DNA from: Escherichia coli
Lineage (GTDB): Bacteria; Pseudomonadota; Gammaproteobacteria; Enterobacterales; Enterobacteriaceae
DNA length: 64,000 nt
Assembly: GCF_003018235.1 (NCBI RefSeq)
Contig: NZ_CP027437.1
Reading direction: 5' to 3' (one strand)
Shown here: positions 1-64,000 of the stretch, in pieces
How positions within the stretch are numbered: position 1 is the first letter of the stretch
Layout of the letters: each line of letters starts with the position of its first letter
Made by a program: the position numbers and the translations under genes
The notes under the pieces: generated by a model
Databases searched by the model: none
The model's input: the letters and a program-made list of their open reading frames with translations, nothing else
What the model was told of the DNA's origin: nothing

Positions 1-25
1 TGGCCAAATTTACTGTGCCACTACA
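1..25 (-). mobile_element. Terminal inverted repeat of an IS3-family insertion sequence (IS911-like end); the element runs off the left edge of the window
   Basis: The minus strand reads TGTAGTGGCACAGTAAATTTGGCCA. It starts with TG and matches about 22 of 25 positions of the IS911 left IR as I remember it (TGAAGTGGCACACTGAATTTGGCCA). The terminase ORF stops looking protein-like exactly here and hits a stop 4 codons later. Confidence 0.45.
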
Positions 26-762
26 ATTTTTCCGTCACGGACATCACGGGCATACTTCAGCTTCTGCCTGAACACCCCGGCGGGTGGCTCATTCGACTGG
101 GTGGTCGTATACACCACAAACCCTTCCGGACGGGAGGCAAGTCCGCCAATGGCTTCACGTAACATGTCCTCTGCCCTGTACTGCTTGCCAAACAGCCACA
201 GTTCATCAATCAGTGTCCCCACAGACTTGATACCGGACACTGTATTCGGATCCGCAGCCACCACCTTCAGGGTGGTGTCCGTCATCCTGTGGGTGATGGT
301 ACGGATATGCGTCTGCACCTGACAGAGATCATCCAGATCATCATCCCACTTCACCATATCGCGGGCGGGATTGAAGGCATTGGTGGCAACCTCCACGGTC
401 GGTGCCAGAATGGTGTAGCCCGCCGCCTGCCGCCAGTTCAGTAACAGCGCCGTCATCATGATCCCGGCGGCCAGCGTGGATTTGGAGTTTTTCTTGGGTA
501 TCAGAATGAACACTTCCTTGATATGGCGTACACCGGTCTGCGCATCACAGGAGCCAAACAGGGCCGCCACCAGGTCAAACACCCACGGGGCACAGGCCTG
601 CCCGAACGTCGGACTGCCCGGTGCATCAACAATCCGCAGTTGTTTAAAAATCGCCAGTGCCTGCGCGGCCTGGTCCGGATAAATGGGGGCCGGAATTATC
701 GACTGCCCTTTTTTCAGGCGCTCTGCCCAGTCCGGACAGGCGGTGGTCCATACAGGCGTCAT
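10..762 (-). pseudogene. Terminase large subunit, N-terminal ~245 codons only, truncated by the IS end at 1-25
   Basis: A 250-aa ORF directly downstream of and overlapping the small-subunit gene. It has an ATPase-like segment (VFILIPKKNSKSTL). TerL proteins are normally about twice this length. The last codons (VVAQ*) are read from the IS inverted repeat. Confidence 0.65.
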
Positions 763-1337
763 TCATTTTCCTCACGGTTGTTATTCACCACCAGACGGGG
801 TGGCGGCGCAGGTGTGGCAAAACGGTTAGCCGCTTTTTTTGCCGCATCACCTTTTGCCGATTTTTTACCGGCATCCCCTTTTTTATGGTGCGTGAACTGC
901 GCCAGTCGCCAGGCCGCATCCAGCGCCAGTTTCGGATCAACGCTGAGGTTTTCCACCAGAATACGCCCCATGGCTTTCACCGGATCCGGAAGGCCGTCCT
1001 CCATGTAATCAACGCCTGGTATGGCGTCAGGTAGTGGCGGCAGAGGTTTATCGTCATCCTTCGCTGGTGAGGCCCGTGTTTTCTTTTCTGCTGCCCTGGA
1101 GCCCCGGTGATTATCCTCTGTCTGTATTTTTTTCTGCCGGTAAACAGGAACCTCATCCACCTCCACCGTTTCACACTGCTTACGGGTCATAAACGCGAGC
1201 ACTTCAGGATCTTTTGCCAGCTGAGAACCTTTACATCTGGCGGACTTTTCTGAATAGCCAGCTTCAATGGCGGAAGCCGTTCTGTTTTTACCCGACATCA
1301 GCGCCAGCGCAAATTTTCGTTTTTGCGTCGTCAGCAT
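759..1337 (-). CDS. Terminase small subunit
   Basis: Internal ATG at 1337 preceded by GGAGGGAGGA. The N-terminus MLTTQKRKFALALMSGKNRTASAIEAGYSEKSA is typical of the phage terminase small subunit family. A 4-nt overlap links it to the downstream large subunit. Confidence 0.7.
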   Translation of the reverse strand: MLTTQKRKFALALMSGKNRTASAIEAGYSEKSARCKGSQLAKDPEVLAFMTRKQCETVEVDEVPVYRQKKIQTEDNHRGSRAAEKKTRASPAKDDDKPLPPLPDAIPGVDYMEDGLPDPVKAMGRILVENLSVDPKLALDAAWRLAQFTHHKKGDAGKKSAKGDAAKKAANRFATPAPPPRLVVNNNREENE

Positions 1338-1620
1338 TCCTCCCTCCGGGAAAACACAGAAAAATTTCAGCAATACCCCCGGTGAGAATGGATGCAACAG
1401 GGGAAATGTTTACCGCTGCCCTGTAAACATTTTGCGAGAAAAGGGTATAAACATTTTTCTCCCGCAACATAATGAATTCAAAAGTAAAAAACGCAGAAAA
1501 TCATCATAATGGTATAAACATGTTTATAACTTCTGAACGGGAATTTTTTCTCTGCATGAGAGGGGGCGCGGTGTCCGTGGCGATCGTCTTTTTTGCCGGA
1601 AGATACCCCCCCGGGTCTGG

Positions 1621-1986
1621 TCAGAGTCCGATGATACCGTCGGGTCTGTCGGCACCACCGGGCACTTCCGGCAACGTCGTGTCCGGCATGCCGCTCGCCA
1701 TCTCACGGGCTGACTTCAGACGATGACATTCGGTACAGAGCGTCCAGAGATTCGTATCCTCATTACCACCACCGAACTGAAGTGCAATGCGGTGATCGAG
1801 TTCACTGTCACAGAGGTCAACCACACGACCACAGAGACAGCACTGTCCGGCGTCCCTCAGCCAGATATTACGCTTGAGGGAAACACGGGCACTGCCACTG
1901 ACACGACGCTGTTCACTCTTCAGAATATTCACCCGTTGGGTATTCAGTGTTTTGATTCTGCTCTGGAGTGTACGAAGCTCAGGCAT
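1621..1986 (-). CDS. HNH endonuclease (terminase-associated type)
   Basis: Motif CCLCGRVV...DHRIALQFGGGNEDTNLWTLCTECH (HNH with Cys pairs). It sits just upstream of the terminase genes, as in HK97-like cos phages. Confidence 0.8.
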   Translation of the reverse strand: MPELRTLQSRIKTLNTQRVNILKSEQRRVSGSARVSLKRNIWLRDAGQCCLCGRVVDLCDSELDHRIALQFGGGNEDTNLWTLCTECHRLKSAREMASGMPDTTLPEVPGGADRPDGIIGL

Positions 1987-2028
1987 GTAAAATTCCCGTC
2001 ATATGGCACATCATTAAAGGAAATAAAT

Positions 2029-2200
2029 ATGTCATCGAAAAACCGGACCCGCAGAACAACAACCCGCAATATCCGTTTCCCGAATCACATGATTGAGCAG
2101 ATCAATATCTGCACTTGAACACAAAGGGGCCGGTAATTTTTCTGCCTGGGTTATTGAAGCCTGTCGCCGGAGACTGACAACAGACAGAAAGACATGCTAA
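2029..2200 (+). pseudogene. YnfO/YlcI-family small prophage protein, frameshifted
   Basis: MSSKNRTRRTTTRNIRFPNHMIEQINI reads in one frame and stops at 2116-2118. The expected continuation ALEHKGAGNFSAWVIEACRRRLTTDRKTC* lies in the +1 frame from 2111. An extra base near 2110 would explain this. Family recognised from memory of K-12 ynfO/ylcI. Confidence 0.6.
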
Positions 2201-2963
2201 TCGCGCAACAGTTGCAAAGAATGAGAGGCTCTGACCGTTTTCAATGATGAGGGACATGACGGCTTCTCATTCGGTATTTTTACGCATCAGGATTTCGTGC
2301 ACATCAATGGCAATGCTGTTTTCAATTTTTCTCTCTGGTCAGACTGAAAACAACCGTCGCCGAAGGTGGTGTTATCGCCTCTGTATCAATCCGGACAGAC
2401 AATTGCCCGTCCAGCAATTCACCATTTACAGCAATACCAAAACCTGCGAATAACTCACTTTTATAAATTCGTGCCAGCTGGAATTTCATCTTCTCACATC
2501 TCCATGCGCATGTTTATCTCAGCCACGTAACGCTCCTGCTTGTCGAAAGCCCCGTGGGCACAAACAAAAGAGCAGGATAAAAGACTAAAATAACTCTGGT
2601 ATTACTTATTATTTCACAGACAGTTATTCAATATTTAGCATGAAAGTTTACTATTAGTCATTATTACTTGTGATAACATCTGCCACCACAGGTTGCAACG
2701 GGCGTTACTGTCACTGCGATGTAAAATTACACATCGTGAATATATACATAAATATAATAAAATATTTTAACATTACGGAATATCCGACAAAATGATAACA
2801 ACTTCAGATTAAATCAATTTTATGCATTACGTGAAAAATCAGCACTTATATCAAAATAAACAGATAAATCAGCCAACAAAAATAACGAATTGAACAACAG
2901 CATAAAAATAAGATAAAAATATAAACGCTAAGATAAACCACTCTTCAATTCGTGCCATTTTAT

Positions 2964-2989
2964 GCCGCATATCACCTGCGGCTTTTTTT
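2964..2989 (+). terminator. Rho-independent terminator (plus strand)
   Basis: GCCGCA-tatcacc-TGCGGC hairpin followed by T7. Confidence 0.5.
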
Positions 2990-3197
2990 ATTCCATGTCA
3001 GTACTGAGTGTTCCGGTTTCTTCCACCATCGCACCGGACAGGCGACCATGTGGGTGCAGTCCGCGTCCTGTTTACGCGGCAAAACCCGGTGTGCATCGTT
3101 TCTGATTATTCCCGCACACTCGCGCAGAGGATTCTCCCCGTCGGGCTGCGGTCTCTGTTAATGCGGGAATACGGCGACGATACGGCGCATGGTTATG

Positions 3198-3746
3198 TCA
3201 GGCTGAAATGCCTTTCTCAAATCCGGGTAACGCAATCTGCCCCTGCTGCTCCAGCCTGTCCATCCTTGCCAGCAACTGAGGCTTCTTCACCCTGCCCCAG
3301 CGATTGAGCAAACGACCTGACATACTGGCGACATCTTTCTCTTTCATGTACTCCAACATTACAGCGTTGCGTTCAGCTTCATAACTTTCACTGAACTTAC
3401 GGAGTTCAGCGGACATCCAGTTAAAGGCATTAATATAGGCCTCTTTAACGGCATCAGCTTTTGCCCCGTTAAATCCCATGACCAACATAACGAAGCCGCT
3501 AAAGTCCATGCGGTAGTAAATCTGCTTCTTGTCGAAAATCCCTAAGTCATTGATTTTCTCGACGGCCCAAAAATGGGTTGTCGAGAACTCCTCAGAACAT
3601 CTCAAACATTTAATAGCCCTAATCACATGCTGATGGCGTTTACCAAATGCCCTGGCAATCTGGAAGGTGTCAGTTACCGGTTGACCTTCTGCTGCGGTAA
3701 CTAACTGGCGAAAGTCGAAGTCATGATTCGCAATTAATTCATTCAT
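3198..3746 (-). CDS. Rha-family phage regulatory protein
   Basis: MNELIANHDFDFRQLVTAAEGQPVTDTFQIARAFGKRHQHVIRAI matches the Rha N-terminal domain pattern. Start taken at the ATG at 3746. Confidence 0.7.
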   Translation of the reverse strand: MNELIANHDFDFRQLVTAAEGQPVTDTFQIARAFGKRHQHVIRAIKCLRCSEEFSTTHFWAVEKINDLGIFDKKQIYYRMDFSGFVMLVMGFNGAKADAVKEAYINAFNWMSAELRKFSESYEAERNAVMLEYMKEKDVASMSGRLLNRWGRVKKPQLLARMDRLEQQGQIALPGFEKGISA

Positions 3747-3964
3747 GGCGTTGCCTGCTTCTTTGAAATGAACCTTTGCCACACAGGAAACCAGCCCACC
3801 GAGGCTCGCCAGCACTAACTGGTATCCTCAAAGGCCCATTCCAAAGGGTCAGGTTCGGTGTTTATTGTGCGCTGCGGTGCGCGGTGAAATACCTGTACAA
3901 AAATACGCCGCATCTGCGAGGCATTTTCCTGAAAGTCACTTGTTAAATTTCAGTGAAATTAAAA

Positions 3965-4423
3965 TTATTTTAAGCACTGCGTCCTGATGTATTCCTGCAG
4001 GTAGTTAACCTGCGCGGTTATCTTGTCGATTCCACTTCGGAGACGGTAATAATTAAGTTCAGCATCTGCTGTAAGTCCTGGGCTTTCTCCATCGCCCATG
4101 CTGCTGGCTCCGGTCGTTGACTTTGCACAGGTGGCGGCGACTTGCAGGCGCTTACGACCAGCGGCAACATCAGCGCGCAGAGTTTCATTTTCAGCTCTCG
4201 CATCGGCTAACTCCTTTGTGTATTTTGCATCAAGTGCAGCAACATCACGCTGACGCTGCTGCATGTCAGTAATGGTGGCGTCAGCCAGCTTCAGTTCTCT
4301 GACTTTTTTATCGCGCTGCGCTTTGTAAGTGATGGCATTATCGCGGTAATGGTCTGTTGCCAGCCACAGCGCACCGCAGGCCACCAGCAGGACAATAATC
4401 AACACATACAGAACACGGTTCAT
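3965..4423 (-). CDS. Rz i-spanin
   Basis: N-terminal TM helix ([18 protein letters not shown]), then a coiled-coil-like periplasmic domain. It lies downstream of the endolysin and contains an embedded +1-frame lipoprotein ORF. Confidence 0.8.
4018..4188 (-). CDS. Rz1 o-spanin lipoprotein, embedded in Rz
   Basis: [15 protein letters not shown] lipobox followed by a proline-rich mature peptide. It lies entirely inside Rz in another frame. Confidence 0.75.
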
Positions 4424-4424
4424 A

Positions 4425-4523
4425 TCACCACCAGCGTATCTGACCAATAAAATAACCAGAGGCCATAATCACAAACACCAGCCAGATAAGGATGAACTTC
4501 CAGGTGGATAATTTTTCAGCCAT
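4425..4523 (-). CDS. Possible 32-aa single-TM peptide between endolysin and Rz
   Basis: [32 protein letters not shown] with GGGAGA upstream. Its TGA stop sits 1 nt before the Rz ATG. The ORF is short and unverified. Confidence 0.3.
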
Positions 4524-4721
4524 CACTCGTATCTCCCGAATCAGTTTGCTAAAATCAAACACACTTTCTCCTTTGACTTTTCCGGAGTCTGGAAATACAA
4601 GAACCCCGCTTGCGGCCAACAAACGGGGTTTTACTTTTATTCACTTACGTTTTGCCAGTTCGCAGGATTTTGTGTTTTCCGCTCGCGTTGGCCAACGTCA
4701 TTTTTCAGCAAAATATTCTGC

Positions 4722-5255
4722 TTATCTGTCGATACCCCAGCACGCCAGCGCACTCTCCTGGTCACGCCGGGATACCTGACCGTAGCAGTTATTTGAGCGG
4801 ATACGGCAGTCTCTGCCACCGTCCTTGATCCACCAGCGAATCGCCTCGCAGGCTCCCTTGCGATCACCGGCATTAATCCGTCTGTAAAACGTCGACGGAA
4901 AACACTTACCGGGACCAATGTTGTACGGGCAGAATGACGCAATGCCCGCCTTCTGCGGTTCGGTCAGCGGCACTTTGATGTTTTTCTCCACCCATGCCAG
5001 CGCCTTATCCCGTTCGATGGCATTAACCTGGTCGCATTCTTCCTCCGACAGCTTCATGCCAGGAACAACAGGCTTACCATCCACCAGAATGGCACCACGG
5101 CAGATGGTCCAGATACCAGTACCATCACGGTATGCCGTGGTGTGGTTACCTTCTTTTTCATCCAGAAACTGGTCAAGGATTTCAGGCGCAGACGCCCCTG
5201 CGGCAATCAGCGCCAGAACGGCAGCTGACAGACCGTATCTGATTTTTGCGTTCAT
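4722..5255 (-). CDS. SAR endolysin (phage-21 R-type lysozyme)
   Basis: The N-terminal signal-anchor-release helix (YGLSAAVLALIAAGASA) is followed by the EG...T lysozyme catalytic region (EKEGNHTTAYRDGTGIWTICRG). It is paired with an S21-type pinholin upstream. Confidence 0.85.
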   Translation of the reverse strand: MNAKIRYGLSAAVLALIAAGASAPEILDQFLDEKEGNHTTAYRDGTGIWTICRGAILVDGKPVVPGMKLSEEECDQVNAIERDKALAWVEKNIKVPLTEPQKAGIASFCPYNIGPGKCFPSTFYRRINAGDRKGACEAIRWWIKDGGRDCRIRSNNCYGQVSRRDQESALACWGIDR

Positions 5256-5297
5256 GGATATTTATCAGGATTTACCGGCCACAGATAACATGCCAAC

Positions 5298-5926
5298 TCA
5301 TATACGCCCTTTGAGATAAGTCAGGCCCGGCTGGATCCAGTCATCAGGCGCTTTCTTAAAGGGTGGCGTATTGAAATCACAAAGAAGAGCCTCCCGCACC
5401 GCAGCATCCCTGTCTGCACCACTGGCAAGTGCTTCAATCTCTGCCGCCACCTGCAGATACCCCATGCAACGGCCAATGCGTTTCATAACCCTGGTGTTTT
5501 CGTCTTTCAGGCATCCAATAGCGAGATCAATAATTTTCAGGCAATGATGATTGCGATGCCGGACAGGTTTCCCGTTCTCATAAACGACGAACTCACCTTC
5601 TTCACAGGAAACCCTGAAAGGCCGACGGGGTTCCTGGGCTTTATCCGGTGCAGACGCAATAAAATAGCGTTTATTGCCTTCCTCTCCGGCACTTTTAATC
5701 GTAATGGAGTACTTTTCTGACAATGTGGTCGGTGATAGCTTTTCCTGCAAAAAATTCGCAAAGGTCCTGCGAGCAACTTTGATGCAACCATCATAAAACG
5801 CCGCCTCCTGTTCATCGCGGCGTTTTTTTCATCTTCAGAAGTCACCAACACCGACAGTTTTTTATTCAGTTCGGCAATTTCATTTTCCAGGCGACTGAAG
5901 CACTGACTCATTTCTTCATGGTGCAT
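5298..5926 (-). pseudogene. Hypothetical gene between holin and endolysin, split across two frames at an A7 run
   Basis: Frame A (start at 5926) reads MHHEEMSQCFSRLENEIAELNKKLSVLVTSEDEK. It then degenerates into R-rich nonsense. The -1 frame opens at the A-run (plus-strand T7 at 5823-5829) and continues protein-like (KKRRDEQEAAFYDGCIKVARRTF...) to the stop at 5298. Confidence 0.5.
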
Positions 5927-5929
5927 TAT

Positions 5930-6145
5930 TTACTCTCCCCGTGCTGCCTTGCGACGGTCCTCTCTGATTTTAAAATACAGATTCGTCAGGTATGTCAGCA
6001 GACCAAACAGCAGACTCCCCAGCACGCCTATCGCCGCCCACTGGGACGGGGAGACCCTGTCCAGCAACTGCAGTAACCAGTACCCCGTTCCCGCCGCTGA
6101 CGTGGTGTATGACACCCCTGTTGTGATTTTTTCCATCTGGTACAT
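5930..6145 (-). CDS. Pinholin, S21 family, with a dual-start motif
   Basis: [71 protein letters not shown] closely resembles phage 21 S as remembered. It is 71 aa with two Met codons 3 apart. Confidence 0.85.
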
Positions 6146-6222
6146 ATCCCCGTCTCCCGTTCTCCGGAAGCGCACGATAACAAAAGGCCACAGCTGTATG
6201 CTGGTGGCCTGAGTATGAGGTG

Positions 6223-6528
6223 TTACAGCAACGTCGCCGGTTCCGGCTCCGGGGTACCCTCCGGTTGAGCTTCGGCTCCTGATGCAGTCTCCGGCTGTGC
6301 CGCACCGTTTTCCGCTGACGAGTCATCCGCCTGCGCATCCTCTCCGGCCGGTGCTCCCGGCTGCACTTCCGCAGGCCCGATAAGCTCATCCAGTATCGCT
6401 TCCACATCCGCATCAATCTGTGCCTCAAACGTTTTTCGGATGGTTTCCTTCAGTTTTCCCCGCACTTCTTCAGAGCGCAGTGCTGCCTTCACTGCATCTG
6501 CAGTGACCAGTTTGTTCAGTTCTGTCAT
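6223..6528 (-). CDS. Hypothetical acidic, Pro/Ala-rich protein
   Basis: ORF taken from the internal ATG ([22 protein letters not shown]...). It sits between nanS-p and the holin. Function unknown. Confidence 0.4.
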
Positions 6529-6565
6529 GGGATTTTCTCGCTGAGAGGTGTTGTTAAGAATACTG

Positions 6566-6748
6566 TTATGGAATGAGCGGACCTTCCGGCTTTGTTCCGC
6601 CAGCCTGGCCGGTGCTGATTTTTTCCGCCGCTGCAGCATCAATCTTTTTACGAATATAGTTACGGATTATCTTATACCCGCCACTCACCAGATATAATGC
6701 GCAGACCACCGTGCAGAAATACAATAAAATCAGCTGTAAAAATGTCAT
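6566..6748 (-). CDS. Small membrane protein
   Basis: A 60-aa ORF with a GGAG about 8 nt upstream and one clear TM helix (LQLILLYFCTVVCALYLV). Confidence 0.4.
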   Translation of the reverse strand: MTFLQLILLYFCTVVCALYLVSGGYKIIRNYIRKKIDAAAAEKISTGQAGGTKPEGPLIP

Positions 6749-6884
6749 TATTCATCTCCATTATTGACCGTTAAATGCCTTCCGGTTTAGAAATATCTGC
6801 GCCTATTAACCTTTAATTGGCATATCCATCGTTTGACCTTGCTGCCGGTTCAGGGCACTTTCCCCGGCAGCGTTTTTTTTATCC

Positions 6885-8897
6885 TCACGCCGCTTCCGCA
6901 GCCGCATTCACCGCCACACTCAGGGTTTCCACTTCAATACTGTAAGTATCACCCGATGTAATACTGCTTAACATCAGGGTATCCCCGGCAGACACCGCGG
7001 ATGGCGCACACAGCAGCGTCATGTCTCCTGCAGACTTACCACCATCCAGCGTCAGCGTTGCCCTGGCCGTGCCTCCGCCATGATAACGAAGATGTACGGT
7101 ATGCCATTCGTTATCAAATGCACCAAATGACCCAATCTTCAGGTTCCCTGCACTCTTCGTACTGCAGTGTGATAACAGGTTTATGCTGCTGCCATCCGTC
7201 TGCACATAGAAGTTGAGTACGGACGGGGTCATCCCGCTGCCTGCTTTATTGAATGTCACCCCGGCTGGTATCCTCTGCGCATCCGGAAGCCAGTAAAGAC
7301 CAAAGGCATAACGCCCCTCACTGAGGGCTGTATCCGTGATACGGAAACGACAGAAAAACTCACCACCGTTGTTCAGCAGCGCCGTCGGCTCATCTGTGGT
7401 GGCATGTTCAAGTTTCCAGGCTGCCCCGCTCTGTTTCGGAACACTCAGCACATTCTGCGCCAGCGCATCACCCGATGAAGTCACCGTGTTTGCCGTGGTG
7501 GTCACCGTGGTGCCTTCCACCGTCCATCCCTGTGCCGAAACATCCCCTCCGTCTGCACTCAGAATAATGGCAGCGGTGGCTGGTGTCGTTCCGGTAGCGT
7601 CATCACTTCCTGTTCCGGAAGTGCCTGTACCCACATCCGTACCCGCATCAGTGGACGAACCACCGTCACCGAATGCAGTGTCCGGAGAAGAAACTTCACC
7701 GGTAATGAAACCTGACGTACGTCCCGCGTGCACCAGAATGGCTGACGCAAGGCGGTCAGAAATGATGCCGCGACGCGCCCAGGTGCTGAAATGACTGTCC
7801 CGCTGTGTGGAGACCAGACTGCCCTGGGTTCGTGATGCCGCACCGTAATACCCCACGGCCACAATATCCGGGTCTTCCGCTGGCTGGTTCGTTGGCGTGT
7901 TTGCGCCGTTTTCATCTGTCAGGAACGGCACAAAGAAAATATTCTGTGCAGTCAGATTTTTATAGGCACCATACACCGCTTCATACTGTGTGCCATAAGT
8001 GGCCTTCCAGTAATATGTCGTGTCACCACAAATCCACGGCACCGTGGCGGCATTGCCACTCACGCACTGCGCAGCAAGTGAGGACAGGTCAGTCCGGAAC
8101 TGCTGAACCATGGCCGTGAATAACCCGTTATGCTGCTGACTGCCTGAAGCAAGGTCTGCCTCGCCCTGCATCCAGACCACCGCCAGCAGTCTGTTTTTCG
8201 GGTTCTTCGCCAGCGCCGCTTTTGTCCGGCTGACCATGTCCTGATACAGGGGTTTACCGGCACCCCAGCGTGCAGCGTCAGCGGATGCGCCGGTGACCTC
8301 ACTGAATGTGCCGTCAGCCCCGGTGGTGAATGCAGAACCACCACGGCAGCAGGGCACCAGAAGTATCCCTGCATTCTGCGGGATATACGACAGCAGTTTT
8401 TTGGCAATATGCAGCCCCTGACTGACACAGCCATACTGCCCCTTATTCAGGTCCGCTTTCGGATGATTAACACCGCTCATATCCTGTACATCATGCAGAC
8501 AATGGTCAGCCTGAATCACATCATTATATGCACAGGCTGCTCCACCCGGCGTCACCGTACTGCGACGCGCCAGCTGCTTAATGCGCGGGTCCGGCCGGTC
8601 ATAAGAGTCCGGTAAAGGAAGCCCCTCACCATAGGCCATGCCGTTTGACTGCCCGGCCAGTGCAACCACGTAGTAATACTCCGGCTCACTGGCAACAGTA
8701 ACGCTGATATCACCGCCCGGAACCACCACCGGTGTGGTGACGTCCCCTTCAGCCGCAATGGCCTGCATCAGGATATTGGGGGTGATGGCTACCGGACTGC
8801 CAAACGGCTGCCAGCCTTCTTTGATTTTCTTTGTCAGTTGCTCAGCAAGTCCTGACGCAGACCCTGCCCTGACAACATCGTAATGTTTAAATGTCAT
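6885..8897 (-). CDS. Prophage sialate O-acetylesterase (NanS-p type: DUF1737 N-terminus plus SASA esterase domain)
   Basis: MTFKHYDVVRAGSASGLAEQLTKKIKEGWQPFG is DUF1737-like. ALAGQSNGMAYGEG carries the GQSN esterase motif. The gene sits at the position downstream of Q and the tRNAs that nanS-p occupies in Stx-type lambdoid phages. Confidence 0.75.
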   Translation of the reverse strand: MTFKHYDVVRAGSASGLAEQLTKKIKEGWQPFGSPVAITPNILMQAIAAEGDVTTPVVVPGGDISVTVASEPEYYYVVALAGQSNGMAYGEGLPLPDSYDRPDPRIKQLARRSTVTPGGAACAYNDVIQADHCLHDVQDMSGVNHPKADLNKGQYGCVSQGLHIAKKLLSYIPQNAGILLVPCCRGGSAFTTGADGTFSEVTGASADAARWGAGKPLYQDMVSRTKAALAKNPKNRLLAVVWMQGEADLASGSQQHNGLFTAMVQQFRTDLSSLAAQCVSGNAATVPWICGDTTYYWKATYGTQYEAVYGAYKNLTAQNIFFVPFLTDENGANTPTNQPAEDPDIVAVGYYGAASRTQGSLVSTQRDSHFSTWARRGIISDRLASAILVHAGRTSGFITGEVSSPDTAFGDGGSSTDAGTDVGTGTSGTGSDDATGTTPATAAIILSADGGDVSAQGWTVEGTTVTTTANTVTSSGDALAQNVLSVPKQSGAAWKLEHATTDEPTALLNNGGEFFCRFRITDTALSEGRYAFGLYWLPDAQRIPAGVTFNKAGSGMTPSVLNFYVQTDGSSINLLSHCSTKSAGNLKIGSFGAFDNEWHTVHLRYHGGGTARATLTLDGGKSAGDMTLLCAPSAVSAGDTLMLSSITSGDTYSIEVETLSVAVNAAAEAA

Positions 8898-9302
8898 GGG
8901 TTCTCCCCCTGTTGTAAACAACAATTCTTATGTACATACTTTTCCGGCCATCCTGTAAATCAAAATGCAAAAAATAAAACACTCACAATGTAAAAAATTG
9001 TTTCATTGTAACCACTGGTTTCATAAAAACTCATAATCGGAAGCCTGATTATCAGCCTTCCGATTCACAGACATCAAAAGAGCGAAACAATTAGTACCAA
9101 AATGATACAAAAAAATAAAACCCACCTTAAAAAACTAAATAAACCGATCTTTTTCAATGAGTTACAACAAGCCCTAGACTATGTTTTGTCTGTAAAAACA
9201 TCAAAGTCGATGTGCACAAGAAGGTTGAAAAAGATGGAATGGATAGTTATTGACACAGTGATATGCTCATCAAGCGGAATAACGTTTTCAACTGTGTGGT
9301 GT

Positions 9303-9329
9303 AAAATAAAACTGATACTCTGGTATCAG
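9303..9329 (-). terminator. Rho-independent terminator
   Basis: Minus strand: CTGATAC-CAGA-GTATCAG followed by TTTTATTTT, immediately after the stop of the 77-aa ORF. Confidence 0.55.
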
Positions 9330-9563
9330 TCAGATGTATTCCTGCCACCGGGGAGTGTTTTCACACCTGTTAATTCTGGTTCTGGTGTGATTCTGGACAA
9401 TAAACTGCTTCCCATAACCATTTATAACGTTACCCCGTTTAACAGAAACTTCTGGTTCATCATCAAAAATAACAAAGAGTGCCCCGGAAAATCCGTAAAA
9501 AGAAAATGCCCTAACAACAACTGTGTGCTGGTAATATGTCCATACGGGCATAAGTGACGACAT
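9330..9563 (-). CDS. Hypothetical 77-aa protein (moron-like)
   Basis: ATG at 9563 lies just downstream of the intron 3' end. The ORF is beta-strand-like ([19 protein letters not shown]) and is followed directly by its own terminator. No family recognised. Confidence 0.35.
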
Positions 9564-9648
9564 ATGGATGCATTTCAGATGATATTCACCTTGAGGTGCA
9601 TCCGCATAATCTGGATAGGAGCTGATCTCACGATCAGCTTCCTCCCAC

Positions 9649-9680
9649 ACCACCGTACGTACGGGGCCGTATACGGCGGT
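9649..9680 (-). other. Group II intron domain V
   Basis: ACCGCCGUAU-ACG-GCCC-CGU-AC-GUACGGUGGU folds as a 10-bp lower helix, a 2-nt 3' bulge, a 3-bp upper helix and a tetraloop. The CCGUAU...ACGUACGG consensus is present. A CGC triad replaces AGC, as in class C introns. Confidence 0.75.
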
Positions 9681-9704
9681 TCGGTTATGTTGATCGTCGC
9701 CTGC

Positions 9705-12068
<2,364 letters not shown>

Positions 12069-12073
12069 CCTTA
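12069..12073. repeat. IS100 target-site duplication, right copy (CCTTA)
   Basis: Identical pentamer abutting the IS right end. Confidence 0.85.
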
Positions 12074-12896
12074 TGAAGCTGTATCCAGGGAACTTGCGCG
12101 TTTCAGGGCGTGCTACAGCACTCTTCTTCGCGTTGACCTTCAGCTTCAGTTTATGGCTCAGCCAGTGCGTCAACCCCGCCATGATCCGGTTGCCTGCCCG
12201 TTCGCTTTTCACGTAGACATTACAGTCGTCTGCATACCGCACGAACTTCAGACCACGTTTCTCCAGTTCCTTGTCAAGGTCGTCAAGCAGCAGGTTCGAT
12301 AGCAGCGGCGACAGTGGGCCGCCCTGCGGCGTTCCTTCTGTCACCGGCCTTACCAGACCTGCGTCCATCACCCCTGCATTCAGGAACCTGCGGATAAGTG
12401 ACAACACCCGTTTATCCGATACTCGTTTCTCTATCCGGCTCATCAGCACATCGTGATTTACCCGGTCGAAGAACTTCTCCAGATTGAGGTCGACCACCCA
12501 GTGATACCCGGCCCCGATATGTTCCCGGGCCTGTATCACTGCCTGGTGGGCCGAACGACCGGGACGGAACCCGTAGCTGTTGTCGCTGAACGAGCTATCC
12601 CACTGTGCCTGCAATACCTGCATCATCGCCTGCTGGATGAAGCGATCCACCACCGTCGGGATGCCCAGCAGACGTTCGCCGCCGCCGGGCTTCGGTATGG
12701 ACACTCTTCTCACAGGAGATGGGCGGTATCTGCCGGACAGCAGTTGCGCTTTCAGCTCTGGCCAGTGGTGCCTCAGGTAGTCCGGCAGTTCGCTTACGCG
12801 CATACCATCGACTCCCGCTGCACCTTTGTTGGCTTTAACTCTTTTCAGGGCTTGCCTGAGATTGACTGGTTCACAAATGGCTTCCATCAGCCACAC
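12069..12896 (-). pseudogene. Group II intron reverse transcriptase, N-terminal (RT domains 0-7) part
   Basis: RT motifs are present: GAAGVDG, RRVSIPKPGGGERLLGIPTVVDRFIQQA, GFRPGRSAHQA, FVRYADDCNVY. Removing IS100 and one CCTTA copy joins ...[24 protein letters not shown] in frame, for about 410 aa in total. Confidence 0.85.
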
Positions 12897-13431
12897 TGTT
12901 GACGACGGACTTTATCTGTTCGTCGGTGCCTGCACGGTTTCAGCCCCCGGAAGGGCTGCGTTCGGGGCTTCACCCCGTTCCCCGGCCTCAGGGTCGCGAT
13001 GCGTTTTCTGCTGCATGACCGTTCAGAACCTCCGTTGATACTCGTCACTCATTACCGTTCGGGCCTTCGGGTGTCATGCCCTACTATGCCCTCTGCTGAC
13101 TCCTGTCCGCCGGTCAGCGCCCCTTACGGTACGCTCAGTTCTGGATACAGAACGACGGACAGGCCTCCCGGGGTAAGTTCAGCTGCCTTCACCACACACC
13201 TGTCCGATTTACCACCCCGGTTCTTGATGGTTATGGCCTTCGCAATTCTTTGCTTGCTCCGCCAACCGGGTAGGCCTCGTATCGGATTTCTGTTCGTCAG
13301 GTCATGGATTTGCTTCACGCTTCCTTCAGACCCCGCTTCACGACGACGCCCTTGCGCTTCGCTAGTCCTTCGCTACCATCAGGCTGGACAGGGGACTTTC
13401 ACCCCCGAGCTGCTGAACATGCCCGGCACAC

Positions 13432-13457
13432 AAAGAAAGCCCCTCCGGAGAGGGGCT
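13432..13457 (-). terminator. Rho-independent terminator forming the 5' exon of the group II intron
   Basis: Minus strand: AGCCCCTC-TCCG-GAGGGGCT followed by TTCTTT. The intron starts at the next base. Confidence 0.7.
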
Positions 13458-13484
13458 GGTATGCGCAATGTTCCATCATCTGCA

Positions 13485-13506
13485 TGGTGCCGGGTGCCTC
13501 CCGGTG
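13485..13506 (-). repeat. 22-nt GC-rich hairpin motif, late-operon copy
   Basis: The minus strand reads CACCGGGAGGCACCCGGCACCA, identical to plus strand 23989-24010. It contains CCGGG-AGGCA-CCCGG. Confidence 0.9.
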
Positions 13507-13785
13507 AGTCCGGCATCAGCATCCGAACCCGCAATATTGCCCAAATAAAGCTAAAGGATGATTGTGACCTGCTGATTTGCCCCTCCGCACAGGGGGATTC
13601 ACCATGCAGACATTTTCTTAGCAAAATCACTGCGTGCCAGGCAACTCCCAACTACATAAAATGTGGAGTTTGTGGCATTTATGCACATAACTCACAGGAA
13701 TTATCTTAAAAAAGCTGACAGGGCTTCCCCGGCAACGTAATACCATCATTCCCTGAAATGACATCCCCGTATTATCGACAGGCTC

Positions 13786-13816
13786 AAAAAGGAGCCAGTC
13801 ATCTGAGGATGACTGG
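13786..13816 (-). terminator. Rho-independent terminator candidate
   Basis: Minus strand: CCAGTCATC-CTCA-GATGACTGG (perfect 9 bp) followed by CTCCTTTTT. Confidence 0.5.
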
Positions 13817-14261
13817 AAAAAGGAAAGATAAAAAATTATTCATCATACAACCTTCGTTGCAAGGGAGAATCCTGCGGTGCAGCAACATACAAAAACATAA
13901 GCCAACTAACAATATGCAGGCATAGCATTTTCGGATTTTGTTATATGGCACGGCAACTGAATGCTCACCTGATATACAGTCCGGTATAAAATTGCAAAAA
14001 AAAACGCCAGTTAAGGCGGCATTTAAACAGATAACAGGATTTTTTCGTAATTTCAACAACGTCGGGGTGGCGCATCGTCAGTCCCTGTCAGGAAGTACCA
14101 GCACTCCCACCAACAATGCACCACCCCATTCAGCGTTGTAAAACACGGCACAGGAACTATCAATGTTTTCTGTTACAGTTCGGGAAAAACGATAAACACG
14201 CCACGGGCTCTTTTTGCTGTGAATTAAAAACGGTCCTGAAAGCCGGCTCATCATTTTTTAC

Positions 14262-14338
14262 TGGACCGTCACCGGGGACTCGAACCCCGCACTCTCAACA
14301 TAAAAGGTTGATGCTCTTTCCTGATGAGCTAGTGACGG
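14262..14338 (-). tRNA. Phage tRNA, anticodon UUU (Lys-type by anticodon)
   Basis: A hand-folded 77-nt cloverleaf. Acceptor stem CCGTCAC/GTGACGG. D stem GCTC/GAGC. Anticodon stem TCAAC/GTTGA with loop CTTTTAT. T arm CGGGG-TTCGAGT-CCCCG. Encoded CCA. The C1-G72 pair is unusual. Confidence 0.6.
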
Positions 14339-14340
14339 CA

Positions 14341-14416
14341 TGGTGGCCCTTGCTGGATTTGAACCAGCGACCTGGCGGTTATGAGCCGCTCGCTCTCACC
14401 ACTGAGCTAAAGGGCC
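14341..14416 (-). tRNA. Phage tRNA, anticodon CAU, ileX/ileZ-like (Ile2 type)
   Basis: GGCCCTTTAGCTCAGTGGT...CTCATAA...GGTTCAAATCCAGCAAGGGCCACCA. The acceptor and T arms resemble E. coli ileX as remembered. 76 nt with encoded CCA. Confidence 0.75.
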
Positions 14417-14534
14417 GCGCGCAGAATAATAACGTTACGGAATTAATACTGCAATATCTTCAGAAGGCCTGATTAAATGCTGTTCTTCACTTGTCCACCA
14501 GTGTGTTTACTGTACTGCACCAAGTTTACAGGTA

Positions 14535-14558
14535 CAAAAAACCCGCTCAGCGGCGGGT
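14535..14558 (-). terminator. tR'-type terminator downstream of the late promoter
   Basis: Minus strand: ACCCGC-CGCTGA-GCGGGT followed by TTTTTT, roughly 40-60 nt downstream of the predicted pR' start. Confidence 0.7.
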
Positions 14559-14605
14559 TCTTAAATCTTATCAACGGTAGACATACAAAGCCCATCGTTG
14601 GGAAA

Positions 14606-14634
14606 ATCTTATCCATATTTTTTGAAAAATGCAA
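14606..14634 (-). promoter_or_regulatory. Late promoter pR' candidate (Q-utilisation region)
   Basis: Minus strand: TTGCAT, a 17-nt spacer, then TAAGAT. It lies between the Q stop codon and the tR' hairpin. Confidence 0.6.
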
Positions 14635-14665
14635 GCATAATGTCGTCATCTTCGGCGAAAACCAT

Positions 14666-15418
14666 TTATCTTGTCACCTTTCTCAATTGTATCTCTGCAT
14701 ATGCTTCTTCCTGCCAGCACTTTGTAACCAGTTTATCAATGACATCTGCATATCCTTTGTACCACTGATAATCCGTCAGGTCTGGTACCAGATTCTGGAC
14801 ATGATGCCGCGCCAGTGTGGTTGGTAAACGGCTAAACCGGTTTCCATTGCAACGCCCACAAATCTTATAAACCGGCGTGCCATGAAGCCGGGTTCTTTTT
14901 TCATCCAGGACAATACCTTTACCCTTACACCCTCTGCACGCTGTGCTGACTTCTCCCTTACCATGGCAATGCTGACATAGTTTCTTCACCCACTCTTCCT
15001 TGATAACAGATTCCCCGCTTCTGGAGTGTTTCACCACTTCGCGCAATACATTATGAAATCCAGTACCAGCACAATGCTCACAGCGAGCCTTACTTGCCGC
15101 AGACCTGGAATAATCAGCAAAGGCAAAATTCACAAGGTAAGGGATAATCTGTAACCGGGTTTCTTCACTCAATTTATTCAATGTCGGGTTATCCAGTGCC
15201 ATCGCGTAATTGAGCAGACCTTCAATCGCAAACTGAGGATCCTGAACGCCAACTTTTGCCAGGAATAAGGCAAAACCAAGCGGTGCTTTCGACTGCACCA
15301 TCCCCTGCGCAGCCATTACATCCGTAATTGTTAAACCACCAGAGCCTGTCGCCGGTGCGTCATCGCTCAATTTTGGAGATTTTGGGGAGTAATATTTCGG
15401 TAAGGCTTCAAGGTTCAT
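14666..15418 (-). CDS. Late antiterminator Q
   Basis: 250 aa with Cys-cluster zinc motifs (CEHCAGTG, CQHCHGKG, CRGCKGKG, CGRCNG). It lies immediately upstream of pR'/tR'. The sequence resembles Q of EHEC lambdoid prophages as remembered. Confidence 0.85.
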   Translation of the reverse strand: MNLEALPKYYSPKSPKLSDDAPATGSGGLTITDVMAAQGMVQSKAPLGFALFLAKVGVQDPQFAIEGLLNYAMALDNPTLNKLSEETRLQIIPYLVNFAFADYSRSAASKARCEHCAGTGFHNVLREVVKHSRSGESVIKEEWVKKLCQHCHGKGEVSTACRGCKGKGIVLDEKRTRLHGTPVYKICGRCNGNRFSRLPTTLARHHVQNLVPDLTDYQWYKGYADVIDKLVTKCWQEEAYAEIQLRKVTR

Positions 15419-15431
15419 GCTCGTTCTCCAC

Positions 15432-16427
15432 TTACGCCAGTACGCCTATTGCCAGCGCACGATCGATAAAACGAAATATCAGCTCCAGCTGGGAGCCATA
15501 CTTCTCTTCAAATGCCACGGTATCCGCATGCAGCTCGTCGTGATGCTTTCTGCACAAAGGCAACACAAAGAGGTCATGCGCTTTTGTTCCCATTCCACCC
15601 TGACCGTGACCTATCAGGTGGTGGGGATCATCAGCAGGCTTTCCACAACATGCACACGGCTGTGTCTTAACCCAGCGCGTGTACTTTTCATTAACCCAGC
15701 GGCGACGTTTTGGGCGTAACATAAAAGACTCCGGCGACTCCGGATCCACTTTCAGCGCCAGCACCTTTTTCGCCTTATCCTGGATGATGCTGGTGGCAGG
15801 AACCGAAGGCACAAGGTCACTTTCCCGGGTGACAGACTGCACAACAGGCTTCGGTAATCTCAGTGCCTTACGGGCTGCACTTTCCGGTAAGGCATCCGCC
15901 AGGTCATTACGAATCAGCCACCAGCACAGTTCCGGCATTGTCACAACGTGACTGTCATCAAAACCGAGATCTCGACGCACAACAGACAACACCCAGCGGG
16001 CACAGTTATCCGTTGCCATTGATTCCAGCCGTTCCGTGAACTGATCGCGCAGCTGGTTATCGCAGTGCCAGCACAGACGGATTGCGCCCGGAGCGTGTCG
16101 CATTGTTATCATGTTTTCGCTGTGCCAGTCGGAATGAGACCACTGGCAGCCTTTTTCACGAAGTAACCAGCTTTCAAGACATTCCACGCCACCAGCACGA
16201 CGGATCACTGCCTCATTGCGGAACACGGCCCGAACGGCAGGATCATCCGCCAGCGGTTGTGATGCCGCCGGAACGGCACCACTGGCGAAAGATGAATAAC
16301 GTTCCGGCTCAGGCTCCAGCAGGACACGCCCCTGCATAAACAAGGGCATCAGCTCTGAACCTGGTCTGAACAATACGATCCCCATACGCGGGGCAATTTC
16401 AGGGGTCAGTAGTGCTCTCACGGTCAC
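15432..16427 (-). CDS. DUF968-family nin-region protein with a C-terminal HNH-like motif
   Basis: C-terminus CACCGKPADDPHHLIGHGQGGMGTKAHDLFVLPLCRKHHDELH. It sits just upstream of Q, as in many lambdoid prophages. Confidence 0.6.
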   Translation of the reverse strand: MTVRALLTPEIAPRMGIVLFRPGSELMPLFMQGRVLLEPEPERYSSFASGAVPAASQPLADDPAVRAVFRNEAVIRRAGGVECLESWLLREKGCQWSHSDWHSENMITMRHAPGAIRLCWHCDNQLRDQFTERLESMATDNCARWVLSVVRRDLGFDDSHVVTMPELCWWLIRNDLADALPESAARKALRLPKPVVQSVTRESDLVPSVPATSIIQDKAKKVLALKVDPESPESFMLRPKRRRWVNEKYTRWVKTQPCACCGKPADDPHHLIGHGQGGMGTKAHDLFVLPLCRKHHDELHADTVAFEEKYGSQLELIFRFIDRALAIGVLA

Positions 16428-16428
16428 C

Positions 16429-17244
16429 TCAATGAACGGTATCGAGCAGCTTTAACAGCTCAGGGAATCGGGATTCGAAGAAATGCGGCTGCGTCTCGCG
16501 CGGATTTGCAGGACTGGTGATGTTCTTGCCGAACATGCAGCCTTTCGCCGTCAGCGACCAGAATTTTTTGATGTTGTTAATCGCGGTACGGCTGTATCGT
16601 TCGCGTTGTTCAACGATCCCCAGCTTCGCCATCTGGTGATATGCCTGATTAGCCGTCAGGCGGATACCATACTGCTTCAGCAGTGCACTCAGCGACAGCG
16701 TAGGGCGGCTTGAACCATCTGGCGCATCAGCAGGTGCATCAATGGCATAGATCGGCATAAGTTCAGGAAGACCAGCTACCTTTGATAATTTCTGGTATGC
16801 ACCAAGTTTCGAGGAGTTTGACAGATTTAGAGTCTTTGCTGCTGATTCAAGCAGAATGACCCCGGATTTAATTTTGTCGGATGTGGTTTCTTCTGGTGAT
16901 GAATTATGAAGCGCATCAAAAGTACGTATCACTTTTAAGCTGAATGCCGGGCTGATCCACATTGCATATGCATAGACCAGCTCTTTACAGACATACGTCC
17001 CACCATTGCGCCCCTGAATGGTGATGACAGGAATACTACGGGAATCTCCCGTAGTTTCTTCTTCCAGTAATTCCACAAGAGCCTTCGTTTCAGGACGACG
17101 CATAAACTCGTGAACTTCCAGCGAACGGGAGGAGCGATTCTCACCAGCGGCAAGAAGAGCAGCTTTCTGAAGGTCGTTAAGACAGTAGTTAGATTCGAAG
17201 TACTGGCGCACAGAAACGCCATCAATTACAAGCAACTGATTCAT
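16429..17244 (-). CDS. KilA-N domain protein (antirepressor-like)
   Basis: IDGVSVRQYFESNYCLNDLQKAA...GGTYVCKELVYAYAMWISPAFSLKVI is the KilA-N pattern. ATG at 17244 with GGAGA upstream. Confidence 0.65.
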   Translation of the reverse strand: MNQLLVIDGVSVRQYFESNYCLNDLQKAALLAAGENRSSRSLEVHEFMRRPETKALVELLEEETTGDSRSIPVITIQGRNGGTYVCKELVYAYAMWISPAFSLKVIRTFDALHNSSPEETTSDKIKSGVILLESAAKTLNLSNSSKLGAYQKLSKVAGLPELMPIYAIDAPADAPDGSSRPTLSLSALLKQYGIRLTANQAYHQMAKLGIVEQRERYSRTAINNIKKFWSLTAKGCMFGKNITSPANPRETQPHFFESRFPELLKLLDTVH

Positions 17245-17406
17245 TGGTTTCTCCACAAATTTTTATCCACGAGCGGGACTGCACTCCCTTTTCGTTGATG
17301 CAGGATGAACTTACTGCGATTTTTAATAGTTATCAAGGGTACACTGTTCATAAACACAGTATCTTTAACGAGGTAATACCCCAATTTAGGGTGTTGCTCA
17401 ATTCCG

Positions 17407-17802
17407 TTACCGAGTTGCTAATTTGCAACTCGCTTTTTCGTACTTACTGATAGTGATCTCGACCTTCCCTTCCGGGATAACCGGTCCCCACTCCACCAGC
17501 ATTCTTTTCACCTGACTGTCGTCTTCCCACACACCCGCGTGGGTCAGGGCGTCAAACAGCGCCTTGTTATAGTTGTCCAGATCGCGGATCCGGTTATCCG
17601 GAGGAAACAACACGATCTCTACTGAAGCAGGTGCCGACGTTGGTTTCGGAATACGACGTAACTGCTCAACTATTGCTGCGCACGCCGCGCTCTGGAATTT
17701 GCGCCCCGCCGCGCTTATCAGGCTTTTACCAGCAAACGCCCCTTTGTTAGGGTGTCGCCAGTACGTATTCACGCTGGGCGGGAAAGGCAAGATCAGCTTC
17801 AT
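17407..17802 (-). CDS. rusA: RusA Holliday-junction resolvase
   Basis: MKLILPFPPSVNTYWRH...DLDNYNKALFDALTHAGVWEDDSQV is the RusA signature. Confidence 0.85.
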   Translation of the reverse strand: MKLILPFPPSVNTYWRHPNKGAFAGKSLISAAGRKFQSAACAAIVEQLRRIPKPTSAPASVEIVLFPPDNRIRDLDNYNKALFDALTHAGVWEDDSQVKRMLVEWGPVIPEGKVEITISKYEKASCKLATR

Positions 17803-18125
17803 ACTTTCAGGCCCCTCTCATGTAACCAGTGGGCTGCACGCAGCCTGGCGTTTTCCTCACCGGCAAGCAGTGAGCGGATAATCCCGACCGCCTCGCTGTC
17901 GTCGTCCTTCACCGCAGTATGAAGCGTGATACCCCGGGCCACGCCACGCTTTATCGTGATGACGCCTTTTTTCTCCAGCGCGCGAAGATGCTCCACCACT
18001 GCATTCACCGAACGGTATCCCAGCATGGTTGCCACCTCCTGATTGGTTGGCGGGAAGCCACGTTCTTTCTGATAAGAAATCAGCATATCCAGCACCTGCT
18101 GCTGGCATTGAGTTAACGTCGTCAT
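17799..18125 (-). CDS. LexA-type winged-helix DNA-binding domain protein, no peptidase domain
   Basis: LTQCQQQVLDMLISYQKERGFPPTNQEVATMLGYRSVNAVVEHLRALEKKGVI matches the LexA N-terminal domain. The protein ends after about 108 aa. Confidence 0.7.
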   Translation of the reverse strand: MTTLTQCQQQVLDMLISYQKERGFPPTNQEVATMLGYRSVNAVVEHLRALEKKGVITIKRGVARGITLHTAVKDDDSEAVGIIRSLLAGEENARLRAAHWLHERGLKV

Positions 18126-18613
18126 TAAGCCCCCACGTAATTCCCTGACAGATACCACTCTTCACCCGATGCAGCGCTCTTACTGCTTTTCCGTAAGCAC
18201 CGCTCACGACGCGCCAGAAAATTGTTTCGTTCTGACTGGGAGTGGCTTTCACGGAATGCCGCCATCCACACGGTTGCAGCACGACGGTATAAGCCCCTCG
18301 ACTCCAGTTCTTCAGCCTGGCGGGTCAGGCACAAAATCACCCGGGGGTCGTTAGTGCCGACATAGCAATTACGCACAGGTCTGGTTTCACAAACTGGTTC
18401 CGGCTCCTGCGCTCTCTCAGTCAGGCGCGGGAAATGTCTGCGTGTATATCCTTCGCAACGGTGATCCACACGCCCACTCTGACGTAACTTGCTTGCTGAC
18501 TGCAGAACGCGCTGCCGTGAGTAACCTGCAAAAGCATCCGCAATGTCTCCGGAAGTACACCCCGGATGGGCTTCAATGAATTTCTGAACGTCATTTAACA
18601 GACTCATGATCAC
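18125..18613 (-). CDS. YfdN-like protein with a PerC-like C-terminal region
   Basis: Near-identical, as remembered, to K-12 CPS-53 YfdN (MIMSLLNDVQKFIEAHPGCTSGDIADAF...). The C-terminal AEELESRGLYRRAATVWMAAF...RRERC resembles PerC/Pch regulators. Confidence 0.65.
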   Translation of the reverse strand: MIMSLLNDVQKFIEAHPGCTSGDIADAFAGYSRQRVLQSASKLRQSGRVDHRCEGYTRRHFPRLTERAQEPEPVCETRPVRNCYVGTNDPRVILCLTRQAEELESRGLYRRAATVWMAAFRESHSQSERNNFLARRERCLRKSSKSAASGEEWYLSGNYVGA

Positions 18614-19428
18614 CCCCTGAATCCTGCCGGGATCTGGCTGTAATCCACGTTGTCGTAACTGGATTTGAAGTACGGGTCCTCACGTCTGGCTGCAGATACC
18701 GCAGGAACTTCCCAGGATTCTTCGAAATGACGATCCGGACCAAAGAACGTGACAGCCTGTTTCACAAATTGTGTGCCGCTGTTACCCATCGCAGATACCC
18801 AGCCCGCATAGCGTTTCACACCTTCCAGCATGGTTTCGGGGTTTACCCCCTCATTCAAACGGGCTTTCCAGGCTTTGAAGGCTGCAGATTTTGAATTGCC
18901 ACCAGCACGTTTGGGATATGCCAGCCATGCCTGCTCAAACTCCGGAGAGTATTCCGGTCGGTTTGAACGAACTCGCACGGACTCATCAACTGATGCACCA
19001 ACAGCTATTGGTTCATTGACTGATTCTTTGACTGGTTCAAAAGAGTGACTGGTTCTGGGTGAATCTCCTGCACTACCCCCTGGTGCAACTCCTGCACTAC
19101 CTGGTGAATTTGCTGCACCAGATAATGAATTATTTGCACTACCCCCTAGTGAATCTCCTGCACCATCCAGATGAAGGAGATAGATATTACTTGAGTTACC
19201 TTTTTCACCTTTCCGGGTGACTTTTTTTACCAGCCCGGACTCACAAAGGGCCGCAATATGATTCATCACAGAACGTTTGCTAATCTCGCACTGGTCAGCA
19301 ATATGCTGGTAGCTGGGCCAGCACTCACCCTGATCGCTGGCATTATCAGCCAGCTTGATCAGAACCAGTTTTCGCAATGGATTACCCACTCGAATTTTCA
19401 TCGCTTTAACCATCAGCTCCATACTCAT
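18610..19428 (-). CDS. Replication protein O-like, helix-turn-helix (YfdO-like)
   Basis: N-terminal wHTH region (KLVLIKLADNASDQGECWPSYQHIADQCEISKRSVMNHIAALCESGLV). Start taken at ATG 19428, which overlaps the upstream stop as ATGA. Confidence 0.6.
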   Translation of the reverse strand: MSMELMVKAMKIRVGNPLRKLVLIKLADNASDQGECWPSYQHIADQCEISKRSVMNHIAALCESGLVKKVTRKGEKGNSSNIYLLHLDGAGDSLGGSANNSLSGAANSPGSAGVAPGGSAGDSPRTSHSFEPVKESVNEPIAVGASVDESVRVRSNRPEYSPEFEQAWLAYPKRAGGNSKSAAFKAWKARLNEGVNPETMLEGVKRYAGWVSAMGNSGTQFVKQAVTFFGPDRHFEESWEVPAVSAARREDPYFKSSYDNVDYSQIPAGFRG

Positions 19429-19661
19429 GCTGCACCTCCGAGATGCTTCATGTTTTTTCCGGAGCAAAAGGCTATAAGCGGCATACTGATGCGGTAATTA
19501 CGGCCCAGCGGTTCACAAATCACCTTCTGACATTCACGGTCAACCAGGCTAACACGTAGAACATGCCCTGCAGGCGTGGTGTACCACTGCCCAACTGTAG
19601 GAATTGATGTTTTTTTACGCTGAAGCAAACGGCAAATATTGAGGATCAACGGATTAAGCAT
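19425..19661 (-). CDS. Small hypothetical protein (DUF4222-like pattern)
   Basis: A 78-aa ORF whose start and stop overlap both neighbouring genes. VGQWYTTPAGHVLRVSLVD resembles the DUF4222 pattern. Low certainty. Confidence 0.4.
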   Translation of the reverse strand: MLNPLILNICRLLQRKKTSIPTVGQWYTTPAGHVLRVSLVDRECQKVICEPLGRNYRISMPLIAFCSGKNMKHLGGAA

Positions 19662-20490
19662 GACGATGCCCTCCGTTGATATTCAGGAGACGGTGAATAT
19701 GAAAATTAGCCTTATCCGCCAAACGAATACGTTCAGCCTGCAAGTTAAGAAGTGTTTCTACCAGAACCTGATGCGCCTGCGGATCCGAAAGAGTTACCTT
19801 GCGCAGAGCACGTAGTGCAGTTGTTACATAACTGAGTTTATGTAAGTCTTCATCATTCAGACGAGTGAGGGCTGGGACAGTAGCCATGATGGCAGCCTCC
19901 TTGATCGGTGAAATACTTCCACCACCGGAAACGCCAATTTCGCTGGTGGTGAACTGAACGGGGTTGGCGTAACCGGTGATCAAGGAAACCGGCGCATCTT
20001 TCGATGCCCCCGCCCAGCCCACCATAACTTTGATGTGAGCAAATGCGGACGATAAAAAAGACGCTGGCGCGTCATATATCGCCTTGATCAATTCCAGGAC
20101 GCCAATCCCGGCACCCGCTTTATAAGGTGCCTGAACAGTGTAACGTCCCGGAATGGCAGAATCAATGTGCTGGTGGTCCTTCACACTCAACAAAATCACG
20201 CCTGAATTTCCACAAAGGACTAAAGCACTCATGCGGGTAGTCTTTGCGAAGATAGATAACGCGCTGTGTTTCTGGCTCCCAACGAATAACATGGACATAA
20301 AGCCCTCTTCCGTCACGAAACCAGCGGTTAAGTTCCTGCACAACTCGCCCCCCACAGTCAGGTAAAGTTCTCTGTGGTTACTTACAGCCAGGTGATTTGG
20401 TAATCTGCATTCATGCCGTAACAACAGGTGTTCAGCGACGCTGACCACCAGCTGTTGCGACAAACGGTTATTTGCCGTTAAACTGTTCAT
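19654..20490 (-). CDS. Hypothetical 278-aa protein in the replication module
   Basis: A long ORF with a 4-nt overlap to the cII-like gene upstream and an 8-nt overlap to the next ORF. No family recognised. Confidence 0.55.
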   Translation of the reverse strand: MNSLTANNRLSQQLVVSVAEHLLLRHECRLPNHLAVSNHRELYLTVGGELCRNLTAGFVTEEGFMSMLFVGSQKHSALSIFAKTTRMSALVLCGNSGVILLSVKDHQHIDSAIPGRYTVQAPYKAGAGIGVLELIKAIYDAPASFLSSAFAHIKVMVGWAGASKDAPVSLITGYANPVQFTTSEIGVSGGGSISPIKEAAIMATVPALTRLNDEDLHKLSYVTTALRALRKVTLSDPQAHQVLVETLLNLQAERIRLADKANFHIHRLLNINGGHRHA

Positions 20491-21071
20491 GCGTTAGTTT
20501 CTCCACAGACACAAAACGCCACGACGCCCGGAGCTGCACACTCGCGGGCGTCACTACTTTCTGAAACGCAAAAGATTTTGTAGACCAGTGCTGCATGCTC
20601 CTGGAGCTTCGAAATTGACAGATACAACTCATCATTAATTGCTGTCTGCTCGTGTGGCTCCACTACCCCATCTTCGATTGCCGAACGAATCTGCTTTGAG
20701 TAACTCCCGATCTGTTCGATGACTTCCAGCAGGCGCTGGTTTATATCGGCGTTCTCTACTTCCTCAATTTCAGGAAGCGATACAAACACCCCACCTGCAG
20801 ACTGTGCGACAGCATCCGCAATGTAGTGAGTGCCAGCCGCGCGCTGTAAAATCATTGCCCATCCCAGCGGGAAAATCTGATCGCCATCTGCACGAAGGCG
20901 GTTGAATAAAGCGTTCTCTGTTACATCCAGCCACTCAGCAGCTTCAGCGTAACCCCCCGGCAACGCCGCGATAGTTTTTCTGACAGCTTTCACGTACCAC
21001 TCAGGCTGTTTTTCTACTTTCCAGTGATGCTTACCCACGGCTATCTCCTTAAAACTGTGGTTACTTTTCAT
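20487..21071 (-). CDS. cII-type early regulator (phage 186 CP76-like / YdaT position)
   Basis: ATG at 21071. EAAEWLDVTENALFNRLRADGDQIFPLGWAMILQRAAG resembles the phage regulatory CII family. It lies immediately after cro. Confidence 0.5.
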   Translation of the reverse strand: MKSNHSFKEIAVGKHHWKVEKQPEWYVKAVRKTIAALPGGYAEAAEWLDVTENALFNRLRADGDQIFPLGWAMILQRAAGTHYIADAVAQSAGGVFVSLPEIEEVENADINQRLLEVIEQIGSYSKQIRSAIEDGVVEPHEQTAINDELYLSISKLQEHAALVYKIFCVSESSDARECAAPGVVAFCVCGETNA

Positions 21072-21309
21072 CTGATGAGTCTTTAATCTTTTGAAAAATA
21101 TCTGGACGTAATTTTTCTTTTGATACGCCAGTGGTCTTTTCAATGAAAATCGAGAGCTTTGCAGGGGGACGCTTTTCTCTGTTCAACCAGTTCCAGACAT
21201 GTTGTTGCTTTACTAAATGACCGCTGCTGGCTGTGAGCTTCCGAGCCAATTCTGATTGACCACCAGCCAGAGCGATTGCCTCCGATAAGGCTAATTGCTC
21301 AGGTGTCAT
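21061..21309 (-). CDS. Cro-like repressor (YdaS-type HTH)
   Basis: 82 aa with HTH GGQSELARKLTASSGHLVKQQHVWNWL. It is divergent from cI across the operator region. Confidence 0.75.
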   Translation of the reverse strand: MTPEQLALSEAIALAGGQSELARKLTASSGHLVKQQHVWNWLNREKRPPAKLSIFIEKTTGVSKEKLRPDIFQKIKDSSDEK

Positions 21310-21330
21310 AGCTTTCTCCTTTTTCGGTAG

Positions 21331-21415
21331 TTAAGTTGTTACGAGATGCAAGAATACAACATTAACAACTTTTATCACAACTTTTAGGTGTTGGAAAGCT
21401 AAAACATAAAGTTGT
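21331..21415. promoter_or_regulatory. OR operator/promoter region
   Basis: CAAC/GTTG-based repeats. ACAACTTTTAGGTGTTG (21377-21393) and ACATAAAGTTGT (21404-21415) recur almost unchanged in the OL region (23097-23113 and 23057-23068). Confidence 0.65.
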
Positions 21416-21444
21416 AACCTCATCAGAAAAGAGAGGGATATGTT

Positions 21445-22131
21445 GTGAAAACACTGGCAGAACGATTAAAGATAGGTAGAGAGAAAGCTGGCATGAGCCA
21501 AGCTCAACTAGCTGAAAAAATTGGACTTTCACAACAATCTGTAGCCAAAATAGAGAATGGAGAAACTCTACAACCGCGCAAAATTAAAGAAATTGCAAAA
21601 ATTTTAGGTGTATCACAAAAGTGGTTACAACTTGGTATTGAAGACAACGCATCCATACCTGATCTTGTTGTAAAAGAAGCAGAAAGCACCGCATTAGACC
21701 CCGATATTTTCGTAAACATTCCTGTTTTAGATGTCGAGTTATCGGCTGGTAACGGATGTCTGGCTGAAATAGTTGAATCAGCTATTGACTGGTTTCCGTT
21801 AAGAAGAGCAGATTTGAGAAAATCTGGCGTATGTGCATCTAATGCCAAGATCGTAAAAATCTGGGGGAACAGTTTATTACCGGTTCTCAATAATGGAGAT
21901 CTTGTTGCCGTTGATATTTCTCAAACCGTTCCTATTCGTGATGGCGATCTTTATGCCGTACGAGATGGTGTATTGCTAAGGGTTAAAATACTTATCAACT
22001 TACCTGACGGTGGCTTGATTCTTAGAAGCTTCAACAAAGATGAGTACCCAGATGAAATACTCACCTTTGAGGATAGACGAGCCAGAATTCATGTTATAGG
22101 TAGGGTATTCTGGTCATCGCGAACTTGGTAA
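21445..22131 (+). CDS. CI-type prophage repressor (XRE HTH plus S24 LexA-like peptidase)
   Basis: GTG start. HTH MSQAQLAEKIGLSQQSVAKIENGE. The C-terminal autoprotease pattern GNSLLPVLNNGDLVAVD ... LLRVK is present. Confidence 0.85.
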   Translation: MKTLAERLKIGREKAGMSQAQLAEKIGLSQQSVAKIENGETLQPRKIKEIAKILGVSQKWLQLGIEDNASIPDLVVKEAESTALDPDIFVNIPVLDVELSAGNGCLAEIVESAIDWFPLRRADLRKSGVCASNAKIVKIWGNSLLPVLNNGDLVAVDISQTVPIRDGDLYAVRDGVLLRVKILINLPDGGLILRSFNKDEYPDEILTFEDRRARIHVIGRVFWSSRTW

Positions 22132-23004
22132 TGCGTCGAAAAGCATTTCTTCAGAAATAATTTTAAGTTTTGCACCATTATCATCCCGATAAGATATAGC
22201 CTTTTCGATCTTCCTTCCGTGACTTGAGAATTTCCAATCACGGGAGGAAAGCGTCCCTATTACTAAAAAATCCAACTTTTGAGTAATTCCACTACTGATG
22301 TTCCCACCAGCATTTTTAATCAAATTTTCAACTACGGCTCTCTTTCCTGCAACAAAAGTGCCTGTAAGACAATAGGTTTTACCCTCTAACTCTATCGAAG
22401 CCCCTACATCAATAGGCAGCCTGGTCGCCAAACCATCCACCACCCCACTTTCCAAGTCACATCCAGTGAAGTCTACTAATGCCTTATGTAGAGTTAAACT
22501 CTCATCTTCAGTAATAACACCATCTTTAAGAATTTCCTTTACAAGTGCATAAAGGTTTTTTCCTGGGTAGTTGTTCCTCAAAGCTCCATTTTGCTCAAGC
22601 CACCAATTAAGATATCTTATTTCTTCTTGAGTTAAGTTTCGATCAGCAATTAATCATTTACATAGTCCATTAAGTAAATGGACATCTACATCTTTGGAGT
22701 AAAAATCAATTTCAGGGATATCAAGAATTTCTCTCTGTATTTGAAGAAGGCTATTTTTAAGGTCATCACGTTCTTCTGATGTGATTATTCCATCCGCAAG
22801 AATATCCGATACCCGTGCTGATAGACTTTTTATAACTCCATTATTGATAATCTGCTTTGCTTCAAGTAACCATGTATCTAAGTAAAGAACCTCCTCTTCA
22901 CGGACAACTCCATCTGCAATGATTCCATCAATGATGCTAATCAAGTTAGCAAATAACTTGTCCCGGTTCTGTGTGTAATTAAAAGCGTAAAGCGCGTCTT
23001 CCAT
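22114..23004 (-). pseudogene. TerB-like repeat plus BRCT-domain protein, interrupted by one in-frame TGA (22654-22656)
   Basis: ATG at 23004 with AGGAGG upstream. There are four copies of an (I/L)x(A/K)D(G/R)x(I/V/L)xxEE helix motif. The C-terminus GKTYCLTGTFVAGKRAVVENLIKNAGGNISSGITQKLDFLVIG...KLKIISEEMLFDAL follows the LigA-type BRCT pattern. ORFs 22654-23034 and 22114-22581 share one frame. Confidence 0.6.
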
Positions 23005-23056
23005 ACAACCTCCTTTTTTTGATAATCCTTGCACTCCTTGACTACACGTTCAAACT

Positions 23057-23113
23057 ACATAAAGTTGTTGACAACATTCAAAACAACAACCAGATTACAA
23101 CTTAAAGGTGTTG
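23057..23113 (+). promoter_or_regulatory. OL operators and candidate pL promoter
   Basis: Operator repeats shared with OR. TTGACA at 23068-23073, with AGATTA/GATTAC 18-19 nt downstream. Confidence 0.5.
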
Positions 23114-23186
23114 AGATGACGAACAGGCAGGACGCCCACGAAGTAGCCGTCTGGGGCATATGAAGTCCAGGATGATTCGTTAGCAA

Positions 23187-23210
23187 CAAAAAAGCGCCCT
23201 ATAGGACGCT
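23187..23210 (-). terminator. Rho-independent terminator of the DUF1311 gene
   Basis: Minus strand: AGCGTCC-TATA-GGGCGCT followed by TTTTTT, about 30 nt after the stop codon. Confidence 0.6.
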
Positions 23211-23211
23211 T

Positions 23212-23224
23212 CGCTCTTTAACAA
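23212..23224 (+). promoter_or_regulatory. boxA-like element in the pL transcript
   Basis: CGCTCTTTAACAA equals the boxA consensus as I recall it. It lies about 120 nt downstream of the candidate pL. Confidence 0.45.
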
Positions 23225-23237
23225 TCTGGATGACTTA

Positions 23238-23750
23238 TTACTCAGATTTGAACTTTGGTTCTGGCAAAAGAGGAGGAGTTGAGTCCTCGAATCGTAGCCA
23301 GTGCTCCCAGATATCGTGGGATTGTAATTCCAGAAGACCAATTTGACGTGATGCAACTGCAGTGCCAGCTATAGTTCCTCCTGCATAATCAACCTGGACG
23401 GACTTTGACGCTTTCTCAATTAATTCTGTCCAAGCTTCACTTTCCGCGTTAAAAGAAGCAGTTAATTCCTGCAGACGCTGTGGATCATCCTTGTTGTCTT
23501 GTTTCAAACGATTCAGGGCGGCCACCGAATACTTATTCTTAACCCAGCTAACCTGAGCTAACTGAACTCTCTGACAAGCGTCCATATCAGTAGTTGTTTC
23601 CTGAGGCATATCAAAGCAGGAAATAAAAAAAGTCTCAACACCATCATTTAGACTACTGCTCGGCTGGTTCAAAGCATCAGAAGCATTGGATGCTATCGGT
23701 ATTATCAGTGCTACCGACAGAATCAAACGTTTAACATAAATCGCTCCCAT
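23238..23750 (-). CDS. Secreted DUF1311 (LprI-like) protein, moron antisense to the pL transcript
   Basis: A signal peptide (LILSVALIIPIASNASDA), then the C...C...W...Y...Q..W pattern of DUF1311. The gene has its own terminator. Confidence 0.6.
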   Translation of the reverse strand: MGAIYVKRLILSVALIIPIASNASDALNQPSSSLNDGVETFFISCFDMPQETTTDMDACQRVQLAQVSWVKNKYSVAALNRLKQDNKDDPQRLQELTASFNAESEAWTELIEKASKSVQVDYAGGTIAGTAVASRQIGLLELQSHDIWEHWLRFEDSTPPLLPEPKFKSE

Positions 23751-23916
23751 TTAATTATCCCCTCTAAGAACAGAGTCATCCAGATTATCTGAATCCTTGT
23801 TGTTGGGGAATAACCAGGCCCACCTCGCCTGATGTGGCTAAAAGCAGGCACATAACAGCTAAGTATTTTCAACCAGAGAGAATCCTTAGCGTTGTGGTGA
23901 ATGCGGCTCAGCGCAC

Positions 23917-24010
23917 GCGGGCTAAGGTTGAGGCTGACAGTCGACCTTCTGTGGATACCCACCCGCCTGGTGTGCAACCTTCGCCAGGCACCGGGAGGCA
24001 CCCGGCACCA
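23917..24010 (+). ncRNA. GC-rich multi-hairpin RNA module in the pL leader (candidate cis-acting or small RNA)
   Basis: Hand-folded stems. 23924-23948: AAGGTTGA/TCGACCTT. 23951-23962: GTGG/CCAC. These two are closed by GCGG/CCGC at 23917-20/23963-66. 23966-23988: CCTGG/CCAGG. 23991-24005: CCGGG/CCCGG. There is no convincing ORF here. Confidence 0.4.
23989..24010 (+). repeat. 22-nt GC-rich hairpin motif, pL-leader copy
   Basis: CACCGGGAGGCACCCGGCACCA, identical to the minus strand of 13485-13506. Confidence 0.9.
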
Positions 24011-24035
24011 CAACTTTATGCTGTGTATAGTCCTG

Positions 24036-24082
24036 GCGGTACCAGTTTGTACCCTTGCTTCCGGCTGGTACCGCTCTTTTTA
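24036..24082 (+). terminator. Rho-independent terminator in the pL leader
   Basis: GCGGTACCAG ... CTGGTACCGC (10-bp stem, 19-nt loop) followed by TCTTTTT. The 3' arm and tail also read CGCTCTTTTTACAA, which is boxA-like. Confidence 0.55.
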
Positions 24083-24170
24083 CAAAACAGAGAAGAGCAT
24101 CACCGGACGACGGGCTCATAACCCAATCCACCCGGGCGGCTGCCACCGCAGGTGTTCTTCTCTGTTTTGT
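24082..24170 (+). repeat. Perfect 15-bp inverted repeat enclosing 59 nt
   Basis: ACAAAACAGAGAAGA (24082-24096) pairs with TCTTCTCTGTTTTGT (24156-24170). The interior has further CACC/GGTG, CGGG/CCCG and GCGG/CCGC pairings. Confidence 0.85.
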
Positions 24171-24218
24171 GGAGAAACCAACCGACCTTGCAGGGTCGAT
24201 ATGATGAGGAGCAGCAAA

Positions 24219-24581
24219 ATGGCTAGCGAACGCAGTACCAACGTGCAGGAATTTATCGTAGAACTGGACGGCGGCGTATTTGAAACTAAACTCGGCGCAG
24301 TTCTCAGTGAAGTCGCTTCCGGTGTGATGAACACGAAAAACAAAGGTAAAGTCTCGGTCAATCTGGACATCGAACCGTTTGATGAGAACCGTGTAAAAAT
24401 CAAACACAAACTCTCATATGTTCGCCCGACTAACCGCGGGAAAATTTCTGAAGAAGACACCACCGAAACGCCGATGTATGTCAATCGCGGTGGTCGCCTG
24501 ACTATTCTGCAGGAAGACCAGGGACAGTTACTGACTCTTGCCGGTGAACCTGACGGAAAACTCCGTGCAGCAGGTCGTTAA
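24219..24581 (+). CDS. YfdP-like early-left protein
   Basis: MASERSTNVQEFIVELDGGVFETKLGAVLSEV... GAGGAG lies 9 nt upstream. The 120-aa length matches K-12 CPS-53 YfdP as remembered. Confidence 0.6.
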   Translation: MASERSTNVQEFIVELDGGVFETKLGAVLSEVASGVMNTKNKGKVSVNLDIEPFDENRVKIKHKLSYVRPTNRGKISEEDTTETPMYVNRGGRLTILQEDQGQLLTLAGEPDGKLRAAGR

Positions 24582-24646
24582 TATCGTTTTTAATAAACTG
24601 ATTATTTATCTCATCACTGAATATCTTTATATAGTGAGGACTTATT

Positions 24647-25471
24647 ATGTCTCAGAACTTAGACGCAACCGCAATTAATCAAATCCATGCTCTTATTTCT
24701 GCTCAGGGTGTTAATGAAATTATCAGTAAGATTGGTGCCGATGCCGTGGCATTGCCTGAGAATTTCCGCATTCATGATCTGGAAAAATTTAATTTAAATC
24801 GCTTCCGTTTCCGTGGTGCGCTTTCCACTGCCAGCATTGATGATTTTACCCGTTATTCTAAAGATCTTGCAGATGAAGGCACCCGCTGCTTTATCGATGC
24901 CGATAATATGCGAGCCGTCAGTGTGCTTAACCTGGGTACTATTGATGAACCAGGTCACGCAGATAACACCGCCACTCTCAAACTGAAAAAGACAGCACCG
25001 TTCTCTGCCCTGTTGTCTGTTAACGGCGAGCGTAACTCCCAGAAGTCACTGGCAGAATGGATTGAAGACTGGGCCGACTACCTTGTGGGCTTTGATGCTA
25101 ATGGTGACGCCATTCAGGCAACAAAAGCGGCTGCGGCAGTCCGTAAAATAACGATTGAAGCAAACCAGACCGCTGATTTTGAAGATAATGACTTCAGCGG
25201 CAAACGCTCCCTGATGGAATCTGTCGAAGCGAAGACCAAAGACATTATGCCAGTGGCATTTGAATTTAAATGCGTTCCGTTTGAAGGCCTGAAAGAACGT
25301 CCGTTTAAATTACGCCTCAGCATTATCACTGGCGATCGTCCTGTACTGGTTCTGCGCATTATTCAGCTGGAAGCAGTGCAGGAAGAAATGGCTAACGAAT
25401 TTCGTGATCTGCTTGTTGAGAAATTCAAAGACAGCAAAGTAGAAACCTTTATTGGTACTTTTACCGCCTGA
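24647..25471 (+). CDS. YfdQ-like DUF2303 protein
   Basis: A 274-aa ORF, recognised as the YfdQ family from memory. Confidence 0.6.
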
Positions 25472-25598
25472 TTTCCTTACTGCAAATGCCCCTGCGGGGG
25501 CATTTATGGAAACATAATTGACTCAATAATCGCCTGATGGCGAGGGTTTTCTTTAACCAAAATTCTGCGCGGTGCAGCGCATATACGTGGAGAACAAA

Positions 25599-26135
25599 AT
25601 GTCATTTATTAAAACTTTTTCCGGGAAGCATTTTTATTATGACAAGATAAATAAAGACGACATCGTGATTAACGATATCGCGGTTTCCCTTTCAAATATC
25701 TGTCGCTTTGCAGGACATCTTTCACACTTCTACAGTGTCGCCCAGCATGCAGTGCTTTGCAGCCAACTGGTGCCGCAGGAATTTGCTTTTGAAGCGTTAA
25801 TGCATGATGCAACAGAAACGTATTGCCAGGACATCCCCGCACCACTGAAACGACTTCTTCCTGACTATAAACGGATGGAAGAAAAAATAGACGCCGTAAT
25901 CCGTGAGAAATACGGGTTACCTCCTGTTATGAGCACGCCAGTGAAATATGCCGATCTCATTATGCTGGCAACCGAACGCCGCGATCTCGGACTTGATGAT
26001 GGCTCTTTCTGGCCTGTATTGGAAGGTATCCCGGCAACAGAGATGTTCAAAGTTATTCCACTGTCGCCAGGTCATGCCTACGGGATGTTTATGGAACGTT
26101 TTAACGAGTTATCGGAGTTACGCAAATGCGCATGA
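25599..26135 (+). CDS. YfdR-like HD-domain 5'-deoxynucleotidase
   Basis: MSFIKTFSGKHFYYDKINKDDIVINDIAVSLSNICRFAGH...HDATE (HD motif). Confidence 0.7.
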   Translation: MSFIKTFSGKHFYYDKINKDDIVINDIAVSLSNICRFAGHLSHFYSVAQHAVLCSQLVPQEFAFEALMHDATETYCQDIPAPLKRLLPDYKRMEEKIDAVIREKYGLPPVMSTPVKYADLIMLATERRDLGLDDGSFWPVLEGIPATEMFKVIPLSPGHAYGMFMERFNELSELRKCA

Positions 26136-26488
26136 ATGTTTTCGAAATGGAAGGGTTTCTTCGCGGGAAATGTGTACCGCGAGATCTGAAAGTGAACGAA
26201 ACAAATGCTGAGTACCTAGTACGTAAATTCGACGCGCTTGAAGCTAAATGTGCGGCACTGGAAAACAAAATAATACCAGTGTCAGCTGAATTGCCACCTG
26301 CAAATGAAAGTGTTCTGTTATTTGATGCTAACGGAGAAGGCTGGCTGATTGGCTGGCGTTCTCTCTGGTACACCTGGGGACAAAAGGAAACCGGAGAATG
26401 GCAGTGGACATTTCAGGTCGGGGATCTTGAAAACGTCAATATCACTCACTGGGCAGTAATACCAAAGGCACCGGAGGCAGGGGCATAA
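26126..26488 (+). CDS. YfdS-like hypothetical protein
   Basis: A 120-aa ORF overlapping both neighbouring genes, with synteny to CPS-53. Confidence 0.5.
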   Translation: MRMNVFEMEGFLRGKCVPRDLKVNETNAEYLVRKFDALEAKCAALENKIIPVSAELPPANESVLLFDANGEGWLIGWRSLWYTWGQKETGEWQWTFQVGDLENVNITHWAVIPKAPEAGA

Positions 26489-27108
26489 TGACCACATTTA
26501 CCGACAAAGAACTGATTAAAGAAATCAAAGAGCGCATAGGCAGTCTGGATGTGCGAGACAATATTGAGCGCCGTGCTTATGAAATTGCTTTGGTATCGCT
26601 GGAAGCAGAACCGGTGGCATGGCTGCATTCAGACAATGGCTTAGGTATTCCGGCAATAACACGGAGTAAAAACATTGCTGACAGTTGGTTATCAAAGGGC
26701 TGGTATGTTCAGCCGCTATATATAGCCAAGCCAGTGCCGATGGTGCCAGATGTTCGTCCGTCTTTAAATAATGGCATAGTCGGCTTTGATGAAGGCTGGA
26801 ACGCCTGCCGCGCCGCCATGCTTCATGGTGCCGAACCTGTAAGCCAGACTTACAAGTTGAACGAGCTGTCGGGCAACTCTCCGGTAACTCCGGATGGTTG
26901 GATAAGCTGTAGTGAGCGAATGCCGGACGATAAACAGTATGTTTGGTGTTGGGGTAAGTCTTACGGCTGGACTGAGTGCGATACCTTCGAAGGGTATTAC
27001 GATTGGTCGAGAAACAAATGGTGGGCAGTTACTGACGATGGGGAAGAACCGGCATCGAAAGTAACCCACTGGATGCCGCTACCGGAGCCACCGCAGGAGG
27101 TGAAGTAA
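26488..27108 (+). CDS. YfdT-like protein with a C-terminal DUF551
   Basis: GWISCSERMPDDKQYVWCW...THWMPLPEPP is the DUF551 pattern. Confidence 0.55.
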   Translation: MTTFTDKELIKEIKERIGSLDVRDNIERRAYEIALVSLEAEPVAWLHSDNGLGIPAITRSKNIADSWLSKGWYVQPLYIAKPVPMVPDVRPSLNNGIVGFDEGWNACRAAMLHGAEPVSQTYKLNELSGNSPVTPDGWISCSERMPDDKQYVWCWGKSYGWTECDTFEGYYDWSRNKWWAVTDDGEEPASKVTHWMPLPEPPQEVK

Positions 27109-27302
27109 TGAACAACTTAATGACAACTAAACAAGTCGCCGACTTCTGTGGCGTTTCAGTATCGACCGTTCTTCGATGGAACAGCGTAAACAGGAGAACT
27201 GGCCAGAAATACAGGCCTGAGTTTCCAGATCCTGATATTAAATCCTGCCCAAATAAATGGGCATCACACAAGATTTACAGATTTGCGGGAGTGATTGATT
27301 AA
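27108..27302 (+). CDS. AlpA/Xis-type excisionase
   Basis: 64 aa. LMTTKQVADFCGVSVSTVLRWN is the MerR-like HTH seen in AlpA/excisionase proteins. Confidence 0.65.
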   Translation: MNNLMTTKQVADFCGVSVSTVLRWNSVNRRTGQKYRPEFPDPDIKSCPNKWASHKIYRFAGVID

Positions 27303-27584
27303 TATGTATTAGCTTAGATGTGAGCTGACACATCTATGATTAGATGCCAAACCTAATCTGAGCGTCCACTCTTTACCAAGAGCGGACGTTACCAATGACC
27401 ATATGACATGAATCGATAAGATCAAAACATTATCGCCAAGAAATGTCATACCATTGATACAAATAAAATTGATTACCCCCTTACTCTTGTTGAAAAGTTA
27501 GTCGTAGAGTACCTATCGCAATGTAATCAGCTTTAATCATTTGAAAATTACTCCTTAAAAATTAGCTTTTATATACTGAACAAA

Positions 27585-28304
27585 TTAAATCTCTGTTTCT
27601 TTTCCTGTTCGGCTCAACCAATACTCCATTGTTTGAGTATGAATCTTTTCAGCGTATATTTTATCAATTAATTTATCTCGTTTTTCTTTAATGACTTTAC
27701 GCAGTGAATCATATAACATAAAAAAACGTTCATCGTCTTCCTCATTATTACCGTAATTTATTTGATTGAGTTCTGAAAAAATATGATAATACCTTTTTTT
27801 CTTGGTCCCCGGCAATATTAAAACCAAGCCACATTGATCATATTCGAATTCACCTTTATGGGCAGCAAAGTTATGTCTAACATTCATAATAGAATCATGT
27901 AAATCTCTGTATTTTTCTGGCACATGCTTTCTCTGCAATGTGAATCGACGCCCTTTCGCCTCTGTAAAACACTTACCGTAAGTAACAACTTTTGATATAA
28001 ATAAAGACTTTAATATTAGATTCTTTTCTAAATCAGGATAAATAAAGTGTTGTTCTCTATTAATGTTATTACAAATGTTTTTTATTATATTCTCCCAACC
28101 AATAACATTCCGAAGATCTTTATCCAGCAACTGTAAGGCCACATATTGTTCTACAAAGCGGCCTTTTAAAGGTATTCGTGGTAATATTACACCTTTCTGC
28201 TTATAAACTCTTTCTATCGTATTATCTGGATATTGGATCTTCCTTATTTCTATTCCGTCTTCTTCTGATACCCTTACTAATGGTTCATTTTTTAACTTTG
28301 ACAT
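27585..28304 (-). CDS. Orphan AT-rich 239-aa protein with an Rx5H motif (possible HEPN-like Abi)
   Basis: A long ORF in a visibly AT-rich block, flanked by about 280 bp of non-coding DNA on each side, between xis and int. Motif VRHNFAAHKG (R143..H149). Confidence 0.6.
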   Translation of the reverse strand: MSKLKNEPLVRVSEEDGIEIRKIQYPDNTIERVYKQKGVILPRIPLKGRFVEQYVALQLLDKDLRNVIGWENIIKNICNNINREQHFIYPDLEKNLILKSLFISKVVTYGKCFTEAKGRRFTLQRKHVPEKYRDLHDSIMNVRHNFAAHKGEFEYDQCGLVLILPGTKKKRYYHIFSELNQINYGNNEEDDERFFMLYDSLRKVIKEKRDKLIDKIYAEKIHTQTMEYWLSRTGKETEI

Positions 28305-28589
28305 GTTAACCCTCTTAAATAAAAAACTAACTTTATCCAGATAGTGTCCGTTAAGAAGTTTTCGTTACAACTAAGTTTCTAGGTAAATCATGAATCATCC
28401 TATAGTATCAAAAACATTTGGTGGTAAACATCTGCATTTATCAAATAGCAGGAGCGATTTAGGGGCATAGGGATAGTGATGATATCTATACCCGCCCCCT
28501 CTTATGTCAACACAATGGAGTAAACTTAACGCTCACATTTCGCTCAAAGTGTGCTAGGAGATTTGGTTATGTTCAGGTGATACAAACCG

Positions 28590-29813
28590 TCAGTTTGAAT
28601 CAGAGATAGTACAATTAACAATCGATTCAACCCTCTTCCACCATGCCAGGTAAGCTTTACGCTGTTCTTCTAGATAATCGCTCTTATCATAAACTTGCCA
28701 TACCCCTGGCAGCTTATGACCAAGCATAATTTCTGCGATATGAGGCGCAGTAAGATCAGAAAAATTTGTTCGTGCTGTCCGTCTCAAGTCATGAAGAGAC
28801 CAATGAGGGAATTGATATCCTAAACGCCGCCACGCGTACTGCATTAAATTGTAAGGCAGCGACTGTAATGATGTCCTACCGACGGGTTCCCTGCTTCCTT
28901 CCTTAGTAAAAAGCATATCGGAACCGTTGTTCATAGAGATAACGTATTTTATAAGCTCTTCAACCGGTTCAATAATGGGCCGCTTTAGCGGTTTGCCTGT
29001 TATGTCCCCTGTCTTATGTCGTTCAGGTGGTACAGTCCATACCTTATTTATGAAATCAAAATCACCCACCCTAGCAGTAATTAGCTCCGAACTACGGCAA
29101 CCAAAATGCAGTAATAGTTTAATGAAGGCCCGGTATTTGGGAACCATTCTAGAGCCATCGATCGCAGCATAAAGAATTTTAATTTCATCGTGTGTCAGAA
29201 ACCGTTTCTTCTGACCTTTACGGATATCCATATCTTTACCCGTGATATCCGACAGCGGGCGAGTTTCAATAAGCTTTCTCTTATACGCCCAGACATGGGC
29301 CTGCTTTGCGTTAATTAGCAATCGGTCTGCTATTGCTGGAGTCTTAGTGCTAAGAGGCTCCAAGACTTCTAACCAATCATGCAATGTAGCTGCATCGTGA
29401 GGGATATTCCCGATTTTAGAGAACAGGTGCAGCTCAAACGAGCGGAGTATCTGTTCAGAACCCTTTTTATTTTTTACACAATATGCTTCATACCAGGCAC
29501 GGATCACAGACTCTACCGTCATGGCTTCAGTAGCTTTTCGTTTTTCAGCCTGCTTGACCAATCGTGGATTACGGTTTGACTCGAGTTCACCACGGAGACG
29601 GATAACTTCTTCTCTGGCCTCTTTTAATCCAGTTGCCGGGTAAGTTCCGATATCAAGACGCTCACCTTTCCCTGCCCATTGATAACGATATTGGAACACT
29701 ACGCGACCTTTCGGTGATACTCTGACAGACAGACCATCACGATCGGATTTAACCAAAACCTTATCACGTTCCTTTCCAACGACTGAACGCAACCACGCAT
29801 CAGACAGCGCCAT
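28590..29813 (-). CDS. int: Tyrosine integrase (P4-type, with DUF4102 N-terminus)
   Basis: MALSDAWLRSV...GLSVRVSPKGRVVFQYRY N-terminal arm domain. The C-terminal catalytic region contains HDLRRT...GH and a terminal Y region. Confidence 0.9.
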   Translation of the reverse strand: MALSDAWLRSVVGKERDKVLVKSDRDGLSVRVSPKGRVVFQYRYQWAGKGERLDIGTYPATGLKEAREEVIRLRGELESNRNPRLVKQAEKRKATEAMTVESVIRAWYEAYCVKNKKGSEQILRSFELHLFSKIGNIPHDAATLHDWLEVLEPLSTKTPAIADRLLINAKQAHVWAYKRKLIETRPLSDITGKDMDIRKGQKKRFLTHDEIKILYAAIDGSRMVPKYRAFIKLLLHFGCRSSELITARVGDFDFINKVWTVPPERHKTGDITGKPLKRPIIEPVEELIKYVISMNNGSDMLFTKEGSREPVGRTSLQSLPYNLMQYAWRRLGYQFPHWSLHDLRRTARTNFSDLTAPHIAEIMLGHKLPGVWQVYDKSDYLEEQRKAYLAWWKRVESIVNCTISDSN

Positions 29814-30033
29814 TACTCACCTTGTACAAATCGCAAAACACCTCTGCTGCTTTGTACATTATGTACAAGCACATGTACAGATTTTTGATGAAAGCAACCT
29901 GATCGATTTAAAGTTACATGAAAGAATTTTCAATTAAAGAAGCCACATAACTATATGTATTTAAATGATTTATATAGCTAGACCTCAATTAACTGAAAGG
30001 ATTTTGAAAGAGTAAAAGAGCTTTAATTTGGGA

Positions 30034-30108
30034 TTAATTATTGGGGTGAGAAATAATGGCAAAAGTGCGGCGCTTCGCCACCTCTTGCAAATAAGGAGAC
30101 AACGTCAT
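30034..30108 (-). pseudogene. prfC: prfC 5' remnant (first 22 codons of RF3) fused to phage sequence
   Basis: The minus strand reads [22 protein letters not shown], then NN*. RF3 continues DAGKTT after SHP. Similarity ends at about 30043. Confidence 0.85.
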
Positions 30109-30198
30109 AATTCTTTCTTCTTGAGTAAGCGGCATCGCGCCGCGCTTGTTGAAAACGAAAAATTGCGGCTATTTTACCCATCAACGGGGGGGAGGCAA

Positions 30199-30876
30199 TC
30201 AGTGTTTACACAGGAGCTGCTCCAGTTCGTGCAACGAAGAAACGGTCCAGGTGGGCGCGATGCCTTCTGGTTGCTCGCGATTGTGCGCATTCAGCCAGCA
30301 GGTCGCAAGCCCGGCGTTGATGCCACCGAGAATATCGGACTCGGCAGTGTCGCCAACCATCAGCACGCGTGAACGGTCAGGATTGCCCGCCTGTTCCAGC
30401 GCATAATCGAAAATTTTCTTATTCGGTTTGGCAACGCCAACTTCTTCGGAAATCACCAGCAAATCGAAATAATCACGCAGGCCCGTGCGTTCCAGACGCA
30501 CTTGCTGCAAGGCGCTAAAGCCGTTGGTGATGATGCCAATTTTAGCGTTGCCACGAATGGCGTTAAGCAGAGAAACCGCGCCCGGCAGCGGCGTACAGAT
30601 TTCCGCCATCGCATTAATAAAGGCTTCGTTGAGTTTACCCGGCTCGACGTTCAGCCGTTCGGCCCAGCTCTCAAACCGCCCGTGCTGAAGCTGTAATGAA
30701 GTGATCGCGCCGTTTTGATAATCCACCCACAGTGGCTTGTTAACGGCCTGATAGTCCTGAAAATCTTCAGCGGTAAAGGTGACGCTGTAATCAAGAAACA
30801 TCCGCTGCAGGCCGGTGAATGAGTCAAAGGTAAACAGCGTTTCATCGGCATCAAAGAAAATCCAGTCCCACTTCAT
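30199..30876 (-). CDS. yjjG: Pyrimidine 5'-nucleotidase YjjG (HAD family)
   Basis: 225 aa. [15 protein letters not shown] carries the HAD motif I. Synteny with rimI/holD. Confidence 0.9.
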
Positions 30877-30890
30877 TATTCCACCTTGTC

Positions 30891-31337
30891 TTACATACTG
30901 ATTGGCAACGCCATGATGATGGCGTCTTCGCGACCGTCCGTGGTGGGGTAGTAATTGCGGCGAATCGTCGCCTCGTTAAAGCCTAAACTTTCGTACAGTG
31001 CAATGGCGGCAGCGTTTGAGGCACGGACTTCCAGCCATAGCGTCGCCACGCCGCGTTTTTCCAGTTCGTCGATCAGATGTTCCAGCAGCGCCCTTCCCAA
31101 TCCCTGACGCTGATAGTCAGGATCGACCGCAATATTGAACAATGTAGCTTCATCCAGCACCACTTGCGTAATCGCAAACGCCGCCATTTTGCCGTTTTGC
31201 GTTAACTGAAAGTTGAGATAACGCTCGCCCTGGTTGCTGGCAAAGGTTTTTTCACTCCACGGAAAGGCGTGGGCGCGTTGTTCAATGTGGTAAGCCGCTG
31301 GTAAATCAGTCGTTTCGAGGGAAGAAATCGTGTTCAT
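30891..31337 (-). CDS. rimI: Ribosomal protein S18 alanine N-acetyltransferase
   Basis: 148 aa with the GNAT motif [10 protein letters not shown]. Overlaps holD as in K-12. Confidence 0.9.
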
Positions 31338-31719
31338 ATGTGCAAATTTGTTGCCATAACGCGGCGCGTGCCGTTGGGTTTGCCCGTAATTCGGTGAGCG
31401 CCGGTGATGCCACCTGAGCGCCTTCCAGTGATAGCGGTTCGTCAGTACCCAACCGCCAGCTGTTGCAGCGACTGCCTTGCGGCAGCATCGCGATTTTTTC
31501 TGGCGTCAGTTGCAGCACTTGATCGGGGCTGACGGTTAATGCGCGCAGAACATCGCTCACTAAAGGATCAGTCAGGGCGGGAAGATCGTTTGCCACCATC
31601 ACCAGACGGACGTGTGCCGGGATCGCAATGGCAATCTCCCCCTGCAACGCGCCAGGGCGACGCAGCGACCACTGGGTAATGCCCAGTTGCTGTAACTGCC
31701 AGTCTCGTCGGGATGTCAT
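31306..31719 (-). CDS. holD: DNA polymerase III psi subunit
   Basis: 137 aa, MTSRRDWQLQQLGITQW. Confidence 0.9.
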   Translation of the reverse strand: MTSRRDWQLQQLGITQWSLRRPGALQGEIAIAIPAHVRLVMVANDLPALTDPLVSDVLRALTVSPDQVLQLTPEKIAMLPQGSRCNSWRLGTDEPLSLEGAQVASPALTELRANPTARAALWQQICTYEHDFFPRND

Positions 31720-31821
31720 AGCGAATCGCTCCTGTTGTCAGGGGCGCAAATATAGCAAATTCGTCGATACCGCGCCAACATATGGCTATAATCGCCGCCA
31801 GTATCAATTGAGGAGCATTCC

Positions 31822-32853
31822 ATGTCTGCATTTACCCCGGCAAGTGAAGTCTTGCTGCGTCACAGTGATGATTTCGAACAAAGCCGTATTCTTTTTGCCG
31901 GAGACTTACAGGATGACCTGCCCGCGCGTTTAGATACCGCGGCCAGCCGTGCTCATACCCAGCAATTCCACCATTGGCAGGTGTTAAGCCGCCAGATGGG
32001 GGATAACGCCCGTTTTAGTCTGGTCGCCACGGCGAATGATGTCGCAGATTGCGATACGTTGATTTACTACTGGCCGAAGAACAAACCGGAAGCCCAGTTC
32101 CAGTTGATGAATTTACTTTCTCTGCTGCCGGTGGGCACGGATATTTTTGTCGTTGGCGAGAACCGCAGCGGCGTGCGCAGCGCCGAACAGATGCTGGCAG
32201 ATTATGCGCCGTTGAATAAAGTCGACAGCGCCCGTCGCTGTGGCCTCTATTTTGGTCGTCTGGAAAAACAGCCGGTGTTTGATGCCGATAAATTCTGGGG
32301 CGAATACAGCGTCGATGGCCTGACGGTCAAAACGCTGCCGGGCGTGTTTAGCCGCGACGGTCTGGATGTCGGTAGCCAGTTGCTGCTCTCGACGTTAACT
32401 CCGCACACGAAAGGTAAAGTGCTGGATGTCGGCTGCGGCGCGGGCGTGCTTTCGGTTGCCTTTGCGCGCCATTCACCGAAAATTCGTCTCACTCTGTGCG
32501 ATGTCTCTGCGCCAGCGGTAGAAGCCAGCCGCGCAACACTTGCGGCCAACGGTGTTGAAGGTGAAGTCTTTGCCAGTAACGTCTTTTCCGAGGTGAAAGG
32601 TCGTTTTGATATGATCATCTCCAACCCGCCGTTCCACGATGGGATGCAAACCAGCCTCGATGCGGCGCAAACGCTGATTCGCGGCGCGGTGCGTCATCTT
32701 AATAGCGGCGGCGAGCTGCGAATTGTAGCGAACGCCTTCCTGCCTTATCCGGACGTGCTGGATGAGACATTTGGCTTCCACGAAGTGATCGCGCAAACCG
32801 GGCGCTTCAAGGTGTATCGCGCCATTATGACCCGCCAGGCGAAGAAAGGTTAA
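31822..32853 (+). CDS. rsmC: 16S rRNA m2G1207 methyltransferase
   Basis: 343 aa with SAM motif [11 protein letters not shown] and NPPFH. Confidence 0.9.
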
Positions 32854-32983
32854 GTATCTGATATCTGTCGCCGCATACCGTGTCGGATGCGGCGTACACG
32901 CCTTCTCTGACCGACAAACGAATTATCCACAATCCGCTGATGGACATTTTTCCAGCAATTACACCTCCGGCGATAATTAACTA

Positions 32984-33011
32984 TTGACGAAAAGCTGAAA
33001 ACCACTAGAAT
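32984..33011 (+). promoter_or_regulatory. leuQPV tRNA operon promoter candidate
   Basis: TTGACG, a 16-nt spacer, TAGAAT, then a GC-rich discriminator GCGCCTCC. Confidence 0.6.
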
Positions 33012-33052
33012 GCGCCTCCGTGGTAGCAATTCTTTTTAAGAATTGATGGTAT

Positions 33053-33139
33053 GCGAAGGTGGCGGAATTGGTAGACGCGCTAGCTTCAGGTGTTAGTGTC
33101 CTTACGGACGTGGGGGTTCAAGTCCCCCCCCTCGCACCA
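33053..33139 (+). tRNA. leuQ: tRNA-Leu (CAG)
   Basis: 87 nt. GCGAAGGTGGCGGAATTGGTAGACGC...CTTCAGGTG...CACCA, with a long variable arm. Confidence 0.95.
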
Positions 33140-33167
33140 AAAACCACGTTGATATTGCTCGCACTGG

Positions 33168-33254
33168 GCGAAGGTGGCGGAATTGGTAGACGCGCTAGCT
33201 TCAGGTGTTAGTGTCCTTACGGACGTGGGGGTTCAAGTCCCCCCCCTCGCACCA
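33168..33254 (+). tRNA. leuP: tRNA-Leu (CAG)
   Basis: Identical 87-nt copy. Confidence 0.95.
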
Positions 33255-33288
33255 AACGAGGCGATATCAAAAAAAGTAAGATGACTGT

Positions 33289-33375
33289 GCGAAGGTGGCG
33301 GAATTGGTAGACGCGCTAGCTTCAGGTGTTAGTGTCCTTACGGACGTGGGGGTTCAAGTCCCCCCCCTCGCACCA
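33289..33375 (+). tRNA. leuV: tRNA-Leu (CAG)
   Basis: Identical 87-nt copy. Confidence 0.95.
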
Positions 33376-33413
33376 ATTATCTTTACTTCCTTTCTTGTTT
33401 CTTCCCTGATTTT

Positions 33414-33650
33414 TCATCCCTGATTCAAATTCATTATCATCAGCATGATGCCAGCAATAAGCGCCAGGCACGATGGCAGCAAAACGTAATGCCGCAACTG
33501 TTTGTGATACAGCATCACCGGCGTCAATATTAATCCCATCAGAATGACAATCCGCCACTGATCCGGCGATAAATCCGCATACATCAGCCCTGCAATCAGC
33601 AATCCCGGCAGCAACACTCCCCAGCCACTGCCCAGCGTACGTTGCAACAT
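33414..33650 (-). CDS. yjjZ: Small inner-membrane protein YjjZ
   Basis: 78 aa from the internal ATG (MLQRTLGSGWGVLLPGLLIAG...). Confidence 0.7.
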   Translation of the reverse strand: MLQRTLGSGWGVLLPGLLIAGLMYADLSPDQWRIVILMGLILTPVMLYHKQLRHYVLLPSCLALIAGIMLMIMNLNQG

Positions 33651-33668
33651 GGTTTCATCTCTTTCATT

Positions 33669-33773
33669 GATAATGATAACTAATATCATATGATAATTTT
33701 TATCATTTGCAAGCCAGAGAAATCCCTTGCTATCGGGTAAACCTATCGCTAGGATTAGCAATCATTATCATTT
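33669..33773. promoter_or_regulatory. Fur boxes in the yjjZ-fhuF divergent control region
   Basis: GATAATGATAACTAATATC (33669-33687) and GCAATCATTATCATTT (33758-33773) resemble the Fur consensus GATAATGATAATCATTATC. Confidence 0.65.
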
Positions 33774-33790
33774 AGATTACTATCCCGATT

Positions 33791-34579
33791 ATGGCCTATC
33801 GTTCCGCACCGCTCTATGAAGATGTTATCTGGCGAACGCATCTCCAGCCGCAGGATGCTGGGCTTGCACAAGCCATACGGGCGACGATCGCCGAACATCG
33901 TGAACATTTGCTCGAGTTTATCCGCCTGGATGAACCCGCTCCGCTTAACGCCATGACGCTGGCGCAATGGTCATCAACGAATGCGCTAAGTTCTCTACTG
34001 GCGGTCTATTCCGATCATATCTATCGCAACCAACCAACGATGATCCGCGAGAACAAACCGCTGATCTCACTATGGGCGCAATGGTATATCGGCCTGATGG
34101 TGCCACCATTAATGTTGGCGCTGCTGACGCAGGAAAAAGCATTAGATGTGTCGCCGGAACATTTCCACGTTGAGTTTCACGAAACCGGACGCGCCGCCTG
34201 TTTCTGGGTCGATGTGTGTGAAGATAAAAACGCAACACTACATTCGCCGCAGCAGCGAATGGAAACGTTAATCAGTCAGGCGCTGGTTCCGGTAGTGCAG
34301 GCATTAGAAGCAACGGGAGAGATCAACGGCAAACTTATCTGGAGCAATACCGGTTATTTGATCAACTGGTATCTGACTGAGATGAAACAGCTGCTTGGCG
34401 AGGCGACGGTTGAATCGCTGCGCCATGCCCTCTTTTTTGAGAAAATGCTCACGAACGGTGAAGATAATCCACTCTGGCGTACCGTGGTACTGCGCGACGG
34501 CCTGCTGGTGCGCCGCACTTGCTGCCAGCGTTATCGCTTACCGGATGTGCAGCAATGTGGCGATTGTACGCTGAAATGA
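33791..34579 (+). CDS. fhuF: Ferric-siderophore reductase FhuF
   Basis: 262 aa with a C-terminal CC..(10)..C..C 2Fe-2S motif (RRTCCQRYRLPDVQQCGDCTL). Confidence 0.9.
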   Translation: MAYRSAPLYEDVIWRTHLQPQDAGLAQAIRATIAEHREHLLEFIRLDEPAPLNAMTLAQWSSTNALSSLLAVYSDHIYRNQPTMIRENKPLISLWAQWYIGLMVPPLMLALLTQEKALDVSPEHFHVEFHETGRAACFWVDVCEDKNATLHSPQQRMETLISQALVPVVQALEATGEINGKLIWSNTGYLINWYLTEMKQLLGEATVESLRHALFFEKMLTNGEDNPLWRTVVLRDGLLVRRTCCQRYRLPDVQQCGDCTLK

Positions 34580-34616
34580 AAGCACTGCCGGGGAAGTAAA
34601 CCCGGCATCATGCGGA

Positions 34617-35294
34617 TTAATAGGGATGCAACACATTACTTGCTTCGCAATGCCGCATACATAACAGAATATCTGCGGCCTCCAACAACCCTGCATCAGA
34701 ACTGACGCCCAGTTTCGACATCACATTAAATTTATGTGCACGGATCGTTTTGATATTGCGTTTAAGCTGCTCGGCAATTTGTGTCATTGAGTAGCCACGC
34801 GACATAAAGCGCAATATTTCTCTCTCCGTCGGGCTTAGCGTTCGGCTTTGATTAATGTACCACTGATTGTTCAGTCGGTCGGTCGCCTGACGTACACCAT
34901 TTAATGACAAAAAGAGTTCCTGATGAAAAATCTCCAGCGTTGACGCTTTACTTAATACACCGTCCAACGGTGATGGCGACAATGAACCAATCAGCCGAGC
35001 TTCAATATCATCATCCGCAATAACTAAACGCCGGGTACGCGGAAACTTAATCGCCAGTTCAGTCAGGCAAGATAATCCCTCTCTGCGCTCACTTCTCATG
35101 GCAGAAAAAGAAAAAATGACCGCCGCAAACGAGATCCGCGACATGGCATCCTGAAATGACTCCTGACTGGTATAGGTATGGAGCTTATAAGGGTTACCCG
35201 CAAACTTTCTGAATAAACTCTCAATACCGATACTACTCATGACGCATTTTTCTATGAGTGCGACATTTCTCTTCTTAATTCGGCTGTGTTCCAT
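34617..35294 (-). CDS. bglJ: LuxR-type transcriptional activator BglJ
   Basis: 225 aa with a C-terminal LuxR HTH ([25 protein letters not shown]). Confidence 0.85.
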
Positions 35295-35977
35295 TCTGCG
35301 GCATCTCCATAAACAGAAGGCAAGTTAAGTTCTCTTGCACCCTGCGCGCTATTTATCCATGCATACATTTCAGCGTTGCTGTGAATTGCCAGTCGACGCA
35401 TCGCACTGTTTTTTTGGGCGCTGATAGTTTTATTACTTTTCTTAAGCAATGAAGCTATCTGGTTGATGCCCCATCCTTTACCTAATAGCCGCAGTACCTT
35501 GCGCTCTGAAAGAGTGAGAATGACGGAGCGATAGCTAAAATCATGAGTTTCAGTCATTGCCGGAGAGGTCAGCATGGCGCTGATACGCTCTGCGTGCGTA
35601 TTGCCGGAACGTACGGTCTTGACCAGATTCTCAATGGGTTCAACATCAGACAATAACGTCGCCGTAGGGCACATAAGCAGTTCTACTGCCTGGGAATACC
35701 AGGAGCGTGACACCATGAAAACCCAGTGAATTTCCCGATATTGTGAGATTAAAGAATAATAATGTTCACAAACAGAACGTGGATCTTCACTTTCACCGGC
35801 TAAATCAGCAATGACTAATCCGGAACGACGTAATTGTAATAAGGTAAGGTCCTCCGCAGAGGCGCTGGATATTATTTCATATTCAGGGAAGTGAGTCCTC
35901 ATGACCTCTTTTAACCCTGCTTGCATAACAGGTATTTTACTGATAACAATTCCATTTTTGCAGCATCCTGGCAACAT
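35252..35977 (-). CDS. yjjQ: LuxR-type regulator YjjQ
   Basis: 241 aa with a LuxR HTH ([23 protein letters not shown]). Overlaps bglJ. Confidence 0.85.
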
Positions 35978-36595
35978 ATTTCCTCCACATCCACTGTCTA
36001 AAAATTATGATGGTTTATTCAGGATATTCATTCCTTAAATGTTTCCAGCAAATTAATAGATTAAGCGAATAAATTATCCTTAGCATTCACTTTCATATCA
36101 GCATACTCCTGCTGCACAACAACTCCACTGCATGTGTCAGAAGGTTAGCATCAAATGATAACCTGGTGAAATAGCCTGGAGACATTTAAAATATCTACAT
36201 TAAGTTGTTAGAAATACTTAATGAAAAACAGAATTCTCATTCATTTAATTTATAATTAACTGATATCCCTTCCCGCAGAATGCAAAATCACACAATCAAT
36301 ATTTATTCAATAAAATCTGATAGTTTTAACTTGTAAAAATTAAAAAACGCGCCCAGTTATCTTTTATCCTGATTCGTAAAGGCTAAACAATAAATTCATT
36401 ATAGTGATAATATTCATGTGATAATTTGTTTGCGACGAGAGATAATTCGCTTTTTATCACCGAGCTTCTCCCGATAACCAGGATTAATCAGCGCAATTTT
36501 GATCTTAACCTACCGCAAAACAACCGTGCTTCATGATACAAATGGATTCTCATTATCTGAACAATACGCAGCACGTCTATGACAAAGGGCGAGTT
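35978..36595. promoter_or_regulatory. AT-rich yjjQ/yjjP divergent intergenic region (H-NS-silenced in K-12 according to the literature)
   Basis: About 600 bp, visibly AT-rich, with no credible ORF. Confidence 0.5.
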
Positions 36596-37366
36596 ATGCA
36601 AACTGAGCAACAGCGAGCCGTAACACGGCTTTGTATCCAGTGTGGATTATTTCTTTTGCAACATGGTGCGGAAAGCGCGTTGGTTGATGAGCTTTCCTCA
36701 CGACTGGGTCGGGCGTTGGGAATGGACAGCGTCGAAAGTTCTATCTCTTCGAACGCCATAGTGCTGACAACCATTAAAGATGGGCAATGCCTGACATCGA
36801 CACGAAAAAATCACGATCGCGGCATTAATATGCATGTGGTGACTGAAGTCCAGCACATTGTGATTCTGGCGGAGCATCATCTGCTGGATTACAAAGGTGT
36901 AGAGAAACGATTTAGCCAAATTCAGCCATTACGTTACCCGAGATGGCTGGTAGCCTTAATGGTCGGCCTTTCTTGCGCCTGTTTCTGTAAACTCAATAAA
37001 GGTGGCTGGGATGGTGCCGTCATCACCTTCTTTGCCAGTACGGTCGCGATGTATATCCGCCAGCTGCTGGCACAACGTCATCTTCATCCACAGATCAACT
37101 TTTGCCTCACCGCTTTCGCCGCCACCACCATTTCCGGTTTGCTTTTGCAACTTCCCACTTTCAGCAATACACCCACTATCGCGATGGCCGCCAGCGTTCT
37201 GCTGCTGGTGCCGGGTTTTCCGTTGATTAATGCCGTCGCCGATATGTTTAAAGGCCACATCAATACCGGGCTGGCACGCTGGGCGATCGCCAGTCTGCTG
37301 ACACTGGCTACCTGCGTCGGCGTAGTAATGGCACTGACGATTTGGGGGCTACGCGGATGGGTGTGA
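36596..37366 (+). CDS. yjjP: ThrE-family membrane protein YjjP
   Basis: 256 aa from [17 protein letters not shown]. Confidence 0.85.
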
Positions 37367-37830
37367 TCGAATTTCTGTTTGCATTGGCGCAGGATATGAT
37401 CCTCGCCGCCATTCCTGCGGTCGGCTTTGCGATGGTGTTCAACGTTCCCGTGCGGGCGTTACGCTGGTGTGCGCTGCTTGGCTCGATAGGTCATGGTTCC
37501 CGAATGATCTTAATGACCAGCGGGCTGAATATTGAGTGGTCAACTTTTATGGCTTCTATGCTGGTCGGCACCATTGGTATTCAATGGTCGCGCTGGTATC
37601 TGGCGCATCCGAAAGTGTTTACCGTGGCGGCTGTTATTCCTATGTTCCCTGGCATATCGGCTTATACCGCAATGATTTCGGCGGTAAAAATCAGCCAGCT
37701 AGGTTACAGCGAACCGTTGATGATTACCCTGTTAACCAACTTTCTTACAGCTTCATCAATTGTTGGTGCGTTATCCATCGGTCTTTCCATTCCTGGATTA
37801 TGGTTGTACCGCAAGCGCCCTCGCGTATAA
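37357..37830 (+). CDS. yjjB: Membrane protein YjjB
   Basis: 157 aa from [14 protein letters not shown]. Overlaps yjjP. Confidence 0.85.
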
Positions 37831-37936
37831 AATTGCCTCGCTTAAGCACACGGATGAGAGACAGCCTCCTCTCCTCCGTGTGTTACTATAAAAGTTATCT
37901 CCCTTCTCGTTCATCGTTCCATATTTGAGAAACAGT

Positions 37937-38476
37937 ATGTCTTCCAGAGTTTTGACCCCGGACGTCGTTGGTATTGACGCCCTGGTACACGATCACCAAA
38001 CCGTTCTGGCAAAAGCTGAAGGCGGTGTGGTTGCCGTATTTGCTAACAATGCCCCGGCGTTTTATGCCGTCACGCCTGCACGCCTGGCTGAACTGCTAGC
38101 GCTGGAAGAAAAGCTGGCGCGTCCGGGAAGCGATGTCGCTCTGGACGATCAACTCTATCAGGAACCGCAAGCTGCTCCCGTAGCTGTACCCATGGGGAAA
38201 TTCGCCATGTATCCGGACTGGCAACCCGATGCCGACTTTATCCGCCTGGCGGCGCTATGGGGCGTGGCACTAAGAGAGCCGGTGACCACCGAAGAACTGG
38301 CCTCATTCATTGCCTACTGGCAGGCGGAAGGTAAAGTCTTTCACCATGTGCAGTGGCAACAAAAACTGGCGCGCAGCCTGCAAATCGGTCGTGCCAGCAA
38401 CGGCGGACTGCCGAAACGAGATGTGAATACGGTCAGTGAACCTGACAGCCAAATTCCACCAGGATTCAGAGGGTAA
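37937..38476 (+). CDS. dnaT: Primosomal protein DnaT
   Basis: 179 aa from [16 protein letters not shown]. Confidence 0.9.
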
Positions 38477-38478
38477 CG

Positions 38479-39216
38479 ATGAAAAACGTTGGCGACCTGA
38501 TTCAACGCCTGCAAAAAATGATGCCTGCCCATATCAAACCTGCTTTCAAAACGGGTGAAGAACTACTGGCCTGGCAGAAAGAACAAGGGGCGATCCGCTC
38601 CGCCGCTCTCGAACGTGAAAATCGGGCGATGAAAATGCAGCGCACCTTTAACCGCTCCGGTATTCGTCCACTGCATCAGAACTGCTCCTTTGAGAACTAT
38701 CGCGTTGAGTGTGAAGGGCAGATGAATGCGTTAAGCAAAGCGCGCCAGTATGTCGAAGAGTTTGACGGCAACATCGCCAGCTTCATCTTTTCTGGTAAGC
38801 CAGGAACCGGCAAAAACCATCTGGCGGCGGCAATCTGCAACGAGCTGCTGCTACGCGGTAAATCCGTATTGATCATCACCGTGGCCGATATTATGTCGGC
38901 GATGAAAGATACCTTCAGGAATAGCGGTACCAGCGAAGAACAACTGCTTAACGATCTGAGCAACGTTGATCTGCTGGTGATCGATGAGATCGGCGTGCAG
39001 ACCGAATCGAAATACGAAAAAGTGATCATCAACCAGATCGTCGATCGCCGCTCTTCTTCCAAACGCCCAACCGGGATGCTGACCAACAGTAATATGGAAG
39101 AGATGACCAAGTTGCTGGGCGAACGCGTGATGGACCGTATGCGCCTGGGTAACAGTTTGTGGGTGATCTTCAACTGGGATAGCTACCGTAGCCGGGTAAC
39201 GGGTAAAGAGTATTAA
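38479..39216 (+). CDS. dnaC: Helicase loader DnaC
   Basis: 245 aa with Walker A GKPGTGKNHLA. Confidence 0.95.
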   Translation: MKNVGDLIQRLQKMMPAHIKPAFKTGEELLAWQKEQGAIRSAALERENRAMKMQRTFNRSGIRPLHQNCSFENYRVECEGQMNALSKARQYVEEFDGNIASFIFSGKPGTGKNHLAAAICNELLLRGKSVLIITVADIMSAMKDTFRNSGTSEEQLLNDLSNVDLLVIDEIGVQTESKYEKVIINQIVDRRSSSKRPTGMLTNSNMEEMTKLLGERVMDRMRLGNSLWVIFNWDSYRSRVTGKEY

Positions 39217-39264
39217 TCCCCGTTTCTGGCGGTATACTGCGACACAATTCCACCTTGAGTAATG

Positions 39265-39759
39265 ATGATGAAAACTGTTAAACATCTTCTGTGCTGTGCC
39301 ATTGCCGCCAGCGCATTAATTTCCACCGGGGTGCATGCTGCGTCCTGGAAAGATGCGCTCTCCAGCGCCGCCAGCGAACTTGGCAACCAAAACAGCACGA
39401 CACAGGAAGGCGGTTGGTCGCTCGCGTCATTAACTAACTTGCTTAGCAGCGGAAACCAGGCCTTAAGCGCAGATAACATGAACAATGCCGCAGGCATTCT
39501 GCAATACTGCGCGAAGCAAAAGCTGGCTTCGGTAACCGATGCCGAAAACATCAAGAATCAGGTACTGGAAAAACTGGGCCTGAACAGTGAAGAGCAAAAA
39601 GAAGACACCAATTATCTGGATGGCATTCAGGGTTTGCTGAAAACTAAAGATGGTCAGCAACTCAATCTGGATAATATCGGAACGACTCCGCTGGCAGAAA
39701 AGGTGAAAACCAAAGCCTGCGATCTGGTGTTAAAGCAGGGGCTGAACTTCATTTCCTGA
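39265..39759 (+). CDS. yjjA: Secreted protein YjjA
   Basis: Signal peptide MMKTVKHLLCCAIAASALISTGVHA. Start could instead be at 39262. Confidence 0.8.
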   Translation: MMKTVKHLLCCAIAASALISTGVHAASWKDALSSAASELGNQNSTTQEGGWSLASLTNLLSSGNQALSADNMNNAAGILQYCAKQKLASVTDAENIKNQVLEKLGLNSEEQKEDTNYLDGIQGLLKTKDGQQLNLDNIGTTPLAEKVKTKACDLVLKQGLNFIS

Positions 39760-40012
39760 ACCGCGAAACGCCGCGTTTTAGCTGTTACCCGGCTGACGCG
39801 GCTCTCTCCTGCCCTTTTCCCTGCTCCTGGACGGTTTTCCCCCTGTTACACGGGAAGCGACCGTAATCAAAAAAGTCTGTTTATAAACTAATTCCTAACA
39901 ACATCGCATTTTTTTGACACTAGAATTGCAGCAATATGGCGACGCCATTACATTGTGCTTCTCAAAAAGCTTAAACGTTGGCTAAACGGCCCGGTTTAGT
40001 GAGGATCGCCCG

Positions 40013-42304
40013 TTGTCAGAACTACTCTCTTTCGCCCTTTTTCTCGCCTCTGTGCTGATTTACGCATGGAAAGCGGGACGTAACACCTGGTGGTTTGCAG
40101 CCACATTAACGGTACTGGGGCTATTTGTCGTTTTAAATATCACCCTGTTTGCCAGCGACTATTTTACTGGCGATGGTATTAACGACGCGGTTCTCTATAC
40201 CTTAACCAACAGCCTGACCGGTGCTGGTGTCAGTAAATACATCCTGCCTGGTATCGGCATTGTGCTGGGGCTGACGGCGGTGTTCGGTGCGCTGGGCTGG
40301 ATCCTGCGCCGTCGTCGCCATCATCCGCACCATTTTGGTTACAGCCTGCTGGCACTCTTACTGGCGCTGGGTTCAGTGGATGCCAGCCCGGCATTTCGTC
40401 AGATAACGGAACTAGTGAAATCCCAGTCACGCGACGGCGACCCGGACTTTGCGGCTTATTATAAAGAGCCGTCGAAAACTATCCCTGACCCGAAACTCAA
40501 CCTGGTTTATATCTACGGCGAAAGTCTCGAGCGGACCTATTTTGATAACGAGGCTTTCCCGGATCTCACGCCTGAACTGGGCGCGTTGAAAAATGAAGGC
40601 CTGGATTTCAGCCACACGCAGCAGCTGCCAGGAACGGATTACACGATTGCGGGCATGGTGGCTTCTCAGTGCGGCATACCGCTGTTTGCCCCCTTTGAAG
40701 GCAACGCCTCCGCCTCTGTCTCCAGCTTCTTCCCGCAGAACATCTGTCTGGGAGATATCCTGAAAAACTCGGGTTATCAGAACTATTTCGTGCAGGGCGC
40801 AAATCTGCGTTTTGCAGGTAAAGATGTGTTCCTGAAATCGCACGGCTTCGATCACTTATACGGCTCAGAAGAGCTGAAAAGCGTGGTGGCCGACCCGCAC
40901 TATCGCAACGACTGGGGATTCTACGACGATACCGTTCTCGATGAAGCGTGGAAAAAGTTTGAAGAGCTTTCCCGTTCTGGTCAGCGATTCTCACTGTTTA
41001 CCCTGACGGTCGATACCCATCACCCGGATGGTTTTATCTCGCGCACCTGTAACCGCAAAAAATATGATTTTGACGGTAAGCCTAATCAGTCATTCAGCGC
41101 GGTAAGTTGCAGTCAGGAGAATATCGCGACGTTTATCAACAAAATCAAAGCGTCACCGTGGTTTAAAGATACCGTCATCGTCGTCTCTTCTGACCATTTA
41201 GCGATGAACAACACGGCGTGGAAATACCTTAATAAACAGGATCGCAATAACCTGTTTTTTGTCATCCGTGGCGACAAGCCGCAGCAAGAGACGCTGGCGG
41301 TGAAGCGTAACACGATGGATAACGGCGCGACGGTGCTGGACATTCTCGGTGGCGATAACTATCTCGGACTTGGTCGTAGCAGTTTATCCGGGCAGTCAAT
41401 GTCAGAAATCTTCCTCAATATCAAAGAGAAAACATTGGCGTGGAAGCCGGATATCATCCGCCTGTGGAAATTCCCTAAAGAGATGAAAGAGTTCACCATC
41501 GACCAGCAGAAAAACATGATTGCCTTCTCGGGTAGCCATTTCCGTTTGCCGCTGCTGTTGCGGGTTTCAGACAAACGCGTGGAACCGCTGCCGGAAAGCG
41601 AATACTCAGCACCGCTGCGTTTCCAGCTGGCCGATTTCGCTCCACGCGACAATTTCGTCTGGGTTGACCGTTGCTACAAGATGGCACAACTTTGGGCTCA
41701 GGAACTGGCACTCTCCACCGACTGGTGTGTCTCGCAAGGGCAGCTTGGCGGTCAGCAAATTGTCCAGCATGTTGATAAAACAATGTGGAAGGGCAAAACG
41801 GCATTTAAAGATACGGTCATCGACATGGCGCGTTACAAAGGCAATGTCGATACGCTGAAGATTGTTGATAACGATATTCGCTACAAAGCCGACAGTTTCA
41901 TCTTTAACGTCGCCGGTGCGCCAGAAGAGGTGAAACAGTTTAGCGGGATTTCCCGTCCGGAGTCGTGGGGCCGCTGGTCCAACGCGCAACTGGGCGACGA
42001 AGTAAAAATCGAGTACAAGCATCCGCTGCCGAAGAAATTTGACCTGGTGATTACCGCCAAAGCATACGGCAATAACGCCAGCCGTCCTATTCCGGTACGC
42101 GTAGGCAATGAAGAACAAACTCTTGTGCTGGGCAATGAAGTGACCACCACCACGCTGCATTTCGATAACCCAACCGATGCCGACACGCTGGTAATTGTGC
42201 CGCCGGAACCTGTCTCAACCAACGAAGGGAATATCCTCGGACACTCGCCGCGTAAGCTCGGGATCGGCATGGTAGAAATTAAAGTGGTAGAACGTGAAGG
42301 ATAA
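40013..42304 (+). CDS. opgB: Phosphoglycerol transferase I (OPG biosynthesis)
   Basis: 763 aa with a TTG start, N-terminal TM helices and a sulfatase-like domain. Confidence 0.9.
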
Positions 42305-42318
42305 TTCCTGACTGATGT

Positions 42319-42343
42319 GTAGGTCGCATAAGGTGCGACCTAC
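42319..42343. repeat. REP-like palindrome / terminator after opgB
   Basis: GTAGGTCGCA-TAAGG-TGCGACCTAC. Confidence 0.6.
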
Positions 42344-42441
42344 ACGCCTTCTCCGGCTTACAACACACTATTAAGAAACAAAAAAAACAGCGCCCAACAC
42401 TTCCCCGGACGCTGCATGGCAACTTTAATAATCTCGCCTTA

Positions 42442-43464
42442 TCAGAAAGTAATTACACCCTTAATCAACTCACGATTGTTAATCACATCACGCTCGTAGG
42501 TTTCTGCCAGCGTGGCGAACGGGTAGCGATGGGTTAACATCATGTCGGCAGTGATTTTCCCTTCCGCCATCAGTCGACCGACTTTAGCGAAATCTTCCGG
42601 CGTGGCGTTGCGGCTACCCATCATCGTCGTTTCTTTTTTATGGAATTCTGGATCGGAGAACTGCAACTCACCTTTAAACAGACCGACAAATACCACCGTG
42701 CCGCCGTGACGAATCAGATTCACGGTGTTATTCATCGCATGTTGATTACCTGTCGCGTCGATCACTTTCTGCGCCAGAGAACCACCAAACTGCGCCCGCA
42801 GCTGCGCGTCAAAATCTTCGGCTGATGGGTCCAGCACGGGCAACTCCAGACGCGTTGCCACATGTTCACGGCGCGCCGGACTGGTATCCGCCACCACCAC
42901 CTGTGCGCCATCGGCTTTAGCGATTGCCGCCGCGCCCAGACCGATTGGCCCCGCCCCGACCACCAGCACCTGCTCGCCGGGAGCAATGGCTGCGCGACGT
43001 ACCGCATGAGCGCTAATAGCGAAAGGTTCAATCAATGCTGCCGCCTGCGGGTCAATACCATCTGCGGGCAAAATGTTCGCCACCGGCACGCTCAAATACT
43101 CACTAAAACCGCCATCCTGATGCACGCCAATGACTGAAATTTTTTCACAGCAATTGGTACGCCCGCTTTTACACGCCGGGCATTGCTGACAGGCAACATA
43201 AGGGATCACCGCTACTTGCTGTCCATTTTTAAGATTTGCAATATTTTTACCCAGCCCAACAATCTCCCCACATATTTCATGGCCTAAAACCCGTGGATAA
43301 CTAAAAAATGGTTGATTTCCACCCCAGGCATGAATATCGGTACCGCAAATCCCGACAGACTTAATTTTTATTAATGCTTCATTGTCACCCGGAATAGGTA
43401 TCTCGCGTTGTTTCCAGACTAATTCTTTCGGCTGCTGGCAAATTAAAACATTCATCGTAGACAT
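42442..43464 (-). CDS. lgoD: L-galactonate-5-dehydrogenase (Zn-dependent ADH family)
   Basis: 340 aa from MSTMNVLICQQPKE. Motifs GICGTDIH and GHE are present. Confidence 0.85.
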   Translation of the reverse strand: MSTMNVLICQQPKELVWKQREIPIPGDNEALIKIKSVGICGTDIHAWGGNQPFFSYPRVLGHEICGEIVGLGKNIANLKNGQQVAVIPYVACQQCPACKSGRTNCCEKISVIGVHQDGGFSEYLSVPVANILPADGIDPQAAALIEPFAISAHAVRRAAIAPGEQVLVVGAGPIGLGAAAIAKADGAQVVVADTSPARREHVATRLELPVLDPSAEDFDAQLRAQFGGSLAQKVIDATGNQHAMNNTVNLIRHGGTVVFVGLFKGELQFSDPEFHKKETTMMGSRNATPEDFAKVGRLMAEGKITADMMLTHRYPFATLAETYERDVINNRELIKGVITF

Positions 43465-43602
43465 GATTCGGCTCTCCATTTTTTGTTGCCTTAGATATCA
43501 ATGAAAATGAAAAATGGCAGCGGAACGGAAAATCTGTTTTGTGAAAACACACGCATAAAAATGTTTTAAATCGGGTTTTAATGGACTCACAAGGAGGAAA
43601 AT

Positions 43603-44517
43603 ATGAGTCGTTCACAAAATTTACGCCACAATGTGATTAACCAGGTCATTGATGATATGGCGCGGGGTCATATCCCTTCCCCACTTCCATCGCAAAGTGC
43701 GCTGGCGGAAATGTACAACATCAGCCGCACTACAGTGCGTCATATTCTCAGCCACTTACGCGAATGCGGCGTCTTAACGCAGGTTGGAAACGACTATGTG
43801 ATTGCGCGTAAACCTGACCATGATGACGGTTTCGCCTGTACTACCGCTTCAATGAGTGAACAAAACAAAGTGTTTGAGCAGGCTTTTTTCACGATGATAA
43901 ACCAGCGCCAGTTACGCCCTGGGGAAACTTTTTCTGAACTGCAACTGGCTCGGGCCGCGGGTGTCAGCCCGGTTGTAGTAAGAGAATATCTTTTAAAATT
44001 CGGCCGTTATAATCTTATTCAAAGCGAAAAGCGCGGCCAGTGGAGCATGAAGCAATTCGATCAATCCTACGCCGAGCAGCTGTTTGAACTACGCGAAATG
44101 CTCGAAACACATTCACTTCAGCACTTTCTCAACCTGCCTGATCATGATCCCCGCTGGCTGCAGGCGAAAACCATGCTCGAACGTCATCGGCTACTGCGTG
44201 ACAACATCGGCAATAGCTTTCGCATGTTCTCGCAACTTGACAGAGATTTTCACTCCTTACTGCTTTCAGCTGCCGACAATATCTTTTTTGATCAATCTCT
44301 TGAGATCATCTCAGTCATCTTTCATTTTCACTATCAATGGGACGAAAGCGATCTTAAACAGCGCAATATCATTACCGTCGATGAGCATATGACCATTCTC
44401 AGCGCTCTGATTTGCCGCAGTGACCTTGATGCCACCCTTGCGCTCCGTAACCATTTGAATTCAGCTAAACAATCAATGATTCGATCCATTAATGAGAACA
44501 CGCGTTATGCTCATTAA
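43603..44517 (+). CDS. lgoR: GntR-family regulator LgoR
   Basis: 304 aa with an N-terminal GntR wHTH (LPSQSALAEMYNISRTTVRHILSHL). Confidence 0.85.
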   Translation: MSRSQNLRHNVINQVIDDMARGHIPSPLPSQSALAEMYNISRTTVRHILSHLRECGVLTQVGNDYVIARKPDHDDGFACTTASMSEQNKVFEQAFFTMINQRQLRPGETFSELQLARAAGVSPVVVREYLLKFGRYNLIQSEKRGQWSMKQFDQSYAEQLFELREMLETHSLQHFLNLPDHDPRWLQAKTMLERHRLLRDNIGNSFRMFSQLDRDFHSLLLSAADNIFFDQSLEIISVIFHFHYQWDESDLKQRNIITVDEHMTILSALICRSDLDATLALRNHLNSAKQSMIRSINENTRYAH

Positions 44518-44731
44518 GTACGGATTAAAAACAGCAAACTATTAGCGGGGGCACGGTTTTATCAAAAGATAAATACCGGGAAATTCCCGCTTACCTATGC
44601 TCACAATCAGTCGACTAAAAATGTTTTTGTGAGCGGTAGTAAAGTCCTAAAACTTTAACCTGCCGTTAATGTCAACCTTGCGTAATGCACAATTACGTAA
44701 ACAATTAAAATTATAAATACAGGAGTCCGGC

Positions 44732-46093
44732 GTGGAAAAAGAAAATATCACCCTCGATCCGCGTTCTTCATTTACTCCATCTTCGTCGGCAGATATTCCC
44801 GTGCCACCAGATGGATTAGTTCAACGCAGTACCCGAATTAAACGCATTCAAACCACCGCCATGTTGTTATTATTTTTTGCGGCGGTAATCAATTATCTCG
44901 ACCGCAGTTCGCTGTCGGTAGCAAATTTAACGATTCGTGAAGAATTGGGATTAAGTGCCACCGAAATCGGCGCTTTGCTCTCCGTGTTTTCACTCGCTTA
45001 CGGGATTGCGCAACTTCCTTGCGGCCCACTATTGGATCGTAAAGGCCCACGCCTGATGCTGGGACTGGGGATGTTCTTCTGGTCACTGTTCCAGGCCATG
45101 TCTGGCATGGTGCACAGCTTTACGCAGTTCGTGTTGGTGCGTATCGGTATGGGGATTGGTGAAGCGCCGATGAACCCATGTGGCGTAAAAGTCATTAACG
45201 ACTGGTTCAACATCAAAGAGCGCGGACGCCCGATGGGCTTCTTCAACGCAGCTTCTACCATTGGCGTTGCCGTAAGCCCACCGATTCTGGCGGCGATGAT
45301 GCTGGTGATGGGCTGGCGTGGGATGTTTATTACCATTGGTGTGCTGGGGATTTTTCTCGCCATTGGCTGGTATATGCTCTATCGCAACCGCGAGCACGTA
45401 GAACTGACTGCCGTTGAACAAGCTTATCTCAATGCAGGTAGCGTCAATGCCCGCCGAGATCCGCTCAGTTTTGCCGAATGGCGCAGCCTGTTCCGTAACC
45501 GCACAATGTGGGGAATGATGCTCGGATTCAGTGGCATCAACTACACTGCGTGGCTGTATCTGGCCTGGCTTCCTGGTTACCTGCAAACAGCCTATAACCT
45601 GGATTTAAAAAGCACAGGGTTGATGGCGGCTATCCCTTTCCTGTTTGGGGCTGCCGGGATGCTGGTCAACGGTTACGTTACTGACTGGCTGGTCAAAGGG
45701 GGAATGGCTCCGATTAAAAGCCGTAAGATCTGCATTATTGCCGGGATGTTCTGTTCTGCCGCCTTTACGCTGGTCGTACCGCAAGCGACAACATCCATGA
45801 CGGCGGTTCTGCTGATTGGCATGGCACTGTTCTGTATTCACTTTGCCGGAACATCCTGCTGGGGCTTGATCCACGTCGCAGTTGCTTCTCGCATGACGGC
45901 GTCGGTGGGCAGTATCCAGAACTTTGCCAGCTTCATCTGCGCCTCTTTTGCGCCGATCATTACTGGTTTTATTGTTGATACCACCCACTCATTCCGTCTG
46001 GCACTAATCATCTGCGGTTGCGTCACCGCAGCGGGAGCACTGGCGTACATCTTCCTGGTTCGTCAGCCGATCAACGACCCGCGTAAAGATTAA
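44732..46093 (+). CDS. lgoT: MFS L-galactonate transporter LgoT
   Basis: 453 aa, GTG start, 12-TM MFS pattern. Confidence 0.85.
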   Translation: MEKENITLDPRSSFTPSSSADIPVPPDGLVQRSTRIKRIQTTAMLLLFFAAVINYLDRSSLSVANLTIREELGLSATEIGALLSVFSLAYGIAQLPCGPLLDRKGPRLMLGLGMFFWSLFQAMSGMVHSFTQFVLVRIGMGIGEAPMNPCGVKVINDWFNIKERGRPMGFFNAASTIGVAVSPPILAAMMLVMGWRGMFITIGVLGIFLAIGWYMLYRNREHVELTAVEQAYLNAGSVNARRDPLSFAEWRSLFRNRTMWGMMLGFSGINYTAWLYLAWLPGYLQTAYNLDLKSTGLMAAIPFLFGAAGMLVNGYVTDWLVKGGMAPIKSRKICIIAGMFCSAAFTLVVPQATTSMTAVLLIGMALFCIHFAGTSCWGLIHVAVASRMTASVGSIQNFASFICASFAPIITGFIVDTTHSFRLALIICGCVTAAGALAYIFLVRQPINDPRKD

Positions 46094-46141
46094 ACTCCCT
46101 ATGCCCGATAACATTTTGCTTATCGGGCATTTTTATGGCGA

Positions 46142-47806
46142 TTAAAACGTTTCCCAGTTCTCCCCGCTATCTGCCACTGCCATTTTACGCGGCGTAGCTG
46201 GCGTCACGTTTTTTACCACAGCCGATGTTTCACGCTGCTGTTGCTGCTGTTGCTGAATCCGGAACACTGCCACAGCTTCGGTCAGGCGACTGGCCTGCTC
46301 TTCCAGCGCGGCGGCGGCAGCGGCAGATTCTTCCACCAGCGCAGCGTTCTGTTGAGTTACCCGGTCCATCTCAGCAACCGCTAAGCCAACCTGATCGATA
46401 CCACGGCTCTGCTCATCAGAAGCAGAAGCAATTTCGCCCATAATGTCCGTCACGCGGGTCACAGCGCTGACAATCTCCGCCATTGTTTCCCCGGCGCTTT
46501 CGACCAGCGTAGAGCCAACATCCACTTTCCCCACCGAGTCTTCAATCAGGCTTTTAATTTCGCGAGCCGCCTGGGCGCTGCGCTGGGCCAGATTACGCAC
46601 TTCGCCCGCGACCACCGCAAAACCGCGCCCTTGCTCACCCGCACGCGCAGCCTCAACCGCCGCGTTCAAAGCCAGAATATTGGTCTGGAAGGCAATGCCG
46701 TCAATTACGCTGATAATATCGGCGATTTTCTGCGAACTGGTGGAGATATCGCGCATGGTCTGCACCACGTTATCCACCACTTTGCCGCCGCGTTGCGCCG
46801 TTTCGGAAGCACTTAACGCCAGGTGGCTGGCCTGACGCGCATTTTCGGCGTTCTGCTTCACCGTTGCGGTCAGTTGCTCCATGCTGGCTGCCGTCTCTTC
46901 CAGCGAAGCGGCCTGTTGCTCGGTGCGCGAAGAGAGATCGTTATTGCCGGTGGCGATTTCGCTGGCACCGCTATAGATGGCATTGGCCCCGTTGCGCACA
47001 TCACCGACGGTACGCATCAGCTCTCCCTGCATATGGCGCAAACTCTCTGCCAGTTGCCCCATCTCATTAGAGCCATCCACCTCAATCGGTTTCACCAGAT
47101 CGCCGCCTGCAATATGACGAATGCTGTCAATCAGGCGATTCATTGGCGCTACCAACGAGGCTTTAATACCGAACCAGACGGCGAAGATGACCGCCAGTAC
47201 GACGATCATCACGCCCACCAGGATCCACATCGCCTGGCTGTAGGAGGCATTATTATCGCTGACGGCGATATCATAGAGCCGATCGTTTTGCTCCATGTAA
47301 GCCACATACTGCTTCTCGAAACCGTCCTGATATCCCTGGGTCGGCTGATCAAAGAACTCGTTGATTTTGCCTGCACCTAACAGTTGGATCAGCTCCGCCA
47401 GCGCATTGTGATAAATATCGTAATTACGTTTGATCTCTGCCGCTGCGGCGGTGCTCTGACGCGGGTCACGCGGCAACGCTTCGTAATCCGCCCAGTTTTT
47501 TTCCGCCTGTTTCAGCGAAATACTGGCACTCTGCATCAGCTCAGCAACGGTTGAACCGCTACCAATATTATTCTGATCCATCATGTAGCGGATACCCGCG
47601 CGGTTGAGGGTGTTACGCGTCTGCAACAACGCGACCCAGCTGCCATTCAGCGTGGATTGCTGCTGGCGAATGGTTTGTAAAACAGTGAAATTTTCTTTGT
47701 CATTCTTTAAGGCATTAAAGAACAGACCGCCTGATGTCAGTTGTAAAAGGCCAAAAACGGCCAAAACCAGCAGTAAGCTGGTCACAATTTTGATACGTTT
47801 TAACAT
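46142..47806 (-). CDS. tsr: Serine chemoreceptor Tsr
   Basis: 554 aa with HAMP and MCP signalling domains, the C-terminal NWETF pentapeptide, and a run of seven Gln codons at 46235-46255. Confidence 0.95.
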
Positions 47807-47924
47807 GTTTTCTCTTTCCTGTGGACCGATGCAAGATTTTCGGCCTGGAAAGGAAAAACTTTATGAAAAGGTGTAACCCGCCATCCATGGAAAAACCAGG
47901 CGCTGGTTATCAGATATTAAAAAG

Positions 47925-48371
47925 TTATTCATTATCGCCCGGGATGTCTTCTTGTCGGGAATTACCCAGAGCAATAAATTCCTCTAACAGATGGGTTAAC
48001 TGTTGCATTTTCTCGGCAGTAAACTGAGCTTCAATCTGCCGATAGGCCTCTTCAATCTGTGTCTGAGCGCGGTTATACAGCGCCTGCCCCTCTTTGGTCA
48101 GCGAGATATAGAGCTTCCGCTGATCATTGATCGGCTTTAATCGCAACACTAAACCGTCGCGTTCCATCCGCGTAAGGATCCCGGTCAGGCTTGGGCGCAA
48201 AATGCAGGCGCGATACGCCAGATCGTGAAAATCCATTGATGGGCTTTCCGCCAGAATACGCACGATGCGCCACTGTTGCTCAGTCAAATTATGCCGTTTA
48301 ACGATTGGGCGAAAATAACTCATCGCCGCTTCTCGCGCCTGGAGCAACGCAATGGTTAGAGAGTCGTGCAT
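47925..48371 (-). CDS. hpaR: MarR-family repressor HpaR
   Basis: 148 aa from MHDSLTIALLQAREAAM. Confidence 0.85.
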   Translation of the reverse strand: MHDSLTIALLQAREAAMSYFRPIVKRHNLTEQQWRIVRILAESPSMDFHDLAYRACILRPSLTGILTRMERDGLVLRLKPINDQRKLYISLTKEGQALYNRAQTQIEEAYRQIEAQFTAEKMQQLTHLLEEFIALGNSRQEDIPGDNE

Positions 48372-48642
48372 TATCTTTCCCCTGAAAAATTCAAAATCAT
48401 TAATATAGAAACAGTTAATCATCACGTTACCGGGACTGCGCTGCCCCTGCAATTCTTCATTTTATCAAAATTGAGCATGTTTTGTTAACTTGCTGATATT
48501 TAATATTTTATTATCTTTAAATGTAAATGGTTTGTTAATTAGATCACATTTACATCACTTACTTTTGCCAAACTACGCAATCGGGAATAAAAGTAATCAT
48601 TAACATATTAATGATTAAGATGATCGAATCCGAGGAGTGGTA

Positions 48643-49932
48643 ATGAAAGGCACTATCTTCGCCGTAGCGTTGAACCATCGCAGCCAGCTTGATGCATGGC
48701 AGGAAGCGTTCCAGCAATCCCCCTACAAAACCCCGCCTAAAACTGCGGTCTGGTTTATTAAACCACGCAATACGGTGATTGGTTGCGGTGAACGGATTCC
48801 CTTTCCACAGGGTGAAAAGGTACTGAGCGGTGCGACTGTTGCGTTGATGGTGGGGAAAACGGCGACGAAAGTACGTGAAGAAGATGCGGCAGAGTACATC
48901 GCCGGATATGCGCTGGCTAACGACGTCAGCCTGCCGGAAGAGAGCTTTTACCGCCCGGCAATCAAAGCAAAATGTCGTGATGGATTCTGCCCCATTGGCG
49001 AAACCGTGGCTCTCAGCAATGTCGATAATCTGACTATCTATACCGAGATCAACGGGCGTCCTGCCGATCACTGGAATACCGCCGATTTACAACGTAACGC
49101 CGCACAGTTGCTGAGCGCCCTGAGCGAATTTGCCACGCTGAATCCAGGCGATGCCATTCTGCTCGGCACGCCACAGGCGCGCGTGGAAATACAGCCAGGC
49201 GATCGCGTGCGTGTTCTCGCAGAAGGTTTCCCGCCACTGGAAAATCCGGTAGTGGACGAACGTGAAGTGACCACGCGCAAGAGCTTCCCAACGCAGCCAC
49301 ACCCGCACGGCACGCTGTTTGCCCTCGGCCTGAACTACGCCGACCACGCCAGCGAACTGGAATTTAAGCCACCGGAAGAACCGCTGGTGTTCCTGAAAGC
49401 GCCGAATACCCTCACTGGCGATAACCAGACCTCCGTGCGCCCGAACAATATTGAATACATGCACTACGAAGCGGAGCTGGTGGTAGTTATTGGCAAGCAG
49501 GCGCGTAACGTCAGCGAAGCCGATGCCATGGATTATGTCGCGGGCTACACCGTGTGTAACGACTACGCCATTCGCGACTATCTGGAAAACTACTACCGCC
49601 CTAACCTGCGGGTAAAAAGCCGCGACGGACTGACGCCGATGCTTTCAACCATCGTGCCGAAAGAGGCGATCCCGGACCCGCATAATCTGACCCTTCGCAC
49701 CTTCGTCAACGGCGAGTTACGCCAGCAAGGCACCACCGCCGATCTGATCTTCAGCGTGCCCTTCCTGATCGCCTACTTAAGCGAATTTATGACCCTGAAT
49801 CCGGGCGACATGATCGCCACCGGCACACCAAAAGGCTTATCTGACGTGGTGCCTGGCGATGAAGTAGTGGTGGAAGTAGAAGGCGTGGGCCGCCTGGTGA
49901 ACCGAATTGTGAGTGAGGAAACAGCGAAATGA
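48643..49932 (+). CDS. hpaG: Bifunctional OPET decarboxylase / HHDD isomerase HpaG
   Basis: 429 aa with a duplicated FAH-family domain. Confidence 0.9.
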   Translation: MKGTIFAVALNHRSQLDAWQEAFQQSPYKTPPKTAVWFIKPRNTVIGCGERIPFPQGEKVLSGATVALMVGKTATKVREEDAAEYIAGYALANDVSLPEESFYRPAIKAKCRDGFCPIGETVALSNVDNLTIYTEINGRPADHWNTADLQRNAAQLLSALSEFATLNPGDAILLGTPQARVEIQPGDRVRVLAEGFPPLENPVVDEREVTTRKSFPTQPHPHGTLFALGLNYADHASELEFKPPEEPLVFLKAPNTLTGDNQTSVRPNNIEYMHYEAELVVVIGKQARNVSEADAMDYVAGYTVCNDYAIRDYLENYYRPNLRVKSRDGLTPMLSTIVPKEAIPDPHNLTLRTFVNGELRQQGTTADLIFSVPFLIAYLSEFMTLNPGDMIATGTPKGLSDVVPGDEVVVEVEGVGRLVNRIVSEETAK

Positions 49933-51395
49933 AAAAAGTAAATCATTGGATCAACGGCAAAAATGTTGCAGGTAACGACTACTTCCAGACCACCAATCCG
50001 GCAACGGGTGAAGTGCTGGCAGATGTGGCCTCCGGCGGTGAAGCGGAGATCAATCAGGCGGTAGCGGCAGCGAAAGAGGCGTTCCCGAAATGGGCCAATC
50101 TGCCGATGAAAGAGCGTGCGCGCCTGATGCGCCGTCTGGGCGATCTGATCGACCAGAACGTGCCTGAGATCGCCGCGATGGAAACCGCGGACACGGGCCT
50201 GCCGATCCATCAGACCAAAAATGTATTGATCCCACGCGCTTCTCACAACTTTGAATTTTTCGCGGAAGTCTGCCAGCAGATGAACGGCAAGACCTATCCG
50301 GTTGACGACAAGATGCTCAACTACACGCTGGTGCAACCGGTAGGCGTTTGTGCGCTGGTATCGCCGTGGAACGTGCCGTTTATGACCGCCACATGGAAGG
50401 TCGCGCCGTGTCTGGCGCTGGGCAATACCGCGGTGTTGAAAATGTCGGAACTCTCCCCGCTGACCGCTGACCGCCTGGGTGAGCTGGCGCTGGAAGCCGG
50501 TATTCCGGCGGGCGTGCTGAACGTGGTACAGGGCTACGGCGCAACCGCAGGCGATGCGCTGGTTCGTCATCATGACGTACGTGCCGTGTCGTTCACCGGC
50601 GGTACGGCCACCGGGCGCAACATCATGAAAAACGCCGGGCTGAAAAAATACTCCATGGAACTGGGCGGTAAATCGCCGGTGCTGATTTTTGAAGATGCCG
50701 ATATTGAACGCGCGCTGGACGCTGCCCTGTTCACCATCTTCTCGATCAACGGCGAGCGCTGCACCGCCGGTTCGCGCATCTTTATTCAGCAAAGCATCTA
50801 CCCGGAATTCGTTAAACGCTTTGCCGAACGCGCCAACCGTCTGCGCGTGGGCGATCCGAACGATCCGAATACCCAGGTTGGGGCGCTTATCAGCCAGCAA
50901 CACTGGGAAAAAGTCTCCGGCTATATTCGTCTCGGCATTGAAGAAGGCGCAACCCTGCTGGCGGGCGGTCCGGATAAACCGTCCGACCTGCCTGCGCACC
51001 TGAAAGGCGGCAACTTCCTGCGCCCAACGGTGCTGGCTGACGTTGATAACCGTATGCGCGTCGCCCAGGAAGAGATTTTCGGGCCGGTCGCCTGTCTGCT
51101 GCCGTTTAAAGACGAAGCTGAAGGTCTGCGCCTGGCAAATGACGTGGAGTATGGCCTCGCGTCGTACATCTGGACGCAGGATGTCAGCAAAGTGTTACGC
51201 CTGGCGCGTGGCATTGAAGCAGGCATGGTGTTCGTCAACACCCAGAACGTGCGCGACCTGCGCCAGCCGTTTGGCGGCGTAAAAGCCTCCGGCACCGGGC
51301 GTGAAGGCGGTGAGTACAGCTTCGAAGTGTTCGCGGAAATGAAGAACGTCTGCATTTCCATGGGCGAGCATCCAATTCCGAAATGGGGAGTCTGA
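49929..51395 (+). CDS. hpaE: 5-carboxymethyl-2-hydroxymuconate semialdehyde dehydrogenase
   Basis: 488-aa aldehyde dehydrogenase (ELGGKSP, ERCTAGS). Confidence 0.9.
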   Translation: MKKVNHWINGKNVAGNDYFQTTNPATGEVLADVASGGEAEINQAVAAAKEAFPKWANLPMKERARLMRRLGDLIDQNVPEIAAMETADTGLPIHQTKNVLIPRASHNFEFFAEVCQQMNGKTYPVDDKMLNYTLVQPVGVCALVSPWNVPFMTATWKVAPCLALGNTAVLKMSELSPLTADRLGELALEAGIPAGVLNVVQGYGATAGDALVRHHDVRAVSFTGGTATGRNIMKNAGLKKYSMELGGKSPVLIFEDADIERALDAALFTIFSINGERCTAGSRIFIQQSIYPEFVKRFAERANRLRVGDPNDPNTQVGALISQQHWEKVSGYIRLGIEEGATLLAGGPDKPSDLPAHLKGGNFLRPTVLADVDNRMRVAQEEIFGPVACLLPFKDEAEGLRLANDVEYGLASYIWTQDVSKVLRLARGIEAGMVFVNTQNVRDLRQPFGGVKASGTGREGGEYSFEVFAEMKNVCISMGEHPIPKWGV

Positions 51396-51396
51396 T

Positions 51397-52248
51397 ATGG
51401 GTAAGTTAGCGTTAGCCGCCAAAATCACGCACGTACCGTCGATGTATCTCTCTGAACTGCCAGGGAAAAACCACGGTTGCCGCCAGGGTGCGATCGACGG
51501 GCATAAAGAGATCAGCAAGCGTTGCCGGGAAATGGGCGTCGATACCATTATCGTTTTCGATACTCACTGGCTGGTCAACAGTGCTTATCACATCAACTGT
51601 GCAGACCATTTTGAAGGCGTCTACACCAGTAACGAGCTGCCGCATTTTATTCGTGACATGACCTACAACTACGAGGGCAACCCGGAGTTGGGGCAGCTTA
51701 TTGCCGATGAAGCGTTAAAACTCGGCGTGCGGGCAAAAGCGCACAATATTCCCAGCCTGAAACTGGAATACGGCACGCTGGTGCCAATGCGCTACATGAA
51801 TGAAGACAAGCACTTCAAAGTGGTCTCCATTTCGGCTTTCTGCACGGTTCACGATTTTGCCGACAGCCGCAAGCTTGGCGAAGCGATTTTGAAAGCAATC
51901 GAACAGTACGACGGCACCGTGGCGGTCCTTGCCAGCGGTTCGTTATCGCACCGCTTTATTGACGATCAGCGTGCAGAAGAAGGGATGAACAGCTACACCC
52001 GCGAGTTCGACCGCCAGATGGACGAGCGCGTGGTGAAGCTGTGGCGCGAAGGCCAGTTCAAAGAGTTCTGCAATATGCTGCCGGAGTACGCCGACTACTG
52101 CTACGGCGAAGGCAATATGCACGACACGGTGATGCTGCTGGGGATGCTCGGCTGGGATAAATACGACGGCAAGGTGGAGTTTATTACCGAGCTGTTCCCA
52201 AGCTCTGGCACCGGTCAGGTTAACGCTGTTTTCCCGCTTCCCGCGTAA
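51397..52248 (+). CDS. hpaD: Homoprotocatechuate 2,3-dioxygenase
   Basis: 283 aa, LigB-type extradiol dioxygenase. Confidence 0.9.
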   Translation: MGKLALAAKITHVPSMYLSELPGKNHGCRQGAIDGHKEISKRCREMGVDTIIVFDTHWLVNSAYHINCADHFEGVYTSNELPHFIRDMTYNYEGNPELGQLIADEALKLGVRAKAHNIPSLKLEYGTLVPMRYMNEDKHFKVVSISAFCTVHDFADSRKLGEAILKAIEQYDGTVAVLASGSLSHRFIDDQRAEEGMNSYTREFDRQMDERVVKLWREGQFKEFCNMLPEYADYCYGEGNMHDTVMLLGMLGWDKYDGKVEFITELFPSSGTGQVNAVFPLPA

Positions 52249-52257
52249 GGAACCACC

Positions 52258-52638
52258 ATGCCGCACTTTATCGTGGAATGTACTGAAAATATTCGTCAAG
52301 AAGCCCGCTTACCTGAGCTGTTTGCCAGTGTTAACACCGCACTGGCGGCGACGGGGATTTTTCCGCTTGGGGGAATACGTAGCCGGGCGCACTGGATCGA
52401 TACCTGGCAAATGGCTGATGGCAAGCACGATTACGCCTTTGTGCATATGACGCTAAAAATCGGCAGCGGGCGCAGTCTGGAAAGCCGTCAGGAAGTGGGC
52501 GAAATGCTGTTTGATCTGATTAAAACGCACTTCGCCTCACTGATGGAGAGCCGTTACCTGGCGCTTTCATTTGAGATTGCAGAGCTGCACCCGACGTTGA
52601 ATTTCAAACAGAACAACGTACACGCGTTGTTTAAATAA
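52258..52638 (+). CDS. hpaF: 5-carboxymethyl-2-hydroxymuconate isomerase
   Basis: 126 aa, [12 protein letters not shown] (tautomerase-like N-terminal Pro). Confidence 0.9.
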
Positions 52639-52656
52639 ATTTGCACCAGCTTCCAG

Positions 52657-52686
52657 GCCGGATGATAAGGCGCAGCCGCATCCGGC
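52657..52686. repeat. REP element
   Basis: GCCGGATGATAAGGCGCAGCCGCATCCGGC. A near-identical copy lies at 63655-63680. Confidence 0.8.
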
Positions 52687-52705
52687 AATGCCACAGGATA
52701 TCGCT

Positions 52706-53509
52706 ATGTTCGATAAACACACCCACACCCTGATCGCCCAGCGTCTGGATCAGGCAGAAAAACAGCGCGAACAGATCCGCGCGATCTCGCTGGATTACCC
52801 GGAGATCACCATCGAAGACGCTTACGCGGTACAGCGTGAATGGGTTCGACTGAAAATCGCCGAAGGTCGCACGCTGAAAGGCCACAAAATCGGCCTGACC
52901 TCGAAAGCGATGCAGGCCAGCTCACAAATCAGCGAGCCGGATTACGGTGCCCTGCTGGATGACATGTTCTTCCACGATGGCAGCGATATCCCGACTGATC
53001 GCTTTATCGTGCCGCGCATTGAAGTGGAGCTGGCTTTCGTGCTGGCAAAACCGCTGCGTGGGCCAAACTGCACGCTGTTCGACGTCTACAACGCCACGGA
53101 CTATGTGATCCCGGCGCTGGAGCTGATCGACGCTCGCTGCCACAACATCGATCCGGAAACCCAGCGCCCGCGTAAAGTGTTCGACACCATTTCTGATAAC
53201 GCCGCCAATGCCGGGGTGATCCTCGGTGGTCGTCCCATTAAGCCCGATGAGTTGGATCTGCGTTGGATCTCCGCCCTGATGTATCGCAATGGCGTGATTG
53301 AAGAAACTGGCGTCGCCGCTGGCGTGCTGAATCACCCGGCAAACGGCGTAGCCTGGCTGGCGAACAAACTCGCACCGTATGACGTACAACTGGAAGCCGG
53401 GCAAATCATTCTCGGCGGTTCGTTCACCCGCCCGGTTCCGGCGCGTAAGGGCGACACCTTCCACGTCGATTACGGCAACATGGGCTCCATTAGCTGCCGC
53501 TTTGTTTAA
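52706..53509 (+). CDS. hpaH: 2-oxo-hept-3-ene-1,7-dioate hydratase
   Basis: 267 aa from [18 protein letters not shown]. Confidence 0.9.
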
Positions 53510-53519
53510 GGAGAGAACG

Positions 53520-54323
53520 ATGGAAAACAGTTTTAAAGCGGCGCTGAAAGCAGGCCGCCCGCAGATCGGATTATGGCTGGGGCTAAGTAGCAGCTACAGC
53601 GCAGAGTTACTAGCCGGAGCAGGATTCGACTGGTTATTGATCGACGGTGAGCACGCGCCGAATAACGTGCAAACCGTGCTCACCCAACTACAGGCGATTG
53701 CGCCCTACCCCAGCCAGCCGGTAGTACGTCCGTCGTGGAACGATCCAGTGCAAATCAAACAACTGCTGGACGTCGGCACACAAACCTTACTGGTGCCGAT
53801 GGTACAAAACGCCGACGAAGCCCGTGAAGCGGTACGCGCCACCCGTTATCCCCCCGCCGGTATTCGCGGTGTGGGCAGTGCGCTGGCTCGCGCCTCGCGC
53901 TGGAATCGCATTCCTGATTACCTGCAAAAAGCCAACGATCAAATGTGCGTGCTGGTGCAGATCGAAACGCGTGAGGCAATGAAGAAATTACCGCAGATTC
54001 TGGACGTGGAAGGGGTCGACGGCGTGTTTATCGGCCCGGCGGATCTGAGCGCCGATATGGGTTATGCCGGTAATCCACAGCACCCGGAAGTACAGGTCGC
54101 CATTGAGCAGGCGATCGTGCAGATCCGCGAAGCGGGCAAAGCGCCGGGGATCCTGATCGCCAATGAGCAACTGGCAAAACGCTATCTGGAACTGGGCGCG
54201 CTGTTTGTCGCCGTCGGCGTTGACACCACCCTGCTCGCCCGCGCCGCCGAAGCGTTGGCAGCACGGTTTGGTAATAGTTCTTCTATTTCGATGGCGAAGC
54301 AAAACAACAACTCTGTCTACTAA
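53520..54323 (+). CDS. hpaI: 2,4-dihydroxyhept-2-ene-1,7-dioate aldolase
   Basis: [22 protein letters not shown], HpcH/HpaI aldolase family. Confidence 0.9.
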
Positions 54324-54344
54324 ACGTACGATGTGGAGCGCATC

Positions 54345-55700
54345 ATGACGACCTCTACCCTGCAATATAAAGATAATAAAACTGTTGAAATTGAACATCG
54401 TGTCATTAATAAATTATTTCGTCGCCTAATCATTTTTCTTTTTATTCTGTTTGTTTTTTCGTTTCTTGATCGCATCAATATAGGATTTGCCGGACTGACA
54501 ATGGGCAAGGATCTTGGCCTGACGTCCACAATGTTTGGCCTCGCCGCGACACTCTTTTATGTCACGTACGTCATGTGCGGGATCCCCAGTAATATGATGT
54601 TAGCGAAAATTGGCGCTCGTCGATGGATCGCTGGGATCATGGTGGTCTGGGGAGTTGCTTCCACCTGCACAATGTTTGCAACAAGCCCCGAAACACTCTA
54701 TCTACTGCGTATGCTGGTTGGTATTGCTGAGGCGGGTTTTTTACCTGGTATTTTGGTTTATCTGACCTGGTGGTTCCCGGCATATCATCGGGCCAGAGCC
54801 AATGCCTTATTTATGATAGCGATGCCAGTCACTATGATGCTGGGATCGATCCTTTCAGGCTACATTCTGGCCTTGGATGGACTGTGGAATCTAAAAGGCT
54901 GGCAATGGCTCTTTTTGCTGGAAGGTCTGCCATCGGTCATTCTTGGTGTCGTCACCTGGTTTTATCTCAACGACACACCAGACCAGGCGACCTGGCTTGA
55001 TGAAAACGAAAAACAGGCTTTAAAAACGATGATTCTCCGTGAACAAGAGAGTGCATTTGCCCATGCATCTGTTCCACGCTCAACCTTACGTGAAGTCCTG
55101 ACCCCAGCCATCATGCTATATACACTTGCTTATTTTTGCCTGACCAATACTCTGAGTGCGATTAATATCTGGACGCCGCAAATCCTACAGAGTTTCAATA
55201 CTGGCAGTAGCAACATCATGATTGGTTTGCTGGCGGCCATCCCCCAATTCTGCACAATTTTTGGCATGATCTGGTGGAGTCGTCGTTCCGACCGTCTTAA
55301 AGAACGCAAAAAGCATACGATTCTTCCCTACCTGTTTGCCGCTGCCGGATGGTTACTCGCTTCTGCGACTGATCACAGCCTCATTCAACTGAGCGGCATC
55401 ATTATGGCCTCAATGGGATCATTTACCGCAATGGCTATCTTTTGGACGACACCGGATCAAGTAATAAGCTTGCAATCGCGTGCCGTTGCGATGGCTGTCA
55501 TCAATGCTGTCGGTAATGTAGGTTCAGCAGTCAGTCCATTACTTATCGGTATTTTGAAAGATGCAACCGGCAGTTTTAGCTCAGGTTTGTGGTTTGTAGC
55601 AGGATTACTGGTACTGGGCGCGTTAGTCATGACCCGAATTCCTATGGGGAGTCGGGAACACTCTCTTTCATCTGAACTTATCGCACCAAAACCGCAATAA
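54345..55700 (+). CDS. hpaX: MFS 4-hydroxyphenylacetate permease
   Basis: 12-TM MFS protein. ATG with GGAG upstream. A GTG at 54333 is an alternative start. Confidence 0.85.
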   Translation: MTTSTLQYKDNKTVEIEHRVINKLFRRLIIFLFILFVFSFLDRINIGFAGLTMGKDLGLTSTMFGLAATLFYVTYVMCGIPSNMMLAKIGARRWIAGIMVVWGVASTCTMFATSPETLYLLRMLVGIAEAGFLPGILVYLTWWFPAYHRARANALFMIAMPVTMMLGSILSGYILALDGLWNLKGWQWLFLLEGLPSVILGVVTWFYLNDTPDQATWLDENEKQALKTMILREQESAFAHASVPRSTLREVLTPAIMLYTLAYFCLTNTLSAINIWTPQILQSFNTGSSNIMIGLLAAIPQFCTIFGMIWWSRRSDRLKERKKHTILPYLFAAAGWLLASATDHSLIQLSGIIMASMGSFTAMAIFWTTPDQVISLQSRAVAMAVINAVGNVGSAVSPLLIGILKDATGSFSSGLWFVAGLLVLGALVMTRIPMGSREHSLSSELIAPKPQ

Positions 55701-55709
55701 GGAGTCATG

Positions 55710-56600
55710 ATGTCCAGTGAAGCTATCTTTGAACATGGTTATGAAAATATTGATTTGGTCCGGGAATATGATGCCCGCTACGCTGGTGAAGATGTGCATT
55801 ATGAAACATTTGCCAGGTTAGCGAATTTCTTTGGACGCGATATGCGCCCTCACTGGCACGATAGATATTTTCAACTCCATTATCTGGTCACTGGACGCAT
55901 TACTTTACAGCTGGATGAGCACTTCTATTCTGTGCGCGCACCGCTTTTTGTACTAACACCACCATCGGTGCCACATACTTTCTTTACTGAGCCTGATAGC
56001 GACGGGCATGTTCTGACCGTACGTCAGGAGTTAATTTGGCCCCTGGTAGAAAAGCTCTGGCCTGGTAGTGGAGATGCCGCAATGCTACAAGGTATCTGTC
56101 TATCGCTGGAGGGAATGGAACATACACTGGCGGCATTAAATCATTATTGGCCGATAATATCCCTGGAGTTTCAACAAAATAAGCCAGGACGGGAAATTCT
56201 ATTGCAATCACTGGCGCAAAGTATTTTTACAATCCTACTGCGTGAAGCACCACCAAATGATATTTCAACATGCAGCGTGCGCGGCGAGATGTGTTTATTC
56301 CAGAAGTTTAATCGGCTGATTGACGAAAATTATCGCCAACATTTAATGGTCCCTGAATATGCAGCAATGCTCGGTATGAGTGAATCACGGCTTACCGAGC
56401 TGTGCCGACGTTTTGCCAATCAATCGCCGAAGAGATTGATTTTCGAACGAGTGAGCCGGGAAGCCAGACGGCTTCTGCTCTATAGCGAGCAAAGCATCAA
56501 CCAGATTGCCCTTGATCTTGGCTACAAAGATCCCGCCTATTTCGCCCGTTTTTTCAACCGAATGATGGGTTGCTCACCAACACAATTCCGTGGTCGCTGA
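55710..56600 (+). CDS. hpaA: AraC-family activator HpaA
   Basis: 296 aa with a cupin N-domain and an AraC HTH C-domain (DLGYKDPAYFARFF). Confidence 0.85.
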   Translation: MSSEAIFEHGYENIDLVREYDARYAGEDVHYETFARLANFFGRDMRPHWHDRYFQLHYLVTGRITLQLDEHFYSVRAPLFVLTPPSVPHTFFTEPDSDGHVLTVRQELIWPLVEKLWPGSGDAAMLQGICLSLEGMEHTLAALNHYWPIISLEFQQNKPGREILLQSLAQSIFTILLREAPPNDISTCSVRGEMCLFQKFNRLIDENYRQHLMVPEYAAMLGMSESRLTELCRRFANQSPKRLIFERVSREARRLLLYSEQSINQIALDLGYKDPAYFARFFNRMMGCSPTQFRGR

Positions 56601-56626
56601 CCATTTATCAACCTGAGAGACTCGAC

Positions 56627-57565
56627 ATGAAAATATCTTTACGCTCACTATTTGTGGCGTGCCTGATTGCGCCAGTGGCATTCACCTACGCCTCCGAACC
56701 GCAAGAAATGAAAATTGTACTACTTGGAACGAAAGGTGGCCCTTCTTTATTAAAAGCTGACCGTTTGCCGATGGCAACGGCACTTATTATTGGCAATAAA
56801 ACATGGTTAATTGATGCTGGTTACGGGGCCAGCTTACAACTGGTAAAAAATAATATTCCACTGCGCCAGATTGATAATATTTTACTCACCCATTTACACA
56901 GTGATCATATTCTGGACTATCCCTCAGTCTTAATGAATGCATGGGCTAGCGGTCTGCAGGACAAAACTATTCATGTGTTCGGTCCGCCAGGCACCCGAGC
57001 CATGACCGCTGCCAGTTGGCAGGTCTTCGATCGGGACATCACACTGCGTATGGAAGAAGAAGGAAAACCCGATCCTCGCAAGCTCGTTACAGCTCAAGAT
57101 GTTGGTGAAGGCGTAGTTTATAAAGATGATACCGTGACCGTGACTGCATTAAAGGTTCCTCATTCTCCTTTCCCTGACGGTGAGGCTTTTGCTTATCGCT
57201 TCGACACACAAGGCAAGCGAATTGTCTTCTCAGGAGATACCTCGTACTTTCCCCCACTGGCAACTTTCTCAGAAGGCGCTGATATACTTGTGCATGAGGC
57301 CGTACATGAGCCCTCCGTCGCTAAGCTGGCAGACAGTATTGGCAATGGTAAAACACTGGCAAAAGCCATTGCTTCTCACCATACGACTATTGAGGATGTA
57401 GGCAAAATTGCCAATGAAGCAAAAGTGAAAAAACTCATCCTTAGCCACCTGGTACCAATCACCGTTCCGGATGAAACATGGAAGCAAGAAGCACAGAAAA
57501 ACTATTCAGGCCCTATCGTCGTTGGTCATGAAAATATGACGATTACCATTCCATTCGCCCCATAA
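56627..57565 (+). CDS. Secreted MBL-fold metallo-hydrolase
   Basis: Signal peptide MKISLRSLFVACLIAPVAFTYA, then THLHSDH (the HxHxDH motif). Confidence 0.75.
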   Translation: MKISLRSLFVACLIAPVAFTYASEPQEMKIVLLGTKGGPSLLKADRLPMATALIIGNKTWLIDAGYGASLQLVKNNIPLRQIDNILLTHLHSDHILDYPSVLMNAWASGLQDKTIHVFGPPGTRAMTAASWQVFDRDITLRMEEEGKPDPRKLVTAQDVGEGVVYKDDTVTVTALKVPHSPFPDGEAFAYRFDTQGKRIVFSGDTSYFPPLATFSEGADILVHEAVHEPSVAKLADSIGNGKTLAKAIASHHTTIEDVGKIANEAKVKKLILSHLVPITVPDETWKQEAQKNYSGPIVVGHENMTITIPFAP

Positions 57566-57791
57566 AAAATTCCGTCCCCGTTAGCCCTTGTTAGCGGGGA
57601 ATATTATGATTTGCCTTACTGCAAGTTGATCACGATCGCAGTTTACTATTTAACTCCACCTTGCTGGCGAAAAGTACCAACGTTCGCCTGAAACGTCTCT
57701 TCCCGACAACCGCGTTCAACGCTTCAATTAAATAACAAAAACAACACACAAAATTAACAATCGTATTCCGATTAATACTGTAGAGGTCGAC

Positions 57792-59354
57792 ATGAAACCA
57801 GAAGATTTCCGCGCCAGTACCCAACGTCCGTTCACCGGGGAAGAGTATCTGAAAAGCCTGCAGGATGGTCGCGAGATCTATATCTATGGCGAGCGAGTGA
57901 AAGACGTCACTACTCATCCGGCATTTCGTAATGCGGCAGCGTCTGTTGCCCAACTGTACGACGCGCTGCACAAACCGGAGATGCAGGACTCTCTGTGTTG
58001 GAACACCGACACCGGCAGCGGCGGCTATACCCATAAATTCTTCCGCGTGGCGAAAAGTGCCGACGACCTGCGCCAGCAACGCGACGCCATCGCTGAGTGG
58101 TCACGCCTGAGCTATGGCTGGATGGGCCGCACCCCAGACTACAAAGCCGCTTTCGGTTGCGCACTGGGCGCGAATCCGGGCTTTTACGGTCAGTTCGAGC
58201 AGAACGCCCGTAACTGGTACACCCGTATTCAGGAAACTGGCCTCTACTTTAACCACGCGATTGTTAACCCACCGATTGATCGTCATTTGCCGACCGATAA
58301 AGTGAAAGACGTTTACATCAAGCTGGAAAAAGAGACTGACGCCGGGATTATCGTCAGCGGTGCGAAAGTGGTTGCCACCAACTCGGCGCTGACTCACTAC
58401 AACATGATTGGCTTCGGCTCGGCACAAGTGATGGGCGAAAACCCGGACTTCGCACTGATGTTCGTTGCGCCAATGGATGCCGATGGCGTGAAATTAATCT
58501 CCCGCGCCTCTTATGAAATGGTGGCGGGTGCTACCGGCTCGCCGTACGACTACCCGCTCTCCAGCCGCTTTGATGAGAACGATGCGATTCTGGTGATGGA
58601 TAACGTGCTGATCCCATGGGAAAACGTACTGATCTACCGCGATTTCGATCGCTGCCGTCGCTGGACAATGGAAGGTGGTTTTGCCCGTATGTATCCGCTG
58701 CAAGCCTGTGTGCGCCTGGCAGTGAAATTAGACTTCATTACGGCACTGCTGAAAAAATCACTCGAATGTACCGGCACCCTGGAGTTCCGTGGTGTGCAGG
58801 CCGATCTCGGTGAAGTGGTGGCGTGGCGCAACACCTTCTGGGCATTGAGTGACTCGATGTGTTCAGAAGCGACGCCGTGGGTCAACGGGGCTTATTTACC
58901 GGATCATGCCGCACTGCAAACCTATCGCGTACTGGCACCAATGGCCTACGCGAAGATCAAAAACATTATCGAACGCAACGTTACCAGTGGCCTGATCTAT
59001 CTTCCTTCCAGTGCCCGTGACCTGAACAATCCGCAGATCGACCAGTATCTGGCGAAGTATGTGCGCGGTTCGAATGGTATGGATCACGTCCAGCGCATCA
59101 AGATCCTCAAACTGATGTGGGATGCTATTGGCAGCGAATTTGGTGGTCGTCACGAACTGTATGAAATCAACTACTCCGGTAGCCAGGATGAGATTCGCCT
59201 GCAGTGTCTGCGCCAGGCACAAAGCTCCGGCAATATGGACAAGATGATGGCGATGGTTGATCGCTGCCTGTCGGAATACGACCAGAACGGCTGGACTGTG
59301 CCGCACCTGCACAACAACGACGATATCAACATGCTGGATAAGCTGCTGAAATAA
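57792..59354 (+). CDS. hpaB: 4-hydroxyphenylacetate 3-monooxygenase, oxygenase component
   Basis: 520 aa, MKPEDFRASTQRPFTGEEYLKSLQDGREIYIYGERV. Confidence 0.95.
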   Translation: MKPEDFRASTQRPFTGEEYLKSLQDGREIYIYGERVKDVTTHPAFRNAAASVAQLYDALHKPEMQDSLCWNTDTGSGGYTHKFFRVAKSADDLRQQRDAIAEWSRLSYGWMGRTPDYKAAFGCALGANPGFYGQFEQNARNWYTRIQETGLYFNHAIVNPPIDRHLPTDKVKDVYIKLEKETDAGIIVSGAKVVATNSALTHYNMIGFGSAQVMGENPDFALMFVAPMDADGVKLISRASYEMVAGATGSPYDYPLSSRFDENDAILVMDNVLIPWENVLIYRDFDRCRRWTMEGGFARMYPLQACVRLAVKLDFITALLKKSLECTGTLEFRGVQADLGEVVAWRNTFWALSDSMCSEATPWVNGAYLPDHAALQTYRVLAPMAYAKIKNIIERNVTSGLIYLPSSARDLNNPQIDQYLAKYVRGSNGMDHVQRIKILKLMWDAIGSEFGGRHELYEINYSGSQDEIRLQCLRQAQSSGNMDKMMAMVDRCLSEYDQNGWTVPHLHNNDDINMLDKLLK

Positions 59355-59371
59355 CGCAGCAGGAGGTTAAG

Positions 59372-59884
59372 ATGCAATTAGATGAACAACGCCTGCGCTT
59401 TCGTGACGCAATGGCCAGCCTGTCGGCAGCGGTAAATATTATCACCACCGAGGGCAACGCCGGGCAATGCGGGATTACGGCAACGGCTGTCTGCTCGGTC
59501 ACGGATACACCACCGTCGCTGATGGTGTGCATTAACGCCAACAGTGCGATGAACCCGGTTTTTCAGGGCAACGGTAAGTTGTGCGTCAACGTCCTCAACC
59601 ATGAGCAGGAACTGATGGCACGCCACTTCGCGGGCATGACAGGCATGGCGATGGAAGAGCGTTTTAGCCTCTCATGCTGGCAAAAAGGTCCGCTGGCGCA
59701 GCCGGTGCTAAAAGGTTCGCTGGCCAGTCTTGAAGGTGAGATCCGCGATGTGCAGGCAATTGGCACACATCTGGTGTATCTGGTGGAGATTAAAAACATC
59801 ATCCTCAGTGCAGAAGGTCACGGACTTATCTACTTTAAACGCCGTTTCCATCCGGTGATGCTGGAAATGGAAGCTGCGATTTAA
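59372..59884 (+). CDS. hpaC: 4-hydroxyphenylacetate 3-monooxygenase, flavin reductase component
   Basis: 170 aa, flavin reductase-like domain. Confidence 0.9.
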   Translation: MQLDEQRLRFRDAMASLSAAVNIITTEGNAGQCGITATAVCSVTDTPPSLMVCINANSAMNPVFQGNGKLCVNVLNHEQELMARHFAGMTGMAMEERFSLSCWQKGPLAQPVLKGSLASLEGEIRDVQAIGTHLVYLVEIKNIILSAEGHGLIYFKRRFHPVMLEMEAAI

Positions 59885-60273
59885 GCTCCAGACCCTTCAC
59901 GTATTCGTCGAAGGGGCATTTTTATTGTGATCTCAATCACATATCCACCCGATGAATAATTCTTGCCCAACCGCTCACCGCCATTCCTGACCGCTTACAT
60001 CCCTAAAATAACCACTCAGTTATTTACCTTACTTTACGCGCGCGTAACTCTGGCAACATCACTGCAGGATAGCGGTCAATTTACCTCCTCAAACGCAACG
60101 CAAACCTAGAACGGCTTCGGCCTATGATTAACAAATTACTCTATGGATTTTGGTTTGCAGGAAGGCAGCAAGTGAGTGAACCAGGAGCTTACAACAGTAA
60201 GTGACAGGGGTGAACGAACCCAGCTGCGGCACCTGTAAGCCAAAAGACGACGAGTAAAATGCCAGGTTTTACT

Positions 60274-62424
60274 ATGGATACGAAAAAACTATTCAAGCAC
60301 ATACCCTGGGTGATTCTCGGAATCATCGGTGCATTCTGCCTCGCGGTAGTTGCATTACGTCGGGGGGAGCACGTCAGCGCCCTGTGGATCGTGGTCGCCT
60401 CTGTGTCGGTGTATCTGGTGGCGTATCGCTACTACAGTCTGTACATCGCCCAGAAGGTGATGAAACTCGACCCCACGCGCGCGACGCCTGCGGTTATTAA
60501 CAACGACGGTCTGAACTACGTTCCGACCAACCGTTACGTGTTGTTTGGTCACCACTTCGCCGCTATCGCCGGTGCTGGTCCGCTGGTGGGTCCGGTTCTC
60601 GCCGCGCAGATGGGCTACCTGCCTGGCACGCTGTGGCTGCTGGCGGGGGTAGTGCTGGCCGGTGCGGTACAGGACTTTATGGTGCTGTTTATCTCCTCTC
60701 GCCGTAACGGCGCATCTCTCGGTGAGATGATCAAAGAAGAGATGGGACCAGTACCGGGGACTATCGCGCTGTTTGGCTGTTTCTTAATCATGATCATCAT
60801 CCTCGCCGTCCTGGCGCTGATTGTGGTTAAAGCCCTGGCCGAAAGTCCGTGGGGTGTCTTCACCGTTTGCTCAACCGTACCGATTGCGCTGTTTATGGGT
60901 ATCTACATGCGCTTTATCCGTCCGGGGCGTGTGGGTGAAGTCTCTGTCATTGGTATCGTGCTGCTGGTTGCCTCTATCTACTTCGGTGGCGTGATTGCTC
61001 ACGATCCGTACTGGGGTCCGGCACTGACCTTTAAAGACACCACCATTACCTTCGCGCTGATTGGCTATGCGTTTGTTTCCGCACTGCTGCCGGTGTGGCT
61101 GATCCTCGCACCGCGCGACTATCTGGCAACCTTCCTGAAAATCGGTGTTATCGTCGGCCTGGCACTGGGTATCGTGGTGTTGAACCCGGAACTGAAAATG
61201 CCTGCGATGACCCAGTACATTGACGGTACTGGCCCGCTGTGGAAAGGCGCTCTGTTCCCGTTCCTGTTCATCACCATCGCCTGTGGTGCGGTATCTGGCT
61301 TCCACGCGCTGATCTCTTCCGGTACGACGCCGAAACTGCTGGCTAACGAAACCGACGCGCGTTTCATTGGCTACGGCGCAATGCTGATGGAGTCCTTCGT
61401 GGCGATTATGGCGCTGGTTGCTGCGTCCATCATCGAACCGGGTCTTTACTTCGCGATGAACACCCCGCCTGCTGGCCTTGGCATCACCATGCCTAACCTG
61501 CATGAAATGGGTGGCGAGAACGCGCCGATCATCATGGCGCAGCTGAAAGACGTTACCGCACACGCGGCAGCGACCGTCAGCTCCTGGGGCTTCGTGATTT
61601 CGCCAGAGCAGATCCTGCAAACCGCGAAAGACATTGGTGAGCCTTCTGTCCTGAACCGTGCAGGTGGTGCGCCGACGCTGGCGGTAGGTATCGCTCACGT
61701 GTTCCACAAAGTGCTGCCGATGGCTGACATGGGCTTCTGGTATCACTTCGGTATTCTGTTCGAAGCCCTGTTCATCCTGACCGCGCTGGATGCGGGTACC
61801 CGTTCTGGCCGCTTTATGCTGCAAGATCTGCTGGGTAACTTCATCCCGTTCCTGAAAAAAACCGACTCCCTGGTTGCCGGTATCATCGGTACGGCGGGCT
61901 GTGTGGGTCTGTGGGGCTACCTGCTGTATCAGGGCGTGGTCGATCCGCTGGGCGGCGTTAAGAGCCTGTGGCCGCTGTTCGGTATCTCCAACCAGATGCT
62001 GGCAGCCGTGGCGCTGGTACTGGGTACCGTTGTGCTGATTAAGATGAAGCGCACCCAATACATCTGGGTAACTGTTGTTCCGGCTGTATGGTTGCTTATC
62101 TGCACCACCTGGGCGCTGGGCCTGAAACTGTTCAGCACCAACCCGCAGATGGAAGGCTTCTTCTACATGGCAAGCCAGTACAAAGAGAAGATTGCTAACG
62201 GTACTGACCTGACGGCGCAGCAGATTGCCAACATGAACCACATCGTTGTGAACAACTACACCAACGCAGGCCTGAGTATTCTGTTCCTGATTGTGGTGTA
62301 CAGCATCATCTTCTACGGTTTCAAAACCTGGCTTGCGGTGCGTAACAGCGACAAACGTACTGACAAAGAAACACCGTACGTTCCAATCCCGGAAGGCGGC
62401 GTGAAGATCTCTTCGCACCACTAA
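60274..62424 (+). CDS. btsT: CstA-family pyruvate/H+ symporter BtsT (YjiY)
   Basis: 716 aa from MDTKKLFKHIPWVILG, a polytopic membrane protein. Confidence 0.9.
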   Translation: MDTKKLFKHIPWVILGIIGAFCLAVVALRRGEHVSALWIVVASVSVYLVAYRYYSLYIAQKVMKLDPTRATPAVINNDGLNYVPTNRYVLFGHHFAAIAGAGPLVGPVLAAQMGYLPGTLWLLAGVVLAGAVQDFMVLFISSRRNGASLGEMIKEEMGPVPGTIALFGCFLIMIIILAVLALIVVKALAESPWGVFTVCSTVPIALFMGIYMRFIRPGRVGEVSVIGIVLLVASIYFGGVIAHDPYWGPALTFKDTTITFALIGYAFVSALLPVWLILAPRDYLATFLKIGVIVGLALGIVVLNPELKMPAMTQYIDGTGPLWKGALFPFLFITIACGAVSGFHALISSGTTPKLLANETDARFIGYGAMLMESFVAIMALVAASIIEPGLYFAMNTPPAGLGITMPNLHEMGGENAPIIMAQLKDVTAHAAATVSSWGFVISPEQILQTAKDIGEPSVLNRAGGAPTLAVGIAHVFHKVLPMADMGFWYHFGILFEALFILTALDAGTRSGRFMLQDLLGNFIPFLKKTDSLVAGIIGTAGCVGLWGYLLYQGVVDPLGGVKSLWPLFGISNQMLAAVALVLGTVVLIKMKRTQYIWVTVVPAVWLLICTTWALGLKLFSTNPQMEGFFYMASQYKEKIANGTDLTAQQIANMNHIVVNNYTNAGLSILFLIVVYSIIFYGFKTWLAVRNSDKRTDKETPYVPIPEGGVKISSHH

Positions 62425-62473
62425 CCGTGTTTAGCCCCGCTTCGGCGGGGCTTTGTTCTTATCAGAGTGAACT

Positions 62474-62677
62474 ATGTTTGGTAACTTAGGACAGGCAAAA
62501 AAATATCTCGGCCAGGCGGCAAAGATGTTGATTGGCATTCCAGACTACGACAACTACGTCGAGCATATGAAGACCAACCATCCCGACAAGCCGTACATGA
62601 GCTATGAAGAATTCTTCCGCGAACGCCAGAACGCGCGCTACGGCGGCGATGGTAAAGGCGGTATGCGCTGTTGTTAA
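62474..62677 (+). CDS. yjiX: YbdD/YjiX-family small protein
   Basis: 67 aa, [19 protein letters not shown]. Confidence 0.85.
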
Positions 62678-62687
62678 TGGAGAGAGC

Positions 62688-63644
62688 ATGAACCCGATTG
62701 CAGTTACCCTACTCACCGGTTTTTTAGGCGCGGGCAAAACCACCCTGCTGCGCCATATTCTTAACGAACAACACGGCTACAAGATTGCCGTGATTGAAAA
62801 CGAATTCGGCGAAGTCTCCGTTGATGATCAATTGATTGGTGATCGCGCCAGGCAGATCAAAACGCTGACCAACGGCTGCATCTGCTGTTCGCGCTCCAAC
62901 GAGCTGGAAGACGCACTACTCGACCTGCTGGATAATCTCGACAAGGGCAATATTCAGTTCGATCGTCTGGTCATTGAATGCACCGGCATGGCCGATCCCG
63001 GCCCGATTATTCAGACCTTTTTCTCCCATGAGATTTTATGCCAGCGCTACCTGCTGGACGGCGTGATTGCGCTGGTGGATGCGGTACATGCCGATGAGCA
63101 GATGAACCAGTTCACCATCGCCCAGTCCCAGGTGGGCTACGCCGACCGTATTCTGCTGACTAAAACCGACGTCGCAGGTGAAGCAGAAAAACTGCGCGAA
63201 CGCCTGGCACGCATCAACGCCCGCGCACCGGTCTACACCGTCACCCACGGTGACATCGACCTGGGCCTGTTGTTCAACACCAACGGTTTTATGCTGGAAG
63301 AAAACGTCGTCAGCACCAAACCGCGTTTCCACTTTATCGCGGATAAACAAAACGATATTTCGTCGATTGTGGTGGAACTGGATTACCCGGTAGATATCAG
63401 CGAAGTTTCCCGCGTGATGGAAAACCTGCTGCTGGAATCGGCAGATAAACTGCTGCGTTACAAAGGGATGCTGTGGATTGACGGCGAACCTAACCGCCTG
63501 CTGTTCCAGGGCGTCCAGCGCCTCTACAGCGCCGACTGGGACAGGCCGTGGGGTGATGAAACACCGCATAGCACAATGGTGTTTATCGGGATTCAGCTGC
63601 CGGAGGATGAGATTCGGGCAGCGTTTGCGGGGTTGAGGAAGTAA
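62688..63644 (+). CDS. yjiA: COG0523 metal-binding GTPase YjiA
   Basis: 318 aa from MNPIAVTLLTGFLGAGKTTLL. CICC motif present. Confidence 0.9.
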   Translation: MNPIAVTLLTGFLGAGKTTLLRHILNEQHGYKIAVIENEFGEVSVDDQLIGDRARQIKTLTNGCICCSRSNELEDALLDLLDNLDKGNIQFDRLVIECTGMADPGPIIQTFFSHEILCQRYLLDGVIALVDAVHADEQMNQFTIAQSQVGYADRILLTKTDVAGEAEKLRERLARINARAPVYTVTHGDIDLGLLFNTNGFMLEENVVSTKPRFHFIADKQNDISSIVVELDYPVDISEVSRVMENLLLESADKLLRYKGMLWIDGEPNRLLFQGVQRLYSADWDRPWGDETPHSTMVFIGIQLPEDEIRAAFAGLRK

Positions 63645-63654
63645 GGGGTTATGG

Positions 63655-63680
63655 GCCGGATAAGGCGCAGCCGCATCCGG
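63655..63680. repeat. REP element
   Basis: GCCGGATAAGGCGCAGCCGCATCCGG. Confidence 0.8.
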
Positions 63681-63689
63681 TCTGATATT

Positions 63690-64000
63690 TCACTCAAAAT
63701 AGTCCATATCCAGTTTCGGCACCTTCAACAAACGTGAAGAAACCCCTACTTCGTTTTCGATCATTAAGTGCACCAGGCGTTCCCCATCAACCAGCACCAT
63801 ACCCTCGACGGATTGGGCAAAGTCACGCGCCTGAGAAGTAAATCCAGAAGTGGTAATAAACACCCCACGTTTCGCTTTTTGCCCAGCCAGTGCGCCGTAA
63901 AATGCCTGTAATTCTGGCCTGCCTACAGTATTCTGCCAACGTTTTGCCTGAACATAAACTTTCTCCAGGCCAAGTTTATCAAGCGATATCACACCATCGA
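63690..64000 (-). CDS. mrr: Mrr restriction endonuclease, C-terminal part (gene continues beyond the window)
   Basis: ...VYVQAKRWQNTVGRPELQAFYGALAGQKAKRGVFITTSGFTSQARDFA... is the Mrr catalytic-domain pattern. The reading frame is open to the window edge. Confidence 0.85.
   Translation of the reverse strand, partial: DGVISLDKLGLEKVYVQAKRWQNTVGRPELQAFYGALAGQKAKRGVFITTSGFTSQARDFAQSVEGMVLVDGERLVHLMIENEVGVSSRLLKVPKLDMDYFE

Follow-up and report, generated by a model that had tools for sequence, protein, structure and literature searches.

The window, a 64-kb stretch of Escherichia coli DNA taken at its full length, carries the late genes of a lambdoid prophage on its minus strand, in the order PF03589-type Q, tRNA-Met/tRNA-Lys, STnc100 RNA gene, group II intron, nanS-p-like esterase gene, and lysozyme gene, while cI (21445-22131) and the yfdP/yfdQ genes lie on the plus strand (Table 1). 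Two exact copies of the 22-mer CACCGGGAGGCACCCGGCACCA are found in it. Copy 1 (13485-13506) is on the minus strand, which is the strand of Q, the tRNAs, the esterase and the lysozyme, and copy 2 (23989-24010) is on the plus strand, which is the strand of cI and yfdP/yfdQ. The initial annotation had described each copy as sense to its own operon and followed by an intrinsic terminator, 27 nt downstream in copy 1 and 25 nt in copy 2, with no sequence relationship between the two terminators, and our analysis confirmed the positions, the orientations and both statements on the terminators. The repeat had also been judged not to be due to chance, which agrees with the finding that no third site with three or fewer mismatches exists in the 64-kb window and that 100 dinucleotide shuffles gave 0 matches to the 22-mer. 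As for the flanks, which had been called weakly similar, the answer depends on the level of comparison. By BLAST, the regions of copies 1 and 2 have only the 22-mer and the 8-mer TGGTGAAT in common, as had been claimed, whereas at the structure level they are homologous over ~210 nt, and the two regions are paralogues, not otherwise unrelated sequences.

Table 1. Positions of the two RNA elements, their parts and their neighboring features in the 64-kb window.
Feature	Position	Strand	Details
Lysozyme gene	4722-5255	-	
nanS-p-like esterase gene	6885-8924	-	
Late-type STnc100 RNA gene (Rfam RF02076), copy 1	13426-13637	-	134.4 bits (gathering score 47), model positions 1-206
Predicted sigma-70 promoter, copy 1	TTGCCT 13644-13639; TAAGAA 13620-13615	-	18-nt spacer with TGc
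P1 5′ strand, copy 1, GUCUGCAUGGUG	13600-13611	-	pairs with CACCAUGCAGAU, 13489-13478
Junction AAU, then hairpin P2 CCCCCUGUGCGGAGGGG, copy 1	P2 13596-13580	-	from fold and family covariation
22-mer copy 1, hairpin P5	stem CCGGG 13504-13500; loop AGGCA 13499-13495; stem CCCGG 13494-13490	-	
22-mer copy 1, CACCA	13489-13485	-	inner 3′ strand of closing helix P1
Spacer, copy 1, UGCAGAUGAUGGAACAUUGCGCAUACC	13458-13484	-	27 nt, from sequence
Intrinsic terminator, copy 1, AGCCCCTC-TCCG-GAGGGGCT + TTCTTT	13457-13432	-	8-bp GC-rich stem, loop UCCG
tRNA-Lys(UUU) and tRNA-Met(CAU) genes	14262-14416	-	between tR′ and STnc100
True late promoter block	14535-14634	-	TTGCAT, 17-nt spacer, TAAGAT; lambda-type pause AACGAT 14599-14594; tR′ ~14558-14535
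Q gene, PF03589-type	14666-15418	-	
Probable oL/pL region	23038-23113	+	operator-like repeats in common with oR, 23057-23068, 23071-23084 and 23094-23113; promoter-like hexamers
Early-left STnc100-like RNA, copy 2	23861-24083	+	44.5 bits, below gathering score 47; whole-window E-value 2.3e-6; model positions 1-206
Structured domain, copy 2	23891-24014	+	124 nt; MFE -59.4 kcal/mol, z-score -2.6
Closing helix, copy 2	GUUGUGGUG 23891-23899; CACCACAAC 24006-24014	+	the two strands pair
22-mer copy 2	P5 23991-24005; CACCA 24006-24010	+	
RprA-like seed UGCUGUGUAUAGUC	24019-24032	+	13/14 bases of RprA UGCUGUGUGUAGUC
Intrinsic terminator, copy 2, GCGGTACCAG...CTGGTACCGC + TCTTTTT	24036-24081	+	13-bp stem (RNAfold)

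The 22-mer does not stand alone as a hairpin. It consists of hairpin P5 and the inner 3′ strand of helix P1 in a larger multi-branched RNA domain (~125 nt), and both copies show the closing helix, the multi-branched domain ending in CCGGG-AGGCA-CCCGG, a spacer, and the intrinsic terminator. Copy 1 is a canonical full-length member of the STnc100 family, and its MFE fold by RNAfold is the multi-branched domain of the Rfam model. CACCA(UGC) pairs with (GCA)UGGUG ~100 nt upstream and so closes a domain of 134 nt with five hairpins. The first 7 nt of the spacer lengthen P1, and the remainder, which contains an RNase E-like ACAUU, is a putative single-stranded seed by analogy with the family architecture. 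The final bases of the Rfam match, GUGUGC (13431-13426), probably belong to the adjoining group II intron. A short ORF of 29 codons, starting at an ATG after CACC, was considered and rejected, since it is not conserved and most relatives have CACCAC.

Copy 2 aligned with the whole STnc100 model, with the same P1, P2, P5, spacer and terminator, without reaching the Rfam gathering threshold. Following P1, its domain has the junction AAU, a variant P2 GCGGCUCAGCGCACGCGGG, three middle hairpins and P5, giving five hairpins in total. The terminator reads GCGGUACCAG ... CUGGUACCGC (24065-24074) as RNA, followed by UCUUUUU, and it was missed by a simple terminator scanner because its loop is long. 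Sequence near-identical to copy 2 was found upstream of yfdP/yfdQ in SfV-like prophages, and more distant relatives in ST64B and phiES15. The homologues in SfV, ST64B, phiES15 and the loci L082 and L014 gave sub-threshold STnc100 matches of 30-41 bits, and every one of them follows a repressor gene and precedes the first early-left genes, in the same orientation. By these alignments, copy 2 and its relatives form a divergent pL-type STnc100 subfamily in the early-left leader of SfV/ST64B/phiES15-type phages, one that is missed by standard annotation. The kinship of STnc100 and PasD has already been published (PMC12370729; bioRxiv 10.64898/2026.05.13.724894), and PasD is associated with Hfq in RIL-seq data, where members of the family are treated as base-pairing sRNAs (bioRxiv 10.64898/2026.05.13.724894). 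Both copies agree with that family in lying in enterobacterial lambdoid prophages, and copy 1 has a PF03589 Q gene and a gene for a sialate esterase nearby, as published for PasD/STnc100, whereas the copy 2 group differs in its scores of 30-44 bits, its variant P2, the lack of its own promoter, its place in the early-left leader, and an RprA-type seed.

Copy 1 had been assigned to the late pR′ transcription unit in the initial annotation. Here pR′, AACGAT and tR′ form a separate block (14634-14535) directly after Q, and for this reason copy 1 is not the pR′-tR′ transcript; it is a unit of its own inside the late operon, located after Q and the tRNAs and ahead of the lysis genes, and co-directional with them. 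The pR′-tR′ leader would be only ~65 nt here, and copy 1 starts ~900 nt past the block, beyond two tRNA genes. The block likewise follows PF03589 Q genes in many IMG/VR loci, and since a lambda-like pR′-AACGAT-tR′ follows Q directly, the STnc100 promoter was also rejected as the pR′ of PF03589-Q phages. Leaders of the lambda 6S/StxS type start at the Q-dependent pR′ and end at tR′, which copy 1 does not. Identity with StxS was rejected, as a different RNA with a DsrA-like seed: the StxS of VT1-Sakai is encoded between Q and stx1, and the STnc100-like element of that phage, with an identical 22-mer, is found downstream of stx1B.

A group II intron (9609-13431, minus strand) apparently opens with GUGUG right after the U-tract of the STnc100 terminator, and such placement after a terminator is typical of terminator-targeting bacterial introns. 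Its Rfam matches cover D1-D4 (13062-13347) and domain V/VI (9609-9681), its ORFs encode a reverse transcriptase (12012-12896) and a maturase (9705-10148), and it is split by an IS21 (10201-12002, plus strand) with an integrase-domain transposase and an IstB-like ATPase.

A sigma-70 promoter was predicted for copy 1 from its sequence, by analogy with the similarly placed -10 hexamers of late-type relatives, and RpoD ChIP-exo signal has been reported at STnc100 promoters (PMC10794520). Of 62 late-type relatives having a promoter-like site that scores at least 8/12, 49 have a -10 hexamer ending 5-9 nt (mode 7) before UGGUG. Transcription of copy 1 is predicted to start at ~13611-13607, at the 5′ end of P1, and the Rfam STnc100 model starts ~30 nt upstream of this predicted start. 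In pL-type members no such positioned promoter was seen. Eleven STnc100 copies are expressed in EDL933 lysogens, one of them confirmed by Northern blot, and late-type RNAs accumulate in lysogens as terminated RNAs of ~160-210 nt (PMC5331693).

The probable oL/pL region lies 780-850 nt upstream of copy 2. The 5′ leader of the early-left transcript (23120-23181, plus strand) is 98% identical to SfV over 60 nt, with its first 30 nt in common with ST64B, and has the short words GACGAAC and CAGGAUGA in common with HK022 putL. It is a candidate for the element that lets transcription from pL pass downstream terminators in N-less phages, and it could not be established as a put homologue, having only short words in common, another predicted fold, weak z-scores, and no second copy. 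Genes on the opposite (minus) strand occupy 22114-23750, between cI/pL and the early-left genes, so that transcription from pL must cross them antisense. They comprise a BRCT-domain ORF (22114-22581) and the ORFs 22654-23034 and 23238-23750, the last flanked by 24-nt inverted repeats (23223-23246 and 23763-23786). Another inverted repeat with 25-nt arms, ACAAAACAGAGAAGA... / ...TCTTCTCTGTTTTGT (24082-24170, plus strand), starts at the end of the copy 2 terminator and is kept in ST64B, so that a further structured element precedes yfdP. C4 antisense RNA (82 bits) and isrK (64 bits) adjoin at 19942-20130 (minus strand) inside a 278-aa ORF (19654-20490), the counterpart of SfV orf37, which is annotated as 'transcriptional regulator', and the pair is also present in SfV and ST64B. 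This suggests an antirepressor control module of the P1 immI / Gifsy IsrK type, with the start of the ORF over-called. Three tRNA-Leu(CAG) genes in a row (33053-33375, plus strand), with equal Rfam scores, probably form a tRNA operon of the host that lies outside the prophage, past its end.

IMG/VR was scanned with the 22-mer and, independently, with the 5′ motif TGGTGAATCCCCCT, each of which gave at least 120 stretches, and among the IMG/VR matches listed the family sequences are found in at least 21 clusters. Among the listed matches, 119 unique sequences were found by the 5′ motif alone; 114 of these have the 22-mer with three or fewer changes and 77 have it exactly, and the distance from the 5′ motif to the 22-mer is 74-110 nt. 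The plan of the family consists of P1 ((N)UGGUG/CACCA(N)), AAU, P2, one to three variable hairpins, P5, a spacer usually of 20-39 nt, and an intrinsic terminator. In 126 unique domains P1 takes the forms GCAUGGUG/CACCAUGC, GUGGUG/CACCAC, GUUGUGGUG/CACCACAAC and UAUGGUG/CACCAUA, with compensatory changes even within CACCA (UGAUG/CAUCA, UGGCG/CGCCA). In 75 sampled sequences, which are related so that the counts are not independent events, 85% of cells were paired compared to ~48% with partners slid by 1-3 columns, P1 pair 5-67 was GC in 38 and AU in 29, nine pairs had double changes, and the observed covariation was reached by 0 of 500 shuffles. P5 was 99.5% paired, with substitutions only to G.U. 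Near-fixed positions across at least 21 clusters are the P5 loop, the AAU junction, the P2 loop NNGCG, and a C.A mismatch. Wherever a Q, nanS-p, lysozyme or yfdQ neighbor was found at the 187 sites, it shared the strand of the element. The initial view of a functional non-coding RNA element with fixed orientation is supported.

The element is widespread. Exact matches to the 21-mer come from at least 25 genera of Enterobacterales. Of 5,426 complete E. coli genomes, about half have relatives of the late copy, with up to 12 places in a single genome, and the early-left variant, with at least 80% of the query covered, is present in ~1,800 genomes. RefSeq labels at family sites are 'none' or 'hypothetical protein'. 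The IpeX region of DLP12 and the yfdO-yfdP gap of K-12 CPS-53 were rejected as relatives, since neither region has the element, and HnrS was rejected because the HnrS paper gives no link to the STnc100 family. Such multi-copy occurrence and the mosaic prophage flanks could be expected of a repeat acting at the DNA level, either a fragment left by an IS or by recombination, a DNA site bound by a protein, or a chance match. Against this, zero chance matches are expected, the compensatory changes preserve an RNA helix (P1), the strand polarity relative to transcription is strict, and no transposase is associated with the element, the IS21 being inside the group II intron further downstream. The covariation and the orientation already effectively refute a DNA-level repeat, which has next to no probability left.

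A strict terminator follows 87 of 113 late-type and 7 of 11 pL-type members, leaving about a quarter of members without one. The distance from CACCA to the terminator has a median of 28 nt and a range of 2-83 nt, and falls within 20-39 nt in 69 of the 87 late-type members. Since terminators are frequent at 20-39 nt across members, the hairpin-spacer-terminator arrangement is a family trait. The sequence of the spacer differs between clusters. Tandem arrays of 2-5 STnc100 units were observed in L028 (1812-2318), L059 (4465-5436), L012 (four copies) and L020, often with a period of ~253 nt, with a different spacer in each unit, and with some units lacking a terminator.

A promoter or leader, a structured domain with an invariant junction and loop, a spacer of ~25 nt, a terminator and co-oriented genes also make up the layout of a riboswitch or of putL, and here two related copies lie in two operons of a phage without an N gene, with the early-left genes behind the copy 2 terminator. 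This layout would suit a domain that acts in cis on the polymerase or the terminator, as a put-like antiterminator or a riboswitch/attenuator, and thereby sets the flow into the early-left and lysis genes. However, the 22-mer was no more complementary to the 90 nt that follow it than in shuffled controls (longest helix 7.10 vs 6.67 nt, for ungapped helices involving the 22-mer), and mutually exclusive pairing of a sensor and the terminator was not found, as the MFE folds contain both the domain and the terminator. The wide spacing, the members without a strict terminator, and the terminated RNAs of lysogens described above also argue against action in cis, and efficient constitutive read-through into the lysis genes would be lethal. 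The earlier suggestion that the 22-mer is an independent terminator-modulating hairpin fails on the same lack of conserved complementarity and variable spacing, and on its being part of the larger domain.

HK022 put RNA acts in cis, by antitermination via the beta′ zinc-binding domain. It resembles the present case in that a lambdoid phage without N has a pair of related structured RNAs, one in each of two operons, with a terminator downstream of each. In contrast, put is ~70 nt long with two adjacent long stems and starts at or near pL/pR, whereas the domains here are multi-branched and of 124 and 134 nt, copy 2 is separated from pL by ~800 nt, and copy 1 belongs to the late operon and has a predicted promoter of its own. 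The HK022 immunity region contains no 22-mer within three mismatches and no STnc100 match. Identity with put was rejected, there being no match in sequence or architecture, and taking this together with the folds, the spacing and the lysogen RNAs, we regard a cis-acting role as quite improbable.

Among pL-type members the spacer is conserved, and its sequence is that of RprA nucleotides 60-78. It matches RprA at 19/19 positions in phiES15 (E-value 1e-5) and at 17/18 in ST64B, SfV-type members have 14-16 exact bases, and the seed of copy 2 departs from RprA at a single position. RprA is cut by RNase E at GA|AUU, and the mature RprA, which is stable, ~50 nt long and retains the seed, starts with AUUGCUGUGUGUAGUC (PMC5222698). 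This mature-form seed is present in copy 2 at 13/14, directly upstream of the terminator. Because mature RprA begins with exactly the pL-type spacer sequence, the 3′ module of the pL type is a look-alike of mature RprA, whose 5′ end AUUGCUGUGUGUAGUCUUU it reproduces directly before the terminator. It differs from RprA in its upstream part, promoter and locus, RprA being located in the core genome between ydiK and ydiL and copy 2 inside a prophage; the terminator in the window is unrelated to that of RprA, and the Rfam RprA model (RF00034) gave no match in 23700-24300 at E-values up to 10. Pairing to the rpoS leader was also tried and set aside, since RNAduplex on long sequences gave only uninformative long-range duplexes. 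The initial alternative, that the element is the 3′ module of an sRNA, came close: copy 1 is a canonical STnc100 gene, and the copy 2 spacer carries the seed of mature RprA.

The almost invariant P5 with its loop, AAU, P2 loop NNGCG and C.A mismatch across at least 21 clusters could also mean that the domain itself is the product, a protein-binding or decoy RNA directed at a host RNA-binding protein, an RNase adaptor or a defence factor, with the spacer and terminator as a generic 3′ end. The tandem arrays of 2-5 units and the occurrence at up to 12 places per E. coli genome fit dosage-dependent titration. On the other hand, if the domain alone were important, one would hardly expect the pL-type spacer to be conserved and to match a validated seed, and family members are regarded as base-pairing sRNAs in the published RIL-seq and Hfq work (bioRxiv 10.64898/2026.05.13.724894). 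A pure decoy seems unlikely to us for these reasons.

We consider it probable that both copies are prophage sRNAs of the STnc100/PasD, Hfq-type family, with a conserved scaffold and an exchangeable seed, the late copy being autonomous and the pL copy being embedded in a leader that may be processed to an RprA-like RNA. The late copy would be an autonomous sRNA gene, with its own sigma-70 promoter starting at P1 and its own terminator, giving a discrete RNA of ~180 nt in the lysogen, with Q-modified polymerase reading through it during lytic growth. The early-left copy would be a diverged paralogue without its own promoter, embedded in the pL transcript. Polymerases stopping at 24081 would produce a leader RNA, which may be cut in the spacer by RNase E/Hfq to release an sRNA of ~50-60 nt consisting of the seed and the terminator. 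The released sRNA would resemble mature RprA and may act in trans on RprA-type targets. The conserved domain, including the 22-mer, would serve as a scaffold that provides stability, a processing handle or a protein-binding platform, and the spacer would be an exchangeable seed cassette. StxS provides a precedent that supports the proposed processing, as an early-terminated phage transcript that is cut by RNase E and reuses a host seed: it is the pR′-tR′ transcript of Stx phages, processed by RNase E to a 74-nt sRNA (PMC7547250). The likeness lies in the transcript stopped at an early terminator and in the processed 3′ fragment carrying the seed of a host sRNA.

The near-invariant nucleotides of the loops and junction exceed what would be expected of a mere sRNA scaffold, which points to a binding partner. 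In a more far-reaching reading, the core of P1, AAU, P2 and P5 would be a specific platform, for a protein, RNA polymerase, an RNase E adaptor or a small molecule, combined with seeds copied from the host, and the early-left RNA would be an induction-specific mimic of RprA. We give this reading only a small chance; if it is true, the circuits for RpoS, biofilm and conjugation would be reprogrammed by the early-left subfamily as the prophage is induced. In a stronger form of this reading, RprA itself would be a descendant of the STnc100 phage RNA family, and the comparison of the RprA 5′ seed with the STnc100 5′ core by BLAST, with 17/22 positions and 2 gaps, was not significant.

The family described here is known, and what is new is the divergent early-left subfamily below the Rfam threshold; in an incomplete literature search, neither this subfamily nor a prophage RNA with an RprA-like seed was found to have been reported. 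STnc100 sequences are very common in E. coli genomes yet are not annotated as such in RefSeq, and annotators should note that a terminator after stx or before the lysis genes is that of the sRNA gene, not tR′. With the 22-mer as the core of a modular scaffold, the family would have a concrete and testable design, in which a fixed scaffold carries swappable seeds. We believe that this also gives what is apparently the first target prediction for any STnc100 member, namely that the RprA regulon may be addressed by an RNA switched on from pL at prophage induction.

What the first reader, a model, noticed from the sequence alone, without database searches (positions are those of the whole stretch)
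22114..23004. TerB-like-repeat / BRCT-domain gene in the immunity region, broken by one in-frame stop
**Position.**
- The gene lies between cI and OL. This is the slot where lambda carries rexAB and other phages carry exclusion or abortive-infection genes.
- It is a ~296-codon reading frame on the strand opposite cI. Its 3' end overlaps cI convergently by 18 nt.
- Its start, with an AGGAGG Shine-Dalgarno, abuts the OL operators.

**Domains.**
- Four copies of an (I/L)x(A/K)D(G/R)x(I/V/L)xxEE helix motif, TerB-like: IIADGVVREEE, ILADGIITSEE, LIADRNLTQEE, ILKDGVITEDE.
- A C-terminal domain whose pattern matches the BRCT domain of NAD-dependent ligases.
- I know of no characterised phage-exclusion protein with this architecture.

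**Lesion.**
- A single TGA at 22654-22656 splits the frame after repeat 2.
- The downstream half has no ATG and no Shine-Dalgarno of its own.
- The gene is therefore either a recent pseudogene or dependent on readthrough.
Basis: partly seen in the sequence, partly recalled or inferred. Interest (0 to 1): 0.6.

Follow-up and report, generated by a model that had tools for sequence, protein, structure and literature searches.

The report
Broken prophage BRCT gene beside repressor
This is a copy, inactivated by a single stop codon, of a widespread but uncharacterised temperate-phage gene that always sits next to the phage repressor and encodes a small non-enzymatic protein with a DNA-end-binding type of BRCT domain; the lesion is ordinary, and the intact family is the modestly interesting part.

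Summary
A 296-codon minus-strand frame (22114-23004) has an AGGAGG ribosome-binding site. It overlaps cI convergently by 18 nt, abuts OL/PL and is broken by TGA at 22654-22656.

- **Lesion.** Intact E. coli orthologues read GGA (Gly117, invariant in the family), so this is a G-to-T nonsense mutation. The truncated products recur on about 60 public contigs, so the allele is real and fixed in a lineage. Nothing supports readthrough.
- **Protein.** The intact protein has two tandem four-helix modules, each with two D-x6-E motifs, followed by one BRCT domain. The BRCT is closest to the RFC1/LigA class and keeps that class's phosphate-pocket residues.
- **TerB.** This label is only weakly supported.
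- **Family.** It is large (PHROG 3989; Vibrio phage K139 Orf2) and always a single gene. It lies in lysogeny modules: convergent with cI in all 80 close viral contigs, and inside the cI-int operon of K139 and of a Pantoea P2-like prophage. Elsewhere the same module is fused or adjacent to DEDDh exonucleases.
- **Function.** It is untested. My best inference is a lysogeny-module protein that binds DNA ends or nicks and acts against incoming DNA, here dead.

Interest is modest.

The parts
22114..23004 (-). Whole reading frame of the BRCT-family gene (296 codons plus stop), interrupted by one nonsense codon; a pseudogene
   Evidence: Translation. It is 98.5-98.7% identical in DNA to intact 296-aa genes annotated 'BRCT domain-containing protein' in 46 complete E. 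coli genomes. Full-length match to PHROG 3989, E 2.9e-128.
22654..22656 (-). Premature TGA at codon 117, a G-to-T change from GGA (Gly117)
   Evidence: DNA alignment with two intact orthologues. Gly117 is invariant in 97 of 97 family members. The following base is U and there is no significant downstream RNA structure.
22657..23004 (-). N-terminal fragment ORF (116 aa): helical module 1 plus part of the first helix of module 2
   Evidence: The exact sequence is on record on 60 contigs, the longest 5.0 Mb.
22726..22956 (-). Helical module 1 (residues 17-93): a four-helix unit with two D-x6-E motifs (D31/E38, D71/E78)
   Evidence: Internal duplication by hhalign, probability 99.7%. AlphaFold model: pLDDT 92, helices 10-28, 36-52, 56-69 and 76-94. 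Conservation counts.
22456..22686 (-). Helical module 2 (residues 107-183), a duplicate of module 1 (D121/E128, D161/E168); the stop codon falls in its first helix
   Evidence: Natural short forms of about 210 aa consist of this module plus the BRCT domain.
22135..22389 (-). BRCT domain (residues 206-290) with a conserved pocket: T214-G215, R222, R255, and the family signature SRDW..S.GRKIEKA
23009..23014 (-). Shine-Dalgarno sequence AGGAGG, 4 nt upstream of the ATG
   Evidence: Read directly from the sequence. Conserved in orthologous prophages.
23025..23053 (-). Candidate promoter of the BRCT gene: TTGAAC, 17 nt, then (TGc)AAGGAT. It is weak, has an extended -10 format, and abuts the nearest OL operator. 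This is an inference.
   Evidence: The block TGnAAGGAT and TTGATT/TTGAAC is conserved across E. coli, Serratia and Citrobacter prophages. The consensus scanner did not call it.
23057..23113 (.). OL operators with PL (TTGACA 23068-23073, 17 nt, CAGATT 23091-23096, firing rightward and away from the BRCT gene)
   Evidence: Motifs shared with OR (D3, D11, D12). Near-invariant in orthologous prophages, where the -10 reads TAAATT.
21445..22131 (+). cI-type repressor (HTH_3 plus Peptidase_S24, 228 aa), convergent with the BRCT gene and overlapping it by 18 nt
   Evidence: Pfam. An orthologous cI (49-99% identical) lies convergent and adjacent in 80 of 80 viral contigs and in the 10 Enterobacterales loci fetched.
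21356..21415 (.). OR operator region between the cro-like gene (YdaS family) and cI; it shares its operator motifs with OL

Best explanation
**What it is (shown).** The feature is a nonsense-inactivated copy of a conserved single-gene family of temperate phages. That family includes PHROG 3989 and Vibrio phage K139 Orf2. The intact 296-aa protein has no enzymatic domain. It consists of two tandem four-helix modules, each with two acidic D-x6-E loops, packed against one C-terminal BRCT domain. The BRCT belongs to the RFC1/LigA/PARP class and retains the Thr-Gly / Arg / Arg(Lys) pocket.

**How the intact protein likely works (inferred).**
- It is made from the lysogeny module. In P2-like phages it is cotranscribed with cI. 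In this lambdoid group it would come from a weak promoter next to the OL operators.
- Its BRCT pocket would bind 5'-phosphorylated DNA ends or nicks, or a phosphorylated or replisome partner.
- It would then act as a non-catalytic cap or adaptor on DNA that is not the resident prophage. The most likely target is the ends or annealed cos nicks of superinfecting phage DNA. The helical modules would serve as the regulatory or partner-binding part.

**In this window (shown).** A G-to-T change turned the invariant Gly117 codon into TGA inside the first helix of module 2. The 116-aa product lacks module 2 and the BRCT domain, and the gene is dead. The rest of the frame is still undecayed, so the loss is recent.
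For: **Pseudogene**
- In-frame TGA where orthologues read GGA.
- Gly117 is invariant in 97 of 97 members.
- The fragments recur on 57-60 contigs.
- Apart from the stop, differences from intact alleles are 12 synonymous codons against 2-3 conservative nonsynonymous ones, and there are no frameshifts.

**Architecture**
- hhalign detects the duplication.
- The AlphaFold model has pLDDT 92 and pTM 0.89.
- In the RFC1 alignment, T214, R222 and R255 occupy the positions of the RFC1 residues that I recall from the literature as contacting the 5' phosphate (T415, R423, K458). These positions are T in 91/97, R in 96/97 and R or K in 78/97 members.

**Single-gene family**
- 351 relatives at 90% clustering and 2854 representatives at 50% clustering, mostly 285-305 aa.
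- 78 of 80 viral loci are intact.

**Lysogeny-module position**
- Convergent with an orthologous cI in 80 of 80 viral contigs, with cI identity ranging from 49 to 99%.
- The same arrangement in E. coli, Serratia, Citrobacter and Rosenbergiella.
- CI, then the BRCT gene, then int in a Pantoea P2-like prophage.
- In K139 the annotated lysogenic promoter PL precedes cI-orf2-glo-int.
- Next to int in Pseudomonas phages.

**DNA-end and repair association of the module**
- Fusions to DEDDh exonuclease, to HhH plus BRCT, and to an SF1 helicase plus restriction-type nuclease.
- A separate DEDDh exonuclease gene immediately upstream, beside a UG9 reverse transcriptase and PolA.
- Neighbouring SbcCD and Cas9.
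- A partial match to the PADLOC defence candidate PDC-S48.
Against: - No experiment on any member was found in the searchable literature, so the function is inference from domains and position.
- In this lambdoid group the gene is antisense to cI. Its promoter is only a conserved, weak consensus match that the scanner did not call. Expression in the lysogen is therefore not shown, and it could instead be switched on at induction.
- BRCT domains also bind phosphoproteins, so DNA-end binding is not established.
- DEDDh-BRCT fusions include housekeeping proofreaders such as mycobacterial DnaQ. The exonuclease link therefore does not by itself imply defence.
- The gene is dispensable. There are two independent nonsense alleles (this one, and Q242* in L059/L060), and it is present in only 46 of 5426 complete E. 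coli genomes.
Confidence: 0.55

Rival explanations
1. The gene is still functional. This could be through UGA readthrough (or selenocysteine), through reinitiation after the stop, or because the two halves work as separate proteins.
For: - The frame downstream of the stop is intact, with no further lesions.
- Natural short forms of about 210 aa consisting of module 2 plus BRCT exist.
- Gene callers annotate a 155-aa product starting at a TTG.
- The allele persists on about 60 contigs.
Against: - The context is UGA-U, which established E. coli termination studies rank as an efficient UGA context (my knowledge, not tested here).
- There is no SECIS-like or other stable structure downstream (z = -0.52).
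- Orthologues have an invariant Gly codon there with the same downstream sequence.
- There is no in-frame ATG before residue 287. The TTG at 22581 has only a GGAG ending 2 nt away from it.
- A product from that TTG would lack helices 1-2 of module 2, whereas natural short forms start 20-25 residues before the module.
- All 120 closest clusters and 78 of 80 viral loci are single full-length genes.
Confidence: 0.07
2. The stop codon is a sequencing or assembly error, and the gene is intact in the organism.
For: It is a single-base difference from the intact alleles.
Against: - The exact truncated 116-aa and 155-aa products are recorded on 60 and 57 contigs from NCBI, ENA and Logan assemblies. 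One of these is a 5.0-Mb contig, and the index lists the protein in 65 blocks.
- The change is a substitution, not a homopolymer indel.
Confidence: 0.02
3. The intact protein is not an exclusion or defence factor. Instead it is part of the phage's own lysis-lysogeny or DNA-damage circuitry. For example, it might sense damaged DNA or replisome state to tune induction, help establish lysogeny or integration, or act through a transcript that works as an antisense regulator of cI.
For: - Linkage to the repressor gene is strict across 49-99% cI divergence, with overlapping convergent 3' ends.
- The position is between cI and int in K139 and in the Pantoea prophage.
- The upstream region shares the OL operators.
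- BRCT domains are typical of DNA-damage signalling.
- Module neighbours include SbcCD and UvrD.
Against: - The gene sits beside three unrelated repressor types: HTH plus S24, P2-type CI, and K139 cI. In Pseudomonas phages it sits beside int with no repressor listed next to it. This fits 'lysogeny-module cargo' better than a partner of one particular repressor.
- Prophages with nonsense alleles persist.
- No LexA box lies near the gene.
Confidence: 0.2
4. The N-terminal repeats are true TerB domains, and the protein is a Ter-type sensor of metal or stress, giving a TerB-linked resistance phenotype.
For: - The ADG...E motif resembles the TerB signature.
- 19 of 97 relatives give weak Pfam TerB hits (best E 9.5e-5) and 7 of 97 give DUF533 hits.
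- TerB domains occur in defence systems such as Shango; the papers listed use these terms, but I did not read them.
Against: - The protein itself has no TerB hit at E<=1.
- A PDB profile search with the helical half at E<=10 returns no chain named TerB or tellurite resistance, only weak EF-hand and unrelated hits.
- No ter genes were seen among the neighbours examined.
Confidence: 0.15

Closest known systems
Vibrio cholerae phage K139 Orf2 (NP_536630.1) and its copies in Kappa, VPUSM 8, 919TP and VcP032
   Same: - Same family and architecture: 33% identity over 95% of the query, tblastn E 7e-39, 301 aa.
- It matches the same half of PDC-S48.
- It lies in the lysogeny module immediately after cI.
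   Different: - K139 is a P2-like myovirus. There orf2 is on the same strand as cI, inside the annotated lysogenic operon cI-orf2-glo-int.
- Here the gene is convergent with a LexA-like cI of a lambdoid prophage, and it is broken.
- No function for Orf2 was found in the literature I could search.
PADLOC candidate defence protein PDC-S48 (DEDDh exonuclease + helical linker + BRCT)
   Same: Residues 119-251 match model positions 239-377 of 411, E 3.1e-7. That is one helical module plus the BRCT domain. True DEDDh-containing relatives of this family match the model from end to end.
   Different: - This protein has no exonuclease domain. It carries a second helical module instead.
- PDC-S48 is itself only a computational candidate.
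BRCT domains of RFC1 (p140), NAD-dependent ligase LigA and PARP1
   Same: - These are the best sequence and fold matches.
- The pocket residues align: T214-G215, R222, R255.
- This BRCT class binds 5'-phosphorylated DNA ends or nicks (established knowledge, not tested here).
   Different: - There are no clamp-loader, ligase adenylation/OB/HhH or PARP domains.
- The label 'NAD-dependent DNA ligase' that some sources give is an annotation artefact of the BRCT hit.
Lambda rexAB and other immunity-region exclusion genes (for example 933W stk)
   Same: It occupies the slot between cI and OL/PL inside the immunity region.
   Different: - There is no sequence or fold similarity.
- It is on the strand opposite cI.
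- It is a single small soluble protein, not a sensor plus an ion channel or a kinase.
- No exclusion phenotype is known.
TerB family (PF05099), including TerB-domain proteins of defence systems such as Shango SngA
   Same: It shares helical repeats with an A-D-G-x5-E-like acidic motif. There are weak sub-family Pfam hits in 19 of 97 relatives.
   Different: There is no significant TerB match for this protein. The fold search gives only generic four-helix bundles. No Ter or Shango partner genes were seen.

Membership tests
BRCT domain (Pfam PF00533) | Sequence match above the curated gathering score | tested here: met
   27.9 bits for the intact orthologue and 32.7 bits for the window's C-terminal half, against a cut-off of 21.3. 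92 of 97 relatives hit.
BRCT domain (Pfam PF00533) | The beta-alpha-beta-beta-alpha-beta-alpha BRCT fold | tested here: met
DNA-binding BRCT subclass (RFC1/LigA type) | Conserved phosphate pocket (Thr/Ser-Gly after beta1, Arg in alpha1, Lys/Arg at the start of alpha2) and actual binding of 5'-phosphorylated DNA | tested here: inconclusive
   The pocket residues align with RFC1 and are conserved: T214 in 91/97, G215 in 95/97, R222 in 96/97, R or K at 255 in 78/97. DNA binding cannot be tested with these tools.
TerB (Pfam PF05099) | Significant profile match of the helical region | tested here: not met
   No TerB hit at E<=1 for the intact orthologue or for either half. Only 19 of 97 relatives give weak hits, best E 9.5e-5. 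No chain named TerB appears at E<=10 in the PDB profile search.
TerB (Pfam PF05099) | TerB-like fold | tested here: inconclusive
PADLOC PDC-S48 (candidate defence) | N-terminal DEDDh (RNase T/DnaQ-like) exonuclease domain | tested here: not met
   Only model positions 239-377 of 411 are matched. There is no RNase_T hit. Relatives that carry DEDDh match from model position 1.
NAD-dependent DNA ligase LigA (a name given by some sources) | Adenylation, OB-fold, Zn-finger and HhH domains | tested here: not met
   The NCBIfam LigA models are matched only at their last 50 or so residues, at 17-27 bits against cut-offs of 369-1051.
PHROG 3989 / K139 Orf2 family | Full-length similarity to the family profile | tested here: met
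   E 2.9e-128 over residues 2-295 of 296. K139 orf2 is 33% identical over 95%.
Immunity-region exclusion genes (rexAB-like, positional class) | Located between the repressor gene and OL/PL | tested here: met
   The gene lies between cI (21445-22131) and operators shared with OR at 23057-23113.
Immunity-region exclusion genes (rexAB-like, positional class) | Cotranscription with the repressor in the lysogen | tested here: not met
   Opposite strand here, convergent with cI. Same strand only in K139 and the Pantoea P2-like prophage. Actual transcription is not testable here.
Immunity-region exclusion genes (rexAB-like, positional class) | Exclusion or abortive-infection phenotype against other phages | not testable with these tools
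   No experimental report was found.
Pseudogene | Premature stop relative to intact orthologues, with no plausible recoding signal | tested here: met
   TGA against GGA. Intact in 46 E. coli genomes and in 78 of 80 viral loci. No structure after the UGA.

The most novel reading that the evidence does not exclude
The intact family is a new kind of prophage immunity factor. It would be a non-enzymatic protein made from the lysogeny module that uses an RFC1/LigA-type BRCT pocket to cap 5'-phosphorylated ends or annealed cos nicks of incoming linear phage DNA. That would block ligase-dependent circularisation, or recruit host nucleases such as the DEDDh partners seen elsewhere. The duplicated acidic four-helix modules would gate this activity. 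The integrated prophage, having no ends, would be spared. The window's allele would then be a natural loss-of-immunity mutant.
Probability: 0.15. Interest if true: 0.7.

Novelty: new member of a known kind. Interest (0 to 1): 0.35.

Why it matters
The broken copy matters little by itself. It is one more decaying accessory gene in an E. coli prophage.

The useful result concerns the intact family.
- It is large: 2854 representatives at 50% identity.
- It has a well-defined architecture: two duplicated helical modules plus a BRCT domain that retains a phosphate-binding pocket.
- It sits in the lysogeny module of at least three unrelated temperate-phage types, next to the repressor or the integrase.
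- It has no assigned function.

Genes in that position have repeatedly turned out to be exclusion or defence factors. The same module is also coupled to DEDDh exonucleases in a computational defence candidate.

The natural nonsense allele, carried on about 60 contigs, and a second independent one provide ready-made isogenic controls. These can be used to test whether the protein protects lysogens against other phages, foreign DNA or DNA damage.

Tried and rejected
- **TerB by sequence.** A Pfam scan of the protein and of each half at E<=1 gave no TerB hit. A PDB profile search with the helical half at E<=10 returned no chain named TerB. Its one borderline hit, 5gzs (a GGDEF-family protein, E 5.6e-4), aligns poorly and I judged it spurious.
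- **Known defence system.** PADLOC gives only a partial match to the candidate PDC-S48. I rejected membership because the exonuclease domain is absent.
- **Ligase.** Rejected: only the BRCT tail of the LigA models matches.
- **Readthrough, selenocysteine or a stimulatory RNA structure.** Folding the 73 nt around and after the UGA shows nothing beyond shuffled controls.
- **SOS control.** No LexA box lies near the gene; matches across the window are at chance level.
- **Known RNA in the region.** Rfam found nothing inside the gene.
- **Literature.** Searches for BRCT with prophage, anti-phage or TerB, for PDC-S48, for K139 orf2 and for DEDDh with BRCT found no functional study of this family. 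The 1999 K139 control-region paper could not be opened.
- **Alignment too diverse.** The first attempt to scan genome contigs with the 97-sequence alignment failed because no stretch was conserved enough. A 20-sequence alignment worked.
Full report
**1. The observation**

The minus strand of 22114-23004 translates as one 296-codon frame with a single internal TGA at codon 117 (22654-22656) and a terminal stop.
- The ATG at 23002-23004 is preceded by AGGAGG at 23009-23014.
- The 3' end overlaps the 3' end of a plus-strand 228-aa ORF (21445-22131) by 18 nt. That ORF is a LexA-like phage repressor with HTH_3 and Peptidase_S24.
- To its left lie a YdaS-family cro-like gene, a CII (CP76) gene and replication genes. 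To the right of the finding lie yfdP/yfdQ-type early-left genes and an integrase at 28590-29813.
- The host flank is E. coli-like chromosome next to rsmC and three tRNA-Leu genes.
- The 60 bp upstream of the finding's start share three motifs of 12-20 nt with the cro-cI intergenic region. They contain a rightward TTGACA-17-CAGATT promoter (23068-23096).
- This block is almost invariant in orthologous prophages of Serratia and Citrobacter, where the -10 reads TAAATT.

All positional and sequence statements in the finding are therefore correct.

**2. The lesion**

- Two intact E. coli orthologues (296 aa, RefSeq 'BRCT domain-containing protein') read GGA where the window reads TGA, a G-to-T transversion.
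- Gly117 is invariant in a 97-member alignment spanning 26-89% identity.
- Apart from the stop, the window differs from those alleles at 12 synonymous codons and only 2-3 conservative nonsynonymous ones. There are no indels. The gene was under purifying selection until recently.
- The allele is not a read error. The exact 116-aa and 155-aa fragments are on record from 60 and 57 contigs in NCBI, ENA and Logan.
- None of the 46 complete E. coli genomes that carry the gene (of 5426) is more than 98.7% identical, and all 46 are annotated as 'BRCT domain-containing protein'. Intact 296-aa proteins are recorded on well over a thousand contigs.
- Among the 80 closest IMG/VR viral contigs, 78 are intact. 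Two carry an independent nonsense at Gln242.

Readthrough is not supported:
- the base after UGA is U;
- the downstream RNA folds no better than shuffles (z = -0.52);
- the orthologous codon is an ordinary Gly;
- there is no in-frame ATG before residue 287;
- the TTG used by ORF callers (22581) would give a protein missing half of a four-helix module.

**3. What the intact protein is**

*BRCT domain.* It is real.
- Pfam PF00533 scores above its gathering threshold.
- A family profile finds the BRCT domains of RFC1 (E 1.6e-8), LigA (9e-7 to 6e-6) and Rad4/TopBP1.
- In the RFC1 alignment, T214-G215, R222 and R255 fall on the residues I recall as forming the 5'-phosphate pocket of the RFC1 BRCT region (T415, R423, K458; literature knowledge, not tested here). 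They are conserved in 91/97, 96/97 and 78/97 members.
- A family-specific signature, SRDW..S.GRKIEKA (W257 and G263 invariant, K265 in 96/97), follows.

*N-terminal half.* It is an internal duplication: residues 17-93 align to 107-183 with hhalign probability 99.7%. Each unit is a four-helix module with two D-x6-E loops. E38 and E128 are invariant, and D31, D121, D161 and E168 are conserved in at least 90% of members.

*TerB label.* It is not established.
- The protein has no Pfam TerB hit at E<=1.
- 19 of 97 relatives give weak hits, best E 9.5e-5. Seven hit DUF533 and six hit an EF-hand model.
- The PDB profile search returns no chain named TerB.

I therefore describe the modules neutrally.

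*Database names.* No enzymatic domain is present. 'NAD-dependent DNA ligase', a name some databases give, reflects only the BRCT tail.

**4. The family and its contexts**

- The family is large: 351 clusters at 90% identity and 2854 representatives at 50% identity with E<=1e-3, of which 136 have E<=1e-30.
- Most members are 285-305 aa.
- A short form of about 210 aa equals module 2 plus the BRCT domain.
- Longer proteins fuse the module to a DEDDh exonuclease, to HhH plus a second BRCT, or to an SF1 helicase with an MTES_1575 nuclease.
- It is PHROG 3989, function unknown.

*Lambdoid prophages of Enterobacterales.* The gene is always convergent with, and slightly overlapping, an orthologous cI.
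- This holds in 80 of 80 viral contigs, with cI 49-99% identical.
- It also holds in E. coli, Serratia, Citrobacter, Rosenbergiella and S. microhaemolytica genomes.
- Meanwhile the replication and early-left modules vary.

*Other temperate phages.*
- In a Pantoea P2-like prophage the gene lies on the same strand between a P2-type CI and int.
- Vibrio phage K139 orf2 is a member (33% identity over 95%). The GenBank record places it in the lysogenic operon PL-cI-orf2-glo-int.
- In Pseudomonas temperate phages the short form sits next to int.

*Outside prophages.* Neighbours include:
- a separate DEDDh exonuclease gene immediately upstream, beside a UG9 reverse transcriptase and its PolA partner;
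- an SbcCD operon;
- Cas9;
- a UvrD-type helicase.

*PADLOC.* The only hit is the candidate PDC-S48. That model turns out to describe DEDDh exonuclease plus a helical region plus BRCT. This protein covers only its C-terminal half.

**5. Mechanism**

*Shown:* the architecture, the conserved pocket, the lysogeny-module location beside three different repressor types, and the recurrent coupling of the module to DNA-end-processing enzymes.

*Inferred:*
- The intact protein is a non-catalytic binder of 5'-phosphorylated DNA ends or nicks, or of a phosphorylated or replisome partner.
- It is produced from the lysogeny module and acts on DNA other than the integrated prophage. The most economical reading is the ends or cos nicks of superinfecting phage DNA.
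- In the lambdoid group a conserved, weak promoter in extended -10 format (TTGAAC, 17 nt, TGcAAGGAT; 23025-23053) abuts the OL operator nearest the gene. cI could therefore control it much as it controls PRM. This is conjecture, and the consensus scanner did not call the site.

*Main rival:* a role in the phage's own lysis-lysogeny or DNA-damage circuitry, about 0.2. The tight, overlapping convergence with cI favours it. Association with unrelated repressors and with int, and the persistence of null alleles, argue against it.

No experimental study of any member was found. Mycobacterial DnaQ shows that DEDDh-BRCT proteins can be housekeeping enzymes, so the exonuclease link is not proof of defence.

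**6. Verdict**

The finding is real and correctly described at the sequence level. It is a recent, lineage-fixed nonsense pseudogene of an already catalogued but uncharacterised temperate-phage family. The BRCT call is right. The TerB call is at best a distant resemblance. The rexAB analogy is positional only. Readthrough is unsupported.

The copy in this window is ordinary. The intact family is a reasonable candidate for experimental work, and natural null alleles are available as controls.

Noticed in passing
window 23861-24083 (+): Near-threshold Rfam match to the gammaproteobacterial sRNA STnc100 (44.5 bits against a gathering score of 47, E 1.5e-7, full model length). It lies in the gap between the 170-aa ORF and the yfdP-type early-left genes.
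   Followed up: no
window 23114-23230: The roughly 110 nt immediately downstream of PL are 94-98% identical to unannotated stretches of many lambdoid phages (SfII, SfIV, SfV, Kati, PhiR29 and others), although the flanking genes differ. The stretch ends in a hairpin (23191-23212) that reads as a strong terminator on the minus strand. It could be a conserved PL leader or nut-like element, or a small RNA.
   Followed up: partly
window 23238-23750 (-): A 170-aa ORF with an N-terminal signal-peptide-like segment and no Pfam hit sits antisense to PL transcription and has its own terminator. The slot is variable: strain NRZ14408 carries a different small gene there. It is probably a second accessory gene.
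   Followed up: partly
L059 2237-3121 and L060 4001-4885: A second, independent nonsense allele of the same gene family (Gln242 to stop) occurs in a lineage 91% identical to the E. coli protein. The gene has therefore been lost more than once.
   Followed up: partly
L013 1872-6849: In an uncultured Chromatiales genome a family member directly follows a separate DEDDh exonuclease gene, which follows a UG9 defence-associated reverse transcriptase (E 1e-238) and its PolA partner (E 2.6e-173). This may be an undescribed four-gene version of the UG9 system, or a split PDC-S48 lying next to it.
   Followed up: partly
window 20487-21143 (-), and residues 58-92 of the BRCT protein: The D-G-x-I/V-x-x-x-E helix-loop motif of the helical modules also gives weak hits to phage CII/YmfL models (NCBIfam YmfL E 1.6e-4; Phage_CP76 in 6 of 97 relatives). 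The prophage's own CII-like protein contains IEDGVVEPHEQ. Shared motif or chance was not resolved.
   Followed up: no
L026 5417-10404 (also L025, L027): Short-form family members in Desulfovibrionaceae-like genomes are preceded by a conserved upstream gene, which in L026 has a weak HTH_3 match. In L026 the member lies about 600 bp upstream of a Cas9 gene.
   Followed up: no
window 14262-14416 (-): Adjacent tRNA-Lys(UUU) and tRNA-Met(CAU) genes lie in the stretch to the left of the replication genes, apparently within the prophage.
   Followed up: no

Follow-up and report, generated by a model that had tools for sequence, protein, structure and literature searches.

A probable small-RNA gene of the STnc100/PasD family in the pL leader of an Escherichia coli prophage

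Introduction

How SfV/ST64B-type phages, which have no N gene, carry transcription from pL past a long leader and a strong terminator is a fair question, and one that is posed by a stretch of the Escherichia coli contig NZ_CP027437.1 (assembly GCF_003018235.1; the 64,000 nt analysed here are referred to as the window), in which an SfV/ST64B/CPS-53-like prophage carries a ~1.1-kb leader behind its candidate pL promoter. A first-pass annotation made from the letters alone had described in this leader a GC-rich module of four hairpins followed by an intrinsic terminator, and had preferred to read it as an antiterminator RNA resembling the put elements of phage HK022; a prophage-encoded Hfq-type small RNA ending at the terminator was named as the alternative. 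Here we compare the module with known RNA families, with its relatives in other phages and with the put RNAs, and we ask which of these readings it fits (coordinates of the features are collected in Table 1).

Table 1. Features of the pL leader and of the related late-region copy (positions within the window).
Feature	Position	Strand	Remarks
Candidate pL with operator-like repeats	23068..23113	+	TTGACA at 23068-23073
Separate 64-nt structured RNA motif, unannotated	23118..23181	+	starts just past candidate pL
Predicted ~191-nt small RNA	23890..24081	+	divergent STnc100/PasD member, sRNA-17 allele; by homology
Helix P1, 5' strand GUUGUGGUG	23891..23899	+	pairs with 24006-24014; covariation in relatives
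Hairpin H1 (GCG...CGC), conserved loop pattern CU..GCG.A	23903..23918	+	loop kept, stem differs by subfamily
Segment A (AAGGUUG)	23924..23930	+	complement of the hairpin B loop
Hairpin B (GCCUGGUG / CGCCAGGC), loop UGCAACCUU	23965..23989	+	covarying stem
Segment A' (CAACCUU)	23975-23981	+	within loop UGCAACCUU of hairpin B
Hairpin CCGGG-AGGCA-CCCGG	23991..24005	+	inside the 22-mer common to the late copy
Helix P1, 3' strand CACCACAAC	24006..24014	+	RNAfold and relatives
A/U-rich single-stranded linker UUUAUGCUGUGUAUAGUCCU	24015..24034	+	candidate seed / Hfq-contact region
Rho-independent terminator (10-11 bp stem, 19-nt loop, UCUUUUU tail)	24035..24081	+	fold; sRNA-17 3' end
Canonical STnc100 copy, late region	13426..13637	-	Rfam 134 bits; equal architecture, z = -3.5

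Results

The GC-rich stretch described by the first-pass annotation was borne out (GC 0.55-0.575 over 23800-24300, as against 0.32-0.47 in the flanks), and RNAfold of 23861-24086 places within it five adjacent hairpins (~23905-23923, 23924-23948, 23951-23962, 23965-23989 and 23991-24005). The last four of these are the four hairpins previously claimed; the first one and a closing helix that encloses all five (P1, GUUGUGGUG with CACCACAAC) had been overlooked, and the hairpins are in fact parts of one closed RNA domain (23891-24014). As the minimum free energy of -86 kcal/mol corresponds to a z of -2.55, with 1 of 200 shuffles being as stable, the signal of the single-sequence fold is only modest, and the strong support for the predicted fold comes from covariation across relatives rather than from single-sequence energy. 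Downstream of the domain, the 10-bp-stem terminator was recovered as annotated (GCGGUACCAG at 24036-24045 with CUGGUACCGC at 24065-24074, the U tail running to 24081), it being only the length of its loop that kept it from being picked up by the consensus scanner. The exact 22-nt repeat said to link the module to the late region was found as well: CACCGGGAGGCACCCGGCACCA has exactly two occurrences (23989-24010 on the plus strand and 13485-13506 on the minus strand), where shuffles expect none. Furthermore, the absence of a convincing ORF and of a recognisable N gene agrees with a Pfam profile search of the ORFs overlapping 23723-24218, which returned zero matches and no N-like ORF, and with PGAP (the NCBI RefSeq automatic annotation), by which the corresponding region of a prophage of 98.9% identity is labelled a hypothetical pseudogene with a frameshift. 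In 23113-23723 the plus strand has just two further ORFs, of 38-39 aa. Within 23751-23890 no sigma-70 site reached 9/12 and none was convincing. A sigma-54 promoter at 23835-23850 (TGGC-N9-GGCA) was considered and rejected, its spacing being right here but wrong in the canonical copy and in mEp460.

An Rfam scan, which the first-pass annotation had proposed as a check, aligned the STnc100 model (RF02076) end to end (model positions 1-206) with 23861-24083 at 44.5 bits (E = 5e-8 in a local scan, 2.3e-6 in a whole-window scan), that is, 2.5 bits short of the curated gathering threshold (GA) of 47 bits. Sub-threshold matches to the same model were found at the equivalent leader position in ST64B and in the Cronobacter phage phiES15, as well as in the ban operon of phage P1 and of RCS47. 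The canonical copy of the window itself lies downstream of a PF03589 Q gene (14666-15418) and two tRNA genes; both copies fold alike, and their closing helices differ by compensatory changes (GUUGUGGUG/CACCACAAC in the early copy, CUGCAUGGUG/CACCAUGCAG in the late one). With respect to family architecture, the early element possesses helix P1, H1, hairpin B and the terminal CCGGG/CCCGG hairpin, an arrangement for which there is support from covariation, and its terminator follows 20 nt past P1 (in the family, 89 of 109 distinct members end in a terminator placed 20-40 nt beyond the core). It shares with STnc100, PasD1, PasD2 and EcOnc13 (EHEC) the closing helix xxxxUGGUG / CACCAyyyy, the AAU junction and the H1 loop pattern; further points of likeness are a hairpin B whose loop complements an upstream strand, an identical CCGGG-AGGCA-CCCGG hairpin, a single-stranded linker that leads into an intrinsic terminator, a total length of ~170-210 nt and carriage by a prophage. 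From the canonical STnc100 copies it differs in the H1 stem and the middle arms, in location (the pL leader upstream of yfdP, whereas the canonical copies occupy a late-region site flanked by Q/stx and by lysis/esterase genes) and in lacking an evident sigma-70 promoter of its own, while canonical late-type members carry one (TTGACx-17-TAAxxT) 7-10 nt upstream of P1.

Several of these relatives have experimental support: PasD, related to STnc100 in a 2026 preprint, is represented in EPEC by PasD1 and PasD2 (~172 nt), which depend on Hfq for stability and have partners in RIL-seq (Hfq-bound RNA-pair ligation sequencing), and the STnc100 copy of EDL933 was verified by Northern blot. PasB was ruled out as a copy of the element, since it sits inside a structural-gene operon. 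The linker is retained, as GCUGUGU(A/G)(U/A)AGUC(C/U)U, in ST64B and in phiES15, where the terminators are unrelated, and it may be the seed of the RNA; a search for its complement within the window gave nothing exceeding chance.

Stem covariation among homologues, the absence of which was to speak against the module, is present for helix P1, for hairpin B and for the pairing of A with A'. Among 29 diverse relatives the outer pairs of P1 swap between GC, AU, UA and CG (covariation 0.193 versus 0.091 when shuffled, a value that 0 of 500 shuffles reach), and sliding the strands as a control brings pairing down to 42-51%. The stem of H1 changes by subfamily (CCCC/GGGG, GCG/CGC, CCUUU/AAAGG) around a loop pattern that stays constant. 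Across the 78 distinct cores (27 sequence clusters) used for hairpin B and A/A', hairpin B occurs as 49 distinct stems, with a mean of 7.9 contiguous pairs when each strand is matched with its own partner and 0.96 when it is matched with the partners of other clusters. Of the 78 cores, 70 allow A and A' to form 6 bp or more, by means of 40 different sequence pairs, and 6 bp are reached by 93% with their own partner as compared to 28% with partners of other clusters. This covarying contact between a junction strand and the hairpin B loop, previously unmodelled, is to be regarded as a new element of the predicted structure. The hairpin CCGGG-AGGCA-CCCGG is identical in every collected member (29 of 29 aligned relatives), an invariance that is partly by construction, since part of the hairpin served as search pattern.

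The locus has, moreover, a characterised allele. sRNA-17 of E. coli K1 strain RS218 was mapped to 193 nt by 5'/3' RACE and seen on Northern blots (Front Microbiol 2020, PMC7719688), in a paper that reports no Rfam homologue (PMC7719688). Its published full-length primers match mEp460 L008 2854-3047 and, judged from these primer sequences, sRNA-17 is the mEp460-type allele of the locus in the window. Both have the same first 16 nt (CGTTGTGGTGAATGCG, here starting at 23890), the same P1 3' strand, near-identical terminators (GGCTGGTACCGCTCTTTT, here ending at 24080) and the same location directly upstream of yfdP in a prophage of the same type, and the predicted length of 191 nt compares with 193 nt; the ends of the window RNA were accordingly placed by homology, with the RACE-mapped sRNA-17 as the reference, with which it shares CGTTGTGGTG... 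and ...CTGGTACCGCTCTTTT. The interior (~110 nt) differs, being mEp460-type in RS218 and SfV/UTI89-type in the window, and BLAST against mEp460-type phages aligns the terminator onward only (query 180-236) instead of the whole length. With the UTI89 allele (CP000243.1), which was entered in the sRNA-17 paper as 'degenerative sRNA-17' (PMC7719688), the window allele shares 98.9% identity; in CPS-53 of E. coli K-12 the element is deleted. A discrete RNA ending at this terminator is known for the allelic sRNA-17 only (193 nt in E. coli K1), and the evidence for ArcA control and for the blood-survival phenotype concerns the RS218 allele alone (PMC7719688). When the sRNA-17 core was replaced by a Cm cassette, yfdP rose 96-fold and yfdR was also up (PMC7719688), which shows physical and transcriptional linkage to yfdP/yfdR; the simplest explanation for the rise of yfdP in this deletion mutant is an effect of the cassette, so that it is not readable as regulation, and the sRNA-17 'targets' yfdP/yfdR, being its immediate downstream neighbours, are to be read cautiously. 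The link between sRNA-17 and STnc100/PasD that these comparisons suggest is new.

We also observed terminator-less copies of the family, new to this analysis, in the ban operon of phage P1 and in its counterpart in RCS47. They are unannotated and lie in a 5' UTR without promoter and without terminator, hence the core domain can be part of an mRNA. They resemble the element in the window in their early-type core (GUUGCGGUG...CACCGCAAC), in the H1 sequence GCGGCUAAGCGCACGC, in an A/A' pairing (UGGUUAU/AUAACCA) and in their placement, within an early operon under repressor control and right behind antisense morons, and they differ from it in that phage P1 has, within ~30 nt of the core, a hairpin masking the Shine-Dalgarno sequence of tciA instead of a terminator.

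The beginning of the leader contains a second structured RNA. The pL assigned by the first-pass annotation is plausible, as its operator-like repeats (ACAUAAAGUUGU and ACAACUU(A/U)(A/U)AGGUGUUG) are found again between cro and cI (21404-21415 and 21377-21393), and just behind the transcript start comes a leader motif that ST64B and other phages likewise have after their pL. This 64-nt motif comprises a P1 helix of its own (6 bp), the core GGCAGGACGCCCACGAAGUAGC, a hairpin P2 (5 bp) with the loop GGCRUAYGAA, and an AUGA junction; its 22-nt core GGCAGGACGCCCACGAAGUAGC was also the pattern by which the relatives were collected. In their alignment 96% of the cells are paired, compensatory changes affect 10 of 11 pairs (0 of 500 shuffles equal this), and RNAalifold returns the same helices. 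A covariance-model search places one copy in the window (23114-23187, 85.5 bits) and, run with filters off, found no second ('R') copy there; an Rfam scan of 23118-23181 gave no match. A consensus boxA (CGCUCUUUAACAA) at 23212-23224 on the plus strand is the sole exact match in the window and lies outside the hairpin-terminator element; no boxB-like pentaloop hairpin was identified alongside it. A weak resemblance of the 64-nt motif to put (CGAAC.GGC, CAGGAUGA) was rejected: CGAAC is a functional loop in put, whereas in the motif it forms one strand of a helix and is replaced, with covariation, by CACC or UCAUC. As regards crossing the ~1.1-kb leader without N, the 64-nt motif is a better candidate than the hairpin module.

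Discussion

Taken together, the observations make it fairly probable (roughly 0.65) that 23890-24081 on the plus strand is a small-RNA gene within the pL leader, namely a divergent member of STnc100/PasD and the SfV/UTI89-type allele of sRNA-17. What the first-pass annotation had offered as its alternative is thereby favoured, on the strength of the STnc100 match, the Hfq data for PasD and the Northern-verified STnc100. The reading is carried by the family relationship, by the covarying architecture and by a 5' start and terminator identical to those of the RACE-mapped 193-nt RNA (bar minor differences in the terminator). The predicted RNA has three parts, i.e. a compact 5' domain of ~124 nt, an A/U-rich linker of ~20 nt and a strong, U-tailed intrinsic terminator; in the 5' domain helix P1 surrounds H1, a variable arm, hairpin B and the invariant final hairpin, and the junction strand pairs with the B loop. 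By analogy with PasD1 and PasD2, Hfq would stabilise the RNA through the U tail of the terminator, and the RNA would act in trans by base pairing, most likely via the linker, the folded 5' domain being a stabilising or scaffolding module. The terminator would also act in cis, by halting transcription from the immunity region ahead of yfdP-yfdQ-yfdR...int. As no good sigma-70 promoter is found directly upstream in the early subtype, the RNA may derive from pL transcripts. What counts against this reading is that an ordinary Hfq sRNA would hardly require so elaborate a 5' domain, with its additional loop-to-strand pairing, that the STnc100 score stays under GA and that a convincing sigma-70 promoter is lacking; the classing of this allele as degenerate in the sRNA-17 paper, the negative search for a linker complement in the window and the P1 and RCS47 copies in a 5' UTR weigh on the same side.

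It is very improbable, in our view, that the module is a put-like processive antiterminator, which while nascent would bind its own polymerase and read past 24081 and later terminators without any phage protein. Such a role would suit a leader in which the Pfam scan (ORFs overlapping 23723-24218) found no N-like ORF and in which a strong terminator stands between pL and the early-left genes, and it would suit a phage whose early-left leader and late region each carry a copy of the family; sense-oriented copies are moreover found inside long operons, including the terminator-less ban copies of phage P1. The module also resembles put in being a non-coding early-leader RNA of a lambdoid phage without N gene, with terminators downstream. 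The likeness does not extend to sequence or structure, however. HK022 putL and putR (located by ORF layout and alignment) and the putL-like RNA of HK639 (taken from its annotation) have in common CGAACGGCGCG...UAAACCAUGCGUCGG...CAGGA(U/A)GA..CGGCAAU within ~70 nt that form two stem-loops and a short triplex, they start at ~+3 of the pL transcript, and no terminator of their own follows directly; the module here is a multi-helix junction of ~124 nt, lies ~790 nt downstream of the candidate pL and is followed by its terminator. The put regions of HK022 and HK639, once read and aligned, had no block in common with 23891-24014, and the STnc100 model had no match in them at E up to 10. Furthermore, a terminator right after the core is the family norm and discrete RNAs accumulate there in vivo, while many members have a constitutive-looking promoter of their own and would thus modify just their own short transcript. 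The put-like antiterminator preferred by the first-pass annotation is therefore not supported, whether by sequence, by architecture, by the terminators of the family or by the discrete allelic RNA.

Two other cis-acting roles have to be weighed. One, which we hold to be quite unlikely, is that of a riboswitch-like attenuator or sensor, in which the 5' domain would bind a host factor or ligand and thereby set termination or, in phage P1, masking of the ribosome-binding site, the 'sRNA' being an off-state product. This would account for a conserved domain, with stretches constant among the collected members, that is joined to many downstream elements (46 distinct terminator hairpins among 109 members) and is directly followed in phage P1 by a Shine-Dalgarno-sequestering hairpin, for a core that, in 74 of 78 contexts, is co-oriented with the long ORF that comes next, and for early-type copies without an evident promoter of their own; besides, A/A' takes nearly all of the hairpin B loop (often 6 of 6 nt) and could for that reason be an alternative conformer instead of a static tertiary contact. 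Yet inspection of the 46 terminator types revealed no conserved alternative pairing of core or linker with the terminator 5' halves (a riboswitch-style antiterminator pairing was rejected, the complementarity being inconsistent over them), and forcing A/A' to pair in a nested fold costs 4-12 kcal/mol relative to the hairpin B fold. Moreover, canonical members are self-contained promoter-to-terminator units in operons already read by Q-modified polymerase, and PasD relatives show Hfq-dependent trans interactions. We give equally little credence to the wider proposal that the STnc100/PasD/sRNA-17 core is a cis sensing or polymerase-modifying domain whose pairing of A with the B loop gates the terminator (or, in phage P1, translation); if it were true, hundreds of annotated 'prophage sRNAs' would be off-state products of a new RNA class that gates early-left and late operons. 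The other role, likewise unlikely, is that of a structural boundary only, with a nuclease-resistant RNA and its terminator insulating the early-left operon against transcription that arrives from the upstream moron and the immunity region, and marking a recombination joint, and with no function in trans. The mosaic joints at 23820, 23875 and 24034 do match the edges of the unit, its usual site is right after morons (DUF1311 here, stx2B in 933W, plp/upl in phage P1), and expression of yfdP, absent in the wild type, sets in after disruption of the region; but the terminator alone would insulate, and neither the invariant segments and covarying helices over 27 clusters nor the many Hfq-dependent partners of the PasD relatives would be accounted for.

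We thus consider the finding to be real yet largely ordinary: probably a prophage small RNA gene and not an antiterminator. For readthrough from pL, the parts of the leader that are pointed to are the consensus boxA and the 64-nt motif with which the transcript opens. The region is matched in 2808 of 5426 complete E. coli genomes, about half (in 1625 of them the match extends over 80% or more of the 461-nt query), and is either unannotated or called a frameshifted pseudogene; on the reading that we favour, three separately named sRNAs (STnc100, PasD and sRNA-17) become one family that is defined, the A/A' pairing included, by a shared architecture.

A structured RNA of the STnc100/PasD family in the early leader

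The region 23800-24300 is set apart by its GC content (0.55-0.575 vs 0.32-0.47 in the flanks), and RNAfold resolved 23861-24086 into one closed domain (single-sequence folding z = -2.55 only), whose elements are listed in the table. The first-pass annotation had described four adjacent hairpins, an intrinsic terminator behind them and a 22-nt exact repeat in the late operon: the hairpins are present as part of a larger junction whose closing helix had been missed, the terminator was recovered, and the 22-mer (CACCGGGAGGCACCCGGCACCA) has exactly two copies in the window (23989-24010 on the plus and 13485-13506 on the minus strand). The observation is therefore confirmed by GC contrast, closed fold, terminator and repeat together. 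A separate, very stable long hairpin (24086-24166, plus strand; ~17 closing pairs, 24086-24102 with 24150-24166; ΔG -37.7 kcal/mol, z = -5.9) separates the terminator from the yfdP start codon and is kept in ST64B, apparently with compensatory changes.

Features of the prophage regions under study (window positions)
Feature	Position	Strand	Remarks
Canonical STnc100 copy	13426-13637	-	134 bits (Rfam, gathering thresholds)
Q	14666-15418	-	PF03589
Repressor	21445-22131	+	HTH + S24 peptidase domains
64-nt structured RNA motif	23118-23181	+	directly 3' of candidate pL, extreme 5' end of pL transcript
Consensus boxA CGCUCUUUAACAA	23212-23224	+ (pL-sense)	sole exact match in window
Antisense moron	23238-23750	-	weak LprI/DUF1311 match
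Closing helix, 9 bp	GUUGUGGUG 23891-23899 with CACCACAAC 24006-24014	+	RNAfold; five hairpins inside
A/A'	23924-23930 with 23975-23981	+	AAGGUUG/CAACCUU
Linker, ~20 nt, unpaired	3' of closing helix, 5' of terminator hairpin	+	RNAfold
Terminator hairpin, 10-11 bp stem	24035-24074	+	RNAfold; UCUUUUU tail

Besides the canonical copy of this prophage sRNA family (Rfam RF02076), the STnc100 model, run with E-value reporting, aligned over its full length with 23861-24083 of the plus strand at 44.5 bits, below the cut-off of 47 (E=5e-8 local, 2.3e-6 for the whole window), which favours the prophage sRNA earlier offered as an alternative reading of the hairpins. Further sub-threshold matches occupy the corresponding leader position in ST64B and the Cronobacter phage phiES15, and the C1-controlled ban operon of P1 and RCS47, directly 3' of antisense plp and upl; in 933W a canonical copy sits just 3' of stx2B, with AsxR antisense immediately after. 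Copies of STnc100 are expressed in EDL933 (one is Northern-verified), and PasD1/PasD2 of EPEC (~172 nt, with Hfq-dependent stability and RIL-seq partners) have been related to STnc100 in a 2026 preprint. As a side observation, group II intron domains (RF02001, RF01998 and RF00029; 9609-13347, minus strand) start ~80 nt 3' of the canonical terminator, which suggests an intron inserted just 3' of it in the late region.

A scan of viral contigs for TGGTGAAT-N70-100-GGCACCCGGCACC returned at least 120 loci, with at least 79 distinct cores in at least 27 clusters at 85% identity. In an alignment of 29 diverse sequences, the closing helix shows covariation (score 0.193 vs 0.091 shuffled, reached by 0/500 shuffles; one pair is GC in 15, AU in 11 and GU in 2) and is 89% paired, vs 42-51% in slid controls. 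Hairpin B occurs with at least 49 distinct stems, forming on average 7.9 pairs with its own partner vs 0.96 with those of other clusters. In 70 of the 78 cores among the matches listed, moreover, the strand just 3' of hairpin H1 (A) can form 6 bp or more with the hairpin B loop (A'), through at least 40 different sequence pairs (e.g. AAGGCUGG/UCAGCCUU in phiES15, UGGUUAU/AUAACCA in P1 and CCAGUC/GACUGG in the common late types); among these cores, 93% reach 6 bp with their own partner vs 28% with partners from other clusters. Since the loop is often wholly consumed by A/A', and a fold in which A/A' is imposed as a nested helix is 4-12 kcal/mol less favourable than the one retaining hairpin B, the modelling favours a tertiary, pseudoknot-type contact over an alternative conformer. 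Many viral contigs (L014, L017, L026, L030, L042, L060, L068, L077 and L082) carry two same-strand cores ~140-1000 nt apart, so that cores must often have been duplicated in tandem or acquired repeatedly.

A published representative of the locus

A literature search combining yfdP with small RNA retrieved sRNA-17 of E. coli K1 RS218 (Front Microbiol 2020, PMC7719688), a 193-nt RNA (5'/3' RACE) that is visible on Northern blots, rises in stationary phase, has ArcA-P binding upstream, and for which the paper reports no homologue in Rfam. The primers for the full-length RNA (CGTTGTGGTGAATGCGCAGGCTGATGCGCGAAA, and GTACACTTGCTTCCGGCTGGTACCGCTCTTTT as its reverse complement) match mEp460 (L008, 2854-3047), which on sequence grounds is the mEp460-type allele of the window locus: the two share the closing-helix start, CACCACAAC, the terminator and downstream yfdP, and differ in their interior. 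The window allele is of the UTI89 type (98.9% identical), a strain listed as carrying a 'degenerative sRNA-17' (PMC7719688). By homology, the window RNA would span 23890 to about 24081 (~191 nt). The unit falls into a prophage sRNA family already known, one representative of its locus is in print, and, as far as sequence can tell, its hairpin-terminator structure is real, conserved and functional.

Genomic setting and spread

An annotated prophage of E. coli ATCC 11775, 98.9% identical to that of the window, carries on the opposite strand, in order, late genes, a Q-type antiterminator, replication genes and a cro-like gene, followed by a LexA-family cI-like repressor, an antisense hypothetical gene, the sRNA region, yfdP, yfdQ, yfdR and so on to the integrase. 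The pL proposed at 23068 (TTGACA) is credible, as two surrounding repeats recur between the cro-like and cI-like genes and its transcript would start with a motif placed after pL in many other phages; a moron does lie antisense to the leader and weakly matches LprI/DUF1311. Two further antisense ORFs, inserted between repressor and candidate pL (22114-23034, minus strand; one with a BRCT domain, PF00533, E=9e-6, the other without a Pfam match), have no counterpart in the ATCC 11775 relative and are probably morons. The 461-nt region is matched in 2808 of 5426 complete E. coli genomes (at least 80% covered in 1625) and in phages including SfV, SfII, SfIV and ST64B; the CPS-53 remnant of E. coli K-12 has lost the sRNA region. 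Upstream, the unit is bounded by a 37-nt mosaic block (23820-23856, plus strand; CCACCUCGCCUGAUGUGGCUAAAAGCAGGCACAYAAC), found also in phiES15 (L006, 2898-2933) beside a different antisense moron. Elsewhere in the window, a C4 antisense RNA adjoins the isrK Hfq-binding RNA in the early-right region (19942-20130, minus strand; the P1/P7 immI-type antirepressor control module), a pair also present in ST64B and mEp460, and three tRNA-model matches (48.5 bits and 84 nt in every case, spacings 115 and 121 nt; 33053-33372, plus strand) mark tandem copies of one tRNA gene or of near-identical ones.

sRNA gene or cis-acting element

We consider an sRNA gene that also acts as terminator/insulator the most probable reading (about 0.65). 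It is favoured by the intrinsic terminator found 20-40 nt 3' of the core in 89/109 distinct members among the matches listed, by the good sigma-70 promoter that canonical clusters have 7-10 nt 5' of the closing helix (a position agreeing with the sRNA-17 RACE 5' end), and by the discrete RNAs of family members seen in vivo. The linker GCUGUGU(A/G)(U/A)AGUC(C/U)U, kept in three early-type alleles with unrelated terminators, looks like an sRNA seed. Deletion of sRNA-17 raised yfdP 96-fold and also yfdR (PMC7719688). From its primer design, the mutant kept the terminator. The deletion cassette probably reads towards yfdP (given the orientation of pKD3), and we therefore read the rise as a cis effect and not as regulation.

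A cis role draws on the early-type copies (window, ST64B, phiES15 and P1), which have no evident promoter, on the P1/RCS47 copies, which lack a terminator and run into a hairpin masking the tciA ribosome-binding site, on the co-orientation of the core with the next long ORF (74 of 78 cases among the matches listed) and on the high diversity of terminators (at least 46 types); consistent antiterminator pairing was not found. We hold a boundary element only improbable, and a sensor or attenuator slightly more so. The put-like antiterminator suggested at first pass fails every testable feature of the put RNAs of HK022/HK639, and we hold it highly improbable. The early-type P1 and RCS47 cores (L003, 3004-3160; L007, 3004-3170), without promoter or terminator, sit between antisense plp/upl and tciA, ahead of the hairpin sequestering the tciA Shine-Dalgarno; that of P1 has no annotation in the detailed P1 record.

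A second structured RNA next to pL

The 22-nt core of the pL-proximal 64-nt motif (GGCAGGACGCCCACGAAGUAGC), used as the search pattern for the viral-contig scan, gave at least 120 loci in at least 101 distinct versions. The motif is conserved in ST64B and also occurs in SfII, SfIV, SfV, mEp237, the Salmonella phages SEN34 and SPN3UB, Klebsiella phages, Citrobacter phiNP, Yersinia phages YeP1-3 and Pectobacterium phage ZF40, and its versions come from temperate phages infecting Escherichia, Salmonella, Klebsiella, Citrobacter, Yersinia and Pectobacterium, with one copy per phage; it is also present, unannotated, in 1403/5426 E. coli genomes. Its placement is constant: it starts ~8-20 nt 3' of a consensus promoter and, in every annotated case, 100-400 nt past the preceding co-oriented gene (a cI-like repressor in ZF40 and YeP1), and the first genes downstream are unrelated between phages. 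An STnc100-type core follows 350-980 nt 3' in 24 of 97 occurrences, about a quarter, among the matches listed. In 24 versions the helices covary strongly (P1 is CGAA/UUCG, CACC/GGUG or UCAUC/GAUGA; P2 has at least 8 stem variants), with 96% of cells paired and compensatory changes in 10/11 pairs; 0/500 shuffles reach this pairing, slid controls are 20-43% paired, and RNAalifold agrees. The covariance model finds exactly one window copy (85.5 bits) and no match in HK022, HK639, P1, phiES15 or mEp460; Rfam gave no match, and a literature search with the sequence gave nothing relevant.

Like put, the motif stands at the start of the pL transcript; homology to put was rejected. We regard it as a candidate put- or nut-like element, for which a processive-antitermination or anti-Rho role is plausible if tentative. 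The boxA lies immediately 3' of a hairpin (within 23191-23224, plus strand) that serves the antisense DUF1311 gene as bidirectional terminator, and just ahead of the stretch in which the leader crosses that gene in antisense. Of 115 motif contexts among the matches listed, 17 have the boxA at a fixed offset, all with this moron's terminator; it may give the untranslated leader Nus-factor anti-Rho protection.

Taken together, what is new here is an early-operon subtype of the STnc100/PasD family, the tie between sRNA-17 and this family, the A/A' pairing in STnc100-type cores, and a separate pL-proximal 64-nt motif.

What the first reader, a model, noticed from the sequence alone, without database searches (positions are those of the whole stretch)
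27585..28304. AT-rich orphan gene with an Rx5H motif between excisionase and integrase
**What the sequence shows.**
- A 239-aa ORF lies on the strand opposite the pL operon.
- It sits in a block that is visibly more AT-rich than the surrounding phage DNA (composition not computed).
- Non-coding AT-rich spacers of about 280 bp isolate it on both sides.
- I recognise no family.
- It contains VRHNFAAHKG (R143-x5-H149, nt 27858-27878). This fits the Rx4-6H signature of HEPN RNases used by many abortive-infection and toxin proteins.

**Interpretation.** The int-proximal end of temperate phages is a known hotspot for lysogen-expressed defence cargo. The motif alone is weak evidence.
Basis: inference. 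Interest (0 to 1): 0.55.

Follow-up and report, generated by a model that had tools for sequence, protein, structure and literature searches.

The report
Solo HEPN-like prophage cargo gene
A 239-aa gene between a prophage's integrase and excisionase belongs to a widespread, unnamed family of stand-alone HEPN-type (AbiU2-like) predicted RNases found in swappable cargo slots of phages and other mobile elements, which makes it a plausible but untested one-gene anti-phage (abortive infection) candidate.

The parts
27396..28539 (.). Variable AT-rich cargo cassette in the int-xis slot (about 1.15 kb). Backbone homology to prophages with other cargo ends at 27324-27395 on the xis side and resumes at 28540-28608 on the int side.
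   Evidence: BLASTN of the window against seven alternative-cargo loci; GC 0.29-0.34
27585..28304 (-). 239-aa ORF encoding a solo HEPN-like (AbiU2-like) protein, annotated as 'hypothetical protein' in RefSeq (WP_000040219.1 in the 99.2%-identical locus L003) and as gp29 in phage 2H10
28310..28316 (-). Shine-Dalgarno AAGAGGG, 5 nt upstream of the ATG
   Evidence: sequence read directly; conserved in L016 and L018
28305..28461 (-). The gene's own 5' region. It is conserved with L016, where the gene sits behind umuC in a different backbone, and contains an extended -10-like TGATACTAT. Promoter function is not shown.
   Evidence: the consensus promoter scan found nothing convincing
28197..28280 (-). 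N-terminal three-stranded beta-meander (residues 9-36). The 184-aa AbiU2-labelled protein P0190 is too short to contain it.
   Evidence: AF2 models; hhalign aligned ranges
27642..28160 (-). HEPN-like helical core (residues 49-221): H1 49-79, H2 92-111, conserved insert 112-129, H3 130-148, H4 188-221
27858..27878 (-). R143-H-N-F-A-A-H149, the predicted catalytic Rx5H motif at the C-terminal end of helix 3
   Evidence: aligned to R105-H111 (RHAYIAH) of AbiU2-labelled P0190
27948..27980 (-). Y109-G-K-C-F-T-E-A-K-G-R119, the invariant end of H2 plus the insert (Y109 and R119 invariant, K111 in 103/106). It aligns to IGRSF..GK of AbiU2-like proteins.
28116..28118 (-). Invariant D63 within the family consensus I-E-K-D-L-R. 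E61-x3-R65 resembles the HEPN Ex3[KR] element but is predicted on helix 1.
   Evidence: definition
27897..27899 (-). Invariant H136 on helix 3, two turns before R143. It is not part of the canonical HEPN signature.
27762..27839 (-). Beta-hairpin insertion between H3 and H4 (residues 156-181). It begins with an always-acidic residue, E/D156.
28590..29813 (-). Tyrosine integrase, co-oriented and upstream. It forms the prophage end next to yjjG and is one flank of the cargo slot.
27108..27302 (+). Excisionase (AlpA-like), convergent with the cargo gene. It is the other flank of the slot.

Best explanation
The ORF encodes a stand-alone HEPN-superfamily protein. It has an AbiU2-like four-helix core carrying an R-[HN]-x4-H active-site motif, plus an N-terminal beta-meander and a beta-hairpin insert. 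It travels, with its own 5' region, as a single-gene cassette in the accessory slot beside the integrase of a 2H10-like lambdoid prophage.

Most likely mechanism, by analogy with HepS, Tha, PrrC/RloC and HepT:
- The protein is made in the lysogen and held inactive as an oligomer.
- An infection cue from a superinfecting phage brings two Rx5H motifs together.
- The enzyme then cleaves RNA (tRNA, rRNA or mRNA) without a metal ion and aborts the infection.

Shown here: the gene is real and under family-wide constraint, the motif is invariant, the predicted fold and motif placement are HEPN-like, the gene is solo, and it occupies swappable cargo slots on several kinds of mobile element.

Inferred: expression in the lysogen, oligomerisation, RNase activity, the trigger, and the anti-phage phenotype.
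For: Family and constraint.
- 25 clusters in Enterobacterales and 496 representatives overall, nearly all 220-260 aa single-domain proteins.
- Invariant D63, Y109, R119, H136 and R143. H149 is in 105/106, K111 in 103/106, and E/D156 is always acidic.

HEPN criteria from PMC3710099.
- The residue after R is H 62, N 43, D 1 of 106.
- The H2-H3 insert is present.

Fold and profile links.
- Pfam: HEPN_AbiU2 is the only family hit by more than 2 of 106 members (6 members).
- Natural members P0105 (E 0.0022, mapping to query 68-149), P0171 and P0138 have it as their only hit. A subcluster consensus scores 20.1 bits at E 4.9e-4. All hits share one register.
- The subcluster profile A4 reached just one non-family protein, AbiU2-labelled P0190, whose motif is RHAYIAH.
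- hhalign A4 vs P0190: 91.9%, E 6.9e-7. A4 vs A5: 93.1%, E 3.2e-7 over 104 columns. A2 vs A5: 32.8%, E 4.6e-4. Same register throughout.

Context.
- The cassette is replaced by a dGTPase defence gene and at least five other cargos beside a 93-96% identical integrase gene.
- Homologues are the last gene before a leuZ att copy, behind umuDC, between lysis and terminase genes, on a conjugative element beside a Schlafen-like ATPase, and beside a PARIS-like AAA_15/DUF4435 pair.
- There is no conserved neighbour anywhere.
- Precedent for solo prophage HEPN Abi: HepS.
Against: - The query itself has no Pfam, NCBIfam, PADLOC or PDB-sequence hit. All AbiU2 Pfam scores are below the 26.8-bit cut-off.
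- The whole-family profile reaches only 33% hhalign probability.
- P0190's own AbiU2 label is 'weak'.
- The conserved acidic element is predicted on helix 1, not helix 2.
- Four further invariant residues (D63, Y109, R119, H136) are not part of the canonical HEPN site. They could define a different pocket.
- The eponymous AbiUii was never shown to defend and in fact lowered AbiUi activity.
- The promoter and terminator scans found no convincing promoter or terminator.
- Two of 23 viral-contig copies are frameshifted.
- There is no experimental evidence of any kind.
Confidence: 0.5

Rival explanations
1. It is a HEPN-like RNase that works for the phage itself and does not protect the host. It could be a counter-defence or takeover factor, for example degrading host or competitor RNAs during induction or infection, or processing phage transcripts.
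For: Accessory slots also hold anti-defence genes. In the P0128 context the gene is co-oriented with late genes, between the lysis and terminase genes. The eponymous AbiUii reduced, and did not confer, resistance.
Against: In the window the gene is convergent with the early-left operon and lies beside int, a position typical of lysogen-expressed morons. Homologues also occur on non-phage integrative and conjugative elements. The same slot carries a bona fide defence gene in other strains.
Confidence: 0.15
2. It is the toxin of an addiction or toxin-antitoxin module that stabilises the element, with an unrecognised antitoxin (a small RNA or peptide in the spacers, or a host factor).
For: Many HEPN proteins are TA toxins (HepT/MntA, RnlA/RnlB). 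About 280-bp AT-rich spacers flank the gene. A 19-aa ORF with its own SD lies just downstream at 27480-27539.
Against: No neighbouring ORF is conserved across contexts. The tiny ORF and the downstream spacer are conserved only in near-identical copies. There is no Rfam hit, tandem repeat or strong inverted repeat in the spacers. There is no MNT or other antitoxin-like partner.
Confidence: 0.1
3. It is a non-catalytic helical-bundle protein, such as a sensor, adaptor or superinfection-exclusion factor. Its invariant polar residues would bind a ligand or partner and would not cleave RNA. The HEPN resemblance would be convergent or vestigial.
Against: The exact R-[HND]-x4-A-H form, its helix-3-end position and the H2-H3 insert all fit the catalytic HEPN definition. 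Per that paper, non-catalytic HEPN domains typically lose the motif. hhalign gives 93% to AbiU2-like proteins.
Confidence: 0.12

Closest known systems
HEPN_AbiU2 family (Pfam PF18734; type member AbiUii of Lactococcus lactis)
   Same: - It is the only Pfam family recurrently hit by family members, always in the same register.
- The AbiU2-labelled protein P0190 has an identical motif form, R-H-x-Y-x-A-H (Rx5H), and the preceding G-[KR]-x-F...G-[RK] element.
- hhalign probability is 92-93% with a family subcluster.
   Different: - All scores are below the Pfam gathering threshold, and the query itself scores nothing.
- This family has an extra N-terminal beta-meander and is about 55 aa longer than P0190.
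- It is always solo. AbiU2 proteins are described in R-M or Sel1 operons, and P0190 sits in a type III R-M operon.
- AbiUii has no demonstrated RNase or defence activity.
HepT (DUF86) HEPN toxins of HepT/MntA toxin-antitoxin systems (PDB 7ae2, 5yep)
   Different: - Sequence identity is about 10%.
- HepT uses Rx4H followed by x-Y (R102, H107, Y109 per the PDB titles). Here the motif is Rx5H followed by [SAK]-G.
- There is no adjacent MNT antitoxin.
- This family has extra beta elements.
HepS, the solo HEPN abortive-infection protein of the Salmonella prophage Gifsy-1 (PMC13043305)
   Same: It is a single HEPN-domain protein with no partner gene, in an accessory slot of a lambdoid prophage, with an Rx4-6H motif. 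It is the working model for mechanism: constitutive expression, an autoinhibited oligomer, activation by a phage protein, and tRNA cleavage.
   Different: - No detectable sequence relationship.
[quoted passage not shown]
- The trigger and substrate here are unknown.
Tha, the tail-activated HEPN defence system of Staphylococcus aureus prophages (PMC11087260)
   Same: It is a prophage-encoded HEPN RNase defence system activated by a structural protein of the incoming phage.
   Different: Different host phylum and architecture. The comparison rests on the literature only; no sequence test was done here.
Defence hotspots on prophages and satellites (P2/P4 hotspots, PMC9122126; int-adjacent cargo)
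   Same: Conserved flanks surround a swappable, AT-rich cassette, one gene or a few genes long. One alternative cargo is a known defence gene (dGTPase).
   Different: This particular slot (int-xis of 2H10-like and Stx phages integrated at yjjG) was not found described in the papers searched. Most of its cargos have no known family.

Membership tests
HEPN superfamily (definition: Anantharaman et al. 2013, PMC3710099) | All-alpha core of four helices forming an up-down bundle of two alpha-hairpins | tested here: met
HEPN superfamily (definition: Anantharaman et al. 2013, PMC3710099) | [quoted passage not shown] | tested here: met
   R143-x5-H149 ends helix 130-148. R143 is in 106/106 and H149 in 105/106 members.
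HEPN superfamily (definition: Anantharaman et al. 2013, PMC3710099) | [quoted passage not shown] | tested here: met
   Position 144 is H in 62, N in 43 and D in 1 of 106 members, with no other residue.
HEPN superfamily (definition: Anantharaman et al. 2013, PMC3710099) | [quoted passage not shown] | tested here: met
   Non-helical segment 112-129 between H2 and H3. Unusually, it is well conserved (F113, G118, R119).
HEPN superfamily (definition: Anantharaman et al. 2013, PMC3710099) | Second conserved acidic residue, typically Ex3[KR], on helix 2 and close to the motif | tested here: inconclusive
   Invariant D63 and the family consensus E61-K-D-L-R65 fit the Ex3[KR] pattern, but they are predicted on helix 1.
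HEPN superfamily (definition: Anantharaman et al. 2013, PMC3710099) | Statistically supported profile match to an established HEPN family | tested here: inconclusive
   - Subcluster A4 against AbiU2-like A5: hhalign 93.1%, E 3.2e-7.
- Whole family A2: 32.8%, E 4.6e-4.
- Close family A1: 13%.
- Pfam hits reach at most 20.1 bits against a 26.8-bit cut-off.
- The bridging protein's own label is 'weak'.
HEPN superfamily (definition: Anantharaman et al. 2013, PMC3710099) | Dimerisation that juxtaposes two Rx4-6H motifs; metal-independent RNase activity | not testable with these tools
   No multimer modelling or biochemistry is available here.
Pfam HEPN_AbiU2 (PF18734) | Score at or above the curated gathering threshold (26.8 bits) | tested here: not met
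   The query has no hit at E<=10. The best natural member scores 17.9 bits (P0105). The best consensus scores 20.1 bits.
Pfam HEPN_AbiU2 (PF18734) | Genomic association with R-M or Sel1-repeat genes | tested here: not met
   The gene is solo in every context examined. P0190 itself does sit in an R-M operon.
HepT/MntA (HEPN/MNT) type II/VII toxin-antitoxin | Adjacent MNT nucleotidyltransferase antitoxin gene | tested here: not met
   The neighbours are int and xis here. Elsewhere they are int, umuC, Rz/terminase or a primase. No MNT gene was seen.
HepT/MntA (HEPN/MNT) type II/VII toxin-antitoxin | Rx4HxY motif, with the tyrosine that is AMPylated | tested here: not met
   H149 is followed by K150-G151. 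Position 151 is G in 102/106 members. The spacing is x5, not x4.
HepS-type solo prophage HEPN Abi (PMC13043305) | Single HEPN-domain protein, no partner gene, in a lambdoid prophage accessory slot | tested here: met
HepS-type solo prophage HEPN Abi (PMC13043305) | Sequence or structural relatedness to HepS | tested here: inconclusive
HepS-type solo prophage HEPN Abi (PMC13043305) | Demonstrated phage-triggered anticodon nuclease activity and abortive infection | not testable with these tools
   Needs experiments.
Any catalogued defence system (PADLOC-DB v2.0.0) | Match to a system-specific HMM | tested here: not met
   The query has 0 hits at E<=10. None of the 13 families is hit by more than one of 106 members.

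The most novel reading that the evidence does not exclude
The family is not just another HEPN RNase. It could be a self-contained sensor-effector in which a second invariant cluster (D63, Y109, K111, R119, H136, at the end of the bundle that simple helix geometry predicts is opposite the Rx5H motif), together with the family-specific beta-meander and beta-hairpin, forms a trigger-binding or ligand-binding site. That site would allosterically switch the HEPN site on. This would define a new, widespread (about 500 clusters) single-gene immune family spread across prophage att-proximal, lysis-terminase and conjugative-element slots. A further speculative extension: the tRNA-Lys(UUU) and tRNA-Met genes of the same prophage (14262-14416) could buffer self-damage, if the enzyme is an anticodon nuclease.
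Probability: 0.15. Interest if true: 0.7.

Novelty: new member of a known kind. Interest (0 to 1): 0.45.

Why it matters
If confirmed, this would add an unnamed family of about 500 sequence clusters to the short list of single-protein HEPN abortive-infection systems, of which HepS is the best-understood example. It would give the AbiU2 branch of HEPN its first functional anchor, because AbiUii itself was never shown to defend. It would also flag the int-xis slot of yjjG-integrating lambdoid and Stx prophages as a defence hotspot. That slot is present in about 1,100 of 5,426 complete E. coli genomes, and at least five of its other cargos have no known family. In practical terms, the gene is small, solo and carried by an isolated phage (2H10), so the hypothesis is cheap to test. 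If it is not confirmed, the gene remains an ordinary uncharacterised moron.

Tried and rejected
- Direct family searches with the query (Pfam, NCBIfam, PADLOC, PDB sequences) gave nothing useful.
- Whole-family profile against PDB sequences: only a P450 at E 2. Subcluster profile: only a designed protein.
- Foldseek against PDB: no hit with E<=0.001. AFDB50 was not installed.
- The whole-family consensus and the nine most divergent members did not hit AbiU2. The link only appeared in particular subclusters.
- The profile search with A2 in the word-indexed database did not leave the family.
- The HEPN paper's supplement is not held, so no curated AbiU2 alignment was available.
- I first read L020 as a 65%-identical allele beside a 99.8%-identical integrase. 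This was wrong: it is a frameshifted copy, 98.9% identical in DNA with 3 indels, as is L019.
- The tiny downstream ORF as a conserved partner: rejected, because it is conserved only in near-identical copies.
- An RNA antitoxin or structured RNA in the spacers: no Rfam hit, no tandem repeats, only weak inverted repeats.
- The sigma-70 and terminator scans found nothing above shuffle expectation.
- ARAGORN and Rfam did not call the att-site tRNA fragments. They were confirmed by BLAST against K-12 leuZ.
- Literature searches by accession found nothing. The gene is absent from the held DefensePredictor tables, some of which are truncated. Brenes & Laub 2025 is not held.
- No domain fusions occur in longer family members.

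Full report
**1.

The ORF at 27585-28304 (-) encodes 239 aa from an ATG. It is preceded by a Shine-Dalgarno AAGAGGG five bases upstream.

It lies between an AlpA-type excisionase (27108-27302, +) and a tyrosine integrase (28590-29813, -). It is co-oriented with int and convergent with the + strand early-left genes.

GC falls to 0.29-0.34 across about 27400-28450, against 0.42-0.54 in the flanks. The spacers are 282 and 285 bp. R143-H149 maps to 27858-27878, exactly as stated.

The surrounding element is a lambdoid prophage 99% identical in this region to Escherichia phage 2H10 (Glaedevirus). It is integrated next to yjjG-rimI-holD-rsmC. The cassette occurs in 70 of 5,426 complete E. coli genomes and is always annotated as a hypothetical protein.

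**2. Is the motif more than chance?**

Not on its own. 78% of shuffles of this protein contain at least one Rx4-6H, and the protein has a second, unconserved match at R120-x6-H127.

The weight comes from homologues. The word-indexed search found 25 clusters, all from Enterobacterales where named. The exhaustive HMMER search found 496 representatives at E<=1e-3, almost all single-domain proteins of 220-260 aa. One distant cluster contains an Alphaproteobacterial MAG protein, and others are from Legionella.

In a 106-sequence alignment at 20-54% identity to the query (A2):
- D63, Y109, R119, H136 and R143 are invariant.
- H149 is present in 105/106, A148 in 102/106, G151 in 102/106 and K111 in 103/106.
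- Position 156 is always E or D.
- The residue after R143 is H (62), N (43) or D (1) and nothing else.

**3. Fold and family.**

The HEPN superfamily paper (PMC3710099) gives these defining features:
- A four-helix bundle made of two alpha-hairpins.
- An insert between helices 2 and 3.
- A polar N, D or H after the R.
- Often an upstream Ex3[KR].

Two AlphaFold2 models (pLDDT 86.8 with 22 sequences, 94.0 and pTM 0.86 with 106) agree on the architecture. In order: a three-stranded beta-meander (9-36), H1 49-79, H2 92-111, a non-helical insert 112-129, H3 130-148 ending in R143...H149, a beta-hairpin 156-181, and H4 188-221. So the placement of the motif, the residue after R and the insert all meet the definition.

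The acidic element is ambiguous. Invariant D63, within the family consensus E-K-D-L-R, fits Ex3[KR] but sits on predicted helix 1. I could not measure distances because model coordinates are not exposed.

**4. Sequence link to AbiU2.**

The query has no Pfam hit. When all 106 members were scanned, HEPN_AbiU2 (PF18734) was the only family hit by more than two members: six members, best E 0.0022.

Individual scans gave these results:
- P0105: E 0.0022, its residues 69-139, equivalent to query 68-149, matched to profile positions 68-133.
- P0171: E 0.011.
- P0138: E 0.015.
- P0045: E 0.29.
- A six-member subcluster consensus: E 4.9e-4, 20.1 bits.

For most of these, AbiU2 was the only or the top hit. 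All of them place profile positions about 113-142 on the R...H region. All scores are below the 26.8-bit gathering threshold.

A profile of that subcluster (A4) searched against 5.8 billion proteins reached exactly one non-family protein within E<=10. This was P0190, which carries a precomputed PF18734 label. The label is marked 'weak', and P0190 sits in a type III R-M operon, as described for AbiU2. P0190's motif is S-L-R-H-A-Y-I-A-H-A. It has the same x5 spacing, the same H after R and the same A-H ending as R-H-N-F-A-A-H here.

hhalign results:
- A4 vs P0190: 91.9%, E 6.9e-7, 103 columns.
- A4 vs A5, an eight-sequence profile of P0190 relatives: 93.1%, E 3.2e-7.
- Whole-family A2 vs A5: 32.8%, E 4.6e-4.
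- Close-family A1 vs A5: 13%.

The register is identical in all four. It also aligns Y-G-K-C-F...G-R-R-F with I-G-R-S-F...G-K-T-F.

My reading is that this is a sister family of AbiU2 within the HEPN superfamily (about 0.8 confidence). It is not a member of the Pfam family as curated.

**5. Context.**

BLAST against seven loci that share the flanks delimits a variable cassette at about 27396-28539, which coincides with the AT-rich block. A 93-96% identical integrase gene at yjjG occurs in about 1,100 complete E. coli genomes.

Beside it, the slot holds:
- A dGTPase (PADLOC E 8.7e-105).
- Cargos with no Pfam or PADLOC hit: 331 aa, a 160 + 150 aa pair, 413 aa, 342 aa, and 517 aa in Stx1a and Stx2c phages.

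Homologues of the gene appear in unrelated backbones, always alone:
- Directly after a different integrase, 160-290 bp before a partial leuZ tRNA copy, i.e. the last gene before att (L004, L025, L021, L027).
- After umuDC (L016, L018, L021, L022).
- Between the lysis and terminase genes of another lambdoid prophage (P0128, about 21% identity).
- On a conjugative element next to a Schlafen-like ATPase (P0069).
- Next to an icd fragment (P0009).
- In Yersinia, next to an AAA_15/AAA_21 + DUF4435 (PARIS-like) pair.

The window and L016 share about 150 nt of 5' sequence despite their different backbones, so the gene moves with its own upstream region.

There is no conserved partner ORF, no Rfam hit and no repeats in the spacers. 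The promoter and terminator scans were uninformative.

**6. Mechanism.**

The best-supported model is a solo HEPN RNase that serves as prophage-encoded abortive-infection defence. The closest functional precedent is HepS of Gifsy-1. HepS is one HEPN protein, constitutively made and held as an autoinhibited tetramer. A phage tail-tip protein opens it, and it then cleaves tRNA anticodon loops (PMC13043305). Tha is another precedent (PMC11087260).

Everything beyond fold, motif and context is inference. I put the full statement at 0.5.

The rivals are:
- A phage-serving RNase or counter-defence factor (0.15).
- A TA or addiction toxin with a hidden antitoxin (0.10).
- A non-catalytic bundle protein (0.12).

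One caution: the name-giving AbiUii was never shown to defend. AbiUi alone suffices, and AbiUii lowers the activity (PMC13064643). The nearest sequence family therefore brings no biochemistry with it.

**7. Novelty and score.**

- No PADLOC model matches.
- No paper in the library mentions the accessions.
- The gene is absent from the held DefensePredictor tables.
- One directly relevant paper (Brenes & Laub 2025) could not be read.

A specialist would not be surprised to find a HEPN protein in a prophage moron slot. The interest lies in four points: the family is large, it is unnamed, it is solo, and it has extra invariant residues and beta elements of unknown role.

Verdict: a real feature, a new member of a known kind, interest 0.45.

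Noticed in passing
window 23861-24083 (+): Full-length match to the Rfam sRNA family STnc100 (44.5 bits against a gathering score of 47, E 3.9e-8). It lies in an unannotated GC-rich gap between the LexA-like repressor gene and the yfdP-like gene of the prophage.
   Followed up: partly
window 14262-14338 (-) and 14341-14416 (-): The prophage carries tRNA-Lys(UUU) and tRNA-Met(CAU) genes next to the antiterminator Q gene. HEPN defence enzymes are often anticodon nucleases, and phage tRNAs can replace cleaved ones. A link to the cargo gene is conceivable but entirely untested.
   Followed up: partly
window 27480-27539 (-): A 19-aa ORF (MIKADYIAIGTLRLTFQQE) with a strong AAGGAG Shine-Dalgarno lies 45 bp downstream of the cargo gene. 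It is conserved only in near-identical copies, so it is not a family-wide partner.
   Followed up: partly
L019 1510-2227 and L020 1510-2226 (IMG/VR contigs): Two of 23 viral-contig copies of the gene are frameshifted at A-runs, although their DNA is 99% identical to the window. This could be sequencing error at homopolymers or genuine inactivation.
   Followed up: partly
L029 977-1972; L030 699-1181 and 1223-1675; L031 799-2040; L032 723-1751; L002 1930-3483: Five other cargos occupy the same int-proximal slot: 331 aa, a 160 + 150 aa pair, 413 aa, 342 aa, and 517 aa (the last in Stx1a and Stx2c phages). None has a Pfam or PADLOC hit. A sixth cargo is a dGTPase defence gene (L028). The slot looks like an unexplored defence hotspot.
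   Followed up: partly
L004 2687-6702 (Yersinia sp. HM-2024 chromosome): A 42%-identical homologue is the last gene of an element integrated at tRNA-Leu(UAA). It follows an AAA_15/AAA_21 ATPase, a DUF4435 protein (a PARIS-like pair) and an integrase.
   Followed up: partly
L022 8223-8999 (-): A 258-aa ORF about 1.5 kb from a family homologue begins MASVFLSHNSNDKPFVRRLAADLQEQGHVVWIDEAEI..., which looks TIR-like by eye. It was not scanned.
   Followed up: no
window about 29900-30200 (between int and yjjG): RefSeq annotates a 69-bp 'incomplete hypothetical protein' pseudogene at the equivalent position in all related loci. It is probably a remnant of the att region at the prophage-chromosome junction.
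   Followed up: no
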